A DNA stretch of 64,000 nucleotides from Podarcis filfolensis (taxonomy: Eukaryota): the NCBI GenBank assembly GCA_964270895.1, contig OZ185436.1; one strand, written 5' to 3'. Made by a program: the position numbers and the translations under genes. The notes beneath the pieces were generated by a model that saw only the letters and a program-made list of their open reading frames with translations, was not told where the DNA came from and did not search any database. This document shows, in pieces, positions 1 to 64,000 of the stretch. The stretch's first letter is position 1, and each line of letters starts with the position of its first letter.

Positions 1-949
1 GAAGAGACACAATATTTTTGACTACAGAAATAACTGAAATAGTATCATAATAGACAACTCTAATTTTCTGTTTCAGTAAAACAGATCGAATTTCCTAATA
101 TGAGAACTAGACCTCAAATAACAATATACATTTTAACTAAATTAGTTAAAACATCTAGCTATAAAATAATTATTCATTGAGAGCTGCTTACAAAACATAA
201 ATATGTTTAAAAATAAGATGCCGTTTAATTCCACCACTTCCATTTTAAATTTTTTTTTGCTGTACTTTAAAGCACCAGTATCATATGCTATTTGGATGGT
301 AGCATAGTGCTTTTGTGTCTAAAAGCCCTATAAATAATTTCCTTTATGCTGCCTGTGATACTCAAAGAAGGCAGAAATGAAGATAAATAATTTAGCATCT
401 CTGTACGACATGATGAGCCATAAAAATCCAGACTTGGCTTCCTACTGCTACTTCAGCTCTGTATAGTTACACTCCCCCCCCCCCATTTGTGGTTACAAAT
501 AATTTCTGTAATAGATTAAAATATCTATGCTGTAAACATCTCTACATTATAAAATACATGGAGTCCTGCTTATAAACAATTACATGAGCAAAACTTGAAG
601 TGGCTTCTCCCACCCCACTAAAAGGAAGATTGATTGGACCATGATGAATTTTCATCAGCTAATGGTTCGATTTGGCCCAAACCTATGAGAGCTAGAACTG
701 AATCCCCCAAAATCAGAAGAAATGTAACTTCCCAAATACTTTTATTAAGCCTGAGCTTGATTTTGGCTCCAGTTAAGAATTGTGTGGCATATGTTCCTTT
801 TTCTGCTTTGTAAAGAGAAATTATTTTAATAATATAGTACCCTATCAAACTTGGAGATGCTGGACTGTTGATATCAGCTATACAATAACATAGCATAGTG
901 TTTAAACATTCCACACTCCAAAGACATATTTAAAGCACATCCGCTGAGA

Positions 950-1671
950 AGGGGGGCTGTTGCCCATTATCTGCTCATCAGCTGATCAATCTGATAGCCA
1001 GGTTCCTGGGCTCTGCCCTCCCCAGTGCTTTGTCTGCTTCGATTCCCTCCCCCCTCTTTTTGCTGCCACTGCCAAGATCAGTAGGGCCATTGGGGCAGAA
1101 AAAAAATTGCTTGGTTAGCTGGGATCAAATTGCTTTAGGGTTATGGTTAAATAAGCTAGTGTCCTTGTTGTAAAAGCAGAAACTAGGGCAGGAAGCATTC
1201 ATATAAAGCAAGGTTGGGGAATTTCTTTGCCCACTATCTCCCCCAACTGTGCAGGCCAGCTTGGGCAAGTGACCTGTCAGTCACCTGATGTTCTTATGAC
1301 ATTAACAGGCAGATTCTCTTGCCCACTTGTCAAAGTCTCTTCCACGGTGCTTCCCAAGTACTTGACAGCCAGCTGGCTGTTGGGTGCTCGGGGACTGCAG
1401 TACTTGGGGCTTTGCCAGCCCTATACTTGGAAAAAGCATCAAGCACAGGGCTAGCAAAACAGCTTTCTGCAAGAATTGGCTATGTGGTTGAGCTCCTTGC
1501 AAGGAACTTGGTAGGGCAGCCAATCCAGCTGTGTCTGTACAGCCCCACACATATTACCACATATGGTGTCAGGTGTGGGGAAGGTGTAAATCTTGGGGGG
1601 GGGGGGGAGGTGGTGTGGGCCAAATTGGAACCTTACCAGATCTGACCCCTGGGTTGGAGGTTCTCCACCCC
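950..1671. mobile_element. Degraded hAT-like non-autonomous element; its terminus matches the one at 18850
   Basis: ggaggttctccacccc at ~1656-1671 is the reverse complement of (ca)ggggtggagaacctcc at ~18851-18868. Boundaries are approximate. Confidence 0.4.
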
Positions 1672-2888
1672 GATATAATGTAAACTGAACTCACTCTTTC
1701 ACTAGAAAATTCTCTGTTCTTTACCATGTCTCATTGCAGAGCAAGTGGCACTTGAACTTTAATTCTTAAGTTGTTTTCTCCCAGCAATAAATAACATTAG
1801 AACAAAGCACTCTTTGTATTTCTGTCACTCAGAAAGTAATACACCCAAATTACTTCTTTTTTTTCTACTACATGTCCTTCAGCTTTACTAAAAGTATATA
1901 TAAAAAATTTATTTTGCTGATGGACATTAGTAAGCCGGAGTCTGCTCACACTTCTTTTGCATGCAGCCCATATTCTATGCTTCTTTGCTCCCTTCTATGA
2001 GCAGAGGAAATATAACGCAGAATCACCAACATCCATTCTCATTCAAAGCGCCGAGCTGTATAGAAAAGAGATTGTAGTGTCAGCATGACCAGGACTTTGG
2101 ACTGCACCAATAAATATCTATTGAATACTCCACATTGACATTAACTTGAATGACATGCTATGGCCATGATGATTTCCTATAAAGTCAAAACGTAAAGGCT
2201 GATTTAAGGTTCAAAGCAGGGGAGTATGCAAGCAGGCTGCTGAACAGTCCCTTCCTTTCATCCATCCGCCCATCCCATTCCTACATTTAATATTTTCCCC
2301 TAATTCCACACCTACTTTAGAGGAAATGTGCAATAACAAAATTCTAGCACACTCGACTGCTTCAGTCCTGTATATATGGCCCCTTGGAATTTGTATTATC
2401 ATCACTGAATAAAAGAGAATTAAAAATACAGGAGAAAAAATATTCCAGCAAGGTGTTCAGCTAACTCATGTCAAGTTGAAATCATAATCAAATCCATTGT
2501 GCTATGGGTCTGTAATAGTGTCTGGTAGACATAAATGAGCAAAACATGCTAGCCTTGACATGAATTTTTCAGTATGGCTCTATCCAGATAAAGATGGCAG
2601 TGAGAAAATTGGTAGAGAAAGTAACCCAACAGCCATTTAGTGTATAACAACTAAAGTGAATTTGAACCGTGGGCCAATTCTGAGACATGCTGTGCAAGCT
2701 GATAAATGCATTATAATTTTAGGAGAAGGTATATGGGCTACTGCACTAGCACACCATTGCACAGGCTGTGATATTACATAGGCATTGCATTGTTGCAGAC
2801 TAGCTGGGACATCAGTGAGTTGGGGATCAGAACTAAGTTCCTTTGATTTTTAACACACCCTTTATTTTTCCCCCCAATCATCCTTCAG

Positions 2889-3085
2889 CTGATAGCACAT
2901 TCGACAGTGGGCAGGGATCAACCGTGTATTCAGACTCCCAGAGCAGCCAGCAAAGTGTCATCTACTCATCTATGCCTGATGCAATACCTCCTGCAATTCA
3001 GCGGGTTTATAGCCCACCTCTCAGCGAAAGCCAGACTTTGCCCCATGGTCTTCAGCAGCTGGGACCCTACCAGCAGCCTTCAGTT
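2889..3085 (+). CDS. WNK2: WNK2 internal coding exon (DSTFDSGQGSTVYSDSQSSQQSV...YQQPSV), phase 1 in, phase 0 out
   Basis: Acceptor tccttcag| at 2888 and donor |gtaagc at 3086. The translation matches the remembered human WNK2 segment DSTFDSGQGSTVYSDSQSSQQSV, homologous to WNK1 exon 8. Confidence 0.95.
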
Positions 3086-3427
3086 GTAAGCATAACGGTT
3101 TCCTTAAAATACTTTGTATTTATGGATCTCCACATATAACCTTTAAGAACAAATTCTTTTTCAGATTCTAGACTCTGAGTCCAGTTTCCCCACATAAATA
3201 TATGAAGCTCCCCCATATATATGAATTGGTGCCATAAAAACACATATGCTTATCTACTCAGTATGTATGTTTGCTTTAGCTAGTGTACTCTAACAAACTA
3301 ACCAGGTGCAATACATTTAATTCAACCCAAATGTGTTTATTAGTTTAACTGTAACCAAATTAGAACCCCTAAACGTTATCGTTTGAAGCATTCTCTCATT
3401 TGTTGTGTTTTCTCGCTGTCTCTATAG

Positions 3428-4444
3428 CCACATATTATTGTTCCTTCATTTTCTCAAGAATCTTTCGGGTCAGATATTTCTTCCAGCTGTTCTAAAGGTC
3501 AGGCATCTGTTCAGTACCTGTGTAGCTCTTTCATTGGACTGAATATTTCAGAGAGGCGAAGAAGCACTTCTGTTGTAGAAGCTCCTAAATCTAACAACCA
3601 GTACCTAGGAAGTCATTCACACTTGCTCTCATGCTCCTGTTTCAACAACCAGCAAAAATTAATGGAACTGTTACTGCAAGAAGAGCAGCGAGAAGCCGAA
3701 CACGAACCTTCAGTCTTATTCAATGACAAAGCTGGCACGTGCCTTGTGTGCTCCTCCTCAGAGACCCCTGGGACACAGTGCTTCTGTACTCGACAGTATT
3801 TGCTACCTGCGTTGCACAGCAGTTCCTTCAGCTGCCGTCGCCATAGTGATTCAGTGGTGGCTTTGACACCAAATGCGATGCCTCTCACAGCAGAACTGCT
3901 GGGATCAAGCCTAAAGCCATTGCAGGAGAAGGAAAATGAAACCAGTGAATCACAGCTACCGGGATTCTGGAAGTCTTCAAATTCTGCCGAGTTTATGCTC
4001 ATTAAACCAACCTGCCACGAGTGCTTGGCTCATCTGCTGCATTCTGGAGCAGATCTGAACAAAACTGAATTATTAATGCCTCTTAAATGTGCTATACACA
4101 TTCCTTCCGTCCTCTGCAATAGTCTAAAAACCAGCTCTGCATCTCAACCACATCATGAAACTAGTAAGCTTTATGGCAAAAGTTTAGACCTGTCTTTATT
4201 AAATGAACCTGTGCAGCATCTAATTAACCCACAAAACAGCTCTGCCTCAGTAAAAACAGCAAGCACGCCTACGAAAGCCCCATGTTCAGAATTTATTTCT
4301 GAACAAGCCAGCAAGGCAGAATGTTGCCAGTGTTGCCACAAGCTTGGTCCAGATCAGACTTCAGTGATGCAGAATGACTACCTGACTCAAGGCCTACCAA
4401 ACATTGGGAGCAGCCTAGCTTGTAAAAAAGATGCCAGAGCTGTG
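3428..4444 (+). CDS. WNK2: Putative 1017-nt HSN2-like cassette exon of WNK2 (PHIIVPSFSQ...ISERRRSTSVVEA...KDARAV), phase 0-0
   Basis: Pyrimidine tract plus tctatag| acceptor at 3427. The frame is open from 3428 into the listed ORF 3623..4477. The donor GTG|GTAGGT at 4445 is in phase 0. Length is 339 codons, in frame with both flanking exons. Confidence 0.75.
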
Positions 4445-7400
4445 GTAGGTGGAATGCCTCATTGCTTCCTCGCTTGACTTAGAAGACTGAACAATTCCAA
4501 GAATGATACTGAATGCATCCTGTTTGACCCGGAATGACTTTCAATCAATTAGAAAAGCCATGCTTGCCCTACTTTTCCCTTTTCTCTCTCCAAAATGCCT
4601 GTAATAAAACCTAAGGTGTACTTAGTTTGTATGGTCCCATGAATTCCATGACAGCATCGCTTTCTTAACCCGGGGGAGGGGAATAGCTTTGGTGATTGTA
4701 CCAGCCTTCCTTTGTTGTTGCAATGGTTCCTCAGATAAATGTACTACCTACCTTGCAAGTTTTAATCTTATCTTGCTGCTTTATTATATAAAGCAAAAGG
4801 CCTGCAACTTTGTGCAATTGCAAAATTCAACAATGTAGCTGGGTGCCTCAGTGCCCACCCAACATTTGATTTTCAGTTGTGAAGTATGGATGTGACACTC
4901 CTGATAGCTTTAAAAAGTAAAATATTTTAACTTGACATTTGTGAGAAACATTGGTTATTGCTTTTTTATCTAAATGAAAACTCTTAAAGTAAAATACTTT
5001 TTCATACAGATGCACTTTGCTTAATTTTAGTCATCACAACAATAATTTATATTTGATCATTTATGTTTCATTTTTTTTCCTTCAACACTGTTTACATCAG
5101 AGTAAGACTTCAAGTAGATGACATTATGTTTTAATGAGGTCTTTTTGACATACAACATATTCCTATTAATCACTTACAAAGAAAACTGCTAGAAGTCATC
5201 CTTTGTAATATGGCTTTTAACACATCAAGTTTTCATTCAGCATCCAGCCACATACATTCTGATGTTTTGTATAGGGTTCCTGCCTTTCTGTAAAAAAAAA
5301 AAATAATGCTTTTTTTTTTTAACAAGCCATTATTTGTTTTTGGCTAGCCATTTTTATTTCTGCAAAAAAGCTGCTCTTTATCGACTCGTGGACTACCTAG
5401 TGCTAACATGGCTGTTTTTTATTCATTCATAAAAATATAAAGCAACTCACATACGTAGTAACTTCTCCCTTTCCTAATGTGTTACAGCATGCTTTTAATT
5501 GCAAACCCCCTCCTCCCCCAAAGTTTATCAGCTGTTTTTAATCACTTGCCTGCCTTTCATGAAAATTTAAAGTGTACTTTATGTGTTTCAATTCTCTTTT
5601 CTTTAAAGTCATTTTTGTATATGCATTTTTCATGGTTGCATAAGCTGTTCAGGTAGTGGAGTCTAGTGAATAAACAAGACTTCTCTAAGGCATTAGTGCC
5701 CAAGCGCTGAAGTTACAGTCGGGGTAGGAAATATGCTGTGGGCAGGCATCAGCTTATGGGGCTATTCATTTATTACTTTTCAGTGCCCTGGAGAGAATGA
5801 ATGGAATGATTTCCCCTCACCACAACCAGTCCACGCTCTGCCATACATTTTGGAAATAGTGAAAATGTTCTCAGAAAGGGTTGAGTCTTTGACACCTCTC
5901 CTTTTAAAAACTAAACATTCTGCAATCTGACTGGTGCATGGATGCCCTAGTGTGCCTGCTCTCTGCTTTATCACCACCTCCCCCGCCTTCCCATAACATC
6001 TTAGAGTCCAACTAGATGGGATGCTCCAGCATTTCCTTTAAAAAACAAAAATCACTACCCACAAAAGGAAGATGGTTGAAAAGTAGGCTGTATGTTTAGA
6101 CTTCATATTAGCTTCTGCAGGGAGGGGAAATTTGGCATACGTGAAGTTAATCTCCCTTACCCCTGTAACTGGTCCTGCTCAAATTGCATACACACACACA
6201 TACTCCTTGCTTGCTTTTGTTGGTTTAAGGAAGGCTGTGTACACACTCCCATTTATAGTGCATCCACTTCTGGTTTGAGAAGCAGTTAGCCACAATCCAT
6301 ATCTATCCTGTCATTTATTCTGAAACACTGTGTTCTGATGCATTTCAACCCCAAAACCAGTCTGAATTGAAAATAAGTATGAGCTTTTCTGTGTTTTAAG
6401 CCAGTAATATGTAAACAGTCAAAAGGTCAGGAGATCCAATGGCAAATCTCCTGTCCCCCATCTGGTTTGACTCATTCTGACAATCCCAAGAAATAAATGG
6501 TCACTACTGCACTGTAAATACATTATTTACCTTCATGTGGAACTGCTAGGAACTGTTGGTGGTGACTTGGAGATTCAGTGCAGGTCAACATGCCTCAGTT
6601 TCCTCTCCACTCTCTTTCCCCCTACCCTTCAATCCCCCTACCATTTCTCAGTACCATAATCATGCTTTCAGGGTTTTCCCACACCTGTCATCTGAGTCAT
6701 AGGGAAAAGGGAAGTATAGGCATCACACAATATGCTTGGGTTTTACAACCTTGCTTTTATTGCTAGTTGCTTTAGTGTGGATATTTGTTTGTTTGAATGT
6801 TCATATTTTAATATACTTCTCTTGTGAGCCATAATGGGCTAAAAGGCAGATTGCATCAGTTGTAAAATAAATAAATAAGGTCTCATCCCACTCTTGCCTT
6901 GTCTCACAGGCATAAGATAATTGCCTGCGTTTAGTGCTAATTGCTCGAGTAGCAAGTTTGCATGCTTTGGTGGAAACAGTGGACACCATGACACCAGCCA
7001 GCTTGGGCATTGTAAAGGCAGAGAACAGTGTAAATGAAGGCTGTAAAAAACAGAAAGCCATCTGTGACTTTCTGCTCCAATGCTCATACTTATTAAAGAT
7101 TTTTTTTAGAAAAAGAGAAAGAAAGAAATCTCCTTGCCCACTTACAAGGGAAGCACGGAGGTCTCCAGTAAACATTTACTGCACCTGCAGGTTATGTTCT
7201 TAGCATGTATGCATACACCATTATTGTTTCTTGTGGACACATTTTGAGTATACTGTATTCAAGGTATTCATAGGATCACAGCACTGGAATTGAGGTTCCA
7301 GCAGCTTCGTTCCATCCTTTCAGCCATAACTCCTGTGTCGTCTTTTTTGTATTTTCTACCAAGTATGGATTACAAAACTTGGTGTTGAGTTTTGTCGTCT

Positions 7401-7568
7401 CTGCTTACCATAGGAAAAGGTCCACTCAGTTTATGGGCCTCACTTCTTGAACAGCTACGAGATTGCCTTTAAGGAGTGATTCACAACACAACTTGGCTGT
7501 CCTGATAGCCAATAATTTTTGCAGGTTGTAGTTTTCTAAAGTAGTTTCCCCCCCTTTCTTCCCTTCAG

Positions 7569-7721
7569 CCTGGACTTCCAGTGGTTCAGGCTCCACCTGC
7601 TGTTGTCTCTCAGCGACCACAACATTATCAAGAACCAGCAATCCCATTTCCTCTCGTCCATCCCACCTCCGTTGCCCCTGTCCAGATGAGACAATCACAG
7701 CCTGTGTTAGCCAGCCAGCAG
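7569..7721 (+). CDS. WNK2: WNK2 coding exon (PGLPVVQAPP...PVLASQQ), 153 nt, phase 0-0
   Basis: cccttcag| acceptor and |gtaagt donor. Resembles human PGLPVGSVP...PPGQQ. Not in the ORF track. Confidence 0.92.
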
Positions 7722-8489
7722 GTAAGTAGTTAGTTGTTGTTTTGCTTTTAAGTGAAGATGCTGAATAAACATAAGGGTGTTTGATTACCCTTTATCTCAA
7801 GCCTGCTTGTGCATTATTACAAGTGTGGTGTAATCTTCAAATGCAGTGCTCAAATTCTAAAATGAGTTATTATAATTATGCTGCATCCATTTAATATGCA
7901 AGAAAGACAGGGAGCGCTGAATTTTTAAGCCTCCATCCCTACCTGCGGTCCTTTCCACAGCTCATCTCCTCAATTTTCTTCCATGACCAGGAGGAGAGGA
8001 TACATTTCATTTTTTGGAGATGGAAAATAAGGTTTTCATCCATCATAACTTTGGGTGACCTACCTAGTACTGGCCCAGATAGCGCCTCTGCAGTTTCCAT
8101 GTTGCTTCATTTCTCACAAAAACAGGGAGGTAGTTGGTGATTTTCTGTGGGGGATGTGGAATCTGAACATGCTGCTCCTCTGGTGCAGTCCTGGGACACA
8201 ATGCACAATGGAATGATGCTATATCACTATGGCATGATTCAACCAGTCTGTAGGTGGTAGGCGATGGCTTTTCCTAGACTACATGGCTTTCCCCCCTCAA
8301 CTTTTCTCTTAACAGTGTTAATTTATTATTTTCTTAGCACTTTAGCTGGTACAGAGAGGGGGGTAGAATGCTGTTGCTGTTGTTGGCACCTATGTTGAGG
8401 TATCAGGTAGTGCCTATGACAAATAAGTTATCCCCCATGGCCAGAGCACTTTGGGAACTTACGGTGTACTCCCTTTTTCTCTCTACCAG

Positions 8490-8681
8490 CAGTCCATCCC
8501 ACCTCCAGCTCCTCTACAGCATGTTCTAGCCAACCAGCCCATTTGCCCAGTGCAGCAACCTGCACCTCACCTATTGCCCCAGTATCAAACTCCCAGTTCT
8601 CAGGTGGCAGCTAGCAATGCATCTCTCACACCTCTGCAGATTCCCCCTGTGCAGCAACTTCCAACAGTCCCACCTGGCCAG
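8490..8681 (+). CDS. WNK2: WNK2 coding exon (QSIPPPAPLQHVLA...VPPGQ), phase 0-0; NAGNAG acceptor, start 8490 or 8493
   Basis: ctctaccag|cag| acceptor and |gtaagc donor. Pro/Gln-rich, resembling human PLPQVLAPQPVVPLQ. Confidence 0.9.
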
Positions 8682-9495
8682 GTAAGCTAACCTTTGAATT
8701 CAATAAACATTCTTTATTTTGTTATAAGTAATTAATTTTGGTAGAACTTCACAGCTAATAGTTGGTATGGCAGGCTTCGCAATTAGCATGTGGCTTCTGT
8801 GCATTTGCATCTTGTTTAGGAAATTTATTTTTATTACTTAATTGTATAGTGCATAAAATAAATTGAGCACATCCAAAAAAGTTAAAGGAGATACATCATT
8901 GCCTGAAGACTTTCAGTCTAAATACTGACACAAAAGAGAAGGGGTGGTTATAATATGCAAACGGCATCGTTTATAAAGCAGAGCAAATTGTTTCTCTCTC
9001 AAGAAAATTATAAAAGTAGGAAAAGCAAACAAAAATCTAGGTTTTAACTATAAGAGAAGAAAGAGAATGTATTTGAACCAAAACTGTGGCTTGTCAGGAT
9101 TGAACTTCAGCTTACTGAACCTCATCTATCATTGGTCTCAGTCACTGATTTAGCACTTTCGTTGCCTCAGATATAAAGGAGAAACTGAGCTGGGCGTCAT
9201 CTGCATACAAATGAGGCGTTGTTCCAAATCTCTGGATTACCTAGTGCAGTCAATTCATATAGATGTTTAAAAGTATGGGAGATAAAATGGAAACGTCTAG
9301 GATGCAATACCTAAAATGCTGTGGGGCTGAGGAGTAGCCTCTAAGTACCAGTATCTGGAACTGGTCTTCCAGTTGTTGAAACCAGCCCAGACATGGCCAC
9401 TGTTACTGAAAAATTCCAGAGGCACACTTTACATCGTCTGTTCTGTTGAAGTTCTGGCTTTGTTTTATGTGCAAAGAATGACACTTTGTGCATCA

Positions 9496-10075
9496 ACCTG
9501 GATAGCTCAGTTGGTTAGAGTGTGGGATGCCTGATTATCGTCTTCCAAAGCAACTACTCTATTCTGAACTTAAAAATGGAAAGTGTAATTCTGGTGGTCA
9601 ACAAAAGAGGTTTAAAGACTGTCTCAAGGCAAATCTAAAAAAAAGTAGTATAAACACCGACAACTGGGAAACCCTGGCTGCGAGCGCTCCAGTTGGAGAA
9701 CAGCCTTTACCAAAGGTGTCATGGGCTTTGAAGACACTCAAACGCAGAACGCAAGGGAGAAACATGCTAGGAGGAAGGCACGCTTGGCAAATCCACATCG
9801 TGATCAACCCCCGCCCAGGAACCAATGTCCCCACTGTGGAAGGACGTGTGGGTCCAGAATTGGCCTCCACAGTCACTTACGGACTCATTGTTAAAACCAT
9901 GTTTACGGAAGACAATCTTACTCGGCTACAAGTGATCGCCAAAGAAGAAGGAGGTGCTGATAATGCCAAGGTTGCAATTTTGATCCCCATATGGGACAGC
10001 TGCATATTCCTGCCTTGCAGGGGGTTGGACTAGATGATCCTCAAGCTCCTTTCCAACTCTACAAGTCTATGATCT
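9496..10075 (+). mobile_element. tRNA-headed SINE with CR1-like 3' tail, split by the RTE insertion (9496-9525 and ~9954-10075)
   Basis: The A-box head ggatagctcagttggttagagtgtgg continues after the RTE as tgctgataatgccaaggttgca...tgatcccc and ends ccaactctacaagtctatgatct. Confidence 0.8.
9526..9953 (+). mobile_element. 5'-truncated RTE-clade LINE 3' end with C-terminal C2H2 zinc finger, frameshifted
   Basis: MPDYRLPKQLLYSELKNGK..GGQQKRFKDCLK is typical of the RTE ORF C-terminus. A second frame gives CPHCGRTCGSRIGLHSHLRTHC* (9826-9894). Short GAA tail. Confidence 0.88.
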
Positions 10076-10866
10076 GATGGCGTGAGCTCTAGCCCCCAAT
10101 AAGTTCTGTGCCATAATAAGCCAGTTAGCATTTTAATGTTCCTCAGGCTCCATTTGTTGTTATTGCTTTGCATTTTCTGAATGTATGCAAAAACAACTGA
10201 GGTAGGGAACAGTGGAAAGAGACTTCCAGCCATTGGAAAAGCAAAGCAGGACAGTGAAAACAACAGAACAGCTGACACAAAGGGATTACCAAAGAAAAGC
10301 AAAAACAAAGACCAATCAACCAGTGAACCAAAATAGATAGCAATAAAGATAATGTTTGGGCTTCTTTGAATAAATTGTGTTATTTACATTCCTTGTCCTC
10401 CATTTGGTCTTAATTTTTCTGAATTGTTTTGTTGAAAATGTAATTAGTAGTAGGGTAGACAGGCCATAGATACTGAAAATTCTGCATGATGGACAAAATA
10501 TGACTCCATTTCCCCCCATGAGGTCTCACTTACCTTCATCCCCTCCCCCGCCTTCATTCCTTATTGTAGTGCTCAGGTTGTTACTTCCTTTATTAGCAGC
10601 AGAAATATAGATGCTTTTCAGTGGCTTATAATAGATTTTCTGAACAATAAGTTGAAGGTGAACAAGTACCTTTGCTCCTTTTCTGACTGTATCAGAATGG
10701 GGGAGGGGACCCCACAATGCTTTTTTCCAGAACAGAAGATGCCTATTGAAGACAAGGTCCCTGGCCTGATTAGATTTTCCTGCACTTTGTTTCCTATGTT
10801 AAATCCACATGTTAAGTAATAGCTGACACTGCCTTATGTTGGGTTCAAATGCATTTGTCTCTTATC

Positions 10867-10868
<2 letters not shown>

Positions 10869-10917
<49 letters not shown>
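10869..10917. repeat. (GA)n microsatellite
   Basis: Directly visible. Confidence 0.98.
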
Positions 10918-10921
<4 letters not shown>

Positions 10922-12527
10922 GCCCACATATTTTGAAAGCATTTACATTTTCATTTTTTCCCCCATATATTTCATATATTCTTGAGTCTAAAAAATTGTG
11001 TGGGTATATCTCTCTATAACACACGATTTTTATTTTTTTCAGTATCTCTGCAAAATATTTCTTAACAGTTACACCAGTTGTTATGTCCATTTATTTTGCT
11101 GGTGCAACAAACTTCTTAAATTTTGAGCATTTAGTGCAATTGCTCCACCAGTATTTGTGAAGGAAACTTTCTGCTTCAGGACAATGGTTGTGTACAATAT
11201 ATTGCACACAAATACTAGCTTTTCAGCTTCCTGTCATCATCCCCTTCCTTTCCTCAAAAGCCAGTGTAAGGTTGGGTGACTCTTGAGAGCAGCATTCCAT
11301 GACACACAAAGGGTGCACAAGAAGGAAAAGATTGACAAATCCATGTCCACAAAGAAGCACTTTGGGCACAGTGCCTACTGCACATGCATTCTCGCGTGCG
11401 CAAACACACAGACAAGTCCTTGTGATCTCAGTCCACCAGAAAGAATGTGATTGTCTGTACTGGTGAGTATGGATAAAGAGGTGGCAAATAAATCTTTTAG
11501 GTCAGTAGTAGTAGGACTGGCAATATCAAGCCACTCACCATGTTTTTAAAACTAAAAGAACGAGAAAAGTAAAAATGCAGAACACAGTGAGGCATACACA
11601 TTGCTCAGACAATATTTTCAGAAGTCCCTTCGCACTCTGATTCCCTCGGTTTTTTCCACAAAGTGGGAAATTTCAGCTGCTCTTAAAGCCCACATCAAAT
11701 TAAAATTAGGATTCCAGGAAATTGGTTCTTTCCCCCTAAATGCTTAACTTAATATATAAGAATGGACATATAATTGAGGGGTAGAGAGAGAAGAAGAGAG
11801 TGGTTTTGTTCCTTACTCAAAGGAAAATGGCTCACTTATCTTCTGGATTTCTGCTCAGATTCCCTCCTGCCTTTTTTCCACTTGAGGAGATACGGTACAT
11901 GTCCTGCTCTTTTTCAGAAGCTGAGTTGCTGGTAGCTTGGTCTGTATCCCATAGCCAAATTAAATTCTCCTGCCACCAATTGAGGCCTCCTCAGATAGTA
12001 CATATACTATTAGAGAGTTTGTGCTCACCAATGCTAATTGCTTTCAATTTCCACATGGATTGGTTGTTCAGAGATAGAGGAGAGAAAGATTATCAAAGGG
12101 AGATAAGAGTGGGCAGTAAATAGCTTCATCTCTGTCAAGTGCTGAATCCTAGAGCATTCAACATGGAAGCAAACATGGGAGTAGAAATGCATTCTATACC
12201 TAGATACAACTGTTAGTCACCATAAGTGATGAAAGAAGTGCAATTTGTATCCTTGTATAATCAATTTTACCATTTCCAAAATTTTACACAACCGAGCGAT
12301 CGTGCCTTTATTCAATAATGCAAACTATTTTAAAAAATACATGCAATTTTTTTTTTTAAAAAATGTACCCCAGTATTTTTAGAACACAAGCTAGTGTGCA
12401 ATAATACTTAAATGTGCATTAAATGAGGAAAGCAGGAGCTTCCAAAAATGGTTTAGTGCTGAAAATTCAAATGCATGTCAGTTTGCATCCCTGTAACTCC
12501 AAGGATTAATATCTTCAGTATCCTGTG

Positions 12528-12530
<3 letters not shown>

Positions 12531-12564
<34 letters not shown>
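12531..12564. repeat. (AC)n microsatellite
   Basis: Directly visible. Confidence 0.97.
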
Positions 12565-12567
<3 letters not shown>

Positions 12568-13589
12568 GCATTAAATGAGGCTTTTTTGTTGTTCAATGCT
12601 GAACACTTTTGTGCATATCTGCTTGTAATGATTAGGATTAATCATATGTATATAGTTATCACCCAGTTTTTAAAAATGTATAATAAATGTATAAAATGTA
12701 GTACCTTGAATGGCATGCATTGGAGGCTTATTATGCAAGTTAAGTGTTTCTCAAACTATATGTAATTGCGTCCCAGCTTCTAATTGTAATTCAGTCTAAC
12801 ATGTTTTGCCCATCCTGAACTTCCTTAAGGATGCTTTCCCAGCTCTTATATCCCCTGCATTGCTTCCACCCACACAAACTCCCCTTCCTTTGCATACCTG
12901 CTTTCCCCACACCACATCGTCTCCAGTTGGAATAAAAGAACCCACAGCAGTTGGGACCTTTCAACACCCCCATCTTCCTTATCAAGGATTCTAGTGGATT
13001 TCCAATCCTCACTTTGGAAAATGCTGAATTTTAACACTTGCAGATCTTCTACCAATACAACATGCAAACCCTTGCACAGACTTCTAGTTTGAGAAACACT
13101 GCAGTATTTTGATTTGTGGAAAACATTAAGCTGCATGCAGAAGAAAATAAGTTTGCCCTGACTTAGCCGTAAAATTGCAGTGACTTGCAGAAACTTCAAT
13201 ATGGGCAGAATCAGGGGTGGTGTGTCCTTTTTCACTGCTTGAGGCAAAACTGGAAATTCCGCCCTGCTGGCAGAAAAGCACCACCGCCATCAACCCTGAT
13301 TTCAGGCAAGATCACCAATTTTTAGTGAGGTATTGCCCAAAATGGATGTGATCTTGCCTGAAATTGGTGCTGATGATGCTGGTGGAGGTGGTGGGGCCTC
13401 ACCCTGCCTAATGCCTGGGCTGGCTTGGGTCAGGAAATTCTCCCTTCACTTCAAGTTACAAGAGTCTCTCTGCATAGCATGGCACTCTGCTGAACCGAAC
13501 AAGAAAGCCTGTTCAAAATAGGAGCTCCATGTATACTGTATGTATAGTATACATATTTACATATGCATTATAGTATGTATATATTATGC

Positions 13590-13646
13590 ACATATATATA
13601 TATATATATATACACATACACACACACATATATATACACACACACT
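13590..13646. repeat. Compound (TA)n/(CA)n microsatellite
   Basis: Directly visible. Confidence 0.9.
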
Positions 13647-14007
13647 TTATACACGTGTATAGAAAAACTCTGAATCAGGGCAGCGGTATTTAGAACCTGA
13701 GTGTGGGAGATGTGCAAAACACCTGCCCAAAGATGTTTCTAGTGCAGGTACATAGAACGAGTGATTATTAATAGATTGCTGCATGATTAGTAAGTTTCCT
13801 TTGCAATAATTTTGAACTGCTCAGATTAACACGCAGTTGCTTTCAAGTCTTCTTCTCTGTTTGTTCTAAAATCAATCTTGCTTGCTCTCTGCGTACACCA
13901 AGAAAATGGGCGGAAATCACTATTCATCGTACTTATCATATTAGTAAGGCAAATGTGCCAGCCTGGAACGCTCTTTGCAATTCACGTAATATTATATTTT
14001 TTTTCAG

Positions 14008-14559
14008 ATTCCTCAGTTTCCCGTCATTCCTGCAGTTACTCCTCTGGCAGGACTTGATAGCCACCCTCCAAACTTGTCTGATATACCTGCTGCAAATGCG
14101 CCCCCTATACCTGCTCCTTCTCAGTATTTTCCTCCAGCTGTGATTTTACCAAGCTTCCCCATGAACCCTGCTCTGCCACTGACATCAAATTCCCCTGCCC
14201 TGCCCATGCAAGCGGTCAACCTTCCTCATACTTCTGTGGCTTCCTTGGTCTTGCCCTGCCAAACAATTGTGCCAAATATGTCGGCTGCTCCAGTACCATT
14301 ACTCGCTGTAGCTCCACCAGGAGTGTCAGCTTTGCCAGCACATCATGCAGTAGCCCAGCTCTCCCAGCAGCAGATGTACCAGGCTACCCTCCAGCAGATA
14401 ATTCAGAATGAAGTTCTTCCCTCTCCCCATCACACCCAGAACATGCAAGCAGTTTCACAACAGCAGCAACAGCAGCTGCCTCCACTTCCTCAGTCACTTC
14501 AACCAAGCATAATTCATCCTTCAGAACAGACTATGTCTGCATCTGGGGCTGGTAATCAG
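14008..14559 (+). CDS. WNK2: WNK2 coding exon (IPQFPVIPAVTPLAG...QYFPPAVILPS...GAGNQ), 552 nt
   Basis: ttttcag| acceptor and |gtaatc donor. Matches remembered human QYFSPAVILPS, PLLAVAPPGV and PSPHHT motifs. Confidence 0.95.
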
Positions 14560-16404
14560 GTAATCTGTTTGACATTGGACTTTCTCGGTACTAGAACATA
14601 GGAGTATCACTCTTAAGTAACAGTTCTGTAGCCTGTTTCACTATAAAAGCAAATAGGAGAATTTGCCCTGTGGAGGTAGAACCAGAAAACCCAGTCACTT
14701 TGGAAAAGGAATTTGTTTAATAAAAGTCTTAGGGTGATGAAAAATAGAATATAGCAAGTGGCTGGCAAATGATAGTTGATGGGCATGCATCAAGTGCCCC
14801 ATCTTCTATCTCCTGTCACAGGAGATGGTACAATATCTTATCAACAGTGAAGAAAATTTTGCTTTTGCAGTTAAGAAATAAATAAGTAGGTGATCTACAC
14901 AGATCTACTTATATTTAATTCATTTATAATTTTGCTTATATACCACCAAAATTGCTTTAAAAGCAGACTGTTCTTCAACAAAGGGATTTTTACTGGGGAC
15001 TAATTTCAGAAATATTATTTTGAGGATATTTATATATAATAGTAACCAATATTATTCTGCATTGTTGCAACTGCAGATTTTTAGGGTCACTGAAGTGCAA
15101 CCTATGGCATTAGCAATCAATACTAGCATTTACAGGAGACGAAAATAGGAGTCTCTTAATAAAACAAGTTTATAACAGAATATAGAATAAAAGAATATTA
15201 ACCACAATTTGAGCAGAAATGAGATTATAATGAGAACAAAGACTGCTTAAGAATGATAAAAATGGGAATTTTATAAGAAGCCATTGCATTTTATCATTAT
15301 CGTCCACCTTCTTAAAATTCATAACATTTCATCTCAACCTATTGTTCTGTATCTTCAGCTTTACTGTATCTAAGTTTCTGTCTTCAGCCATATATTTGGT
15401 ACACATAGATTGTTTGTGAAGAACTTAAGTTCATGTGATTCCCACCTACCCTCCACTGAACCAATGGTATTACTCCCATTGGATTCCATAATAGTTGCAC
15501 CAGGCCTTGTAGCTCTCTAAGCATTGCCTGTCACATACTGATAAACATCTATCTGTTTTGACTTAGATTCATGATTCCTTATTTGTTCTCAAAGGAGACT
15601 TGTGGTATATGATGAGGAGCCTTGACCAGAAGATGTTTATGTTTTATGTCTTGCCATGGGAATGTGAAAAAATTGGCATCCCAGATTGCCTCTATTTCAC
15701 TTGCACTGATTACTAAGTTAGTTTCTGTCTTCAGATTTAGAAATTTTGGAACTCCCTTGGCTGTAATTTAACTGTAATGAGTTGTAGCCAATAACTCGTC
15801 CTACTCAGAGTAGAGCCACAGACAGGAGAAGTCCATTGATTTCAGCAGGCCTACTCCAAGCAGGGCTAGCATTGCCTAGAACCCAGTCTTTTAAAATGGA
15901 TCAAAAATATAGGCTTTCCTCATCTTTCCCCAGTACATGGAGATTGTGAAAGAACTGCTGTACTGGACTGTTGTGTCCACATGTTCCTTTCAAGGAAGCA
16001 TTGTTCATTTTCACCCAAAATGAAACAACTATGTAAACTTGACAACATCCCTTTATATTAAATTTAAACTGCTTTAAAACTATGTGCAGTGAATGCTAAC
16101 AATGCAGGCTATTTTTTTTCTTTCTGTCTTGGTGTCACAACACACACTACATATAAAACGCACACAAACATCAATTATAAGGCACATTAATAGTACTAAA
16201 AGTGACTTTCTCTGTCTTCTGTGCTTTCCTTTGCTGCTGCTGCCTCTTCTATTGTGTCTCTCTTCTGTATCCCATCCCTGCTTCAGCTTCCTGCTCAGGT
16301 AAAGCTTGATTCAGTCATTTGAAACTTGCACAGTTCTAGCTTCTTGTACCAAGGAGAAATATATGCATAATGATGTGCCCATACTCAGTGCTGTTATGGA
16401 GAAC

Positions 16405-16483
16405 CTCCCTTTTGTTACTGCATTGCAAGGGGTTGGACTAGATGGCCCTGGGGTCCCTTCCAACTCTACAATTTTATAATTCT
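16405..16483 (+). mobile_element. 3' fragment of the same CR1-tailed SINE/CR1 family
   Basis: gcattgcaaggggttggactagatggccctggggtcccttccaactctacaattttataattct resembles 10010-10075. Confidence 0.7.
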
Positions 16484-17569
16484 GTAAATCATAGGTCATT
16501 TGTACACAAAGAAAGGGCTTGCAGCCCAATCTTAAACACTCATTTCACACTTTGAGGTGTTTGCTTCTTTAACTATGTGGGATTCAGTAATATAAGGCCT
16601 GAACACATGATTTTCATGACAAAATGACTGGAATTGGCGCAGAATACCTGTTGCATAACACAAGCATTAGTAGAACTCATCCTTTAGATTTAGAACTTGG
16701 AAGAATCCATTTCATCTGAAGCTGCTCTAGAGACCATCACATATTCCACACAGGGGATTTGTGGAATAAGTGGCATTATGTTTCTGTTTTCTGCCCCAAA
16801 CATTTGAAGTGGTTTTCAAATACAATAACCAAATTAATATGTGCAAGGAAACAGAAGTCTGTTTTTCCCACCACCATGTGCTAAACCATGGTTTAGTGCA
16901 AACACGGAAACGTGTGGGCTCGTGGAGCAGAGATTGTGTCGAATTCCCTGCTCTCCAGCAATTTTGTTGTTGCACTTTGCTAAATAACTTCTCTCTGGAA
17001 GCCTGCAGTTTGCTCACTCATTCTGAGGTGTGATTTGGCTTAGTGTTACGTGCAAACAAAGGTATAGTGTCAGCAATGTGTAAAGATGTGACATTATGCT
17101 TATTTTGTTGATTGTGGGGGGGGGGCCCTAGTTTTATATTAAAAAATCTACATCCAGCATTTAGACATTATGTCTTGATCCAGTTCCTAACTCTTGAACT
17201 GAGCCCCATTTCACAGAAATAACGATGTTGTGATTGTCTGAAATGCAACCACTCTCACCTTGTACATACAACTAAACTTCCCTGATGTGAGCTCTCTCAC
17301 CGTGGGATAAGTTGGTAATCTTTATCATCCTGACAAGTTGTAAGGAAGGTGTGAATAGATCTGAGGTTTAGCTATGTGGTGAAATAGACATGTGTATGGG
17401 CTCTTAGAAGCTGCTTCATAAAATAAAGCATTCATGTGCAGCAACTTGCCATGCAGATCTGGTGATTTAACTCACAACTCCCTTTAGTAATCTGCAGTGG
17501 TGTGCTGAAAATTTTCAGATCTAAGTGGTGAGTTGTTGCATATGATAAGTCACTGTTTGTCTGAATGGG

Positions 17570-17636
17570 CCTTCCTTCCTTCCTTCCTTCCTTCCTTCCT
17601 TCCTTCCTTCCTTCCTTCCTTCCTTCCTTCCTTCCT
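17570..17636. repeat. (CCTT)n tetranucleotide microsatellite
   Basis: Directly visible. Confidence 0.98.
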
Positions 17637-17805
17637 TTGTTTTTCAAAACAAAAAGCACTTAAGTATGGTTTCATCACACTACAGTGCAATGATTTGTAT
17701 TAAAAAGGTTTTTTTATTTAAAACAGTTATGAGTTTAGCTATGTGAATTATTAATATCATAAATGGAATTGATGTTACTAACAGGTGTGTGCTATGTTGC
17801 AACAG

Positions 17806-18111
17806 ATTATTGGACACCCTCAGTATACTGTGGATATTGGGACCCAGATGCCTGCATTGCCAGTGCAGCCTTCTGCAGTTATGTCACCACCACTGCAGTT
17901 GCAGCCTGAAGCACTGCAACCCTGTATTGGTCCAGAAGGTCTTCCACAAAGCACCATTGCTCCATCAAATGCAGCAATGCCTATAGATCATGGGCTGCCT
18001 CTCCAGTCTACTGGTTATCTGCCGCCTCAGCCAGATAATCACCAGCCTCTGGGCCAGCAGGTCCAAACTTCATGCCCAGTTATGCCACAGGCTACAGAAT
18101 CTTCTCAAGAG
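17806..18111 (+). CDS. WNK2: WNK2 coding exon (IIGHPQYTVDIGTQMP...ESSQE), 306 nt
   Basis: caacag| acceptor and |gtagta donor. Similar to human ILLGHPAPYAVDVAAQVP. Confidence 0.9.
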
Positions 18112-18713
18112 GTAGTACTTGGTTTTTTTGCTGTTAACTATCAGAAAATTCATTGGTCTAGTTGAATGAGCTGTTTTCTCAATTGCCAGGGTAGAGTCTC
18201 CTAAAATCAATTCACCTCCTGTGAATTTTTTATGATCCTCCTCTCAATGACATTTATAAGTTCTTTATAAGAAATAATTCAAAATCTTCATTCTTCATAT
18301 TTATATTTATTCCACAGCTTTCTGAGTACCTTCCTTTCCATAAACTAATGCTTCTTTATTCAGTTTCCCACCACAATAGCATAGTGATAATAATATAAAG
18401 TGACCTGGATTTTAAAGATTGGTCTTTTGTTAGTCTTTGGCTGAAACTTGCCACTGCGGATATTACCAGCTGATTCATCTGATATCAGTGCTAGCACATG
18501 ATGCTGCTCCATAGGGGGAACAGCTTCAAAGGCATTATGACTAGTAATTTCCTCAAAGAGAGGGTGTCCTCAGAGATTGTTTGCTATGCTGGCACAGAGT
18601 TGGCCATTGAAATCAATTGGAATTACAAGTGCTAGCCGTGGCTGGATTTGCACACAAATATTAATTATGAAGCATGCCTCTGGTGAAAAAACTGTTTCTT
18701 CCTTCCATTTTAG

Positions 18714-18763
18714 GAGCATGGAATAATGGAAAAGCAGCAGTCACTATCACAGAGCTGTGAAAG
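18714..18763 (+). CDS. WNK2: WNK2 50-nt coding exon (EHGIMEKQQSLSQSCE-S), phase 0 in, phase 2 out
   Basis: ccattttag| acceptor and |gtatcc donor. The QSCES junction matches human PQSCESY and joins the next exon in frame. Confidence 0.9.
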
Positions 18764-19112
18764 GTATCCTCACCATTTGTCTAGTACAGTGGCATACCAA
18801 TCATTAACTGTTATCATGTCTACACAAGAGGATTTGAAACGTTTTCTAGGGCAGGGGTGGAGAACCTCCAGCCAATCTTTGTCCACTCAGGAGTCCAGTT
18901 TGGCCCACAAACCCATTTCCCCAAGCCTGTCAATCATCCTACATCCCTTGTGATGTCAACTGATAGGTGGGAGGATGAGGGTTCAGTTCTGCATTGGGTG
19001 TGGGTGCCTGTTCCCAGAAGGTGCACACAGCCAAACTAAGCAGGAATTAACCTCTACTCAACAGCTGGGGTTAAATCCTGCTGGGAACAGGCACGTGCAG
19101 CCAAAGCGAATA

Positions 19113-19338
19113 CAGTGGTACCTCGGGTTAAGTACTTAATTGGTTCCGGAGGTCTGTTCTTAACCTGAAACTGTTCTTAACCTGAAGCACCACTTTAGCT
19201 AATGGGGCCTCCTACTGCCGCCATGCCGCCAGAGCATGATTTCTGTTCTTATCCTGAAGCAAAGTTCTTAACCTGAAGCACTATTTCTGGGTTAGCAGAG
19301 TCTGTAACCTGAAGCGTATGTAACCTGAGGTACCACTG
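19113..19338. mobile_element. Tc1/mariner (Tigger/pogo-like) MITE, copy 1
   Basis: TIRs CAGTGGTACCTC(G/A)GGTTA / TAACCTGAGGTACCACTG, flanked by TA on both sides. Internal TAACCTGAA repeats. Confidence 0.9.
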
Positions 19339-20348
19339 TATTTAAAATGCAGGCTTCTTTCTCCCACCCCACCCCCCACTCCTGGTTAGAGAAAGAAGCA
19401 TTTTGCTGGCCCTATGCTTAGCTGTTCCCAAACAACAGGGGCTAGCAAGGAGCCTAGGACTGGAAAAGCACTTATTTCTCCCCTCTCTCTGGGACTGGGG
19501 GAGAAAGAAGCCTGCCATTTACATCCTTGGTTTGTGTATTCTTGTTACACCAGAGAAACAGGCACATGAAGCCAAAGAACCCCTGCGAAACACCAAGCAT
19601 GGGGCTAGCAACACCTGTGCTGCTGCAGTTCCCAAGACTGTGCTGATGTGTACCACAGAAACATTTACTAATAATGGAGAAATTGTATTTTGGACAACTT
19701 GTCTTCCACTATTGATCATCTCATCAGAACACCATTTTAAAAACACTGTTCCAGACCCCCCCAAAAAAATCTTCAGTTTTGTTGTTGTTCTTAGTCATTA
19801 TGTTTCCCAAGGTACACTGTGAGAAGAGCATGAGGATATTTTTAATTAAAAATGTAAATGCATTTAAACAGCTGAAAGAAATAGTTGTCCATCTGATGTC
19901 TGTTTCCTAATTTGATATGAGGGACTTCGATTTGAGCAAATTCTGTGCAATCAAAGCCTGGATGAAAAAGGAAGCACAGAATCTTATATTTTATTTATAA
20001 ATATCCTCTTCTACCAATGCATAGCTTGGGACCCTCCAAGCCAAATGTAGTTTGCCAGTAGGTCACCAAGTGAGTACTGCTTCTCAGTAGGTTCTGGACA
20101 AATAAAAAGAAATACTAAATTTAGACACATTGATGGATAGATCTGTCAGTGAACATGGCAGTTAAAATTCATAGTAAAAATCTTGCTGGCAGCATTAGAG
20201 ATGGAATACCTAATGAGGTGGACCTCTGATCTCTTGCAAAAAGGCATGTTCTGAAGAGTTTGTGCTGATTTTGAGGGGGAGCTTTTAAAAGAATGCTTCA
20301 TGGTCATACTATTTGTCTTCTGTCTTCATTTTACTCCTTATTGCAAAG

Positions 20349-20514
20349 TTACATGAGTCCTGATGTGGCTTCTGGTAAAGAGATGAGTGACAGTTTTGAA
20401 GGAACAAGTGGAAGTAGTAAACAAGAAGGAAAATCTTCCAAGAAGCATAAGAAATCAACACGTACTCGTTCACGCCAGGAAAAATCCAACAGGCCCAAAC
20501 TGACAATTTTAAAT
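20349..20514 (+). CDS. WNK2: WNK2 coding exon (YMSPDVASGKEMSDS...RPKLTILN)
   Basis: gcaaag| acceptor and |gtaagt donor. Matches human DVTSGKELSDS...RPRLTILN. Confidence 0.96.
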
Positions 20515-20719
20515 GTAAGTCAGCTACATTTGCTTAAGACTTACTTATATATTTATATTCCTGTTCTACCCATGCATGGGTGAAAGGTACTATTCCTGGC
20601 AACCCTGAAATTTCTGGTTGGGAGAATTACTTTGATGACAGAATATTTATGAATGAGATGTTTTTGCCACCCTGGGCTCCTTTGGGAGTGTTAGAAATAA
20701 TTATTGATTCTTTTTATAG

Positions 20720-20836
20720 GTATGCAACACAGGGGATAAGATGGTGGAATGCCAGCTAGAAACACACAATCACAAAATGGTTACATTTAAGTTTGATTTA
20801 GATGGCGATGCACCAGAAGAAATTGCTACTTACATG
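20720..20836 (+). CDS. WNK2: WNK2 coding exon, CCT-like domain part ([39 protein letters not shown])
   Basis: tttatag| acceptor and |gtaaga donor. Near-identical to the remembered human WNK2 sequence. Confidence 0.98.
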
Positions 20837-21945
20837 GTAAGACCTTTCTTTAGATTCATTAGCTGAATTGATGCCACCGCCTTCTTAGTACAGCCACAGA
20901 AAAGTATTTCTGATCATTCAGAAGGGAGCTATTGAGACGCAGCCTGATTTCTGTTTAGCATCCCATTTCTGGATGTGTGTTTGGTGCCCGGTATGGTGCT
21001 GATAGACACCCTGGCACCCATGGAAACCACATGCCAAGGCTCCCTACCCCTCCTATTTTTAATTATTTTTAACTTCTTCTTCTTTAAACCTTCTGAGTGG
21101 GCTGGGATCACGTCAAAGCAAATGGCTGGCCTCTTCAAATTGACCCTGGGACCCATATGGACCCAGAGGAATTCTTAGGAAGTGAAGATGTCTGATGGCT
21201 GCAAGCTGATGCTTTGCTCTGCAGTGTGCTCATCCTTCCAGAAGAAGAATAAAAGGGGTCTCTATGTTGATGCCTGGTAAGCAGGGAGGGGAAGCTAGAC
21301 TTAGTCTATACACACAGGCTAATAGTAAGAGAGGATGTTTTTTACCTCCCTATGAGTGGCCCACTTTTGCACTCTTCTCTTTACTGTTTGGGAAGTCAGT
21401 GTGCCGTGTGGGATGAGAGGTACTGTTCTGGCCTTCATACATGCTAGTCACAATTTATTGCTGTTGCATATGTGCAAAAGATGCTTCAGCTGTTCATGAA
21501 TACTGCTGCTAATTTGGCTCAGAGATATTCAATATGCTATCCTTAATTGCTCTGGCATAAGCAGGGCAAGTTGAAAGTTCCCAGTGACCCATCAACTAGT
21601 CCTTGAAGCTTGTGCATATTTTGAAATGCCTCTCATGCAGTAATGCATTCATTTACTGCTTAATCAAGATAGGTCAGTTACATAAGAGCAATGAATAATT
21701 TCTGTAGCTTTGCTCAGCTCTGTTGGCCAGGGAAAAGATCCGTTCATTTCAAATGTAAAGCATAAACTATGGTTCATGCACACCCAGTTCCATATATGTG
21801 GAACTTCTTTCCACTGCATGCTATTTTTAAAAGATTTAAATTGGCCATACAGTTACTTCTTGTTATGAAGTTACTACAGAGCAAACACTAGAGAGAATGC
21901 AGTTTTAAAAAATAAATATATATATATATCTGTGTATCCCTATAG

Positions 21946-22113
21946 GTAGAAAATGAATTTATATTGCCTACTGAGAAAGAGATATTTATAGAGCAACTGA
22001 AAGAAATCATTGACAAAGCAGAAGATATGCTTAGTGAAGATACAGAAGGGGAACGAAGTTCTGATCAGGGTGCAAGCCCTCAGCAAGACACCTGCAGGAT
22101 GGAAAACAATGAG
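21946..22113 (+). CDS. WNK2: WNK2 coding exon (VENEFILPTEKEIFIEQLKEIIDKAEDMLSED...ENNE)
   Basis: ctatag| acceptor and |gtattg donor. Matches human DKAEDMLSEDT. Confidence 0.96.
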
Positions 22114-22294
22114 GTATTGCTAAAAAAAACCCAACCCACCAAAGGTAGATGAAAGTCTACTCTAATTGTCTTCAACAGCTTCCACTAAAAGAACTATGTG
22201 ATAGTATAATATTTTTTGCTTATTTCATTAAGCAGAACTTTCAACCACAGATAAATGCATGTAGACTACTAATGGTCTTTTTCATTTTAAATAG

Positions 22295-22340
22295 GTGAAT
22301 CGGCAATCCCAGGCAAGAATGCCAGTGTACCAACAGAATG
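22295..22340 (+). CDS. WNK2: WNK2 46-nt exon (VNRQSQARMPVYQQN-V)
   Basis: aaatag| acceptor and |gtaaaa donor. Matches human RQSQANAPVYQQNV. Phase 1 out fits the next exon. Confidence 0.93.
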
Positions 22341-23014
22341 GTAAAAGTGTTTCCATGATTATATGTGTCAACCCGCCCCCCTAAAAAACCCTGTAAAGCA
22401 ATTAATCTATATTGGATATCACTGACAATTATCTATTTTTAGAGTTCATCAGCCCAGCCACTAAACATTCTACAGAGCAAGCCCCAAGCTTAAGTCTGAT
22501 TAGTGTCACGGGGGAACAGTCTTCCAACTGCTATTAGTCTTGCTAGATGGCACCATCACATTAAAGGGAAATGAGCACTGACTGATTGTTCTCCCTATTG
22601 CAAGTAATGTTTCTTCCTGACTCTTACTTACGTTGGCAAATCAGTTATGAATATCATAGTAGCACTGTGCTAGTGACACTTCCATCCTTTAGAATACCTT
22701 TCCACCTCAAAAGAGGTTTGTCTCTACATGTGCATATATGCACTACTGCAGACATACAAGATAAGTGTAAGCATATTAACTGTGGCTTTCTGGTAGTCTA
22801 CAGGTTTTGGCAGAAGATGAAATCTAAAACATAACTAAGCCTCAAAATCCTGCAAAGATTGCTTCTAGCTTTCAATTCACTTATTATGGGTGCTATTCTA
22901 AATTTTGTTCAGAGTAAGCCTGCTGAAATTAATGAACCCAATCTTGTCATGTTCTGAATGCAACACTGTGTTTCTGTGCACAATTACCGGCACACGGTGA
23001 GATTTATTTCTGAG

Positions 23015-23412
23015 TAGGGATGGCAGGGAAATTCAGTTCTGTTTGCATTTAAAAGTGAACCTACCTTGCTCAGACTTTCTGAAAAAATATATGAACCGAA
23101 ACACTGCCATCCATCAGAATTCAGACTTTTCCAAATTTTGCAATGCAGTTCTCCAGTCCAATAATGTTTACAAAAATGCATATACTACAATGAAATGTGC
23201 ATAAAAATGCAATATATCAGGGGAAATTGCTTTGCGTATATTCCACAGAACTCTGTACAAAAATGTGTGTATTAGGAGAAACTTACTAATGAATTTTCAT
23301 GATGACATTTTTAAAGAAAAAAAAATTAAACTCCTATGGAAATGTGGAGAACTGAATTTAAGATGGATAAGAAATTGGGAGAAACTGATATTGGCATGTT
23401 TGACCATCCCTG
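23015..23412. mobile_element. Degraded hAT-like MITE
   Basis: Ends TAGGGATG ... CATCCCTG. The AT-rich interior resembles the 12240-12495 fragment, which also ends catccctg. Confidence 0.5.
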
Positions 23413-23669
23413 TTCTTGAAGAAACATGTCTAGGATTAGGCTGCAAGCATGACGGTAGCTATTGCTCTAGACTTCATTATTTCCATCAGCCTTGTGGAAG
23501 CATCATATTTAAATGTGGTAGTCCTGCATTATTGTTTTTTGAATTTCTTCTTGAAATTAAAGACAGTGTATCTTTTGCATTATGTGCTGATTTCATTTGA
23601 GCAATATCAGCCTCTTGCCCGTGTTTGATATAGAAATAGTGACCATTCCAACCCTCCTTTTGTGATTAG

Positions 23670-23786
23670 TTCTGCATACAGGAAAGCGGTGGTTTATCAT
23701 TTGTCCTGTTGTGGAAAATCCAGCGGCTGAAGCACCAGAATTCACTTCATCAGCTCCTCAAAGTGCAAAACAGGCCGACGCTCCAG
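23670..23786 (+). CDS. WNK2: WNK2 coding exon (LHTGKRWFIICPVVE...ADAP), 117 nt, phase 1-1
   Basis: gattag| acceptor and |gtactt donor. LHTGKRWFIICPV is identical to human WNK2 as remembered. Confidence 0.96.
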
Positions 23787-24742
23787 GTACTTGAGAACTT
23801 TAAAGATTTAAGAACAAATCATAGAATTCCTATATGTTCCTGTCCTTCCAGGCACTTACACAAAAATCATAGCATAAGATAGAAAACTCGCTACCTTTTA
23901 AAAACTCATTTACTATTTTTCAAAAAGGAAACACATGGGAAAGTGAAAAGAAATAGCAGGAAAGCATTTAAAACTAACTACGTGGCCAATAAAAATATAT
24001 TTGGATTTATTCAAGATACCATCTTCAGGATTTTCATTTCTTTTGTCACCAGGGTTTGATGGGCCACAATCAATAATGCAGAGGCAGTTGCATGCAGAAG
24101 CCATCCACAAATGTGTGGGTCCCATAGCTGTAAAGTAGCAATTAGCTTTCCCCGGAAAAGGCATTTATTTCAATCATTCATTACTCAAGAGAATTGGAAT
24201 AGCCAAGGGCAAGCGGAACAAGTTAGAGGCAAATTAGTGTCAAAACCTTGCTACAAAAGAGTACGCATTTATGAACATTGAACTGGATCCTTTTTGTTTT
24301 ACATGCGTAGATGTAATTGAAGTTCCTGTCACATAAATGAATTTTAAAGACTCTGTAATGCATGCACCACCTTGTTATTAATCTCAATTTTCCAGTTGGT
24401 TGAAATGGGGCAGTGCATCATTACTACTAATAGCCAATAAAGGGCAATCTGTCTTACATTAGAAAAATTGCTATATATAGCTGTAATAGTAAGCAAGAGT
24501 AGCCTGTCTTTATGATCATGTTTTAGCTGTAGATGTAAAACAAAATGTATACAATATTCTTGTTTACATACAGAAAATCATCTGTTTTAAAACTGCTTTA
24601 ATACAAGGAGAGCACTTCAGCTGTTTAAAGCGTTTTATCATTCTGCTCTTACATTTCTGGTCCTATGTTTGAGGCTCCATTTGAGGCTACAAACGGAAGT
24701 GCCATTCTCTGAACTCAAGGTTTCCTTTTCTGTTATTTACAG

Positions 24743-25913
24743 ATGTAGAACAGTCGGATGATCAGCAGCAGAGCTCTACAGCAACAGACAAACCCACAAA
24801 CACAGCCCATCAGCAGCTTTCAGGTCAAAGGAGCGCCACGGACAGCCCCAAAGCAACTCCTGCTCCTCCTCCTGCTCCTCTGACACAAGTCTCCACTGCA
24901 GCACCAACCTCCCTTCCACAGGTCCAGCCAGAAACATCCACTGCAACACCCCCAGTGACGGCTCCATGTGCTCCAGAACAGGTTGCTGACAACACAGGCC
25001 AACCAGAGTACCCTCCGCAACAACAGCCTGTTGTATCCAGTCAGCCTGGTACACCTGCTGCCCCCAGTGCAACTTCACTCGAAGAACGTCCTGAGGCCCA
25101 GCTTCCTCTAAATCCCCCATTGCAGGCACTCCAACGAATAGATGAAAACCCGTGTGTCCCTGAGACAGAGGCTGAACAGGGGACTGCTAGGCTGCCAGAG
25201 CCGATCCAGACTGCTTCTGCACAGGCAGCAGAAGCCTGCCCACTCCCTGCTGTCTCTGATGCGACTGTTTTAGAACACCAGCCTCCAACACAAATCCTCA
25301 ACTTGCCAGACAGCAGTCAGCCTAGTCAGATGCCTCCTTCTTTTGCAAGCCAGGCAGTTCCTGTGTCTGCTGTCCCCGATCCTCTGATTCTAGCAGCACC
25401 TCAGCTTTCAAGTCCCCCTCACTCATCAGCAGCTACATCCCAGTTACAAGCCCAGTCCCAGCCCTCGTCATCCGCTGGCCTTGCAGTTAGCGGGCCTCAG
25501 CCGCCTTGTGCTGTAGAATCAGACGGTGAAGGGCCACCGAGAGTTGATTTTGCTGACAACACAATAAAGAGTCTGGATGAGAAGCTGCGCAACTTGCTCT
25601 ACCAGGAGTATGTCCCGACATCTTCTGCATCTGCAGCAACACCGGACAGCTTTGTACCTATAGACCAAGGAGATGGTGAATTTAACTTGGCACCTTTGCC
25701 TGCGCTTGTGTTGGACCTGAAAGTTCCTGCAGCTGCCATGGATGTTACGTCAGCTGAGGATCAACCTGAACTCACCACGTCTCCTGTTCCGGCAAGTCAA
25801 CCTGTGGCTGTGGTGCCTGTGGTACCACTTACACAGAAATCATGCAAACCTCTGCTAAGAGTGCTGCAGTTTATGGGCTTTGTAAACCAGAATTCAGAAA
25901 CGAAGAGCCGATG
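24743..25913 (+). CDS. WNK2: WNK2 large Pro/Ser-rich exon (DVEQSDD...[33 protein letters not shown]...); 3' end uncertain (25821 or 25913)
   Basis: atttacag| acceptor. The frame is open from 24745 to TAG 25917, with the conserved [27 protein letters not shown] motif. The 3' end has a phase conflict (see findings). Confidence 0.88.
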
Positions 25914-26440
25914 GTAGCCTTTTTCAAACTATTGCACTTGTTATGCTGTGTGGTCTGCTTCACAAAGCAAATACATGGTTCTCAGTTATTGGTGCAAATT
26001 TTAAAAATATTCTTTCTTTGTGGTGTACAATACATGCCTTCATCAAACATTGCAAACTCACTGTCATTATCCTTAAGAGACAAAAACCAAACTTGTCATT
26101 TGAGAGGGGTGCATTGTGTTTCAGGCTATTTGAGGTCTAACTACCAAGATAGTACAAAGTCCTCTTAATTTTTTTTTAAGTAAAGTTTACTTCCTCCTCC
26201 ACTCAAAATGTTCTATGCACAGAGAGAAAAATCTGGTGCCCATGATCAAAATAAATTCTAATGTGTTGTTACCATTGGCCCTTACTTTCTGAACATTGGT
26301 GGAACCAAGCCTTATTTTAAACTTATCATTTTTTTTAACTAAGAGATTGTTTATTGGAATATGAGAATGAAAATAAGGTATACTGCATTCATAGCCTTAT
26401 TTCTGTCATTTGGCTGGCTGCTCATTATTTGATGTATAGG

Positions 26441-26453
26441 ATTTTGCCAAAGG
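26441..26453 (+). CDS. WNK2: Candidate 13-nt microexon (W-ILPK) restoring phase between the large exon and the 28207 exon
   Basis: tattttgatgtatag|GATTTTGCCAAAG|gtgaga, with a strong donor. Phase 2 + 13 nt gives phase 0. Confidence 0.35.
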
Positions 26454-26716
26454 TGAGATCAAGGTAGGAATTCTGTGCTCTTCCTTCTTCCCAAGTCTAA
26501 TGAAGAAGTCTGCATGTAGATATTGACTCTGCAATATCTTTTGCCCCTTTCTAGTGGGTTCTATTTCCCAAGGAAGATTTCCTGTTCCGATAAACACATT
26601 TATCAGTACATTTATTAACTTCTTCCTGTAGTGATAGAAGTGAGGAGAGGCGTGCACAAATCTGACATCTGCTCCTAATCTCACCCTGGGAAGAATTTGG
26701 GGCAAGTAACAAGTGC

Positions 26717-27072
26717 GGGCCATGGGTGGCGCTGTGGGTTAAACCACAGAGCCTAGGACTTGTGAATCAGAAGGTCGGTGGTTCAAATCCCCATGACGGG
26801 GTGAGCTCCTGTTGCTCAATCCCTGCTCCTGTCAACATAGCAGTTCGAAAGCATGTCAAAGTGCAAGTAGATAAATAGGTACCGCTCCGGCGGGAAGGTA
26901 AACGGCGTTTCTGTGTGCTGCTCTGGTTTGCCAGAAGCGGCTTAGTCATGCTGGCCACATGACCTGGAAGCTGTACGCCAGCTTCCTTGGCCAATAAAGC
27001 GAGATGAGCGCCACAACCCCAGAGTTGGTCACGACTGGACCTGATGGTCAGGGGTCCCTTTACCTTTACCTT
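26717..27072 (+). mobile_element. Full-length Sauria SINE (lacertid POM-like) with 9-bp TSD
   Basis: Head gggtggcgctgtgggttaaaccacagagcc and tail (ACCTTT)2. TSD TAACAAGTG at 26707-26715 and 27073-27081. Confidence 0.93.
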
Positions 27073-28206
27073 TAACAAGTGAACAGATTTTTTTTTTAAA
27101 TGAAAGCTACATGGAGCTGAGTTGTCAAAAGAATCCATTTACATTTTGGGATCCTGAACTGCCAAAAGCCTAATAGGGCCCACCCTAATATCAGTTGTTG
27201 TGATGTTATTTTGGCCAGCAGCATGAACACATGTTGAATACTAGCTCTGTGAATTCATTATTACATCCACACTATTGCATACTTAGTTGAATCCCACCCT
27301 ATGAAACTTTTCTCCAGTGTATGGGTTCATTCAGCTAAGGGTAAAGGCCTTAATTCCAGGGACTGGAGAGCATGAGAGAGATGTGCTTTAGCCATTTGCT
27401 AGTCCCTACACTCTTTAACCAGGATTTGGCACACTACCAACTTTGGCTGATAGTGCCCTATTAGTGCAGTCTGGCACCTCCTGGGTGCCATAACCACATG
27501 AAATGCCTACCTTCTTTATAAGGCGTTAATCAGGGGTGGGCCAAAGGCGAATAACAAATTCAATTGATTATCCTTGGCGTATGGATGATTTCATAATCGT
27601 AACTAGATTCCCCCAGAATTTACTAAAAATTGCAATATACACCTAAACACTCCACACATATTATGTCATACTTACGACTCGAACACTGGAATTTAATGAA
27701 TTGGTGTTTGTGAGTCGAGAACCCACCACCCACTTAGGGATAAATAAGACACAAGGACACATGTATTTTAGGTTAATGGGCTAAATAAGGCCACAGCTTT
27801 ATTGGTTACAGCATGTAAGTGGTATTGGCTTAGGCATTGGATCAAACAATCAATATATGACTCCACCCAACTCAGTGGGGAGACATTTGAAGGTTAACAA
27901 ACAGTGGGAGGAGCTTGTTGATGCAAATACAACTGGAAGCTTCCCCTGATGTCACTGGGGGTCGTGCCATGGCCCTAGCCACCAGCAGGGCATCGGACAG
28001 GATCCACGACCCCCAGATTCAGCTATCTAAGAAAGACTAACATGGAACCTGGAAAATGGAAGAAAGCAGGTTACTGGTGTGTGATATACCTGTTTTAGGA
28101 TAAATATGAAATAAGCTTGAGAGACAATGCATACATATTTCTATGTAAATCAAACATTCTGCTTTCTTTTGAAAGGTTAATTTGTATTTTGGTCCTTTTA
28201 TTAAAG

Positions 28207-28279
28207 GTGAGAAAAGCAGAAGTTACTTCTACCAGCATCCAGCCCTCAGAAATAACTCATGGATCAACAAGCAGAGCAG
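28207..28279 (+). CDS. WNK2: WNK2 73-nt exon (VRKAEVTSTSIQPSEITHGSTSRA-G)
   Basis: ccttttattaaag| acceptor and |gtagca donor. Same length and position as the remembered human VEKSELAPTRGAVMEQGTSSSMT-A segment. Confidence 0.8.
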
Positions 28280-29919
28280 GTAGCATCAATGAATTTAATG
28301 TCTATTCTTCCTAATAGATACCCTTCAGACCAACTAACGTCAATGACTGGCAATAATTCTAGGAATCAAATTATGTGTAGTTGGGAATGTTCCTTCAGAT
28401 ATAGCTTCAGCAACTACATCAGAAACTTAAATATTTGCCTTAATTCATATGTAACTACTTACTAATTATGCGTAAGGATATGTTATATCTAAATTTTTAA
28501 CATATGATACAAAATATGGTACATTTAAACCCAGTTTGGGTAATACTTGCCCCAACATGTAATGTGTGAATGAGATCACATTAATTTGACCACATGGCCT
28601 GGGCCGATAAGCATTATAATTATGTTTTAAAAAGAGGCAAGCATTATACAAGTGTTATTAATCCAGGGCAAAAAAATCATCATCATCATCATCAACAACA
28701 ACAACAACAGCCAGTATTAACCTGTCACAATAGCAAAGAAAAGATTTAAGGAAATATCATAGACATCTTTATACAGAATCTGATTGAGATTTCCGGTTGC
28801 CAAATTAGCTGACCTGTGTACATATATACCTCTGACCCTTCTAAGGAGTCTTAATGTGGCTGGAGGTGGCATGTGCAGACTGCATCACCATCTGTGATCT
28901 CCATAACTTTCCCAGTATGAACTGGATGCTATAGCGTAGATGCAAAAGGTGGAGGTTTGAACATGCTTACCTATTGTGTTCAAAGTCAGTCCACCCTCGT
29001 ATTTTGAAATCTAGAATACTGAAAGTAATTTGTCATGGACTGGGAGGATGTAAAATGTGTAGATGCAGCCTGATCTGCCGAGGAGCTACATGTATTAATC
29101 TCACCCACCATGGGCACATCTCCTTCCTTTAGACCTTGCTTCCATAGGGTGAATGCATGAAAAAGCAAGGACAATTATCGCACATATAATATTGGAATCA
29201 AGCCTACAATTCAAGCTTACACATGTTGGATGTTTTTGCGTGTAAGCTCTAGTGCAAATCAAACACCCACAAATCAGACACTGGGGCTGATCATGTGCTC
29301 ACTGTGGGTGGGGCAAGCTGTTGTGATCTCATTCCTTTATCACATATATTCAATTGAGCTGCCCAGGAAGCCCTTTTAAGGACCAAAATATAGGGTGTAA
29401 AAGATCTTATAAGGAAAAGGCTTATCAGAGCTGTTAATCATATCCATTGCGTGCAGATAAACATCCAATTCTTTCCATTAAAGCCTTCTTAATCTTTTTC
29501 ACTCAATTCTACAGAGAAATGTGGAAATGCCCAGTTCATTACACTGAAAAAGAATATTCAAATGTGGGGGAGAGAGCTCCTGTGCTTGGGTCTCGCTTGC
29601 AGATTTCCCATGGGCATCTCGTTGGTCACTTGTGAGAACAGAATGCTGGATCAGATGGGCCAGCAGGCTCTTCTTATAGTCTTACATCATGAACATTGGG
29701 ATGGTTTCAAAACTTGCATCTGCCATCATAATTTACATTGTGTTCTATAGACATGAGCTGTAATCTTGCACATTGCTATGACCCATTGACACCGGGATTT
29801 CAGCCTTGTGCAGCATCTATGCACGATACCATTAAGATATGCGTGTGTTGTGTGTTCTTTTTTAAAAAAATATGTCTGCTCATATGTGTGTCCATTTTTG
29901 TTTCCAATGCATTAAACAG

Positions 29920-29975
29920 GACAAGCTGCAAACATTACTTCCGCTTCTGTTGGCACACCATCAGGACTCCCTCAG
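29920..29975 (+). CDS. WNK2: WNK2 56-nt exon (G-QAANITSASVGTPSGLPQ)
   Basis: ttaaacag| acceptor and |gtattc donor. Phase 1 in and phase 0 out bridge the flanking exons. The end resembles human VVPSVPQ. Confidence 0.78.
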
Positions 29976-30049
29976 GTATTCTGAACTTACAATTTACCTG
30001 TGTATTGTTTTCCTTTCTACATTGTCATCTCATTCTTACAGCACTTGGT

Positions 30050-30215
30050 GTTAGAGCACCTGCTTTACATACAGGAAGTCCCAAATTCAATCTCTCCCAT
30101 GTCAAGATAGGGTTGGAAAAGACTCCTGCTGGATACCCTGAGTTGCTGCCAGTCAGTATACAGAAACTGACAAATGATCTGGCACACCACAAGGCAACTT
30201 TCCATGTTCTGGTGT
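30050..30215 (+). mobile_element. Degraded tRNA-derived SINE
   Basis: tagagcacctgctttacatacaggaagtcccaaattcaatc head, followed by aaagactcctgc...gctgccagtcagt as in common squamate SINEs. Confidence 0.6.
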
Positions 30216-30472
30216 ACTAATCAAAACTAGGGCTGGTGACATAGGGTCATATCCAGTGCTGCACAAGCCACTCACCCTTTCTCTGCACCCACAGATCTGA
30301 CTCAGAGGGTCCCCAATCATTGAGCAGATTTTGAGGGTGTGTGGTAGGCTGGCGAGGGAAGAGGAAAGTGAAGTTCCGTTGCATAAGTGGAAGTCCGTTA
30401 CACAGGTGTAGCAGCAGCATTAGAGACAACCCATGTTCTCCAACTAGACTGTGTTCTTGTATGTTACTTCAG

Positions 30473-31089
30473 GTTGCTCAGAAAGATGCTTCTAAGAGGA
30501 GTGAAAAGGAAAATACTGCGCCGTTACTTGAAGAGAACAGTAAATCTGAAAAGGATGACTCTGTGGACTCGAGCTGTAGTGAGAAACAAGCTGAAACACA
30601 CGACAGCACACCAGCAAAAACTATTGGCAGATTTTCAGTGGTCAGTACACAGGATGAGTTAACTTTACCACCTGTGCATTCCTTGAGATACTCTGCACCA
30701 CCAGATGTTTATTTAGATGATCAACCTTCTAGCCCTGATATGAAGACTTCTTTGCGGCGTGTGCAGACAGCATCCTCTATCGATGTACTTTGTGGTCAGG
30801 ATTCTAGTGATTCTGGCGATGAATCTCTTCAAAGGAAACCATCTGCAGCTCCACCATCACCACAGAGCAGTAGTGCAGGAAATGACTACGTGAAAAAGAC
30901 CTCATCTTTTCTGCAAAAGTCTGGAAAGTCCAGTTCACAAGGCCTTGATTCTCCTAATGGTCATGGATCAAAAATCCCAACCATCAACATAACTTCTTTC
31001 CATTCACAATCATCATATGTGAGCAGTGACAATGACTCAGAGTTTGAAGATGCAGACATGAAGAAAGAATTGCAGCACCTGAGGGAAAA
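30473..31089 (+). CDS. WNK2: WNK2 coding exon with RFxV SPAK/OSR1-binding motif (GRFSVVS...LRYSAPPDVYLD...SSDNDSEFEDADMKKELQHLRE-K)
   Basis: tacttcag| acceptor and |gtatgt donor. Strong match to the remembered human AKTVGRFSVVSTQDE and HSQSSYISSDNDSE motifs. Confidence 0.97.
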
Positions 31090-31289
31090 GTATGTTTCAT
31101 TTCCATCAGAATGTCTGGTGTCATTTTGTGCGTTTGTGATATTTTTACAGCATTTAATCAGTTTCTGTTTCTTTCCTGCGCGTTTATTACAAGTTGGAGT
31201 TGCTTGATATTACAAGTAAATCAACTTCCTTCTTTTGGCCTAGTTCTCCTGAGCTGACAGTCAAGTATCTGGACGGCATCACGTAAGGT

Positions 31290-31561
31290 TAAAGGTGAAG
31301 GACTGAGGTTGAAGGATGGCTTCAAAGGAGGATTAGACAAATACATGGAGGCTGTCAGTGGCTGCTAACACTGATGCCTATGTTCTACCTCCATTGTTAA
31401 GAGGCAGCGTGCTCTGAATACCAGTTGCTGGAATTCAGGAGAGGAGAGGGCTGTTGTGCTCAGGTCCTGCTTGCAGACTTCCCATGGGCACCTGGTTGGC
31501 GACTGTGAGAAATGGAGAGTGGACCCAGTGGCTGGTCTAGCAGGCTCTGGTTTATGTTCTT
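31290..31561 (+). mobile_element. CR1 LINE 3' fragment (a related piece lies at ~29560-29685)
   Basis: ggatggcttcaaaggaggattagacaaatacatggagg ... gcttgcagacttcccatgggcacctggttggc...tgtgaga ... ttatgttct, a CR1-type 3' end. Confidence 0.7.
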
Positions 31562-32299
31562 CAGTTGGAGCAGTTTATTCCCCTTCTCTTTATTTTATAG
31601 GTGTTTTCCATTGTTGAAGATTATAGGCCTTAATATATGAACCTCACACTTAGTCTGAAGTGGTAGAGTCCCAACACAGTAAGAACTAGGCCTATATCAG
31701 AACATCTGAGAAGCAACAATGTCATCATGACCCATGACACTTGTGGATGATATCTTAATATAAAGTAAACACAGTTTTTCTTTCCATTAACAGGACACGT
31801 CTTCCAGCTCCCCCCCCCCACATGTCCCTAAAACTGTTCCTCTTTCTCTCACTATTCTGTTGCCCTCATCTAACTTCATGTGAAGCTTTGATCCTGTCCT
31901 CTTCTAAAACCACATAGCCATCTTCCTTGTCATTTCTCCTCCTTTCCATCACAGTATCAACCTACGCCTTTCATCTAACTCCTCCCCTTCTGTATTCATA
32001 TATGCCACTGTTCACCCTAGTCTCCCTCTCCAATTTCTCTTCTGACCTTTAACTCCTCCTAGTACATTTTGCATATTTCAGCTTTCTTCTTACTTTGTTT
32101 CCTTCAACTCTGCTGTTGATCACATTACATTACATTAATTTAATTACTTAATTTCTACACCACCCTTTCTCCAAACGGTGGCCACCTTCAGCATTTCACT
32201 AATGCTACTTTCACCCAAATCACCAGTAATTTCCTTGTGGAGAAAGGGAGGATGCTCAGGAAAGCCTTGCACACCTATTTCTTGTCCAACAGCTGCCCT

Positions 32300-32680
32300 G
32301 CAGTGCTGCCAGCTGGGTTTTACGATTCTGTAGTTGCTACCACTACCACCCTGAAAAGGAGGAGCAACCAGGACTATTCAGTTAATTGTTCAATCCTGGC
32401 ATCCTGGACCAGTGCACCTCCAGCCAATCCATCGCCATTTCTTACCATGACTACTGCAACCTTCTCCTGTTTGGTTTTCCATTTTCTTAACTTGGTCCCC
32501 TTACCTCTATTCCACTCTCTTTCAAAATAATTCACCCTTTTCATTGCTCTTCTCATGTGTCATTCCTTTTTAAAGCTCTGCACTGGCTTCCTGTCCACTC
32601 CTGCATCATGCACAAGCTTTTCAGTATTAACTTTTAATAGCCTTCGTGGTCATGCCTCCTTTTCTTTTCCTACACAGGAT
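32300..32680 (+). mobile_element. Old L2 LINE ORF2 remnant
   Basis: Encodes DYCNLLLFG (from 32449) and LHWLPV (32578-32595), hallmark L2 C-terminal motifs, in disrupted frames. Confidence 0.7.
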
Positions 32681-32984
32681 TTTTTGTGTGTGTCCCAGGT
32701 GGTATCATATGACTGGTTTTCTATTGAAATATTTGCTTAACTCAGAGTTTGGGGTATATCTCATGCAGTGTGCATGAAAAAGACTGCCTGTGATCCTAAT
32801 GTGGATACTATGTACAAATTATATATTAGACATATGCTGTGTGTGTGTGTGTGTGTGTGTGTGTTTTACGCACGCACGCATGCACACACACACACACAGC
32901 CTTCTGGATCAGGCAAATAACCCATCTAGTGCAGAATCCTGTTCTTACAGCTGCCAAACAGAAGCCTGTGGGAAACCTGCAGGC

Positions 32985-33453
32985 AGGATCCAAGCACTCG
33001 CCCCTCCTGTGGTTTCCAGCAACAAGTATTCAAAAGCATTGCTGCCTCCAACTGTGGAGGCAGAGCATAGCCATCATGGCTAGTAGCATCCCATAGCCTT
33101 CTCCTACTTAAATCTGTCTAATCCTCTTTCAGAACCATCCAGCTTGGTGACCATCACTGCCTCCTGTTGGAGTGAGTCCCATTGTTCAGCTGTGCGCCGC
33201 ATGAAGAAGTCATTTATTTTCTCTGTCCTGAATCTTCCCAACATTCAGCTTTATTAGTGGTCCATGAGTTCTAGTGTTATGAGAGAGGGAGGAAAACTTT
33301 TCTCTATGTGCTTTCTGCATAATTTTATAAACGTCTTATCAGGTCACCTCTTATTCACCTTTTCTCCAAACTAAAAAGTTGCAACCTTTCTTCATAGGGG
33401 AGTTGCTTCATCCCCTTGATTATTTTCGTTGCCCTTTTCTGAACCTTTTCCAA
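32985..33453 (-). mobile_element. CR1 LINE 3' fragment, antisense
   Basis: Reverse complement of CR1 3'-end motifs (gcctccaactgtggaggcagagcatagccatcatggctagtagc; ccttttctccaaactaaaaag; gttgcccttttctgaaccttttcc). Confidence 0.75.
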
Positions 33454-33518
33454 CACACACACACACACACTTAAGCAGCACTTTGAATTTGATGTAACAA
33501 CCTGTTTCTGTTCTTCAG

Positions 33519-33733
33519 ACACATGAAAGAAATTACTGAGCTGCAGACTCAGCAGAAGAAAGAAATAGAAGCCCTGTACATCCGACTGGGGAAGCCTTTA
33601 CCACCAAATATCGGGTTCCTTCATTCTGCCCCGCCAACTGGCCGTCGACGAAGAACCAGCAAGAGCAAATTAAAAACTGGGAAATTAATAAATCCTGTTG
33701 TTCAACAGCTCAAAACAACAACATCCAGTACAA
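33519..33733 (+). CDS. WNK2: WNK2 C-terminal coiled-coil exon (HMKEITELQTQQKKEIEALYIRLGKPLPP...TTSST)
   Basis: ttcttcag| acceptor and |gtacgt donor. Conserved WNK coiled-coil and LGKPLPP motif. Confidence 0.97.
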
Positions 33734-34571
33734 GTACGTACATCAGATAACTTTCTCCTATGGGTACCTTTACCAGTGCTATCCTTTTGCTGCCACATGT
33801 TTACGAAGTGCACATGATGTGTAGTGAAAAGCATCTGTGTCAGTTTTACATTTGCATTGTTCTGGCAGAGAGACTCAAGACTTCAAATTGAGGACTTCTT
33901 TTGTAAGGCAGTGGTTTTGGGGTTTTTTACATTTGCACTATTTGACCCCAGAACAAACGAAGGCCTGTTAAAATGGATTTACTTAGATTGACCTTTAGCA
34001 CATTTTCCTGTTGCGCAAATTAACACGTAAATCCAGCACTGAAGCAACATTAGACACCACCGCAGCAACAGCATATGGAAACATTTGTAAAACCTTATTT
34101 CTAGGTATAAGACTGCGTCTTGATTAGAAGATGGTATTCTTCTGCCTGGTTGCAGCTTAGTCTTTATGATCTGAGCATGATCCAGCTCAGTATTGGGGAA
34201 GCAGCAGGCCCAATAGAGTTCTGCTTATGTCTTTCTTCCCCTTGGCACACCAAGCCATTAGTAGGCATGGGGAGGGTGGCATGCACGGAAGAAGCATGAC
34301 ATTCATGTTCCTCCACATGTGGCTGTACCTATATAGGATATATTTATATTAACATCAGTAATAGCAAAACACCATTTTTTTCTAAAAAGATAAAATAAAA
34401 TTGGGGGGCGGGACCACCCTAATTCTCATAATGCACTTAAAAACCCTACAGACTGTTTTATGATTTAGTTGCTTTTTGTTTCTGTTGGGTGGTATTCAAC
34501 TAATTTTTACACAGAATAGACCAACTGAAATGAATGAACATGACCACATTATGTGCATTAATTTCAGTAGT

Positions 34572-35210
34572 TGTGGGTCCAGGCATTGTGCTCCCCAGTC
34601 CTCAACCTCAGATAAATAAAAGACCACTAAGACTGGATTTGGATCGAAACAGGCCACAACTTTATTGAATACAGATGAAAGAGGTTTGGCTTGGGCATGG
34701 GACAATCAAAATACTTCCGGCCCGCCCACTGGAAGTGACACACAGGTCAATCCAGGCGGCGGTTCCTAAGACTTACATCAAATAGGGTGACCCCCGAATC
34801 CCTTTAATGGGATACCCCAGCGTTTGGAGCAGCAGGCGGAAACTACAATCTCCTCTCCATCCAAGACAAAGGATTGCCCCAATGCCCAACTCAGTTGCAG
34901 CGATTGCTATGAGGTAGGCAAAGCCACTAGGTTGGAGCCAATTCACCCGGTGGACAAATTCCTACCCAGCCCCATAAAATGGCGACCACAGCAAAGTCCT
35001 TGACTATCAACTTGAACCAAGGGTGGGGAACCTGACGAGGGGAAAGCAGGTAGGGTCCCAGGTGTAGGCCGTTTAAATGGCCAGGGAGCGGACCCGAGGG
35101 AAGCCTTCCTGCCGGCTCCACCCCCTCGCCAAGCCCATGTCCTAGCCTGCATCCCCGTTCATCAAACCGGGATGCAGGCTCCTGATAGGCGGTGCGGGCT
35201 TACACCCACG
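34572..35210 (-). mobile_element. LTR-like element (possible solo LTR); related copy at ~27709-28050
   Basis: GC/CpG-rich island in an AT-rich intron. Starts TGTGGG and has TTTATT (antisense AATAAA) near 34660. Shares gataaataa...aggccaca.ctttattg...ggctt.ggcat.gg...acaatcaa with 27730-27850. No TSD found. Confidence 0.45.
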
Positions 35211-37485
35211 ATATCTATCAGGAAGGGGCACTGGTGTTAGGATTCTCTCATCAGGGGGCCTGGTGGAACCTCTGCTGTCCCTCAACACTGCCTCACAAAA
35301 AGGGTGAGTGGACTTGGAACTCAATGTAGTGCTGAGGAGATTGCTGGTGTAATGCAGTCCTCCACACCCCACACTGTTCTGTGGAATCTTCCAAGAGCAG
35401 ATTTGAGGGAGGGGTGTGGGGTATGGCAGCCAAGCCCCCTTGCACTAGCAGGAGTTCTTGCACTGGCTTCTCCTAGTGGAATGGGGTAGACGACTTATCT
35501 TTTTAACATTTGTTTTATTTTTCTGTATACTAGGCTGAAGATATAATGGGTGATATTAAAAAGCACCTTTTAAATTGAATGTTCCCACCTCTCATTTTTG
35601 TCTGCCCAAAAGGAAGAATGTGCTACCCTTGGGAATCACCCACTTCCCGCAGTCTTTGCTGTAGCTAACGTGGGGCATGTTCCCTGCAACCTTTGCATAG
35701 AAAATGCTGTAGCATTTTTCCATACTAAGTTATGAACTTTTTGTGTTTGAAACTTATTTACAAGGGGATTTTTTGCTTCCATCCCATATGTTTCCAACCA
35801 CTGTCAGCAGTTTTAAAGTAAATTGGGGGCAGAGGGAAAGAATCCTTGTAAAACTCTTTAATATCTTCATTACCACGCCTACTCATTGCGTAAAAGTTGA
35901 TAGGTGAAGACCATCTTTTCTCCCTAATCTCTATTCTCCAGAGAATGGGACAATGAATTATTATTTCTGACTAATTTCTACTTTAAAATGTGAAGGCCAT
36001 TGAAGTTCCTGGAGAAAGGGAGGACGGGTTTTGCTCAGCCATTCCATCTGATAGAGTGGCTCAATCTTGCAGTGTTTTTCTGAAATGATTCCTTTCAGTC
36101 TTCCCCCCCAACTGCCCTCAACCCAGGTGAGAACTATTGCTTTTTTCTCACAATGCAGAAGTGCAGTTTCATCTCTGCCCTTTATCCAGTTTCTTCTTCT
36201 TCTAGGGCTATTCATTCATAGGATGTTGGGAAATGAAGCAAGCTTCTTCAGGGAAGTGATGGTCTCTCCTTTCCCTGGAGATCATTTTAAGGGAAGGCCA
36301 GATGAGTTCCTGTGAAAATGGGTTTAAGTTTGGGTGGCTGGGGGGTGGGGGGTGGGGGTGGGGTGCATTCCACCCAGACTCTGGATGGACTAAGACTTTA
36401 ATCCTTTATGCACCTACTTGGGAGTGAATCCCATTGCATAAACTTTTAGTTATTTCTGAGTGGTCATGCGTAGGATGAGGCCGCGAGTAACTCTTTCAAG
36501 TCTCATGTCTCTTAAAGAATCCAGACAATAACAACACTGTTTTGTGTGCCCATTGGGGTTTTCATCTTGTGTTTCCCAAACAGCAGTCTTTCACAAACAC
36601 ATACATATATCAGATTTCTAAAATACACTTTTTAAAAAATAGTTTGGATTTGGCAATGGCAAAGTCCTGAAAAACCTTTGCCATCACCTAATGTAGCTCT
36701 CTCAGTCATGGCATCCATCAATAATCCTATGTAGGTCTACTCAGATGTAAAATCTCACTGCATTCAGTGGGGTTAGTCAGCATACAAACATAGCTTATGT
36801 CCAAAAAATGTAAAATGGGGTGGCTCTGCAAATTTTGTTGGACCAACTTCTGTTGTTTCCAACCAGCATGACCACAGGTCAGAGACATTAGTAGACAGCA
36901 TGGTGGAGCAGCTGCACTCGCCTGACCCATTGACAACTTAATCACTGCTGTTTACTAGAAGGTGGTGCCAGGGTGAGGTGGTAGGAAGGTCAGCACGGTG
37001 CAAACACTAGATTGGTTTTACTGGTGTGTTTGCATTGTGCCAAACTTCCCACCTCCTCACCTTCTCCTTCTTGGTAAGGAGAAGTGATTCAGCTGTTGGG
37101 AGATCAGGTGAGTACCACTATGCCACCCACTACTGGTCAGGGATCATAGGAATTGTAGTCCAAGGATACCTGTAGGCCCATAGCTTAGCTAAAGGCCCAT
37201 AGCTTAGCTTAGCTATGGGCCTATTGTAAAACTACTGTTTTAAAGCTACTTCTATTGTAAAGCTGCTGTCAGTGTTATTTCATATTATATTGGCATCAAC
37301 AACTTGCAAACTGAACAGCAGGTTGGTTACCTGCAGTTGGAAGTGTTTCAACTGTGCAGCTTCATGCAGCTGTAGATTTCTTGCACTGCTTCAAAATACT
37401 TGAAGCGTTCTTCAGTAATGACCCGCTAGTTGCATCCAATCTTATTTCTTGGCGTTTGGTGATTGTTGCATGTATCCTTTTTTAG

Positions 37486-37701
37486 GTAGTGTATCAGACT
37501 GCAAAGACACTCTGGCTAAAGAAAATGCTAAAGCTCAGACTGGTTCTACTGAAGCAGCAGCACTAACTTCGTCCACATCGGCCATACTTGGAAAGTCAGT
37601 TCAGACCCAGCAACCCTGCTCTGTCAAGGCTTCCTTGTCCACTGACATCTGCTCTGGATTAGCTACTGAGGGAGGCGATGCCCATGAAAATTCTGCCCAA
37701 G
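37486..37701 (+). CDS. WNK2: WNK2 coding exon (SVSDCKD...GKSVQTQQPCSVKASLSTDICSGLA...SAQ), 216 nt, phase 1-1
   Basis: tttttag| acceptor and |gtgatt donor. Matches human GKAVQTQQPCSVRASLSSDICSGLA. Confidence 0.95.
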
Positions 37702-38697
37702 GTGATTCTATATACTTGGGGTCATCATTCCTTCTATACTGAAATTAGCAATTATTTCAACATTGAAAGTGAATTTGTATGACGTTGGGAGTTGCAGGTT
37801 CAAATAGCTGCTCAGCGCACTGACTTGGGCAAGTTACCGTCTCACAGTCTAATCTACTTTATAGAGCGGTTAATAGGATAAATGTGGTAAGAACAGAAAG
37901 GGTCCTATAGTGATGATCACATTATTATAATAGGTCTTCAATTATCGTGAAATTGTAGATGTCCAAGTCATTAATGCATCTTTTGATTATGAGCAATATT
38001 TGAAAGGTTAGTAGTGTGTGAAAAATGAAGCTATCACATGTCTTAGATTCACATTATAGAAGAATTGCCAGTTTTCAAGGAATTGTACATCTTTTTTTTT
38101 AAAAAAAAAGGAAATGGCCCATTGTACATTTAAACAATTTGGTAGGAGGGAAAGGCTGGCTTACTTTTGTTTTGGTTCATATTCTTAAATCCAAAGCTGG
38201 TGCAGAATTTTGTTCCTAAGACATTCTTTCATATTGGGCCTACGCAAATATAGCATGGGAGCAATTAAGCTTTTACCACCTGGCAAGTTAGTTCCGTTAT
38301 TCGCATGGGTTTCTGGCTTCACTAGAAGATCTCTATCTCATTTGAGACACAGTTTCATTTAATAGTAGTATTCGTATCTTGCAGTGCACAGTTCTATAGA
38401 TTAGTCACGATATGTGTAGCAATATTTGTTGCAAAGTGTAATGATGATTAAAAAAACAATACTTTACTCAGTTCTGCATGTCCTGCCAAACTAATCCTAC
38501 AAAGTATCTATTTTCTTCTGCTGTTATTTTTTGCATCCTTTTGCATATAGCCAATGAACTTACTCCTCTTTGGCAAGGCTAAAATGGAGATGTGGATGAT
38601 AAACTAACAAAGCTGATATGACTGATGGTGACAACTGATCTCAGCTATTTGTACTTTATAAGTGTCTTTGTTTTCTTCCCTTTATATTCATTTGCAG

Positions 38698-38796
38698 GCT
38701 GGACGGTTTTCCACCAAACGTCTGAGAGAGTGACCTATAAATCTAGTAGCAAACCTCGTACCAGATTCCTCAGTGGACCTGTGTCTTTGTCCATCT
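38698..38796 (+). CDS. WNK2: WNK2 99-nt symmetric exon (GWTVFHQTSERVTYKSSSKPRTRFLSGPVSLSI-W)
   Basis: tttgcag| acceptor and weak T|gtttgt donor. Near-identical to human GWTVYHPTSERVTYKSSSKPRARFLSGPVSVSI. Confidence 0.95.
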
Positions 38797-41700
38797 GTTT
38801 GTATTTGTTCTTTTGTATTTTATCATAGCCCATCTTTCTTTTGTCCCCCTTTTTCCAAAACTCATTTTCATATATATATATCTAAAACGTTTGACCGGGT
38901 GTCCCCTTTTCCCCCTAGACACTCTCTTTGATTTCCTTCTTTAAAAGTTAATCATCATTGACACTATTTTTATTTATTTATTTATTATTTATTTATTTCA
39001 CGTGGAAAGCTTTTGTGCACTGCTTTTGGCTCATGCCTGGGTACCAAAAGCATGTGTGGAAGATCTCATAATTTATTCTATAGCCTTATGGCAAATCTTA
39101 CCCTGGACATATCTTTTATGTGATTTTACGTTTAAGTAACTTTTAATTTCCAATGTGGCAGTTATAAATGTCTGCTGTCCCAGTTCCAGCGATACCAAAA
39201 AGAAATCCAACGTTCTGTAGACGAATGGTCTCTTTCACACATGTTTGGACTATGAAGACATGCATGTAGCAAGCTGACACAATACTAGAAGGTCACTGAA
39301 GGGTATAACTTCTGCACAAGGGCTGTATTCAAACAATATACAGTACTGTTTATATCCACCCTTTTTATTACTGTTACTATTATTATTATTTTATTTGTTC
39401 TATCCCTTGCATGTGGAAATGCTGAGAAATGCTCCTGCTAGTTTTTTTTAAAACATCTTTTATGAGCAGTATTTCCTCCCCACACACACAATGTATACTT
39501 TGGGTTTCTTTAAGTGAATTTTGTTAAATGCAACTGTCGAGTTATTCTGCTACAAAGTGCAGTGTGGCTATTATTGTTAACTCACCTAGCTGGAGCACTT
39601 TACTCGGTTGAATTTTACTATGACCTTACGTGACCTCAGAGATGAAGTCAATAAGCAGTTCATCTAAGCACAGAATATTTTTTAAAAGAAAAATTAAAGT
39701 TCTAATGGCACTCTAGAATGTTTCGCTGATACAATGTCTGGGTTGATTTCAAATAGCCGTACAACTAAAAGCAAGTAGATGTTTCCTTAATTGTACGAGT
39801 ATACCAATTGGCAGTTCAACACAATGAATCAACTCTCACATATATTTAACTTTTTAAAAGCACGTATTAATTATAAGGCAAATAGATTTTTTTACTGTGC
39901 AGTCAAGATACATTGCACTGATAAGGTGATCTAGAACTTTGTTACATGTAGTGCCAAAAAACAGGGACAGCGTTTTGGTAACTAAACATCCAGTTAATTT
40001 AGTGTTCATTTCCATTTGTATCAAACTTTTACCATTGGAACTATGCATTTTTTATCATTATTGAGGTGGTGCAGATCAAAGGCACAAGACTACTCAAAAT
40101 GCATCCTCCTTGATTCCCAAATAATTATATTTTTTATTTTAAAACTTCATTATTATTTAATTATAAAGGGCTGGTGAGAACTGATACATATAGAGATCAG
40201 TGTATGAAGCAAGTCACCTTAAACTTTAACAGTACTTTCAAGATCTAGAACTAATGGATAATATCCAACTAAGTTATACACATAATATTTGATTTCAATG
40301 GGTCAGTTACAAGTATGATCAACATTGGATATTGCTCAGTGTTACTGAAATTTTCTGTATATAATTATTCTTGTTAACAATCTGGATGTGGTTGTAACTT
40401 TTTCTATAGTCACAAGTAGTCAGAATAGTTCCATTTGTCTTCTACACCTTTGCTGTACACAACCCATTCTAATTTTAAACATTAAATGTTCTTAGCATTT
40501 GGTTCCATGACAGTAATGACAAAGATAACACACAACTTACATTCTTAAACTAGTCATTTTAACTACTCACATGAGCCCTCAATTTTTTGGCATGTATTTA
40601 TTAGGTGATTTATTGGTGATGCAATTCTTTAGCAAAGCATTCTAAAGGGAAAACATCAATTAATTGAATATGCTATCAGATGTTATCATCTGGTTTGAAA
40701 ACAGAGAGTGGATGTGATCTGTTGGGTGAACTTTGCCATTTTTAATAAATCTTTTGCCCAAAGTTAGATGTTGTTAGACTGAATCTCACATATAATTTGA
40801 CACCATCCATTTCAAGCTATCTGGCTAGTGTAGCAAAAAACAACCTCGATTTTGATGCCCAGGACACACAAGAGGATAATGTGACCACCACAATATCTGA
40901 CACCTTTCAGTTGTCCAACACAATGAATCGGTTGCCTGATTTCTATTTCTGTTTTATTTATTTATTTTAGAGCTTTATACCTCATCAGTTCCCAGAGCAG
41001 TTAACAGAAGTTAAAACCGAAACAAAACAAAAGCATTAAAACGCCACTGCGTAAAAGCAGTTGACTTCATAGTCTAGACCCAAATGTTTCTCATTTTAGC
41101 TGGTCCTCACCTCCGTCTGCACGTGCATAAACACCGTCGAGCAAGCATCATATCAGATAATGAACTTCAACTTCCATTAAAATAAAAAGTAACTGTCTTG
41201 TCCCTCCCATTGTGGAGAAACACTTGGGCATGGTGGGCTAAGTCTTCTGAAGTTTCATAGCATTTTAGCCCCTTGTCCGGTGACAACTTTTCCATTCTCC
41301 TCATGCTTCTTTCCTTTGAGCAAGACTAGTGTGGCCACATTTCAGTTTTTTTTAAAAAAAAAAGCCTTACGTGCATCTGGAGCAAAAAAATAATTTTTTC
41401 CCCTATCTGAATTTTAATCTCCATAAAAAGAAAGTTCTCAGAAGTACAGAGTACTTTCCAGATTCCCCTCCCTACCGTGGGCTGAAGTGTTGCTTTTCTG
41501 TAGTGCAAACTCTTTCCTTGCATTTTGCTGGGATGATATATTGGTTGATACTTCAGCAATCATCAAAAAGGTTGACTTGTACTCTCCTCCTTGATTATAT
41601 ACATATCTGAAGGGCATGACAGAAACTCCATATACTGCCTTTTAGTGGGACTAAAGTGGTACCTTGAAATTGTGTCTAGAAAAATACCTAATTCTGATGG

Positions 41701-43484
41701 CAGTTTGCATAGCGATAGAATTTTATTTATTTCTTTTAAAAGATGACAGACATTTTTTAAAATGTGTATCTAATGTACCTTTCTATTTACATTGTAATTC
41801 AGTTAAGCTGATGCATGGCAAGAAGAATTCTTATCATGCAGTTGATGTGAATTTTGTTTCCTCTTGTCCTGGAAATAACATAACTTTGCATACAGTCACT
41901 GAGGGAAAATGGGAACATTCCCAAAGAAAGGGATGCCATAACAGTTAATATGAATGAAAAAAAATACTTTCAGTTTGTTTGATTAAAGATATCATCCTGT
42001 TGGTGCTGTTTGAAAGAGTTCTAGCCGAATCAAGCAGCTAATGTTACTTCCTAAAGAGAAAAGTGTTCCCCAACTCAAGAAAGTCATAGCTGGTCCAGCT
42101 CTGCCATGTTTATTTGGACAAAATATCTCTCTCACATCATAACTGAAAGTCCCTCTTCTTTACAGGGATGGGATGTGGAGGTGTGAGGGATACATCTGGT
42201 GTGGAAGTTCTATTCTTTACTTATTACACTTAAATTCAATATTGGTCATCATTCCTGAAGTAAAAATGCTATTGTTGGCTTTCATACCCAGGGCATTTCT
42301 TGTCCCATTTTACATGCGATATCAACAGATGTGGAGTAATCTAGCCTGGTTTTATTTTTTCAGGCACAAAACACAATTTCTGACTTGTGTACAGTAGCAT
42401 GTGGAGTCTGCTTGGAATACTTAATGACATTCAGCAAAATGCTAATTAAATGTTTCATATGGCTAAGAGAAATGTGCAGTAAGGGCCTCTCCCTGGTTTA
42501 CAGTAGCATGAGGCTGCAGGTAAAGCAGGTAGGACTGTTCGGCAAGGCATGCTTTTGTTTAGCATGTCATCCAAACCTGGGCTGGTGGTTTAGTTCTCTC
42601 CAGGCAAACCATGAACTGTAACCAAGGTTTGTCCTAGAGTTGTAGCTCATGATTTGTCTGGGAAAGTGAAACCTTGAGCCCTGGTTGGAACAACCCACCA
42701 AGCCAGACCATGGCTTAGTTCAATGCAGTCCAGCAGCAGAATGACTCAAACAACAACATGGCTTTGGTCTATCTGCTTAATATTGAGGTTTTTTTTAAAA
42801 AAAAAATAGTTTAAGGAATCTAGTAATTAAATAGATAGCAAATGATGCTCTTGTCAGAGTTCTCCCTTAGAAGTAACTATACTTAACATTTGGAAAATGA
42901 GCAGTACATCACTGAATGTATCATAGCATCTCACCAAGCTTTTGAAACTGATGAATTGGAATACCCTCAATAGATCTATTAGAATCCAGATGCATTTTGA
43001 ACATATTATAGAGATTAGAGGGCTCAGTATTTTGTATTTGGACACATAATTTGAATTGGATGGTCATCAGCTCTGCAGAACTTTGTGGTCTTGTAAAAAC
43101 AATATATAGCCAGCTTAGTTTTGCCTTTTTCTTAATATTTATTATTCATTGATTCATCAGATTAATATAGTTTTGAAGCACAATTAAAACAGGCACCAAC
43201 CATTTTTTAAAAATGTGCTTTTTAAAATTCACCTTCAGATTTATGCAGGTCCAAATAAAAACTGCATAGCATTTGTTCAGATAGCATCAAATTTCTGTAG
43301 GTTTTGAGCTGCCCAGTTATTTCTTCTTTTCACACCTGAACTGCTGACTTTCTGTCTGTTCCTTCTTGCATAATGGTTACTTTTTTGTTGTTTAAAAATG
43401 CAGAAGATTTTCCATCAGACCTTTTCTTTCCCCCCTTTTTAGTCTTGCCTAACTCTGTATGTCTTGTATCATTTTACCTTGTAG

Positions 43485-43529
43485 GGTCCACCCTGAAACG
43501 ACTATGTCTAGGCAAAGATCACAGTAGTA
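43485..43529 (+). CDS. WNK2: WNK2 45-nt symmetric microexon (W-STLKRLCLGKDHSS-R)
   Basis: ccttgtag| acceptor and |gtaact donor. Matches human WSALKRLCLGKEHSSR. Confidence 0.95.
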
Positions 43530-45210
43530 GTAACTATCCCTCTCTCTTTTGTTTTTTGGGTTTTTGTTATTTCTTTCTGAGCATGAGCTGCTTTATTTAA
43601 ATGTAATCTAGTCGTTTATTTAAACAACAGGCGTTGCATTCATGATCGTATTAAGTTAGGCTGCATCTGAATTAAGGGCAGGTATCCTTTTGGTAGCTTT
43701 GCATGCTGGTGATGCTTTGGGATGCCTGCATGCTGCAAGATGATCTTAATCTCAGTATGTACATGTGTGTATATGAGACAAAGCTGGGTAGTGTGCTCAT
43801 CTAATACGTCAATTAACACTGCTTCTTTACAATGCTGTTTTGCTGCTGGTTGGCTAATGCAACCTAACACTTCCTCACACCTATTGAGATGCTTGAAGTA
43901 CTGAATAGTTGCTGAGAGTCAATCCTTGAAAAAAGAACTTACCTTTTCATGGGTTCGTTTTTTCAAAAGAACCTAAGAATTCACAAAAGTTTGGAGCACA
44001 ATTATTTTTAAAGGAAGGTGCGAGTGTTCATTCGAACAAATCACTAATAGATTTACTTATAGCACACATCACAGTCTCCATGGCAGCAGAAATAAGATTA
44101 TAGCACATTGGCTCATCATAAATAATGTCATTTCAATACAGCTTTGAACTTTTTTGCTTCAAATTGGTATTTTTAGGAATTAGAATTCAAATATTTTTCA
44201 AAAAATTGAAAAAGCATTCATTTTAGATTCACCTACCAAAGAATATTAGAGACTGTTTCACTTTATGTTAGATATTGGTTTTATCATCTTGCTGTGAATA
44301 AATTAGTTCAACATTAGGTATCCGAGTTTCAGGATGTAAGTGATATAATTGTTTCCACAGCCAAGCTACATTACATTACTATATACTGGGTATATGTAGA
44401 CACCATGTTTCTAATCTTCCAAATCATGGTTTGATGAATCAGTAACATGACATCTGACTGTTACTATGTGTAATTTATTACCACTGCTGGTGCCTATAGG
44501 TATAGCACATTTATCTTTAAAGGTTTGTCATGTAAAATATTTAAACTGCTTTGTAAACTTGGAAAGAGAAATGGAAAGAGAAACATGGTAGTTTTGTGGA
44601 AGCAAGAAGGTTTGGATGGCAGCAGATATACTCTTTCCTTGAGTCATTTAGGGTTTCTGCAGACTCAGAATTATGTACATGAAGGATGGGATTTCACCAG
44701 CCTAGACTGGAAATAAAGAAAACTTGAATCCTTCTTATCAGCTTTTTTAGGAGGGTAATTGGGGTCCTGGACAGGAAATCTGTAAATCCCAAACCAATCA
44801 TGGTGTTGGTTATTAAAGTGGAGCCAATTATGATTGTGCAGAGCATGAGTAATATATCCCTGATATCTGTGTCATCTTTAGGTTATCCATATTTCCTTTT
44901 CTATTCTCCTCTCCTCTGTCAATTCCAGTGGATTTGCATAAAGACATAATCACCAATATTTAAATTTTTTTGGATGAAAAATTTGTTTACAGTGCCATTT
45001 CGAAAGCTGCACCTAACTGGTGAAATGCATATCATTTCTTAAACCATTTTTGAAGCAAAAAAAGTTCTTCAGGAGAAGCAGCTGGGTGAAAACCAGATAG
45101 TTGTGTGGTTGTAGAAATGTTGTGCGATGATGTAAACAAAAGCAAAAGTGGGAAGTCGTACGGCTTTGCTGATGCGTGCAGCTGATTCTTATCTTTCTGT
45201 GGCATCTTAG

Positions 45211-45470
45211 GATCCTCGACAAACAGCCTTGTAGCATATCCGGACCCTCTTCCACAAACAACGCTGCAAGTACAAGTACAAGCCAACAACAGCAACAACA
45301 AGAAAGGAACTTTCACAGATGATCTCCACAAACTGGTGGATCAATGGACAAGCAAAACCGTGGGAGCTGTGCAGGCGAAACCATCCTTAAATCAACTTAA
45401 GCAGAACCAAAAGCGGCAAGACATGGAGCCAAAGGCTAACCCCATGCAGACACAGAATGAGACGTGTGGA
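45211..45470 (+). CDS. WNK2: WNK2 coding exon (SSTNSL...[25 protein letters not shown]...ETCG)
   Basis: catcttag| acceptor and |gtaagt donor. Conserved [15 protein letters not shown] motif. Not in the ORF track. Confidence 0.96.
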
Positions 45471-45959
45471 GTAAGTGGCGCTCCTTGAAGAGCGTTACCT
45501 TTTACTTTGTGTCTGAAAGAGATTGCAGAGCTGGTGTTTGGAGGACCTAAGCTTAAGGAGCATATTCCATATAAATATCCATTTCACTTCATTAACTATT
45601 AAAAATAGCTTAAGAATTTTTATCTACTTGGACTTCATCTTGACACTGTTTGGTTCAGTATATAACTTTTTACAAATGGAGAATTGTGACAAAATGAAGA
45701 ATACGAATGGAGAATAGTTGATACACAGCAATACATTTACTGGTAATCAAATGTTGCTTTGTCTTAAAACAAATTTAAACAATGGTTGCTGAAGTTTTTT
45801 TTTTATTTAATTCCTTTTCCAACTGTGTCATTAATCTTCCAGTTGTTGGTTTGCTGGAATAGCTTGCTGGTAGCAGTTTGTAGGCTGTTCTTCTGCGAGA
45901 GACTGTGCCAGTACTTTTGCCTTTTAAAGGGGAGGACGGCAACTGGTACTGCGGTCTTA

Positions 45960-46095
45960 TGGAGGTCTATTCAGAAGTTAAGTCCCATTGAAAGCAGTCT
46001 CACAGCAAAATCCTAGGTATGTCTGCTCAGACATGAAACCCGATGAGTTCAATGGGACTTACTCCCAGGTAATTGGGCATAGGATTGTAGCTTTA
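45960..46095. repeat. Short palindromic squamate MITE-like repeat family (gcaatccta...ctactcagaagt.agtcccattga...taggattg); other copies near 36410, 50070, 52950 and 61668
   Basis: The same ~80-bp motif recurs in several introns. Confidence 0.55.
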
Positions 46096-46438
46096 GTGTT
46101 CTTTTTTACAGTTCATTGATAATACTTCGTAGAACCCTAATTTAATGATGCGAATGTGGTTTAAAGTGAAAGATGGACACATTGTCATCTCCTCACCACG
46201 CCACTTTCATCACTGCCACCCATTCCAACGCTACAACTGATTATTCCCAACCACCACGTTTCTAACTGCATGTTGTTGTTAAAAAGCCTAGTACTAAATC
46301 ATAACACCAGTGCTCCACTCCCCTATAGTGTACACACACACAGATACTGCAATCAAGGAATGTCCCAATTCACTTTTTTTAGGTAAATTTGGTGAATCCA
46401 CTCTATTTGAAGAGACTGGGGCAAGCCCTCTTCACAGA

Positions 46439-46440
<2 letters not shown>

Positions 46441-46498
<58 letters not shown>

Positions 46499-46504
46499 TG
46501 TGTG
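46441..46504. repeat. Compound (TC)n(TG)n microsatellite
   Basis: Directly visible. Confidence 0.98.
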
Positions 46505-47066
46505 ACTGTTTGTGCACACTCCAAGTCCCAAATAACACATTGGAACCGCTGAACTAGAGCACATATCATTAGAGGAGATGCATACAGTCCAGGAACTTAA
46601 TATGCTGTGTGTTGAATCCAGTGTGCCCTTCTGTTTGTGAAAGGGCTTTTGATCAAGCAGATGCTTCCACTGATAGAAGAGAAAGGGAGATTATTTTTTG
46701 CAAATACATTTCTCCCCTCTGTGGCTCCCTGCACCCACCAAAAATTATTCCAGAGGGTTGCAGGGACTGACAGAATGACATGGAAGTTACCAGGGGGCTA
46801 CAGACTGGGAAAGGAGGGGTGACACAGAGAATGAATCGATGAAAGGAGTTTTTCTATTCACAAAGGAATACAACCCTTATGGGACAGAGGCAGTACAGTA
46901 TCTGGCAAATGCAATTTACAAAACTGCAGGTGGCATGCGTAGGTTACATACATTTCTTGGCCTTCCCTGACAAATTGCTGCTGTTTAGAGCTGGAAATCT
47001 GTAACCGTAAAACATAGTGATGGGAAATACAAATACATACCTAAATCCAGCAGATGGAAATCAAAG

Positions 47067-47069
<3 letters not shown>

Positions 47070-47107
<38 letters not shown>
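47070..47107. repeat. (GT)n microsatellite; similar tracts at ~32839-32862, ~33454-33470, ~51849-51874 (CT) and ~62056-62090 (CA)
   Basis: Directly visible. Confidence 0.97.
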
Positions 47108-47108
<1 letters not shown>

Positions 47109-50100
47109 TCAGTGTCAGATTTATGCCAGAGTCAAAACTCAGAAGCCTGGCTCACACATCATTTTCCCGGAGAGGAGGCCACAGCCGATTTTCTCCTCCC
47201 TGATCCCTTTTGCTGCCACACTAAGCTGAGCCAAGTTCAGCTTAGTGTGTCATACGGGCCAAGGCACCAGGTGAAGCTGTACAAGCAGAGGGTTGGTGGA
47301 ACCCTTAGAGCAGATTTGGGGTTGGAGGACTGCCGGTGGCACACAGGAAAAGGAGAGGGAGAGGAAGTTTTGCTGCGCGAGCAGTTGTTGTTCTGTGTAC
47401 CCAACAGCTTAAGTGGGTAGAGCACCTAGCTTTTTCAGGAAGAGAGCTCGAACATGAATTTGGTTTTGAATGACATGTGAAGCCAAGCTTTGACTTCAAG
47501 TAGTGCAGCACAGCAGCAGGAGCAAAGCAGCTGTGAGCTACTCTGTGGTAAGACAGTGCACCCGTGCATGGTTTGGCTTAGCGTGATATGTGAACCCGGC
47601 CAGAAAGGTAACACGAGAAAACCAAGAAGCGAGAAGGGAATGAGTAAGAGGAAGAGCTATGTGCTCTTAACAGTTATTCAATATTGATGGAAAATACCAT
47701 CTTTTTTAAAAATAACAACATCATTAATGTTTGAGCTGGCATTCTCTAGTAGAGTTTTTTAAAAAATTAAATGCTTCATTTTAGCGGTAGCAGCTTTCCT
47801 ATGAAAATGACACTTTAAATTTGTTTTAAAAATTAACAGATCATATTGTTAAGGGAGAATAGCAAAAATAAAGGAACTTGGTATAAGGAGGCTGTCTTAG
47901 CAAGGTGGAAAGTTCTCACAATCTCAGGTCTTGTTTCTTAAGAGAGCTTTTGGCCTTGTTAGCTGCAAATGGTTACAAGCTGTGGTGTCTGTCTACAAGA
48001 ACACGCTTCCTATATACCTTTGGTAACTGAGATCCATTTGATTGCATGTTGGCACATATTTTCTCAAACACTTGCACAGCTTCCATTACTTGAGGAAATA
48101 GCATGTGATGTAATTATACTTGTGTTGCAGCACTAGAGCACCAAGACATGCTACAGGGTTAATCAAGGCAAGAAGCACGATGGAAATATAAAGCGGTCTT
48201 GAAGCAGTGAAGCCTCCTTGCCCAGCAACCTCTCTATATTTTTTCCTCTCCCCTTTCCAGTGATACAAATAAATGCAGAAAGTAGGCTTGCACTTCCCTA
48301 ATTGTCTGTCCAGTTGGGAACAGCAGTTGCAGTGGAGCAAACATACCAGGTTTGCTCAGCTGCGGCAGTCAGGGCTTTGATAAAGCTGGTGCTAAGCTTC
48401 TGCAAATAATGTGTTCATACTTTTGTATCCAGTCCTAAGAGAAGGAAAGGGCTGAGAAGCACTGCATTGGAAGAAGAATACGTAACTTCTTCTGCCATAT
48501 TTTGTACATTCTTACTATATACATTCGTACGTGATGGTTCTATGGGCAAGTCTCTACAGATAATGAGAGTTGCATGCATACTGTTTAAGTACAAATTTCC
48601 TATTTGTCCCTCTCTTTGCCCTGCTATACAGAGTACTCACCCTGTGATATTTTTTATTCAACCAATGGTACTGTTGCTTTTCAGCATCATCCTTTCTCTA
48701 AGACAAAACTTTGTATATTTTTTTTGGGGGGGGAGGGAGATGGTGGTTCTTCTTGGATCAGTTGCATAAAAGCTTATAAGAATTTGCTTGTCCTGTTTTA
48801 TTTGCTTATCAAAAGCACGATAGACAGTGCAATCCACATCACTACTTTTTCTTTCTTGGATAAAAAGGAACTTACTTCTCTTTACTTCTGTTGCAGTAAG
48901 AACTCCTACAATAAAGTACATCAAATAAATTTGGCAATGAAGCATGAATGGCCAGCACAGATTTGTTCATTTGTTTTCAAAGCCACTGATAGGCAAGGGT
49001 GGCCATGCTAGCTGTTAGTTTTTTAAAAACATCATGAAATGTGCATGGAATATAATTTTCAAACAGTAAGGGAGATAAGTAGTATGTATTGGTGGCAGCC
49101 CATCATATACGAGCTTTTCATTAATGCTACTGTAACCCGTGTTCAACAACTTCAGTGGATGCGAGAGCTACGGGCTAAAAATAGCATCTTGAGCTGTACT
49201 GCATATAGAATTCCTTGAACTGGAAGAAATTATCTTAACAGGAGGTTGTACAATACAATATGTGTTTTCTTTTGCGTGATAATAAATGTGTCAGACCAGG
49301 ACTCCAAAGGGATGAAGATGGGGTAGGGGGGGAAGCTGTGAGACGGGAAGAAAATGCTGAAGGAACCTTAAGAGTGCAGTTCTTATTTCAGTGGCTGGTA
49401 GGTGATATGTTAAACAAACTGGAAACAGCAGAATTTTACATCTGTTTGAGCTTGATGCTAGCTGGCAAGGAAGCAAGAATTCTTGTGTGGGTGAAGAATG
49501 GAGAATTAAAAATAGGAGGGGGTAAAGTCCTCAGTGTTTCGTATCTATTGCCTTGCCTTGGATAAGTTTGAGTAGCATTTGCAATTCATCATCATCTTCC
49601 CTAATATAGGAAAGAGAATATAGCAACCTGTCAAAAATACTAGAAGGAGTCCAGATAAAGAGGTCATGTAGAGCTGCTGAGGTTTAGTTCTGTTAAAACA
49701 AGGCTTGATCCCTGTTCACATATCACAACTGATGGTCCCTGGTGTGGCTGTACATCTTCATTTGTAATGAAAGACACATCCAGTCAACTCTATAGGGCCC
49801 ATGGGTATTGTGGACAGAAGTGTGCATGCAGGTACACATCTAAATCCACATTGCAAACATGCTAGGAAGTTGTCTTAGTGGTAGAGTCATGATTGAAATG
49901 GAGAAGAACTGGGAATTCAAGCTAAAAGGAATGGTTAGCATAGGCAGAGTTTTCTTGCTGGATTTGGACAATGGTAATTTAATCTAAGGCGATATTGGAC
50001 ATAATCCACAGGAAGATCAGTGTGCTTATGCTCCACTGATTTCAACAAGATTTGAGCAGACATGCAGCACAATTCCAGAAGTAAGTCGCTGTGATTTTAA

Positions 50101-51845
50101 TGGAAATTTACAAGTGAGTGTTCATAGGATTGCAGCCTTGACTTATACAGAACTCTACTAACTTGTAAGAAGGGGAAAGTGGTTTTTGAAAGAAACATGA
50201 AGAAAGAAAAGACGAATGTGCAAACAAGGAAAGACTTGAGTGTGATTCATATTAGCATTAAAAAAAATATGGAGACCTTAATAGGGAGAAACAATTTTCT
50301 TATTCTCTCTGGAAAGCAAAATCATGGCTGTGGTTGCCATGGAGTATGTTTGACAAAGGCCCAAAATGAACTTACACACTGTTTCATTATGAGAATATGG
50401 CAAGATGTTGATAGAAAGCTAAAATGTTCAATTACAAGCATCATTTTCCTTTGGGAATTTTGGAGCTTATTAAAAGAAATTAAAAGAGCTCAAATAAAAT
50501 GCATACCTTTAATTACAAAAGGCAGGGAGGGGAAGCACAAAAGGTGGTCAACATTATTGGATGTTGGAGGGGAAGCGAATGAAGAAAGCAAAACAGTAAA
50601 ACTGACAAAGCAAATGTAAAACTGAAATTTGAAGAGCAAATTGTTAAAAATTATAACAACTAACACTAAAAATCCCATTCAGCCTATGGACCAATTAGCA
50701 CATCACATTAGTCACATGTTTTGTCATTTGTGTGCAAGATTTTTCATTCAATAGCCAGCCTGGTGGACTTGATCAAGATTGTGAACTGGCCTTGCAGGTT
50801 AGGAGAACTTTAACCCTTTCTCGCTTGCTGTGGCCTTGACCTGTTCCAGGCCACCCACCACAACTATTGTTTGTTTTGAGGGGAGAAAGTGGTCACAATA
50901 TTAAAAAGCTCTCACAGTGCTGAAAGAGTTACTATCTAAACAGAAAGGTGTTGATTATTGTAACTGCCAGATTAATATATGCCAAATATCAGAAGAATCC
51001 ACAGATGCCCAAACGGTATGCAAAAATATGAGGGTATGGCTCTCTTATATAAATTAGTATGGATGCTGTGGGTTCAATTTGGGAGCATATAATGAAAATT
51101 GGTTTGAAAAGGCTTTGCGTTATATGGTAGTAAAATAGTTTCCACTGCTTCTATTGGTGAGGGAGCTGTGTGTATATGTGCCGGGAGGGTTGAGGTGCAT
51201 ACTGGGCTGGCTATTTGCAAATAAAATATCAATGCAAAAGGCAAACATGCAACCAACGTAATGTGTAGTTTGGCTCATCCAAAGATCTCCAAAAGGATGT
51301 ATTCAAGCTGGTTGACTGAACAGCAAAGTGACAGATGAGCAAAATGTATTGAGAGAAGAGAATCCTAAATAAGCTGCATCCACCCAGGGACTGGCCTTAG
51401 CAGAAACCTCATGAGTATACACAGTGCCATTTGGATTTTCTGGCTTTCAAAAAAGTTGAAGGTCTGAGCACATTATTGTTGTTTATAAAACTGCCAGTAA
51501 GTTGCCCACCCAAATGCAGCAAGCCTTTATGGAAACATGGTGATAAAGATGAGCCATAGCTGAGCAGCTGGCAAGTGCCAGCCCCAGCTTCTCTTTCGTA
51601 TTCCTAGCTGGCTTTCCTCCATCTTTCTAATTTTGCCTTTCCTCCTGTTAGGTACCCTGCCTCTTCTTCCTTGTCCCATCCCCATCCTCTCACTTCCTTG
51701 TCTTTTTCTGCTGCATCACCTGCTCCCCTTTAGTCAAGCCTCAGGCCTCTGCTGTCTTCCTCGTTCCTCTTTTTTTAGGCCCTCAAACAAGGCTTTGCCT
51801 CAGACCACCTAACTAGGCCAATACATTCCCCACATATTAGACTAT

Positions 51846-51884
<39 letters not shown>

Positions 51885-52075
51885 GTTGTTCAGGAATGCA
51901 TGTGAACTTCCATTATAAGGTAGCCTGTAAGTAGTACAAATAAATGAATGAAGGTTTGTGGTAGGTGGTTATAAAAAAAACCACCCCACTAGGAATCAAT
52001 GAATTTAAAAGTTGCACAACTGTAAATATTTTTACATACAAATTAGTAATTTATTTGAAATTAGTTTTCAAATAC

Positions 52076-52317
52076 CAGTGGTACCTCAGGTTACATACGC
52101 TTCAGGTTACATACGCTTCAGGTTACAGACTCTGCTAACCCAGAAATAGTGCTTCAGGTTAAGAACTTTGCTTCAGGATGAGAACAGAAATCGTGCTCTG
52201 GCGGCGCGGCGGCAGCAGGAGGCCCCATTAACTAAAGTGGTGCTTCAGGTTAAGAACAGTTTCAGGTTAAGTACGGACCTCCGGAACGAATTAAGTACTT
52301 AACCCGAGGTACCACTG
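52076..52317. mobile_element. Tc1/mariner MITE, copy 2, inverted relative to copy 1, with one extra 16-nt internal unit
   Basis: Same TIRs. The sequence is the reverse complement of 19113-19338, with ttcaggttacatacgc duplicated. Confidence 0.9.
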
Positions 52318-54162
52318 TATAGGTATGCATTTAGGTTGTATTTAGGACTCAGGGCCAGCAGACTATCTGGAAACCTCTAGGATAGATAGGATAGGCAATT
52401 TTGAGAAATGATGGAAGCTGGAGCTATTAGGAGAAAAAAAGCACAATATTATTTCCTTTTCAGTAGTATTTAATTAGTCTTCCAGCTTTCAAGACAATGA
52501 GCTTATCAAGACAATTATATTAGCCACTGTAGGGCATGAAAGCTAGAACTGTACTTCAAAAATGCCTAAATAGGGAAGTTTGACCAAATTCATCCTGCAA
52601 AACAATGTTATCTAACCACAGATGGCCTGAGCAAAGTAAAAAATAGTACCTGATTTTTTTCTTTTTCTTTTTAAAGGTTCTATGATAGAGTGCTCCCTTT
52701 CATGGCACATACCTCTTGTACTTTGTAATACTCCTGCCAATTGCTGCTAAGAGAAGCTATCAACATTCTGCAAATCTGTTGCCCACGTACAACTGCTCAT
52801 TCCATGAAGAACTAATTCTTGGCTAAATGGGCTACCGGTGAATAGAGTCTCTTAAGATTGTTAGGAAAGCCTCTCATCTCCCTTGTATCATTTAAAGGAA
52901 ATAAATATTTTGAAGTTGTCATTCTTGGAGCCAAAATGGATAGCTGATGTGCAATCCTACACATTTCTACTCAGAAGTTAGTCCCACTGAGTTCAATGGA
53001 GCTTAGTTTTGGGTAAGGAGTAGGAACCCTGTTCAGTAGATATGCCTAGGATGGTACTATTGTCTTTTTCAGTCGAGATATTGCAAGCAAAACTCCCTCA
53101 AAATGCTTTCTTCCTATTAACAAGTTTTCACTTCAGTTCATGCACATTTTCTGCCTTAAAAATTCTCACTCCATCTCCTGGGTATAATTACCAATTTGAC
53201 CCTGATATTATAGACAAAGGGATTGCCTGAAAGAACCATCATTCAGGAGTAGGTGCTGACTTAATGAAATCACTGCCAGAAGTTGTAAATTATATGTGAA
53301 ATTAAAACCTGCTAACCAAATCCATGGGGGAACCAGACAGATCTCTTGTACAATAATTGCTTTTGTGGCATTTGGACTATATTTAAGCTCATAATTCTCA
53401 GGAAGTCAGCTGTTCTCAGTGTTTAGAAAAGAAAGCCCTTTCTCTCATCCAGTTCTGCATTGTCTAGATATTTTCAGAGCTGTGGAGCTGAGCTATATAG
53501 TCCCAAGAGCTCTGTGTGTGTGTTCAAAGAATTCTCTGGAGAGCCAGTGAAAAGATGTTATGGGGTGGCTGAAAGCAGGGAAGGGAGCTAACTAGTACAT
53601 ATATTTTCTCTACCTACACATGAATATATTGTGGACAACAGTTTTGGGTGGGTTTTTTTTCAGATTTGGCTATATACTGCTAACAGCCAATACAGCGACA
53701 CTGTTCTCTTTCAACACTGTGTTGAAAGGAGATAGGTGTGGGACTTTGGTGGGTGAGTGGGTTGTTATTGTTTTAAGGAAAGCAATGATTGATTATCAGC
53801 TCTTGTATACTGACGGAGAAATAATGCAGGTATTTTGCAGGCCGCCACATTGCCTAAATTTCATGTGGAATGCAGACAGTTCAGAGGATTCCCCCTGAAG
53901 TCATTATGTCTATGAAAACCTAGAGGGTGTGTGTGTGTGTTAAAGCAACTGGCCGAGTTTCTGCGTTTATTACCCCATTCACAATCTACAATCTCCTCCA
54001 CTGGAGGGCGCAGAACCAGGACGTCCCCTCAGAACAGAGTAGCCGAGTGTGATGCAACTGTTGAGTTTGAAATGCTAAACTGCCATAAAGCGATGATGTC
54101 TCACTGCTCAGCTAGGAGGGTACAAGCGTAATAGCTGTTGCTTTTTATGTTTGTTTTTGTAG

Positions 54163-54513
54163 GTTAATTCAGTCAGAACAGGAGTGGGGGAAAAGACAAT
54201 TGTTCCAGTCTCTTGCCCAGTGCCAGCTGCATTAACTCCTGGAGTTTCACCATCCCTGCCAGTGCCTATGCCAGGTACTACCCTTTCTGGCACAGTAAAA
54301 CCTTATGTGATGCCTCTTTGTCAATATGGAGGAGTTTTTCCTACATCCGTTTTTGGAGTGCAGTGGTTGGGCCCTGCCACACCGCCTGGGATTGTAGGAG
54401 GCCAGAGCGTTGCGCCATTCCCACCTCTGGGCAAAAACAGCTTGCAGCTGTTTCCAGTGCCGCTGCAGCAACCTGTGGTCAGCCCGCCAGGCTCTAACAT
54501 GAGAATAACCTAG
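54163..54513 (+). CDS. WNK2: WNK2 last coding exon (VNSVRTGVGEK...YVMPLCQYGG...SPPGSNMRIT*)
   Basis: tttttgtag| acceptor and TAG at 54511-54513. The C-terminus resembles the WNK-family end (WNK1 NPPGSNLRTT). Confidence 0.92.
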   Translation, partial: VNSVRTGVGEKTIVPVSCPVPAALTPGVSPSLPVPMPGTTLSGTVKPYVMPLCQYGGVFPTSVFGVQWLGPATPPGIVGGQSVAPFPPLGKNSLQLFPVPLQQPVVSPPGSNMRIT

Positions 54514-56995
54514 CTCGGCCGCCTTTCGATAGCTGACGGTGCTTTCCCACATCGCCAGGGCGGCGCGTTTGAGCCTATGCACGGGGTGTGTTGACCTGCC
54601 GGCATTCGGTTCAGGCCTGCTAGCGTGCACACCATCCATACACTGAATCAAGCAATCACTGTGAAATGTTTTCACACCGATTCGTTTGTGGTTATGGCAA
54701 TATTTGCTTCTCCTTCCTTGCCGAAGATCACTTTATTTTGTGCTCTGGTGTTTGAAACCGCAAACTTCAGCGTTAATGTACTTGAATTGATGGTTAAGAC
54801 AACTGTATTAATCCTGCAGGAGTATTAGTGCCTTGAATTCAAGCTTTTCAGTTCTCGCTGGAAAGATGTAAATAATAAGAATAATTGAAAAGTGTATTTT
54901 ATTTACAATCTGCTTGTGTGAGGTTGATTTTTTTTTATTTGCAAAAATATATATAAATATAAATATATTGGAAAAAATGTTGAAGGTTTACATTTGAAAC
55001 TCTTGCCCAGTTTTGTTCCATTTTTCTCCTGTAAATGCTTTTATTTTAACTGGTGGTTAAAGGGTGAGTTTAAAAAAGAAAAAGGGTGGCTTAAATGTTT
55101 ACAGAGTGAGTTACTGACGGAAGACTTTTCATTTTAATGAAGAGTAATAACATGAGTAGCTTTCTTTTGCAATAGGAGCATTTACAAGAGCTTGAACTTA
55201 AGTTGTATATATGTGTGCAGGTAATAGCTTTGGGCAGTGCAATTCACTTTGTTATGCAATCTTTCTGGAAAAGCTGTTGCAAGTGAAAACTTCTGTTTTA
55301 ATATGAAATAGCAAATTTGGCAAGCAGTTTAAGATGCTTTTCTCTCCCTCCCCCTTTTCTCTCCTTCCCTCCCTCTCTTTCTCATTTAGCCGCAAAAGCA
55401 AAAAACAAAAAATATTCTGAACAAATTATGTAATTTAAATTCAATCCATGCATGTTTCATTTGTGAAATAAACTAATCCAAATATTGGTTATAGGAGAGC
55501 CCATCCCAAAGTTACTATTTAAAAAAAGTATGTAAGTACAGAACTTTACTTGCATGCCATTGCCTTTATTCCAACAGCAGTCGTAGTTCAGAACCATATT
55601 TGAAGTGCTTACAGTATTTTCACTGAAGTGGAATTAAATGTGAAGCTTTCTTTATTATTATCCACCCTACTTATTTAGTAGTGTTGGTGTTTGACCACAT
55701 TTGAATTTATTTTGTCATTTTTCACTCCGTTTGCACTGTAGATAGAATGGGCACCTCTTTCTTTTTTTGGCTTGAGCTTTCTTTCATTGGGTTCACTTAA
55801 CTGTACATAGACTTTGCACCTTCACCTCTCAGTACAAAGGCACAAGGTAACTACTAAGATTGATTTGCAGATTGATAAGTCTCTATTTACTTGAAATTTA
55901 AAAAAAAGGACAAGCATAATGGCACACATTTTAAAATAAAAAGCATTGCAACAGAAAAGTTGAAGGCACACTGCACTCACATTCTCTCTTTATGGGAATG
56001 ACATTTTTGAACTACCTGCTGAAGAGTCGGAGCTGTTTTGCGCTGCCGATCTGTGAATTGTATAGTTCTATTGTACTTTGAGCATTAAGAACTGTCTGAA
56101 ACGTTTTGTTGGTTCCATTTAGTTTATATTATTCCATCAATTCGGTTAGAATTGAATTTTGTAGAACATGGTGCAGAGTCATCTGCCTGGGCAAAATACA
56201 TGCTGTAGTAAGAGATTTCTGCTCTCTGTAACATGTACATTTCATTTGTTTGAGACTTTATTTTAGATTCATGTCTGTATGCTTTATGAGCAAAATATGG
56301 AAAATCTTGTTCTCACTATTCCTACCCCCTTGGCTTGCACTGAAACCTTCGGTTTGTTGGTATTGCCTGTTGTATAGCCGTGCCCCTTGTAAGCTGACAA
56401 GTCAGTGGCACTAACTCCTCACTCCCAAGAGATTGTATATATTCAAGAGAAGACAAAATAAAAGATTTTTGTGCTTGAAAAATTTGTGGAAAACCCAGTG
56501 TGTTGCTAAAATTCTAAAAATATCACAAGATAGCACCGCTCTTTAATTCCATTCCCTGCAGCTTCAGACACTGACTTAAGGAATCATCTGTGACCAGGTA
56601 TCCTTAACTGGGAGCACTAAAAATACTTCTCTGTTTCCCCCTTGCTGTCTCCACCAAGTAAATCCTTCAATGGGTGCCCTTGGCAGATGTCATGTTTTTT
56701 GCCACATTGTCCTCAATGAATTGGACTTTTGTTGTTGTTATTTTTAGTCGAAAAATTTAGTGCACCATTCTGTTGATCCATTTCACACCCATGAATCTTA
56801 TGGTAAAGGATGGGGAGGAAATCTAAATAAATAAACAGCAATCGGCTTGCTTGATAGTTCTAGTTACAGAACTTTGAGTATATCTATTGTATATGTTTGG
56901 GGTGGAATAAACTGTCAACTTGGGAAAGGAATGGTTAAATGGTAACAGTGGTGGCAAGATTCATGACACAAAAATTCCAACACAATAAAAGTACA
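54514..56995 (+). other. WNK2: WNK2 3'UTR (approximate end) with AATAAA signals at 55935, 56906 and 56984
   Basis: Follows the stop codon. AT-rich, with no transposon recognised and several AATAAA hexamers. The true cleavage site is unknown. Confidence 0.65.
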
Positions 56996-58219
56996 TCGGA
57001 CTGGATAAATCGCTGTAGGTTCAGACACTGACTACAATTCAGCATCTTATCTAAATTTCTTGGTAGTGTTGCTTCTTGTATCTATTTAATAGCAAAGGAG
57101 CAGCCTTGACTGGGCTCATGATCACTGAGTAAAATAGACTCAGTTACTATGAATGAGGATGCCATTCATGCTCAAAGTCCTAATTCTGCCTTCTGCAGCT
57201 GGTACTTTTGAGCCCAGTGAGTCTTGCTTGATGTTAAGAAATTGAGCTCATTCTCATTTAAAGTGAGAAGGACTTCTGCCCATACTAATGTAACCTGAAT
57301 CCTGTTACATTTTGCTGATGGGAGAGGTGGCTTACGGGATGTGTAGTTCTGTATAGCCTGAACCACCAGAGATCTGGAAGACAGCCCTTGAATTGTATCT
57401 TAGAATTCTAAATGTATTTGCTTCCCCAGCCCACAATTTGTTTTTTTAAAAAATTATGTTATGATTTGCCCTTTCACGTAGATGGATGAATGAATATGGC
57501 ATGGAGCTCAGCAAGAGACAGGGTATATGGGCCACAGCATTCTTATACAGTACATTTCAGCTGTGTACTTAAATAAAAATCAAGAGTTTGAATTCAATCC
57601 TAAAGGGAGTCAGTAGAAGTGCATTGATGTGTTCTAAGCAAAAGAAGCTGTGTCTGAACACTCATAAATGATAGCTTCAGATAGCATATATTAGTAATTC
57701 CAGTCTTGAACTGATGGTGGTAATGAACTTCATGTCTGAATCTAAAATAAGGGATCGCTGCTTTATTACTTGAAGAAGATCACTACAGCACTGACACAAT
57801 TCCAGAGCATCAGTGATGAATGTTCCTCTGCCCTTCCAGAGCAGAAGATTTGTCAGCTATTACTTCTTTAGTTTTTTGTCTCATGCTGAATTCTACTGCA
57901 ATCAAGTTACTGGTATCCATTCCCCCTCCATCACCAAATACCAAATAAGCAGTCAGTTGGACAGATTAGGCCCTGCAGCCAGCATAATATTTCATTCTCA
58001 TCTTTCTCATGATGTTGTCCCACTGCCTCTATGCAAATTGAAATGGAGAAGTAACTGGCTGGGATCTCATGGGGAATGCTCTGAGGGGATTTCAAAAAGT
58101 TGCTTTCTGAACTGTTGTTGCACTGAACCAAAACACCCAAAGATGCTGCTACCAGTGCTTGTCTCAACTATCTCCAAAAACAATGGCAACAGAAGGTACA
58201 AAAAAATCTGTAATGGGTC

Positions 58220-58221
<2 letters not shown>

Positions 58222-58263
<42 letters not shown>
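58222..58263. repeat. (AAT)n trinucleotide microsatellite
   Basis: Directly visible. Confidence 0.98.
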
Positions 58264-60705
58264 GTATCAATCTATTAGTTAACAATGGTAGATCCAAGTG
58301 GCAAGCAAGAGTGCAGAACTGTAGGCCCAGAAAAAGCCAGACTGGCAGAGGTATTAAAAAAAACCCCTACCCTACACAAAACACAACCAGCCATATCTAG
58401 AGGAAGCTGAAAAGTAACAAGTTCCTCTGTCCACAGGTAATGAGGGCCATCTTCAACAGCCTTTTGGGTAAAGGGTGATGAAGATGGGAATGGAAGGATA
58501 TCTGCCCTGTATGTGTTTTGTTGATGGTGTTTTAGCTTCAGGGCCTAAAAGATTACCAATTTCAGTCCATCCAGTTTCATGTTCTAAAAATGATGCTGAG
58601 TACTGTATGTATATTTTGCCAACCAAATGATTACAGGTGATAGGTTCATGGAGGCCCAATAGTCTTAAGTTAGTCCAAAAACAGTTCACAAGAATTTGGG
58701 TAACTGTGCTGTTAGATCACACTAGCAGAATAAGCAGATCCAAATTATGTCTTTCTCGTTTATGAGACAAATATAAATATATAGCATCTTATCAGCTATC
58801 CAGCTTACAGTTCTTCTCAAGGAATCATCAGGAATTAGGTCTTTAATGGCAAAAACTAATAGATAAAGGAATGTTTTCCATTAGGTAAACTTGAGTCACT
58901 TGTGACTCAAGATACAACGCAGTGTGAAAGTTTTGTGACACATCTCAGTTTTGTGACACATCTCAGTTTAACTACTGGATGCAGCTGGTATTTTGTTCCT
59001 GGATCGTTAGAGATCATGAAGTTGCAGAAGAACTGACTGTATAGAAAGAGCACAGGCTTCTTGGTGCAGCACTAGATTGTGAAATCTGAAATGGCCACTA
59101 TTAAATCTTACTTTCAAAACAAACCTGGAAGAAAGAAATTTTTTTCCTTCCAGTAGCACCTTAAAGACCAACTAAGTTAGTTCTTGGTATGAGCTTTCGT
59201 GTGCATGCACACTTCTTCAGTATCTGGCAGACCAACACGGCTACCTATCTGTAACTGAAACCTGGAAGAGTAACACTTGAGCATTCAGGTTTCTACTGAA
59301 AGTACACAAACGTCACAGCACATTTCGTGGACCTTTTAAAATGTGGCCGCATATAGGGAAAGTCATACATTATGCTGAGGCCACTTGAATACTAAGGATT
59401 TGCAGGATATGAACCATGCATGTATTTATAAGAAAACAGGAAGAGCCCTACTGGATGAGTCCAAAGGTTCATCTAGTTTAACATCTTATTTCCACTGACG
59501 ACTCCAGAAAGTTCACAAGCAGGGAATGAAGACAACAGTGTTTCCAGTTATGTTTTCAGCATCTGGTATTCACAGGCGTTCTATTCAACCCTCGTTTATT
59601 TAATTTATTTAAAGTACTGATTGTCTGCCCTTTGTCTTGTAGTGACAACAATGAAAGCACCGGATCTCTCTCTCTCTCTCCTCTGTGTTTGTGGGTGCAG
59701 AGGTGCAAGCTTTTGAATTATATGCAATAAAGTTAGCATTGCTGCGTAGAATTTAACAATTTGCCCCGTGCTATTACACCAGCCTGATGGATACAAAAAT
59801 GACATACTGGATATGCTGAACTTGAATATGGTAAACACATGAGCTGATGGCTGGAAAATTCATAACGCATTGGCTTAGAATGCACAACTGAACAAAGAAA
59901 AATTTGATTTCTTGGAACATTTTGTGCCACTACATTTGTCATTGCATCAATTAGGGGTAAAAAAGAAATGTTTTCAGAAGAAAAGCTGTGATTATGTCTA
60001 TTATGAAAATTACCTACATGACACAAAAATACTTTGGAAATTTTAACTGGCCTGTATGCCATGTGTTGTCTACGCCAAAAGAATGTGATGTTTTTAAATG
60101 TTGCTTTTTAAAAATGCTGGGCATGTTCATTTTTTAACTTACAACTATTTGTTATATCTGTACTGCAAGTAACTAGGCAGGGGTTTTTTCTGTCCTGCAT
60201 GTGCCTAGAATGTCTTAACAATGCTCCACTTTATAGTTAAGAGAAAAATAATAATGTTTCCAAGTAGAATTGAAGGTGTGGGAAACTGCGAAAGTAAAAG
60301 GGACTTGAATATTAGCTGTTAATGTCTGAATAGGGAACCTTGTATCATCCTCTCTCTTCACCGGATGAGATGTGTGAGCTATACTTGTAGCTGGTGACAA
60401 TCCATCTCACAACAGGGAACAGGTGTGAGTGCTGCCTATGAATGTTATGTAAGAAAGAGGAGATTGGCTAGAATTCAGAAGAGTTTATGGTGAGGCTTGC
60501 TGCTTGAAAAGCCATGTAATACTCAGCACCATCTAGAGATGTTGAGAAAGCAGGTTTGAGGACTGGAGTGGTCAGTTTAGAAGGCTGCAACCCAGTGCTT
60601 GTGCACCAGGGCTTGGCGATATCTGGTTTTCAACAATGCAAAATATCACCAGGTAAACATTGTGATATACTGATCACGATGTCAGAACTATGTAGAGGCG
60701 AACTG

Positions 60706-61306
60706 TAGGGCTGGGTGATATATGGGTTTCAACTTCATGATATATCACCAGCTAAACATCGCAGCAAGGGATGCGGGTGGCGCTGTGGGTTAAACCACAG
60801 AGCCTAGGACTTGCTGATCAGAAGATCAGCGGTTTGAATCCCCGCGACGGGGTGAGCTCCCTTTGCTCGGTCCCTGCTCCTGCCAACCTAGCAGTTCGAA
60901 AGCACATTTACCTTACCGGCGGGAAGGTAAATGGCGTTTCTGTGCGCTGCTCTGGTTCGCCAGAAGCAGCTTAGTCATGCTGGCCACATGACCCAGAAGC
61001 TGTACACCGGCTCCCTCGGCCAATAAAGTGAGATGAGCGCTGCAACCCCAAAGTCGGCCACAACTGGACCTAATGGTCAGGGGTCCCTTTACCTTTAAAC
61101 ATCGCAGTACACTGATATATCACAATGTCTGAAATAAGGATGCAGCTATGTAGAGTCATTGGCTGGCTTCATGGTTTTTCCCACATTGTGATTTTTGCAT
61201 AGGATACACATCATGATTCATGATATATTGCCAGGTCAAAAACCACGAAACTGATATGAACTTCAAACTGGTTTTGGATGACATATTGATATATTGCTCA
61301 GCCCTA
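60706..61306. mobile_element. hAT-like MITE hosting the SINE; related 5' fragment at ~60608-60700
   Basis: Imperfect TIRs TAGGGCTGGGTGATAT / ATATTGCTCAGCCCTA. No clear 8-bp TSD. Confidence 0.65.
60768..61095 (+). mobile_element. Sauria SINE copy with internal deletion and 12-bp TSD
   Basis: Collinear with 26717-27072 but lacking the gtcaaagtgcaagtagataaatagg block. TSD TAAACATCGCAG at 60753-60764 and 61096-61107. Confidence 0.93.
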
Positions 61307-62053
61307 CAGTGCTATTCTACTTGTGGCAGCCCTTTTGTATGGGTGGTTGCCAGTTTGTTTTTCCCACCCCCAAGATGAACATTTGCCATGACCACAAGAA
61401 AGAATGCAGTTGTCACAAACATCATGCTTAGGAGCACCAGTCACATTTTAGGAAACATGATGGTCATGTAAGTACATGACACCAATAGTTTCAGTTCCCC
61501 TTTGGAAGATAAGCCTTGAAATTCCTCCAGTGTAGAAGGCAATTCCCTGTCTGCTAAAATACATAGTGACTAGTGTATACATGCTTGCCAGTTTGATTAT
61601 AGAAAATGCATGCTTCAACAATGTAAACTGAGAAAATGTATTTCTCTTTGCTTTAGTTAACTAACAGTGCAATCCTATACATGTCTACTCAAACATCAGT
61701 TGCAGTGCAGTCAACAGGACTTCCCAATTAAGTGTGCATACCATTGCACCCTAATAATTTCTAATCTGTGCCTGTAACTTATTCAAGCATGATCTGACAG
61801 TGGGAAACTGTGTAGTTTTCTTATGTACTAATCCATGCTTTGACTGGGACTGCATGATGTCAGTGGATTTTGACAACAGCAATTAATGTCCAATGGGCTC
61901 TGGGCCCTATATTCCCTGCTGTGTTCAGTCATGAGAAAGGTTAGTTGATACAATCGCACGAAAAAGTTTTAGATTGCCTCAATTATTATCCATGTTGATT
62001 AAACATCATGCTTGGGCCTTCACACATTGGGTGTTTCCAGACAATATTGTTAG

Positions 62054-62089
<36 letters not shown>

Positions 62090-63572
62090 ACAATCAATTT
62101 GCAATTGTTACTCCTTTTGGAGTGTTGGAGATATTGCATTTCTCCAACACTCCAAAATGCAGTATTTCTTCACTGGGAAGATGTAATTTCCACATCTCCA
62201 CCTCTCAACAGAAAAGCCATTGCTGCTGTGAGTGGCTGGGTGAAGAGTTACAGGATTCGCCTGAGACATCATTTGTCTCAAGGCACACACCCTCTCTTCC
62301 TATGCCGACACTTTGTGATTGTGGTTATTTGTGTGATTTCTGTCACCTGTATTTCTAGGCTATTGTATGTTTGAAGTGGGTTACAATTAAAAAAACACAC
62401 CCCACAATATACACAGTGATATAGCAAAATAATCAAATAATAAGAAGCTAAACAAACAGAAACAGGATTTAAGAGATCTTATTAGTCTCATTATTGTATT
62501 TAAAGTTGTTTGGAGGCTGAGCAGCAGCTGAGTGTGTTTGTCAAGCTCACATATGACTACCTCAAACAGGAGCCCTAGGTACCTCTGCTATGTCTTCTCC
62601 TCCGACACACAAACACACTTAAATAAGAATATAATATTGTGTTACTGGTATTGGGCTGGGGTTAAGTATAGCGCTAAGGATATTCCTTATCTTATAGAAA
62701 GGCAGGCATGGAAGGTGCAACAGCCCTCCAAATTTATTGTACAATAACCCCCATCATCCCTGACCATTGACTACACTGACTGGGGTGCAGACGGGAGCTG
62801 GAATCCAGCAGCATATGAAGGAGAAGAGTTCCCCATCTCCACCACCACGTATTAAAAATGGCTTTCCTGATCCTTGATTTCTTAATTATTTCCTTCTACA
62901 ACAGGGGCCAATGAAATGAGATCCTTCCCACCCCCAATCTCACCATTTATGTTGGTGGTCTTGCTTAACACTTCCCATAAAAGGATGAGCTTTGTCCAGG
63001 GAGGAACTGGCCTGGTCGAAACATCAGCACTGCTAAGCCCATTGCTTCTATGTGCCTTATTAAGGAAGATGGAGCTATTCGGACATTGTGGTGCTTCTTA
63101 AGAATTCTATGGCTTTTTATGTAGGATTTTCTGGCCCATGGAGCAGCTCGTGCATGGCTTCTCTTTATTTTATTGTTTTCATTTTAAAAAATAATAATCT
63201 GTTTTTCTCTTTGTACATTGCGTCATATACATTAATTGTGGCTGCTTTCCGTCTTTTTCATCTATCCATCTTTTGGGTTCCATATGGATAGAAAATGCAG
63301 CTCAGATTGTATAATGACTGTTGTGCCCAAACTGAATGGTTTGGCAAGGGTGCCTCTGTTTTGTTGGATTAGATGAAAAATAAAATAAAAGGTAAACCAT
63401 TGAGCTTTAAGCATGGCACTAGTGTCTGCGATTGTCATGAGTTTGGCTTGCTGTTTCTGTAAGGCACCTGAAATATCCATAGTGCAAGGTTATGCATATA
63501 ATATGATGTTTAATGTGTTTGGGCCTCTAATTCTAATCATACATGATTTTGATATTTTTATTTTTATTTTAG

Positions 63573-63601
63573 ATTCTGAGGAAGAGGACACCCACAAGTG
63601 A
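63573..63601 (+). CDS. WNK2: Candidate alternative terminal exon (D-SEEEDTHK*), joined from the internal donor at 54275
   Basis: Long T-rich tract ttttattttag| acceptor. In phase 1 it reads DSEEEDTHK*, analogous to the remembered human WNK2 isoform end PTP-DPESEKPD*. Confidence 0.55.
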
Positions 63602-64000
63602 CGCGTGTCCAAGCTTGGATATAGGGTCAACATCAAGATCTTACTTCAACTAAGGAAGGGGAAGAAAAGCTGGGAATTGATGTCACATGTGAGAAACTCT
63701 GTACTATTCTTATCCATTAAATTCAATTTTGTAACTTCTTTCTAAACCTTTTTTATTTATAGTTGGAAATTCAAACATTATGCAAAAATAAATAAACTAT
63801 AATTATTTTGAGGAAAAGGCTTGATCCATTTTTGAGTGGAAATTTTTTTTTCTTATGGTATAAGATTTAATTCGTATGAAAACCCATGCAATTATTTTAT
63901 TTTGCCAAATCAGCCACATTCAAATTCTACTTTGGCTGGCAACCTCTCTTGTTTCTTTTAGGATACAAATGATACTCCACTTGGGTAGTATTCAACAAAA

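Follow-up and report, generated by a model that had tools for sequence, protein, structure and literature searches.

The WNK2 locus and anatomy of the cassette exon

The stretch of 64 000 nt of Podarcis filfolensis DNA analysed here (contig OZ185436.1 of assembly GCA_964270895.1; hereafter called the window) harbours a large stop-free block bounded by splice sites between two exons of a WNK gene (Table 1). The initial annotation regarded this block as a coding exon of WNK2, and the upstream flanking exon supports this assignment, i.e. it shows 86 % identity to passerine WNK2 and 60–69 % to mammalian WNK2, the identity to residues 653–680 of Mastomys WNK1 being 61 % over 28 aa only. Since further ORFs of the window also match the C-terminus of sturgeon and gar WNK2, the gene hosting the cassette is, as judged by these similarities, WNK2.

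The open frame, the acceptor, the donor and the phases that had been proposed for the block were all borne out by the window sequence. The AG of the acceptor occupies positions 3426–3427, 3′ of a pyrimidine-rich tract, and the frame stays open past the donor, up to position 4474. The upstream exon terminates with a full codon (..QQPSV/gtaagc, the slash marking the exon boundary, here and below), and the first codon of the downstream exon is likewise complete (cag/CCT GGA.., encoding PGLP..). As the upstream exon ends and the downstream exon begins on complete codons, the cassette is of phase 0/0, and its inclusion or skipping therefore leaves the WNK2 frame unchanged. The motif ISERRRSTSVVEA was found where it had been placed before, namely at residues 40–52 of the encoded peptide (nt 3545–3583).

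Table 1. Position of the WNK2 cassette exon, its splice sites, its flanking exons and its conserved peptide islands in the window
Feature	Position	Strand	Characteristics
Upstream constitutive WNK2 exon	2889–3085	+	Homologue of WNK1 exon 8; enters in phase 1, leaves in phase 0
Polypyrimidine tract and AG acceptor of the cassette	3398–3427	+	Pyrimidine-rich, ...ttttctcgctgtctctatag
Cassette exon	3428–4444	+	1017 nt, 339 codons, 0 stops, phase 0/0
N-terminal island IIVPSFSQE	3434–3460	+	Consensus VPxIVQEP; P6 invariant
Core motif ISERRRSTSVVEAPKS	3545–3592	+	Consensus RR-x-S-[TA]-S-[LV]-[IV]-E; R43, R44, S46, S48; putative basophilic-kinase phosphosite or docking motif
Second RRxS island CRRHSDSVVA	3833–3862	+	H139, D141 and S142 invariant in 12 sequences
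CxxC-L-x-x-LL island CHECLAHLL	4013–4039	+	C196, C199, L203, L204; predicted short helix
Island D-L-x-L-L-x-x-x-L-x-x-I-I-x-x-K/R, LDLSLLNEPVQHLINPQNSS	4184–4243	+	D254, L255, L258, L262, I265
Cassette donor GTAGGT	4445–4450	+	Context GTG/GTAGGT
Downstream WNK2 exon	7569–7721	+	Starts in phase 0; corresponds to residues 814–865 of the sturgeon protein P0027, directly after its cassette

The next intron contains an open frame of 525 nt (9506–10030, plus strand; ..RLPKQLLYSELKNGK..GGQQKRFKDCLKANLKK..) resembling the C-terminal end of LINE ORF2 proteins, for which a Pfam scan returned no match. Repeats at ~32.8 kb, ~47.0 kb, ~62.0 kb and ~58.2 kb of the window comprise (GT/CA)n microsatellites, which read CVCVCV or THTHTH in translation, and a trinucleotide repeat read as 14 consecutive Asn codons.

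The cassette in WNK2 of ray-finned fishes

The peptide of 339 aa was searched exhaustively against 1.84 billion representative proteins with phmmer, which yielded nine matches and no mammal-like ORF. All nine are ORFs predicted from short contigs of genomic DNA (Logan), and several of them end in ..DVVG, reflecting translation through the cassette donor. One of the matching clusters also includes a GenBank protein of 1967 aa from Acipenser sinensis (MGH0148868.1), in which the cassette forms residues 486–813 and is spliced between homologues of both flanking exons. A search with this sturgeon region recovered the cassette in RefSeq WNK2 isoforms of spotted gar and bowfin, and the GenBank models of alligator gar and Amia calva likewise contain it. 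By BLASTP, the lizard cassette matched over ~290 aa with E values of 4e-19 (gar), 3e-18 (sturgeon) and 2e-12 (bowfin); in the gar protein P0028 it aligned colinearly to residues 657–921, and its flanks to residues 614–651 and 982–1033. A profile of the cassette also matched WNK2 of tarpon and bonefish and, in diverged form, of tuna and cardinalfish.

The window and the fish genes agree in the position of the cassette, i.e. between the exon 8 homologue (..GSTVYSDSQSSQQSV..YQQP..) and a Q-rich exon starting with PG or PS, in colinear similarity over most of the exon, and in the islands RRxS[TA]S, RRHSDS, CxxCLxxLL and DLxLLxxxLxxII. On this comparative evidence, the window exon is orthologous to the annotated WNK2 cassette of fishes. 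Survival of the exon, which the initial annotation noted for squamate WNK2, is accordingly no squamate peculiarity, given its presence in WNK2 of many ray-finned fishes and in other reptile-like contigs.

In bowfin, isoforms X1 (..YQQPPA/HNSSGPS..) and X3 (..YQQPPA/PSFAMAP..) differ solely at the cassette junction, and the gar isoforms X3 and X2 differ by exactly the cassette as well. Therefore, the cassette is alternative in fish gene models and already annotated there. This settles for ray-finned fishes, whose automated models include the exon, the question of its annotation, which had been left undecided; word-indexed searches for annotated tetrapod isoforms with the exon led to fishes alone, and in a mixed, non-exhaustive sample of WNK proteins collected by a kinase-domain search, it occurred in no tetrapod WNK2 model. 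The cassette is absent from two full-length WNK2 ORFs (Logan P0141 and P0143; 2098 and 2110 aa). Since their contigs of 7.4–8.0 kb barely exceed the ORF length, both are probably assembled transcripts of fishes, which would agree with the exon being skipped in some tissues at least.

The GenBank model of alligator gar (P0029, ~913–951) reads past the cassette donor for 39 in-frame residues (..RLSIM/VGNSKQMSL..FCLFTCSLNSSKIRKKQNEH..IIFQ), and the end of this stretch recurs in a UniProt model of spotted gar (P0033). It therefore seems that gars possess a very short in-frame intron (about 117 nt) 3′ of the cassette, which was retained in the gene models.

Retention, loss and selection in sauropsids

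Logan contigs were labelled squamate-like, bird-like or reptile-like as inferred from WNK2 protein similarity and a DNA tree. The cassette is intact in contigs L005, L009 and L006 (1014, 1014 and 1020 nt, respectively), which are free of stops and share the AG/CCA acceptor and the GTG/GTAGGT donor with the window. Among the bird-like contigs, L001 carries two in-frame TGA codons and a cassette whose length is not a multiple of three, and in L002–L004, L007/L008 and L010/L011 frameshifts are found and the RR motif is degraded to RW or SW. L012, which groups with the window, has lost the AG, contains several frameshifts and sits on a long branch. In all, a decayed cassette was seen in four bird-like contigs and L012. 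The passerine Motacilla alba (L013, GCA_013397355.1) has a gap-free intron of 567 nt between the flanks, with no trace of the cassette, and the flanks are joined directly in the sampled passerine WNK2 proteins. In the upstream exon, the bird-like contigs show 92–94 % identity to passerine WNK2. Direct joining of the flanking exons was also observed in three non-human mammalian WNK2 models. The acceptor region ..yag/CCAyAyrTT is conserved in L005, L009, L006, L001, L002 and L010, and the donor GTG/GTAGGT is identical in L005, L009, L006, L001 and L002.

In one of the Logan ORFs (P0011, L001:1483–2787; 434 aa), TGA had been translated as Trp, despite the two in-frame TGA codons, and the locus is flagged as not translating to the query. 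Therefore, Logan ORFs can mask stops, and intactness needs to be checked at the DNA level.

Comparing the window with its nearest relative, L005, the cassette DNA is 77 % identical with 15 gapped positions (61 % at the amino acid level), the flanking intron 60–64 % with 49–64 gapped positions, and the upstream exon 92 %. Among the four intact sequences (window, L005, L009 and L006), dN/dS ranged from 0.38 to 0.58, and none of 1000 bootstrap replicates reached 1 for the pairs window–L005, window–L009 and L009–L006. These patterns indicate moderate purifying selection on the cassette wherever it survives and at least two losses, with decay or deletion in birds. Considering its fast evolution and the several losses, the constraint is modest.

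The encoded peptide

An alignment of 12 cassettes, comprising reptile-like contigs and fishes, shows a mean column identity of 39 %, with conservation clustering in five islands (Table 1), of which the core island reads RR-x-S-[TA]-S-[LV]-[IV]-E-A-P-K in its longer form. Columns that are invariant or nearly so are P6, C21, R43, R44, S46, S48, H139, D141, S142, C196, C199, L203, L204, D254, L255 and L258. Pfam recognised no family in the cassette of the lizard, of gar or of sturgeon, and a feature search of the ESM Atlas retrieved only low-scoring generic disordered proteins of chordates (best score 0.68). AlphaFold2, run with the 12-sequence alignment, predicted only two short helices (residues 76–85 and 197–207) at a mean pLDDT of 41 and a pTM of 0.15; in view of these low scores, the peptide is read as disordered. 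The most economical reading of these predictions is that the insert would be a disordered, isoform-specific carrier of short linear motifs. The RRxS pattern is a consensus for basophilic kinases, e.g. PKA and SGK, and we infer phosphorylation or phospho-dependent docking at the two RRxS islands.

The peptide consists of 16 % Ser and 5.6 % Cys. Of its 19 Cys among 339 residues, C21, C196 and C199, and with the latter two the CxxC motif, are invariant from fishes to reptiles, and C71 nearly so. A disordered insert in the cytosol would not usually be so rich in Cys, which might serve zinc binding, palmitoylation or redox sensing.

Relationship to the HSN2 exon of WNK1

HSN2 is a cassette of WNK1 that is enriched in the nervous system and mutated in HSAN2A, a pain neuropathy. 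It sits in intron 8 of WNK1, between exons 8 and 9 (PMC3365125, PMC3536653), and one paper notes the lack of any reported motif (PMC3536653). The region encoded by HSN2 binds KIF1A and is needed for the function of sensory neurons (PMC3933052, citing Riviere et al. 2011).

The kinase-domain search provided HSN2 carriers for comparison, i.e. Mastomys WNK1 X13, Dipodomys WNK1, three pipefish WNK1 isoforms and a turbot protein. The Mastomys WNK1 isoforms X1 and X13 are equal through ..GVYPPSSM, whereupon X13 has an additional 499 residues (exon 8b and HSN2) before ..AQGQNQ... The residues just ahead of this insertion align to window positions 2889–3085, so that the intron after the exon 8 homologue houses both inserts, the cassette in WNK2 and 8b plus HSN2 in WNK1. 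The Mastomys isoforms and the published gene structure (PMC3365125) thereby agree with the initial annotation, which had placed HSN2 directly after the homologue of this exon. The junction residues of the WNK1 isoforms are unchanged by HSN2 inclusion, which, as far as can be told from proteins, is consistent with phase 0.

The HSN2 motif given in the initial annotation, ISQRRKSTSFLEA, occurs verbatim in the HSN2-bearing WNK1 isoforms of rodents. Its counterpart in fishes is QRRKSTSILEA, and the motif forms the longest invariant block of HSN2. It begins 40–42 residues from the presumed start of rodent HSN2 (..(PQ)SMAHP..), as compared with an offset of 39 residues in the window. The core common to both exons is RR-x-S-T-S-x-x-E-A, and within I-S-x-R-R-x-S-T-S-x-x-E-A the WNK2 cassette and HSN2 are identical at 9 of 13 positions. 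Among 267 proteins, a set that also covers WNK1 isoforms without HSN2, WNK3 and WNK4, the regular expression RR.STS..[ED]A matches WNK2 cassettes and HSN2 only.

In profile comparisons by hhalign, lizard residues 27–54 aligned to Mastomys HSN2 residues 28–55 (P=3.9e-4, probability 36 %, 28 columns), and the 12-sequence alignment gave a similar result (P=8.4e-4, probability 24 %, 26 columns). Column shuffles of the HSN2 alignment scored 13.4 ± 2.3 (maximum 24.5), none of 300 reaching the observed 37.6, which lies about 10 sd above them; the reversed alignment scored 16.1. Outside the 26–28 aligned columns, hhalign detected no similarity to HSN2; phmmer with the 339 aa found no HSN2-bearing protein, and phmmer and hmmsearch gave nothing significant outside the motif. 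A permissive hhalign run paired VPSIVQEP with FFPSIxERP (FFP[ST]IxERP) ahead of the motif, at no confidence, and this pairing was discounted as evidence. Rodent and pipefish HSN2 are 34 % identical over 362 aa (E 1e-22), i.e. each of the two cassette families can be aligned with its own orthologues from fishes to tetrapods despite the lack of alignment between the families elsewhere. The proposed homology with HSN2 is partly supported, by the junction, the motif and its offset, and falls short in that no alignment extends past 26–28 columns.

The exon 8b region of Mastomys WNK1 (P0227, residues 715–802) contains RRxS-type sites, too (PRRGRSMS and KHRRSSLPS). Therefore, both neural cassettes of WNK1 and the WNK2 cassette are rich in consensus sites for basophilic kinases. 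Within 300–500 nt around the WNK2 cassette, no conserved Rbfox-type (U)GCAUG sites were found, and YCAY counts were unremarkable.

Alternative explanations

It is extremely unlikely that the block is open by chance, derives from a transposon or forms a single-exon gene of its own within the intron. Its open frame ranks second in length within the window. When the 64 kb were shuffled 200 times with dinucleotides preserved, the longest open frame measured 469 nt on average and 747 nt at most, with none reaching 1047 nt; chance is therefore excluded for the open frame. A transposon remnant is at odds with the absence of any Pfam or transposable element signature from the block. A nested gene is brought to mind by an ORF of 129 aa on the minus strand (3613–4002) and by HSN2 itself, which was initially reported as a nested single-exon gene (PMC3536653). 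However, the 5′ end of the block has no start codon, the first being a TTG at 3623, its conservation is bounded exactly by the AG and the GT, and the cassette is spliced into WNK2 in fish gene models; together with the shuffles, these observations led us to reject both the chance-ORF and the nested-gene reading. Somewhat less remote, yet still quite improbable, is a recent silencing in Podarcis filfolensis, in which ORF and splice sites would be intact and the exon no longer spliced in, as may also have happened en route to the loss in birds. The repeated independent decay, including that of L012, which groups with the window, would fit such a course of events. However, the frame of 339 codons is intact and differs from L005, L009 and L006 by in-frame indels only, dN/dS is 0.43 at a dS of 0.51, both splice sites fit the consensus, and the decayed copies illustrate that neutrality leads to stops and frameshifts at comparable divergence.

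The block being read, then, as an optional exon of WNK2, the remaining alternative concerns its relation to HSN2. The exon could be orthologous to the fish cassette and yet not be a homologue of HSN2, the two having arisen independently and converged on an RRxSTS-type phosphosite. We consider this possible, if rather unlikely. RRxS sites are frequent in disordered regions, the alignable columns are few and of low HH probability (24–36 %), and the other ~300 residues are dissimilar, even though each cassette aligns among its own orthologues. Convergence would nevertheless have to account for the identical junction in paralogous genes, for the near-identical distance from the exon start, and for a shared core that is longer than RRxS, is the best-conserved block in both exons, is unique to them among the WNK proteins compared and scores far above column shuffles. 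Because junction, offset and core motif coincide in two paralogues, we prefer common descent, and the WNK2 cassette and WNK1 HSN2 are probably paralogous exons. As the similarity is limited to 26–28 columns, common descent is likely, not proven.

Functional and evolutionary implications

The exon has the complete anatomy of an optional coding exon, is subject to purifying selection, has orthologues in fishes, is used alternatively in fish gene models and was lost in birds. We are fairly confident in the reading as a whole, i.e. that window positions 3428–4444 represent a genuine optional coding exon of WNK2 which is older than the split between ray-finned fishes and tetrapods. Its inclusion would add 339 residues in frame, C-terminal to the kinase and first CCT-like domains of WNK2 and between the segment encoded by the exon 8 homologue and the Pro/Gln-rich region. 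Five short islands within the insert, which is predicted to be disordered, have been conserved for >400 My, and the insert may act as an isoform-specific regulatory or docking module, with the two RRxS islands as candidate sites for basophilic kinases or phospho-dependent binding. By analogy with HSN2 in WNK1, exon inclusion could switch function and might be biased towards the nervous system.

It is tempting to go one step further and derive both cassettes from a single exon predating the vertebrate WNK1/WNK2 duplication, with the phospho-motif as the sole deeply constrained element and the module being kept, partitioned or lost between the paralogues; the case for and against this scenario appears to us evenly balanced. 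If this single origin is true, (I/L)(S/A)xRRxS(T/A)S(hydrophobic)(hydrophobic)E(A) would be the functional core of HSN2, and fishes and non-avian reptiles would keep both cassettes, birds and possibly mammals the WNK1 copy only. RR-x-STS-xx-EA can be put to the test as the putative functional core of the two inserts, either as a phosphosite or as a docking site.

WNK2 is a brain-enriched regulator of NKCC1 and KCC2 (PMC3191056). Fishes and reptiles would possess an unstudied long isoform of this protein, discarded by birds and maybe by mammals, and the pattern of retention and loss may serve as a natural experiment in the partitioning of a module between paralogues. For annotation purposes, squamate WNK2 models should include the cassette exon. 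In the literature, which was covered incompletely, we found no mention of a WNK2 counterpart of HSN2. The cassette is known insofar as it is part of annotated WNK2 of ray-finned fishes; the literature that could be searched contains no description of it as an HSN2 counterpart.

Comparison with the fish WNK2 cassette and WNK1 HSN2

The fish WNK2 cassette is carried by Lepisosteus oculatus X3, Amia ocellicauda X1/X2 and Megalops cyprinoides WNK2-like X2, as well as by Albula goreensis, Acipenser sinensis MGH0148868.1 and Thunnus thynnus X2. It resembles the window exon in its junction, in the five islands and in the donor context (V or M followed by VG), at a size of about 310–330 aa. In contrast, its identity to the lizard-like sequence is just 18–27 %, and in teleost cassettes the residues linking the N-terminal island to the RRGS motif have been lost, RRGSASL taking the place of RRxSTS.

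As to HSN2, several features set it apart from the WNK2 cassette. WNK1 has the extra exon 8b 5′ of HSN2, HSN2 is devoid of the RRHSDS, CxxC and DLSLLH islands, and the WNK2 cassette in turn lacks the HSN2 blocks LQPVTEE and (E/D)FQSPPP. HSN2 has been kept in mammals, whereas none of the three mammalian WNK2 models compared contains the WNK2 cassette, and KIF1A binding and a link to disease are known for HSN2 only (PMC3933052). On the other hand, HSN2 is likewise a large in-frame insert (about 0.4 kaa) predicted or reported to be without domains, and its best-conserved block, (I)(S)QRRKSTS(F/I)LEA, lies at an offset from the exon start that nearly matches that of the window.
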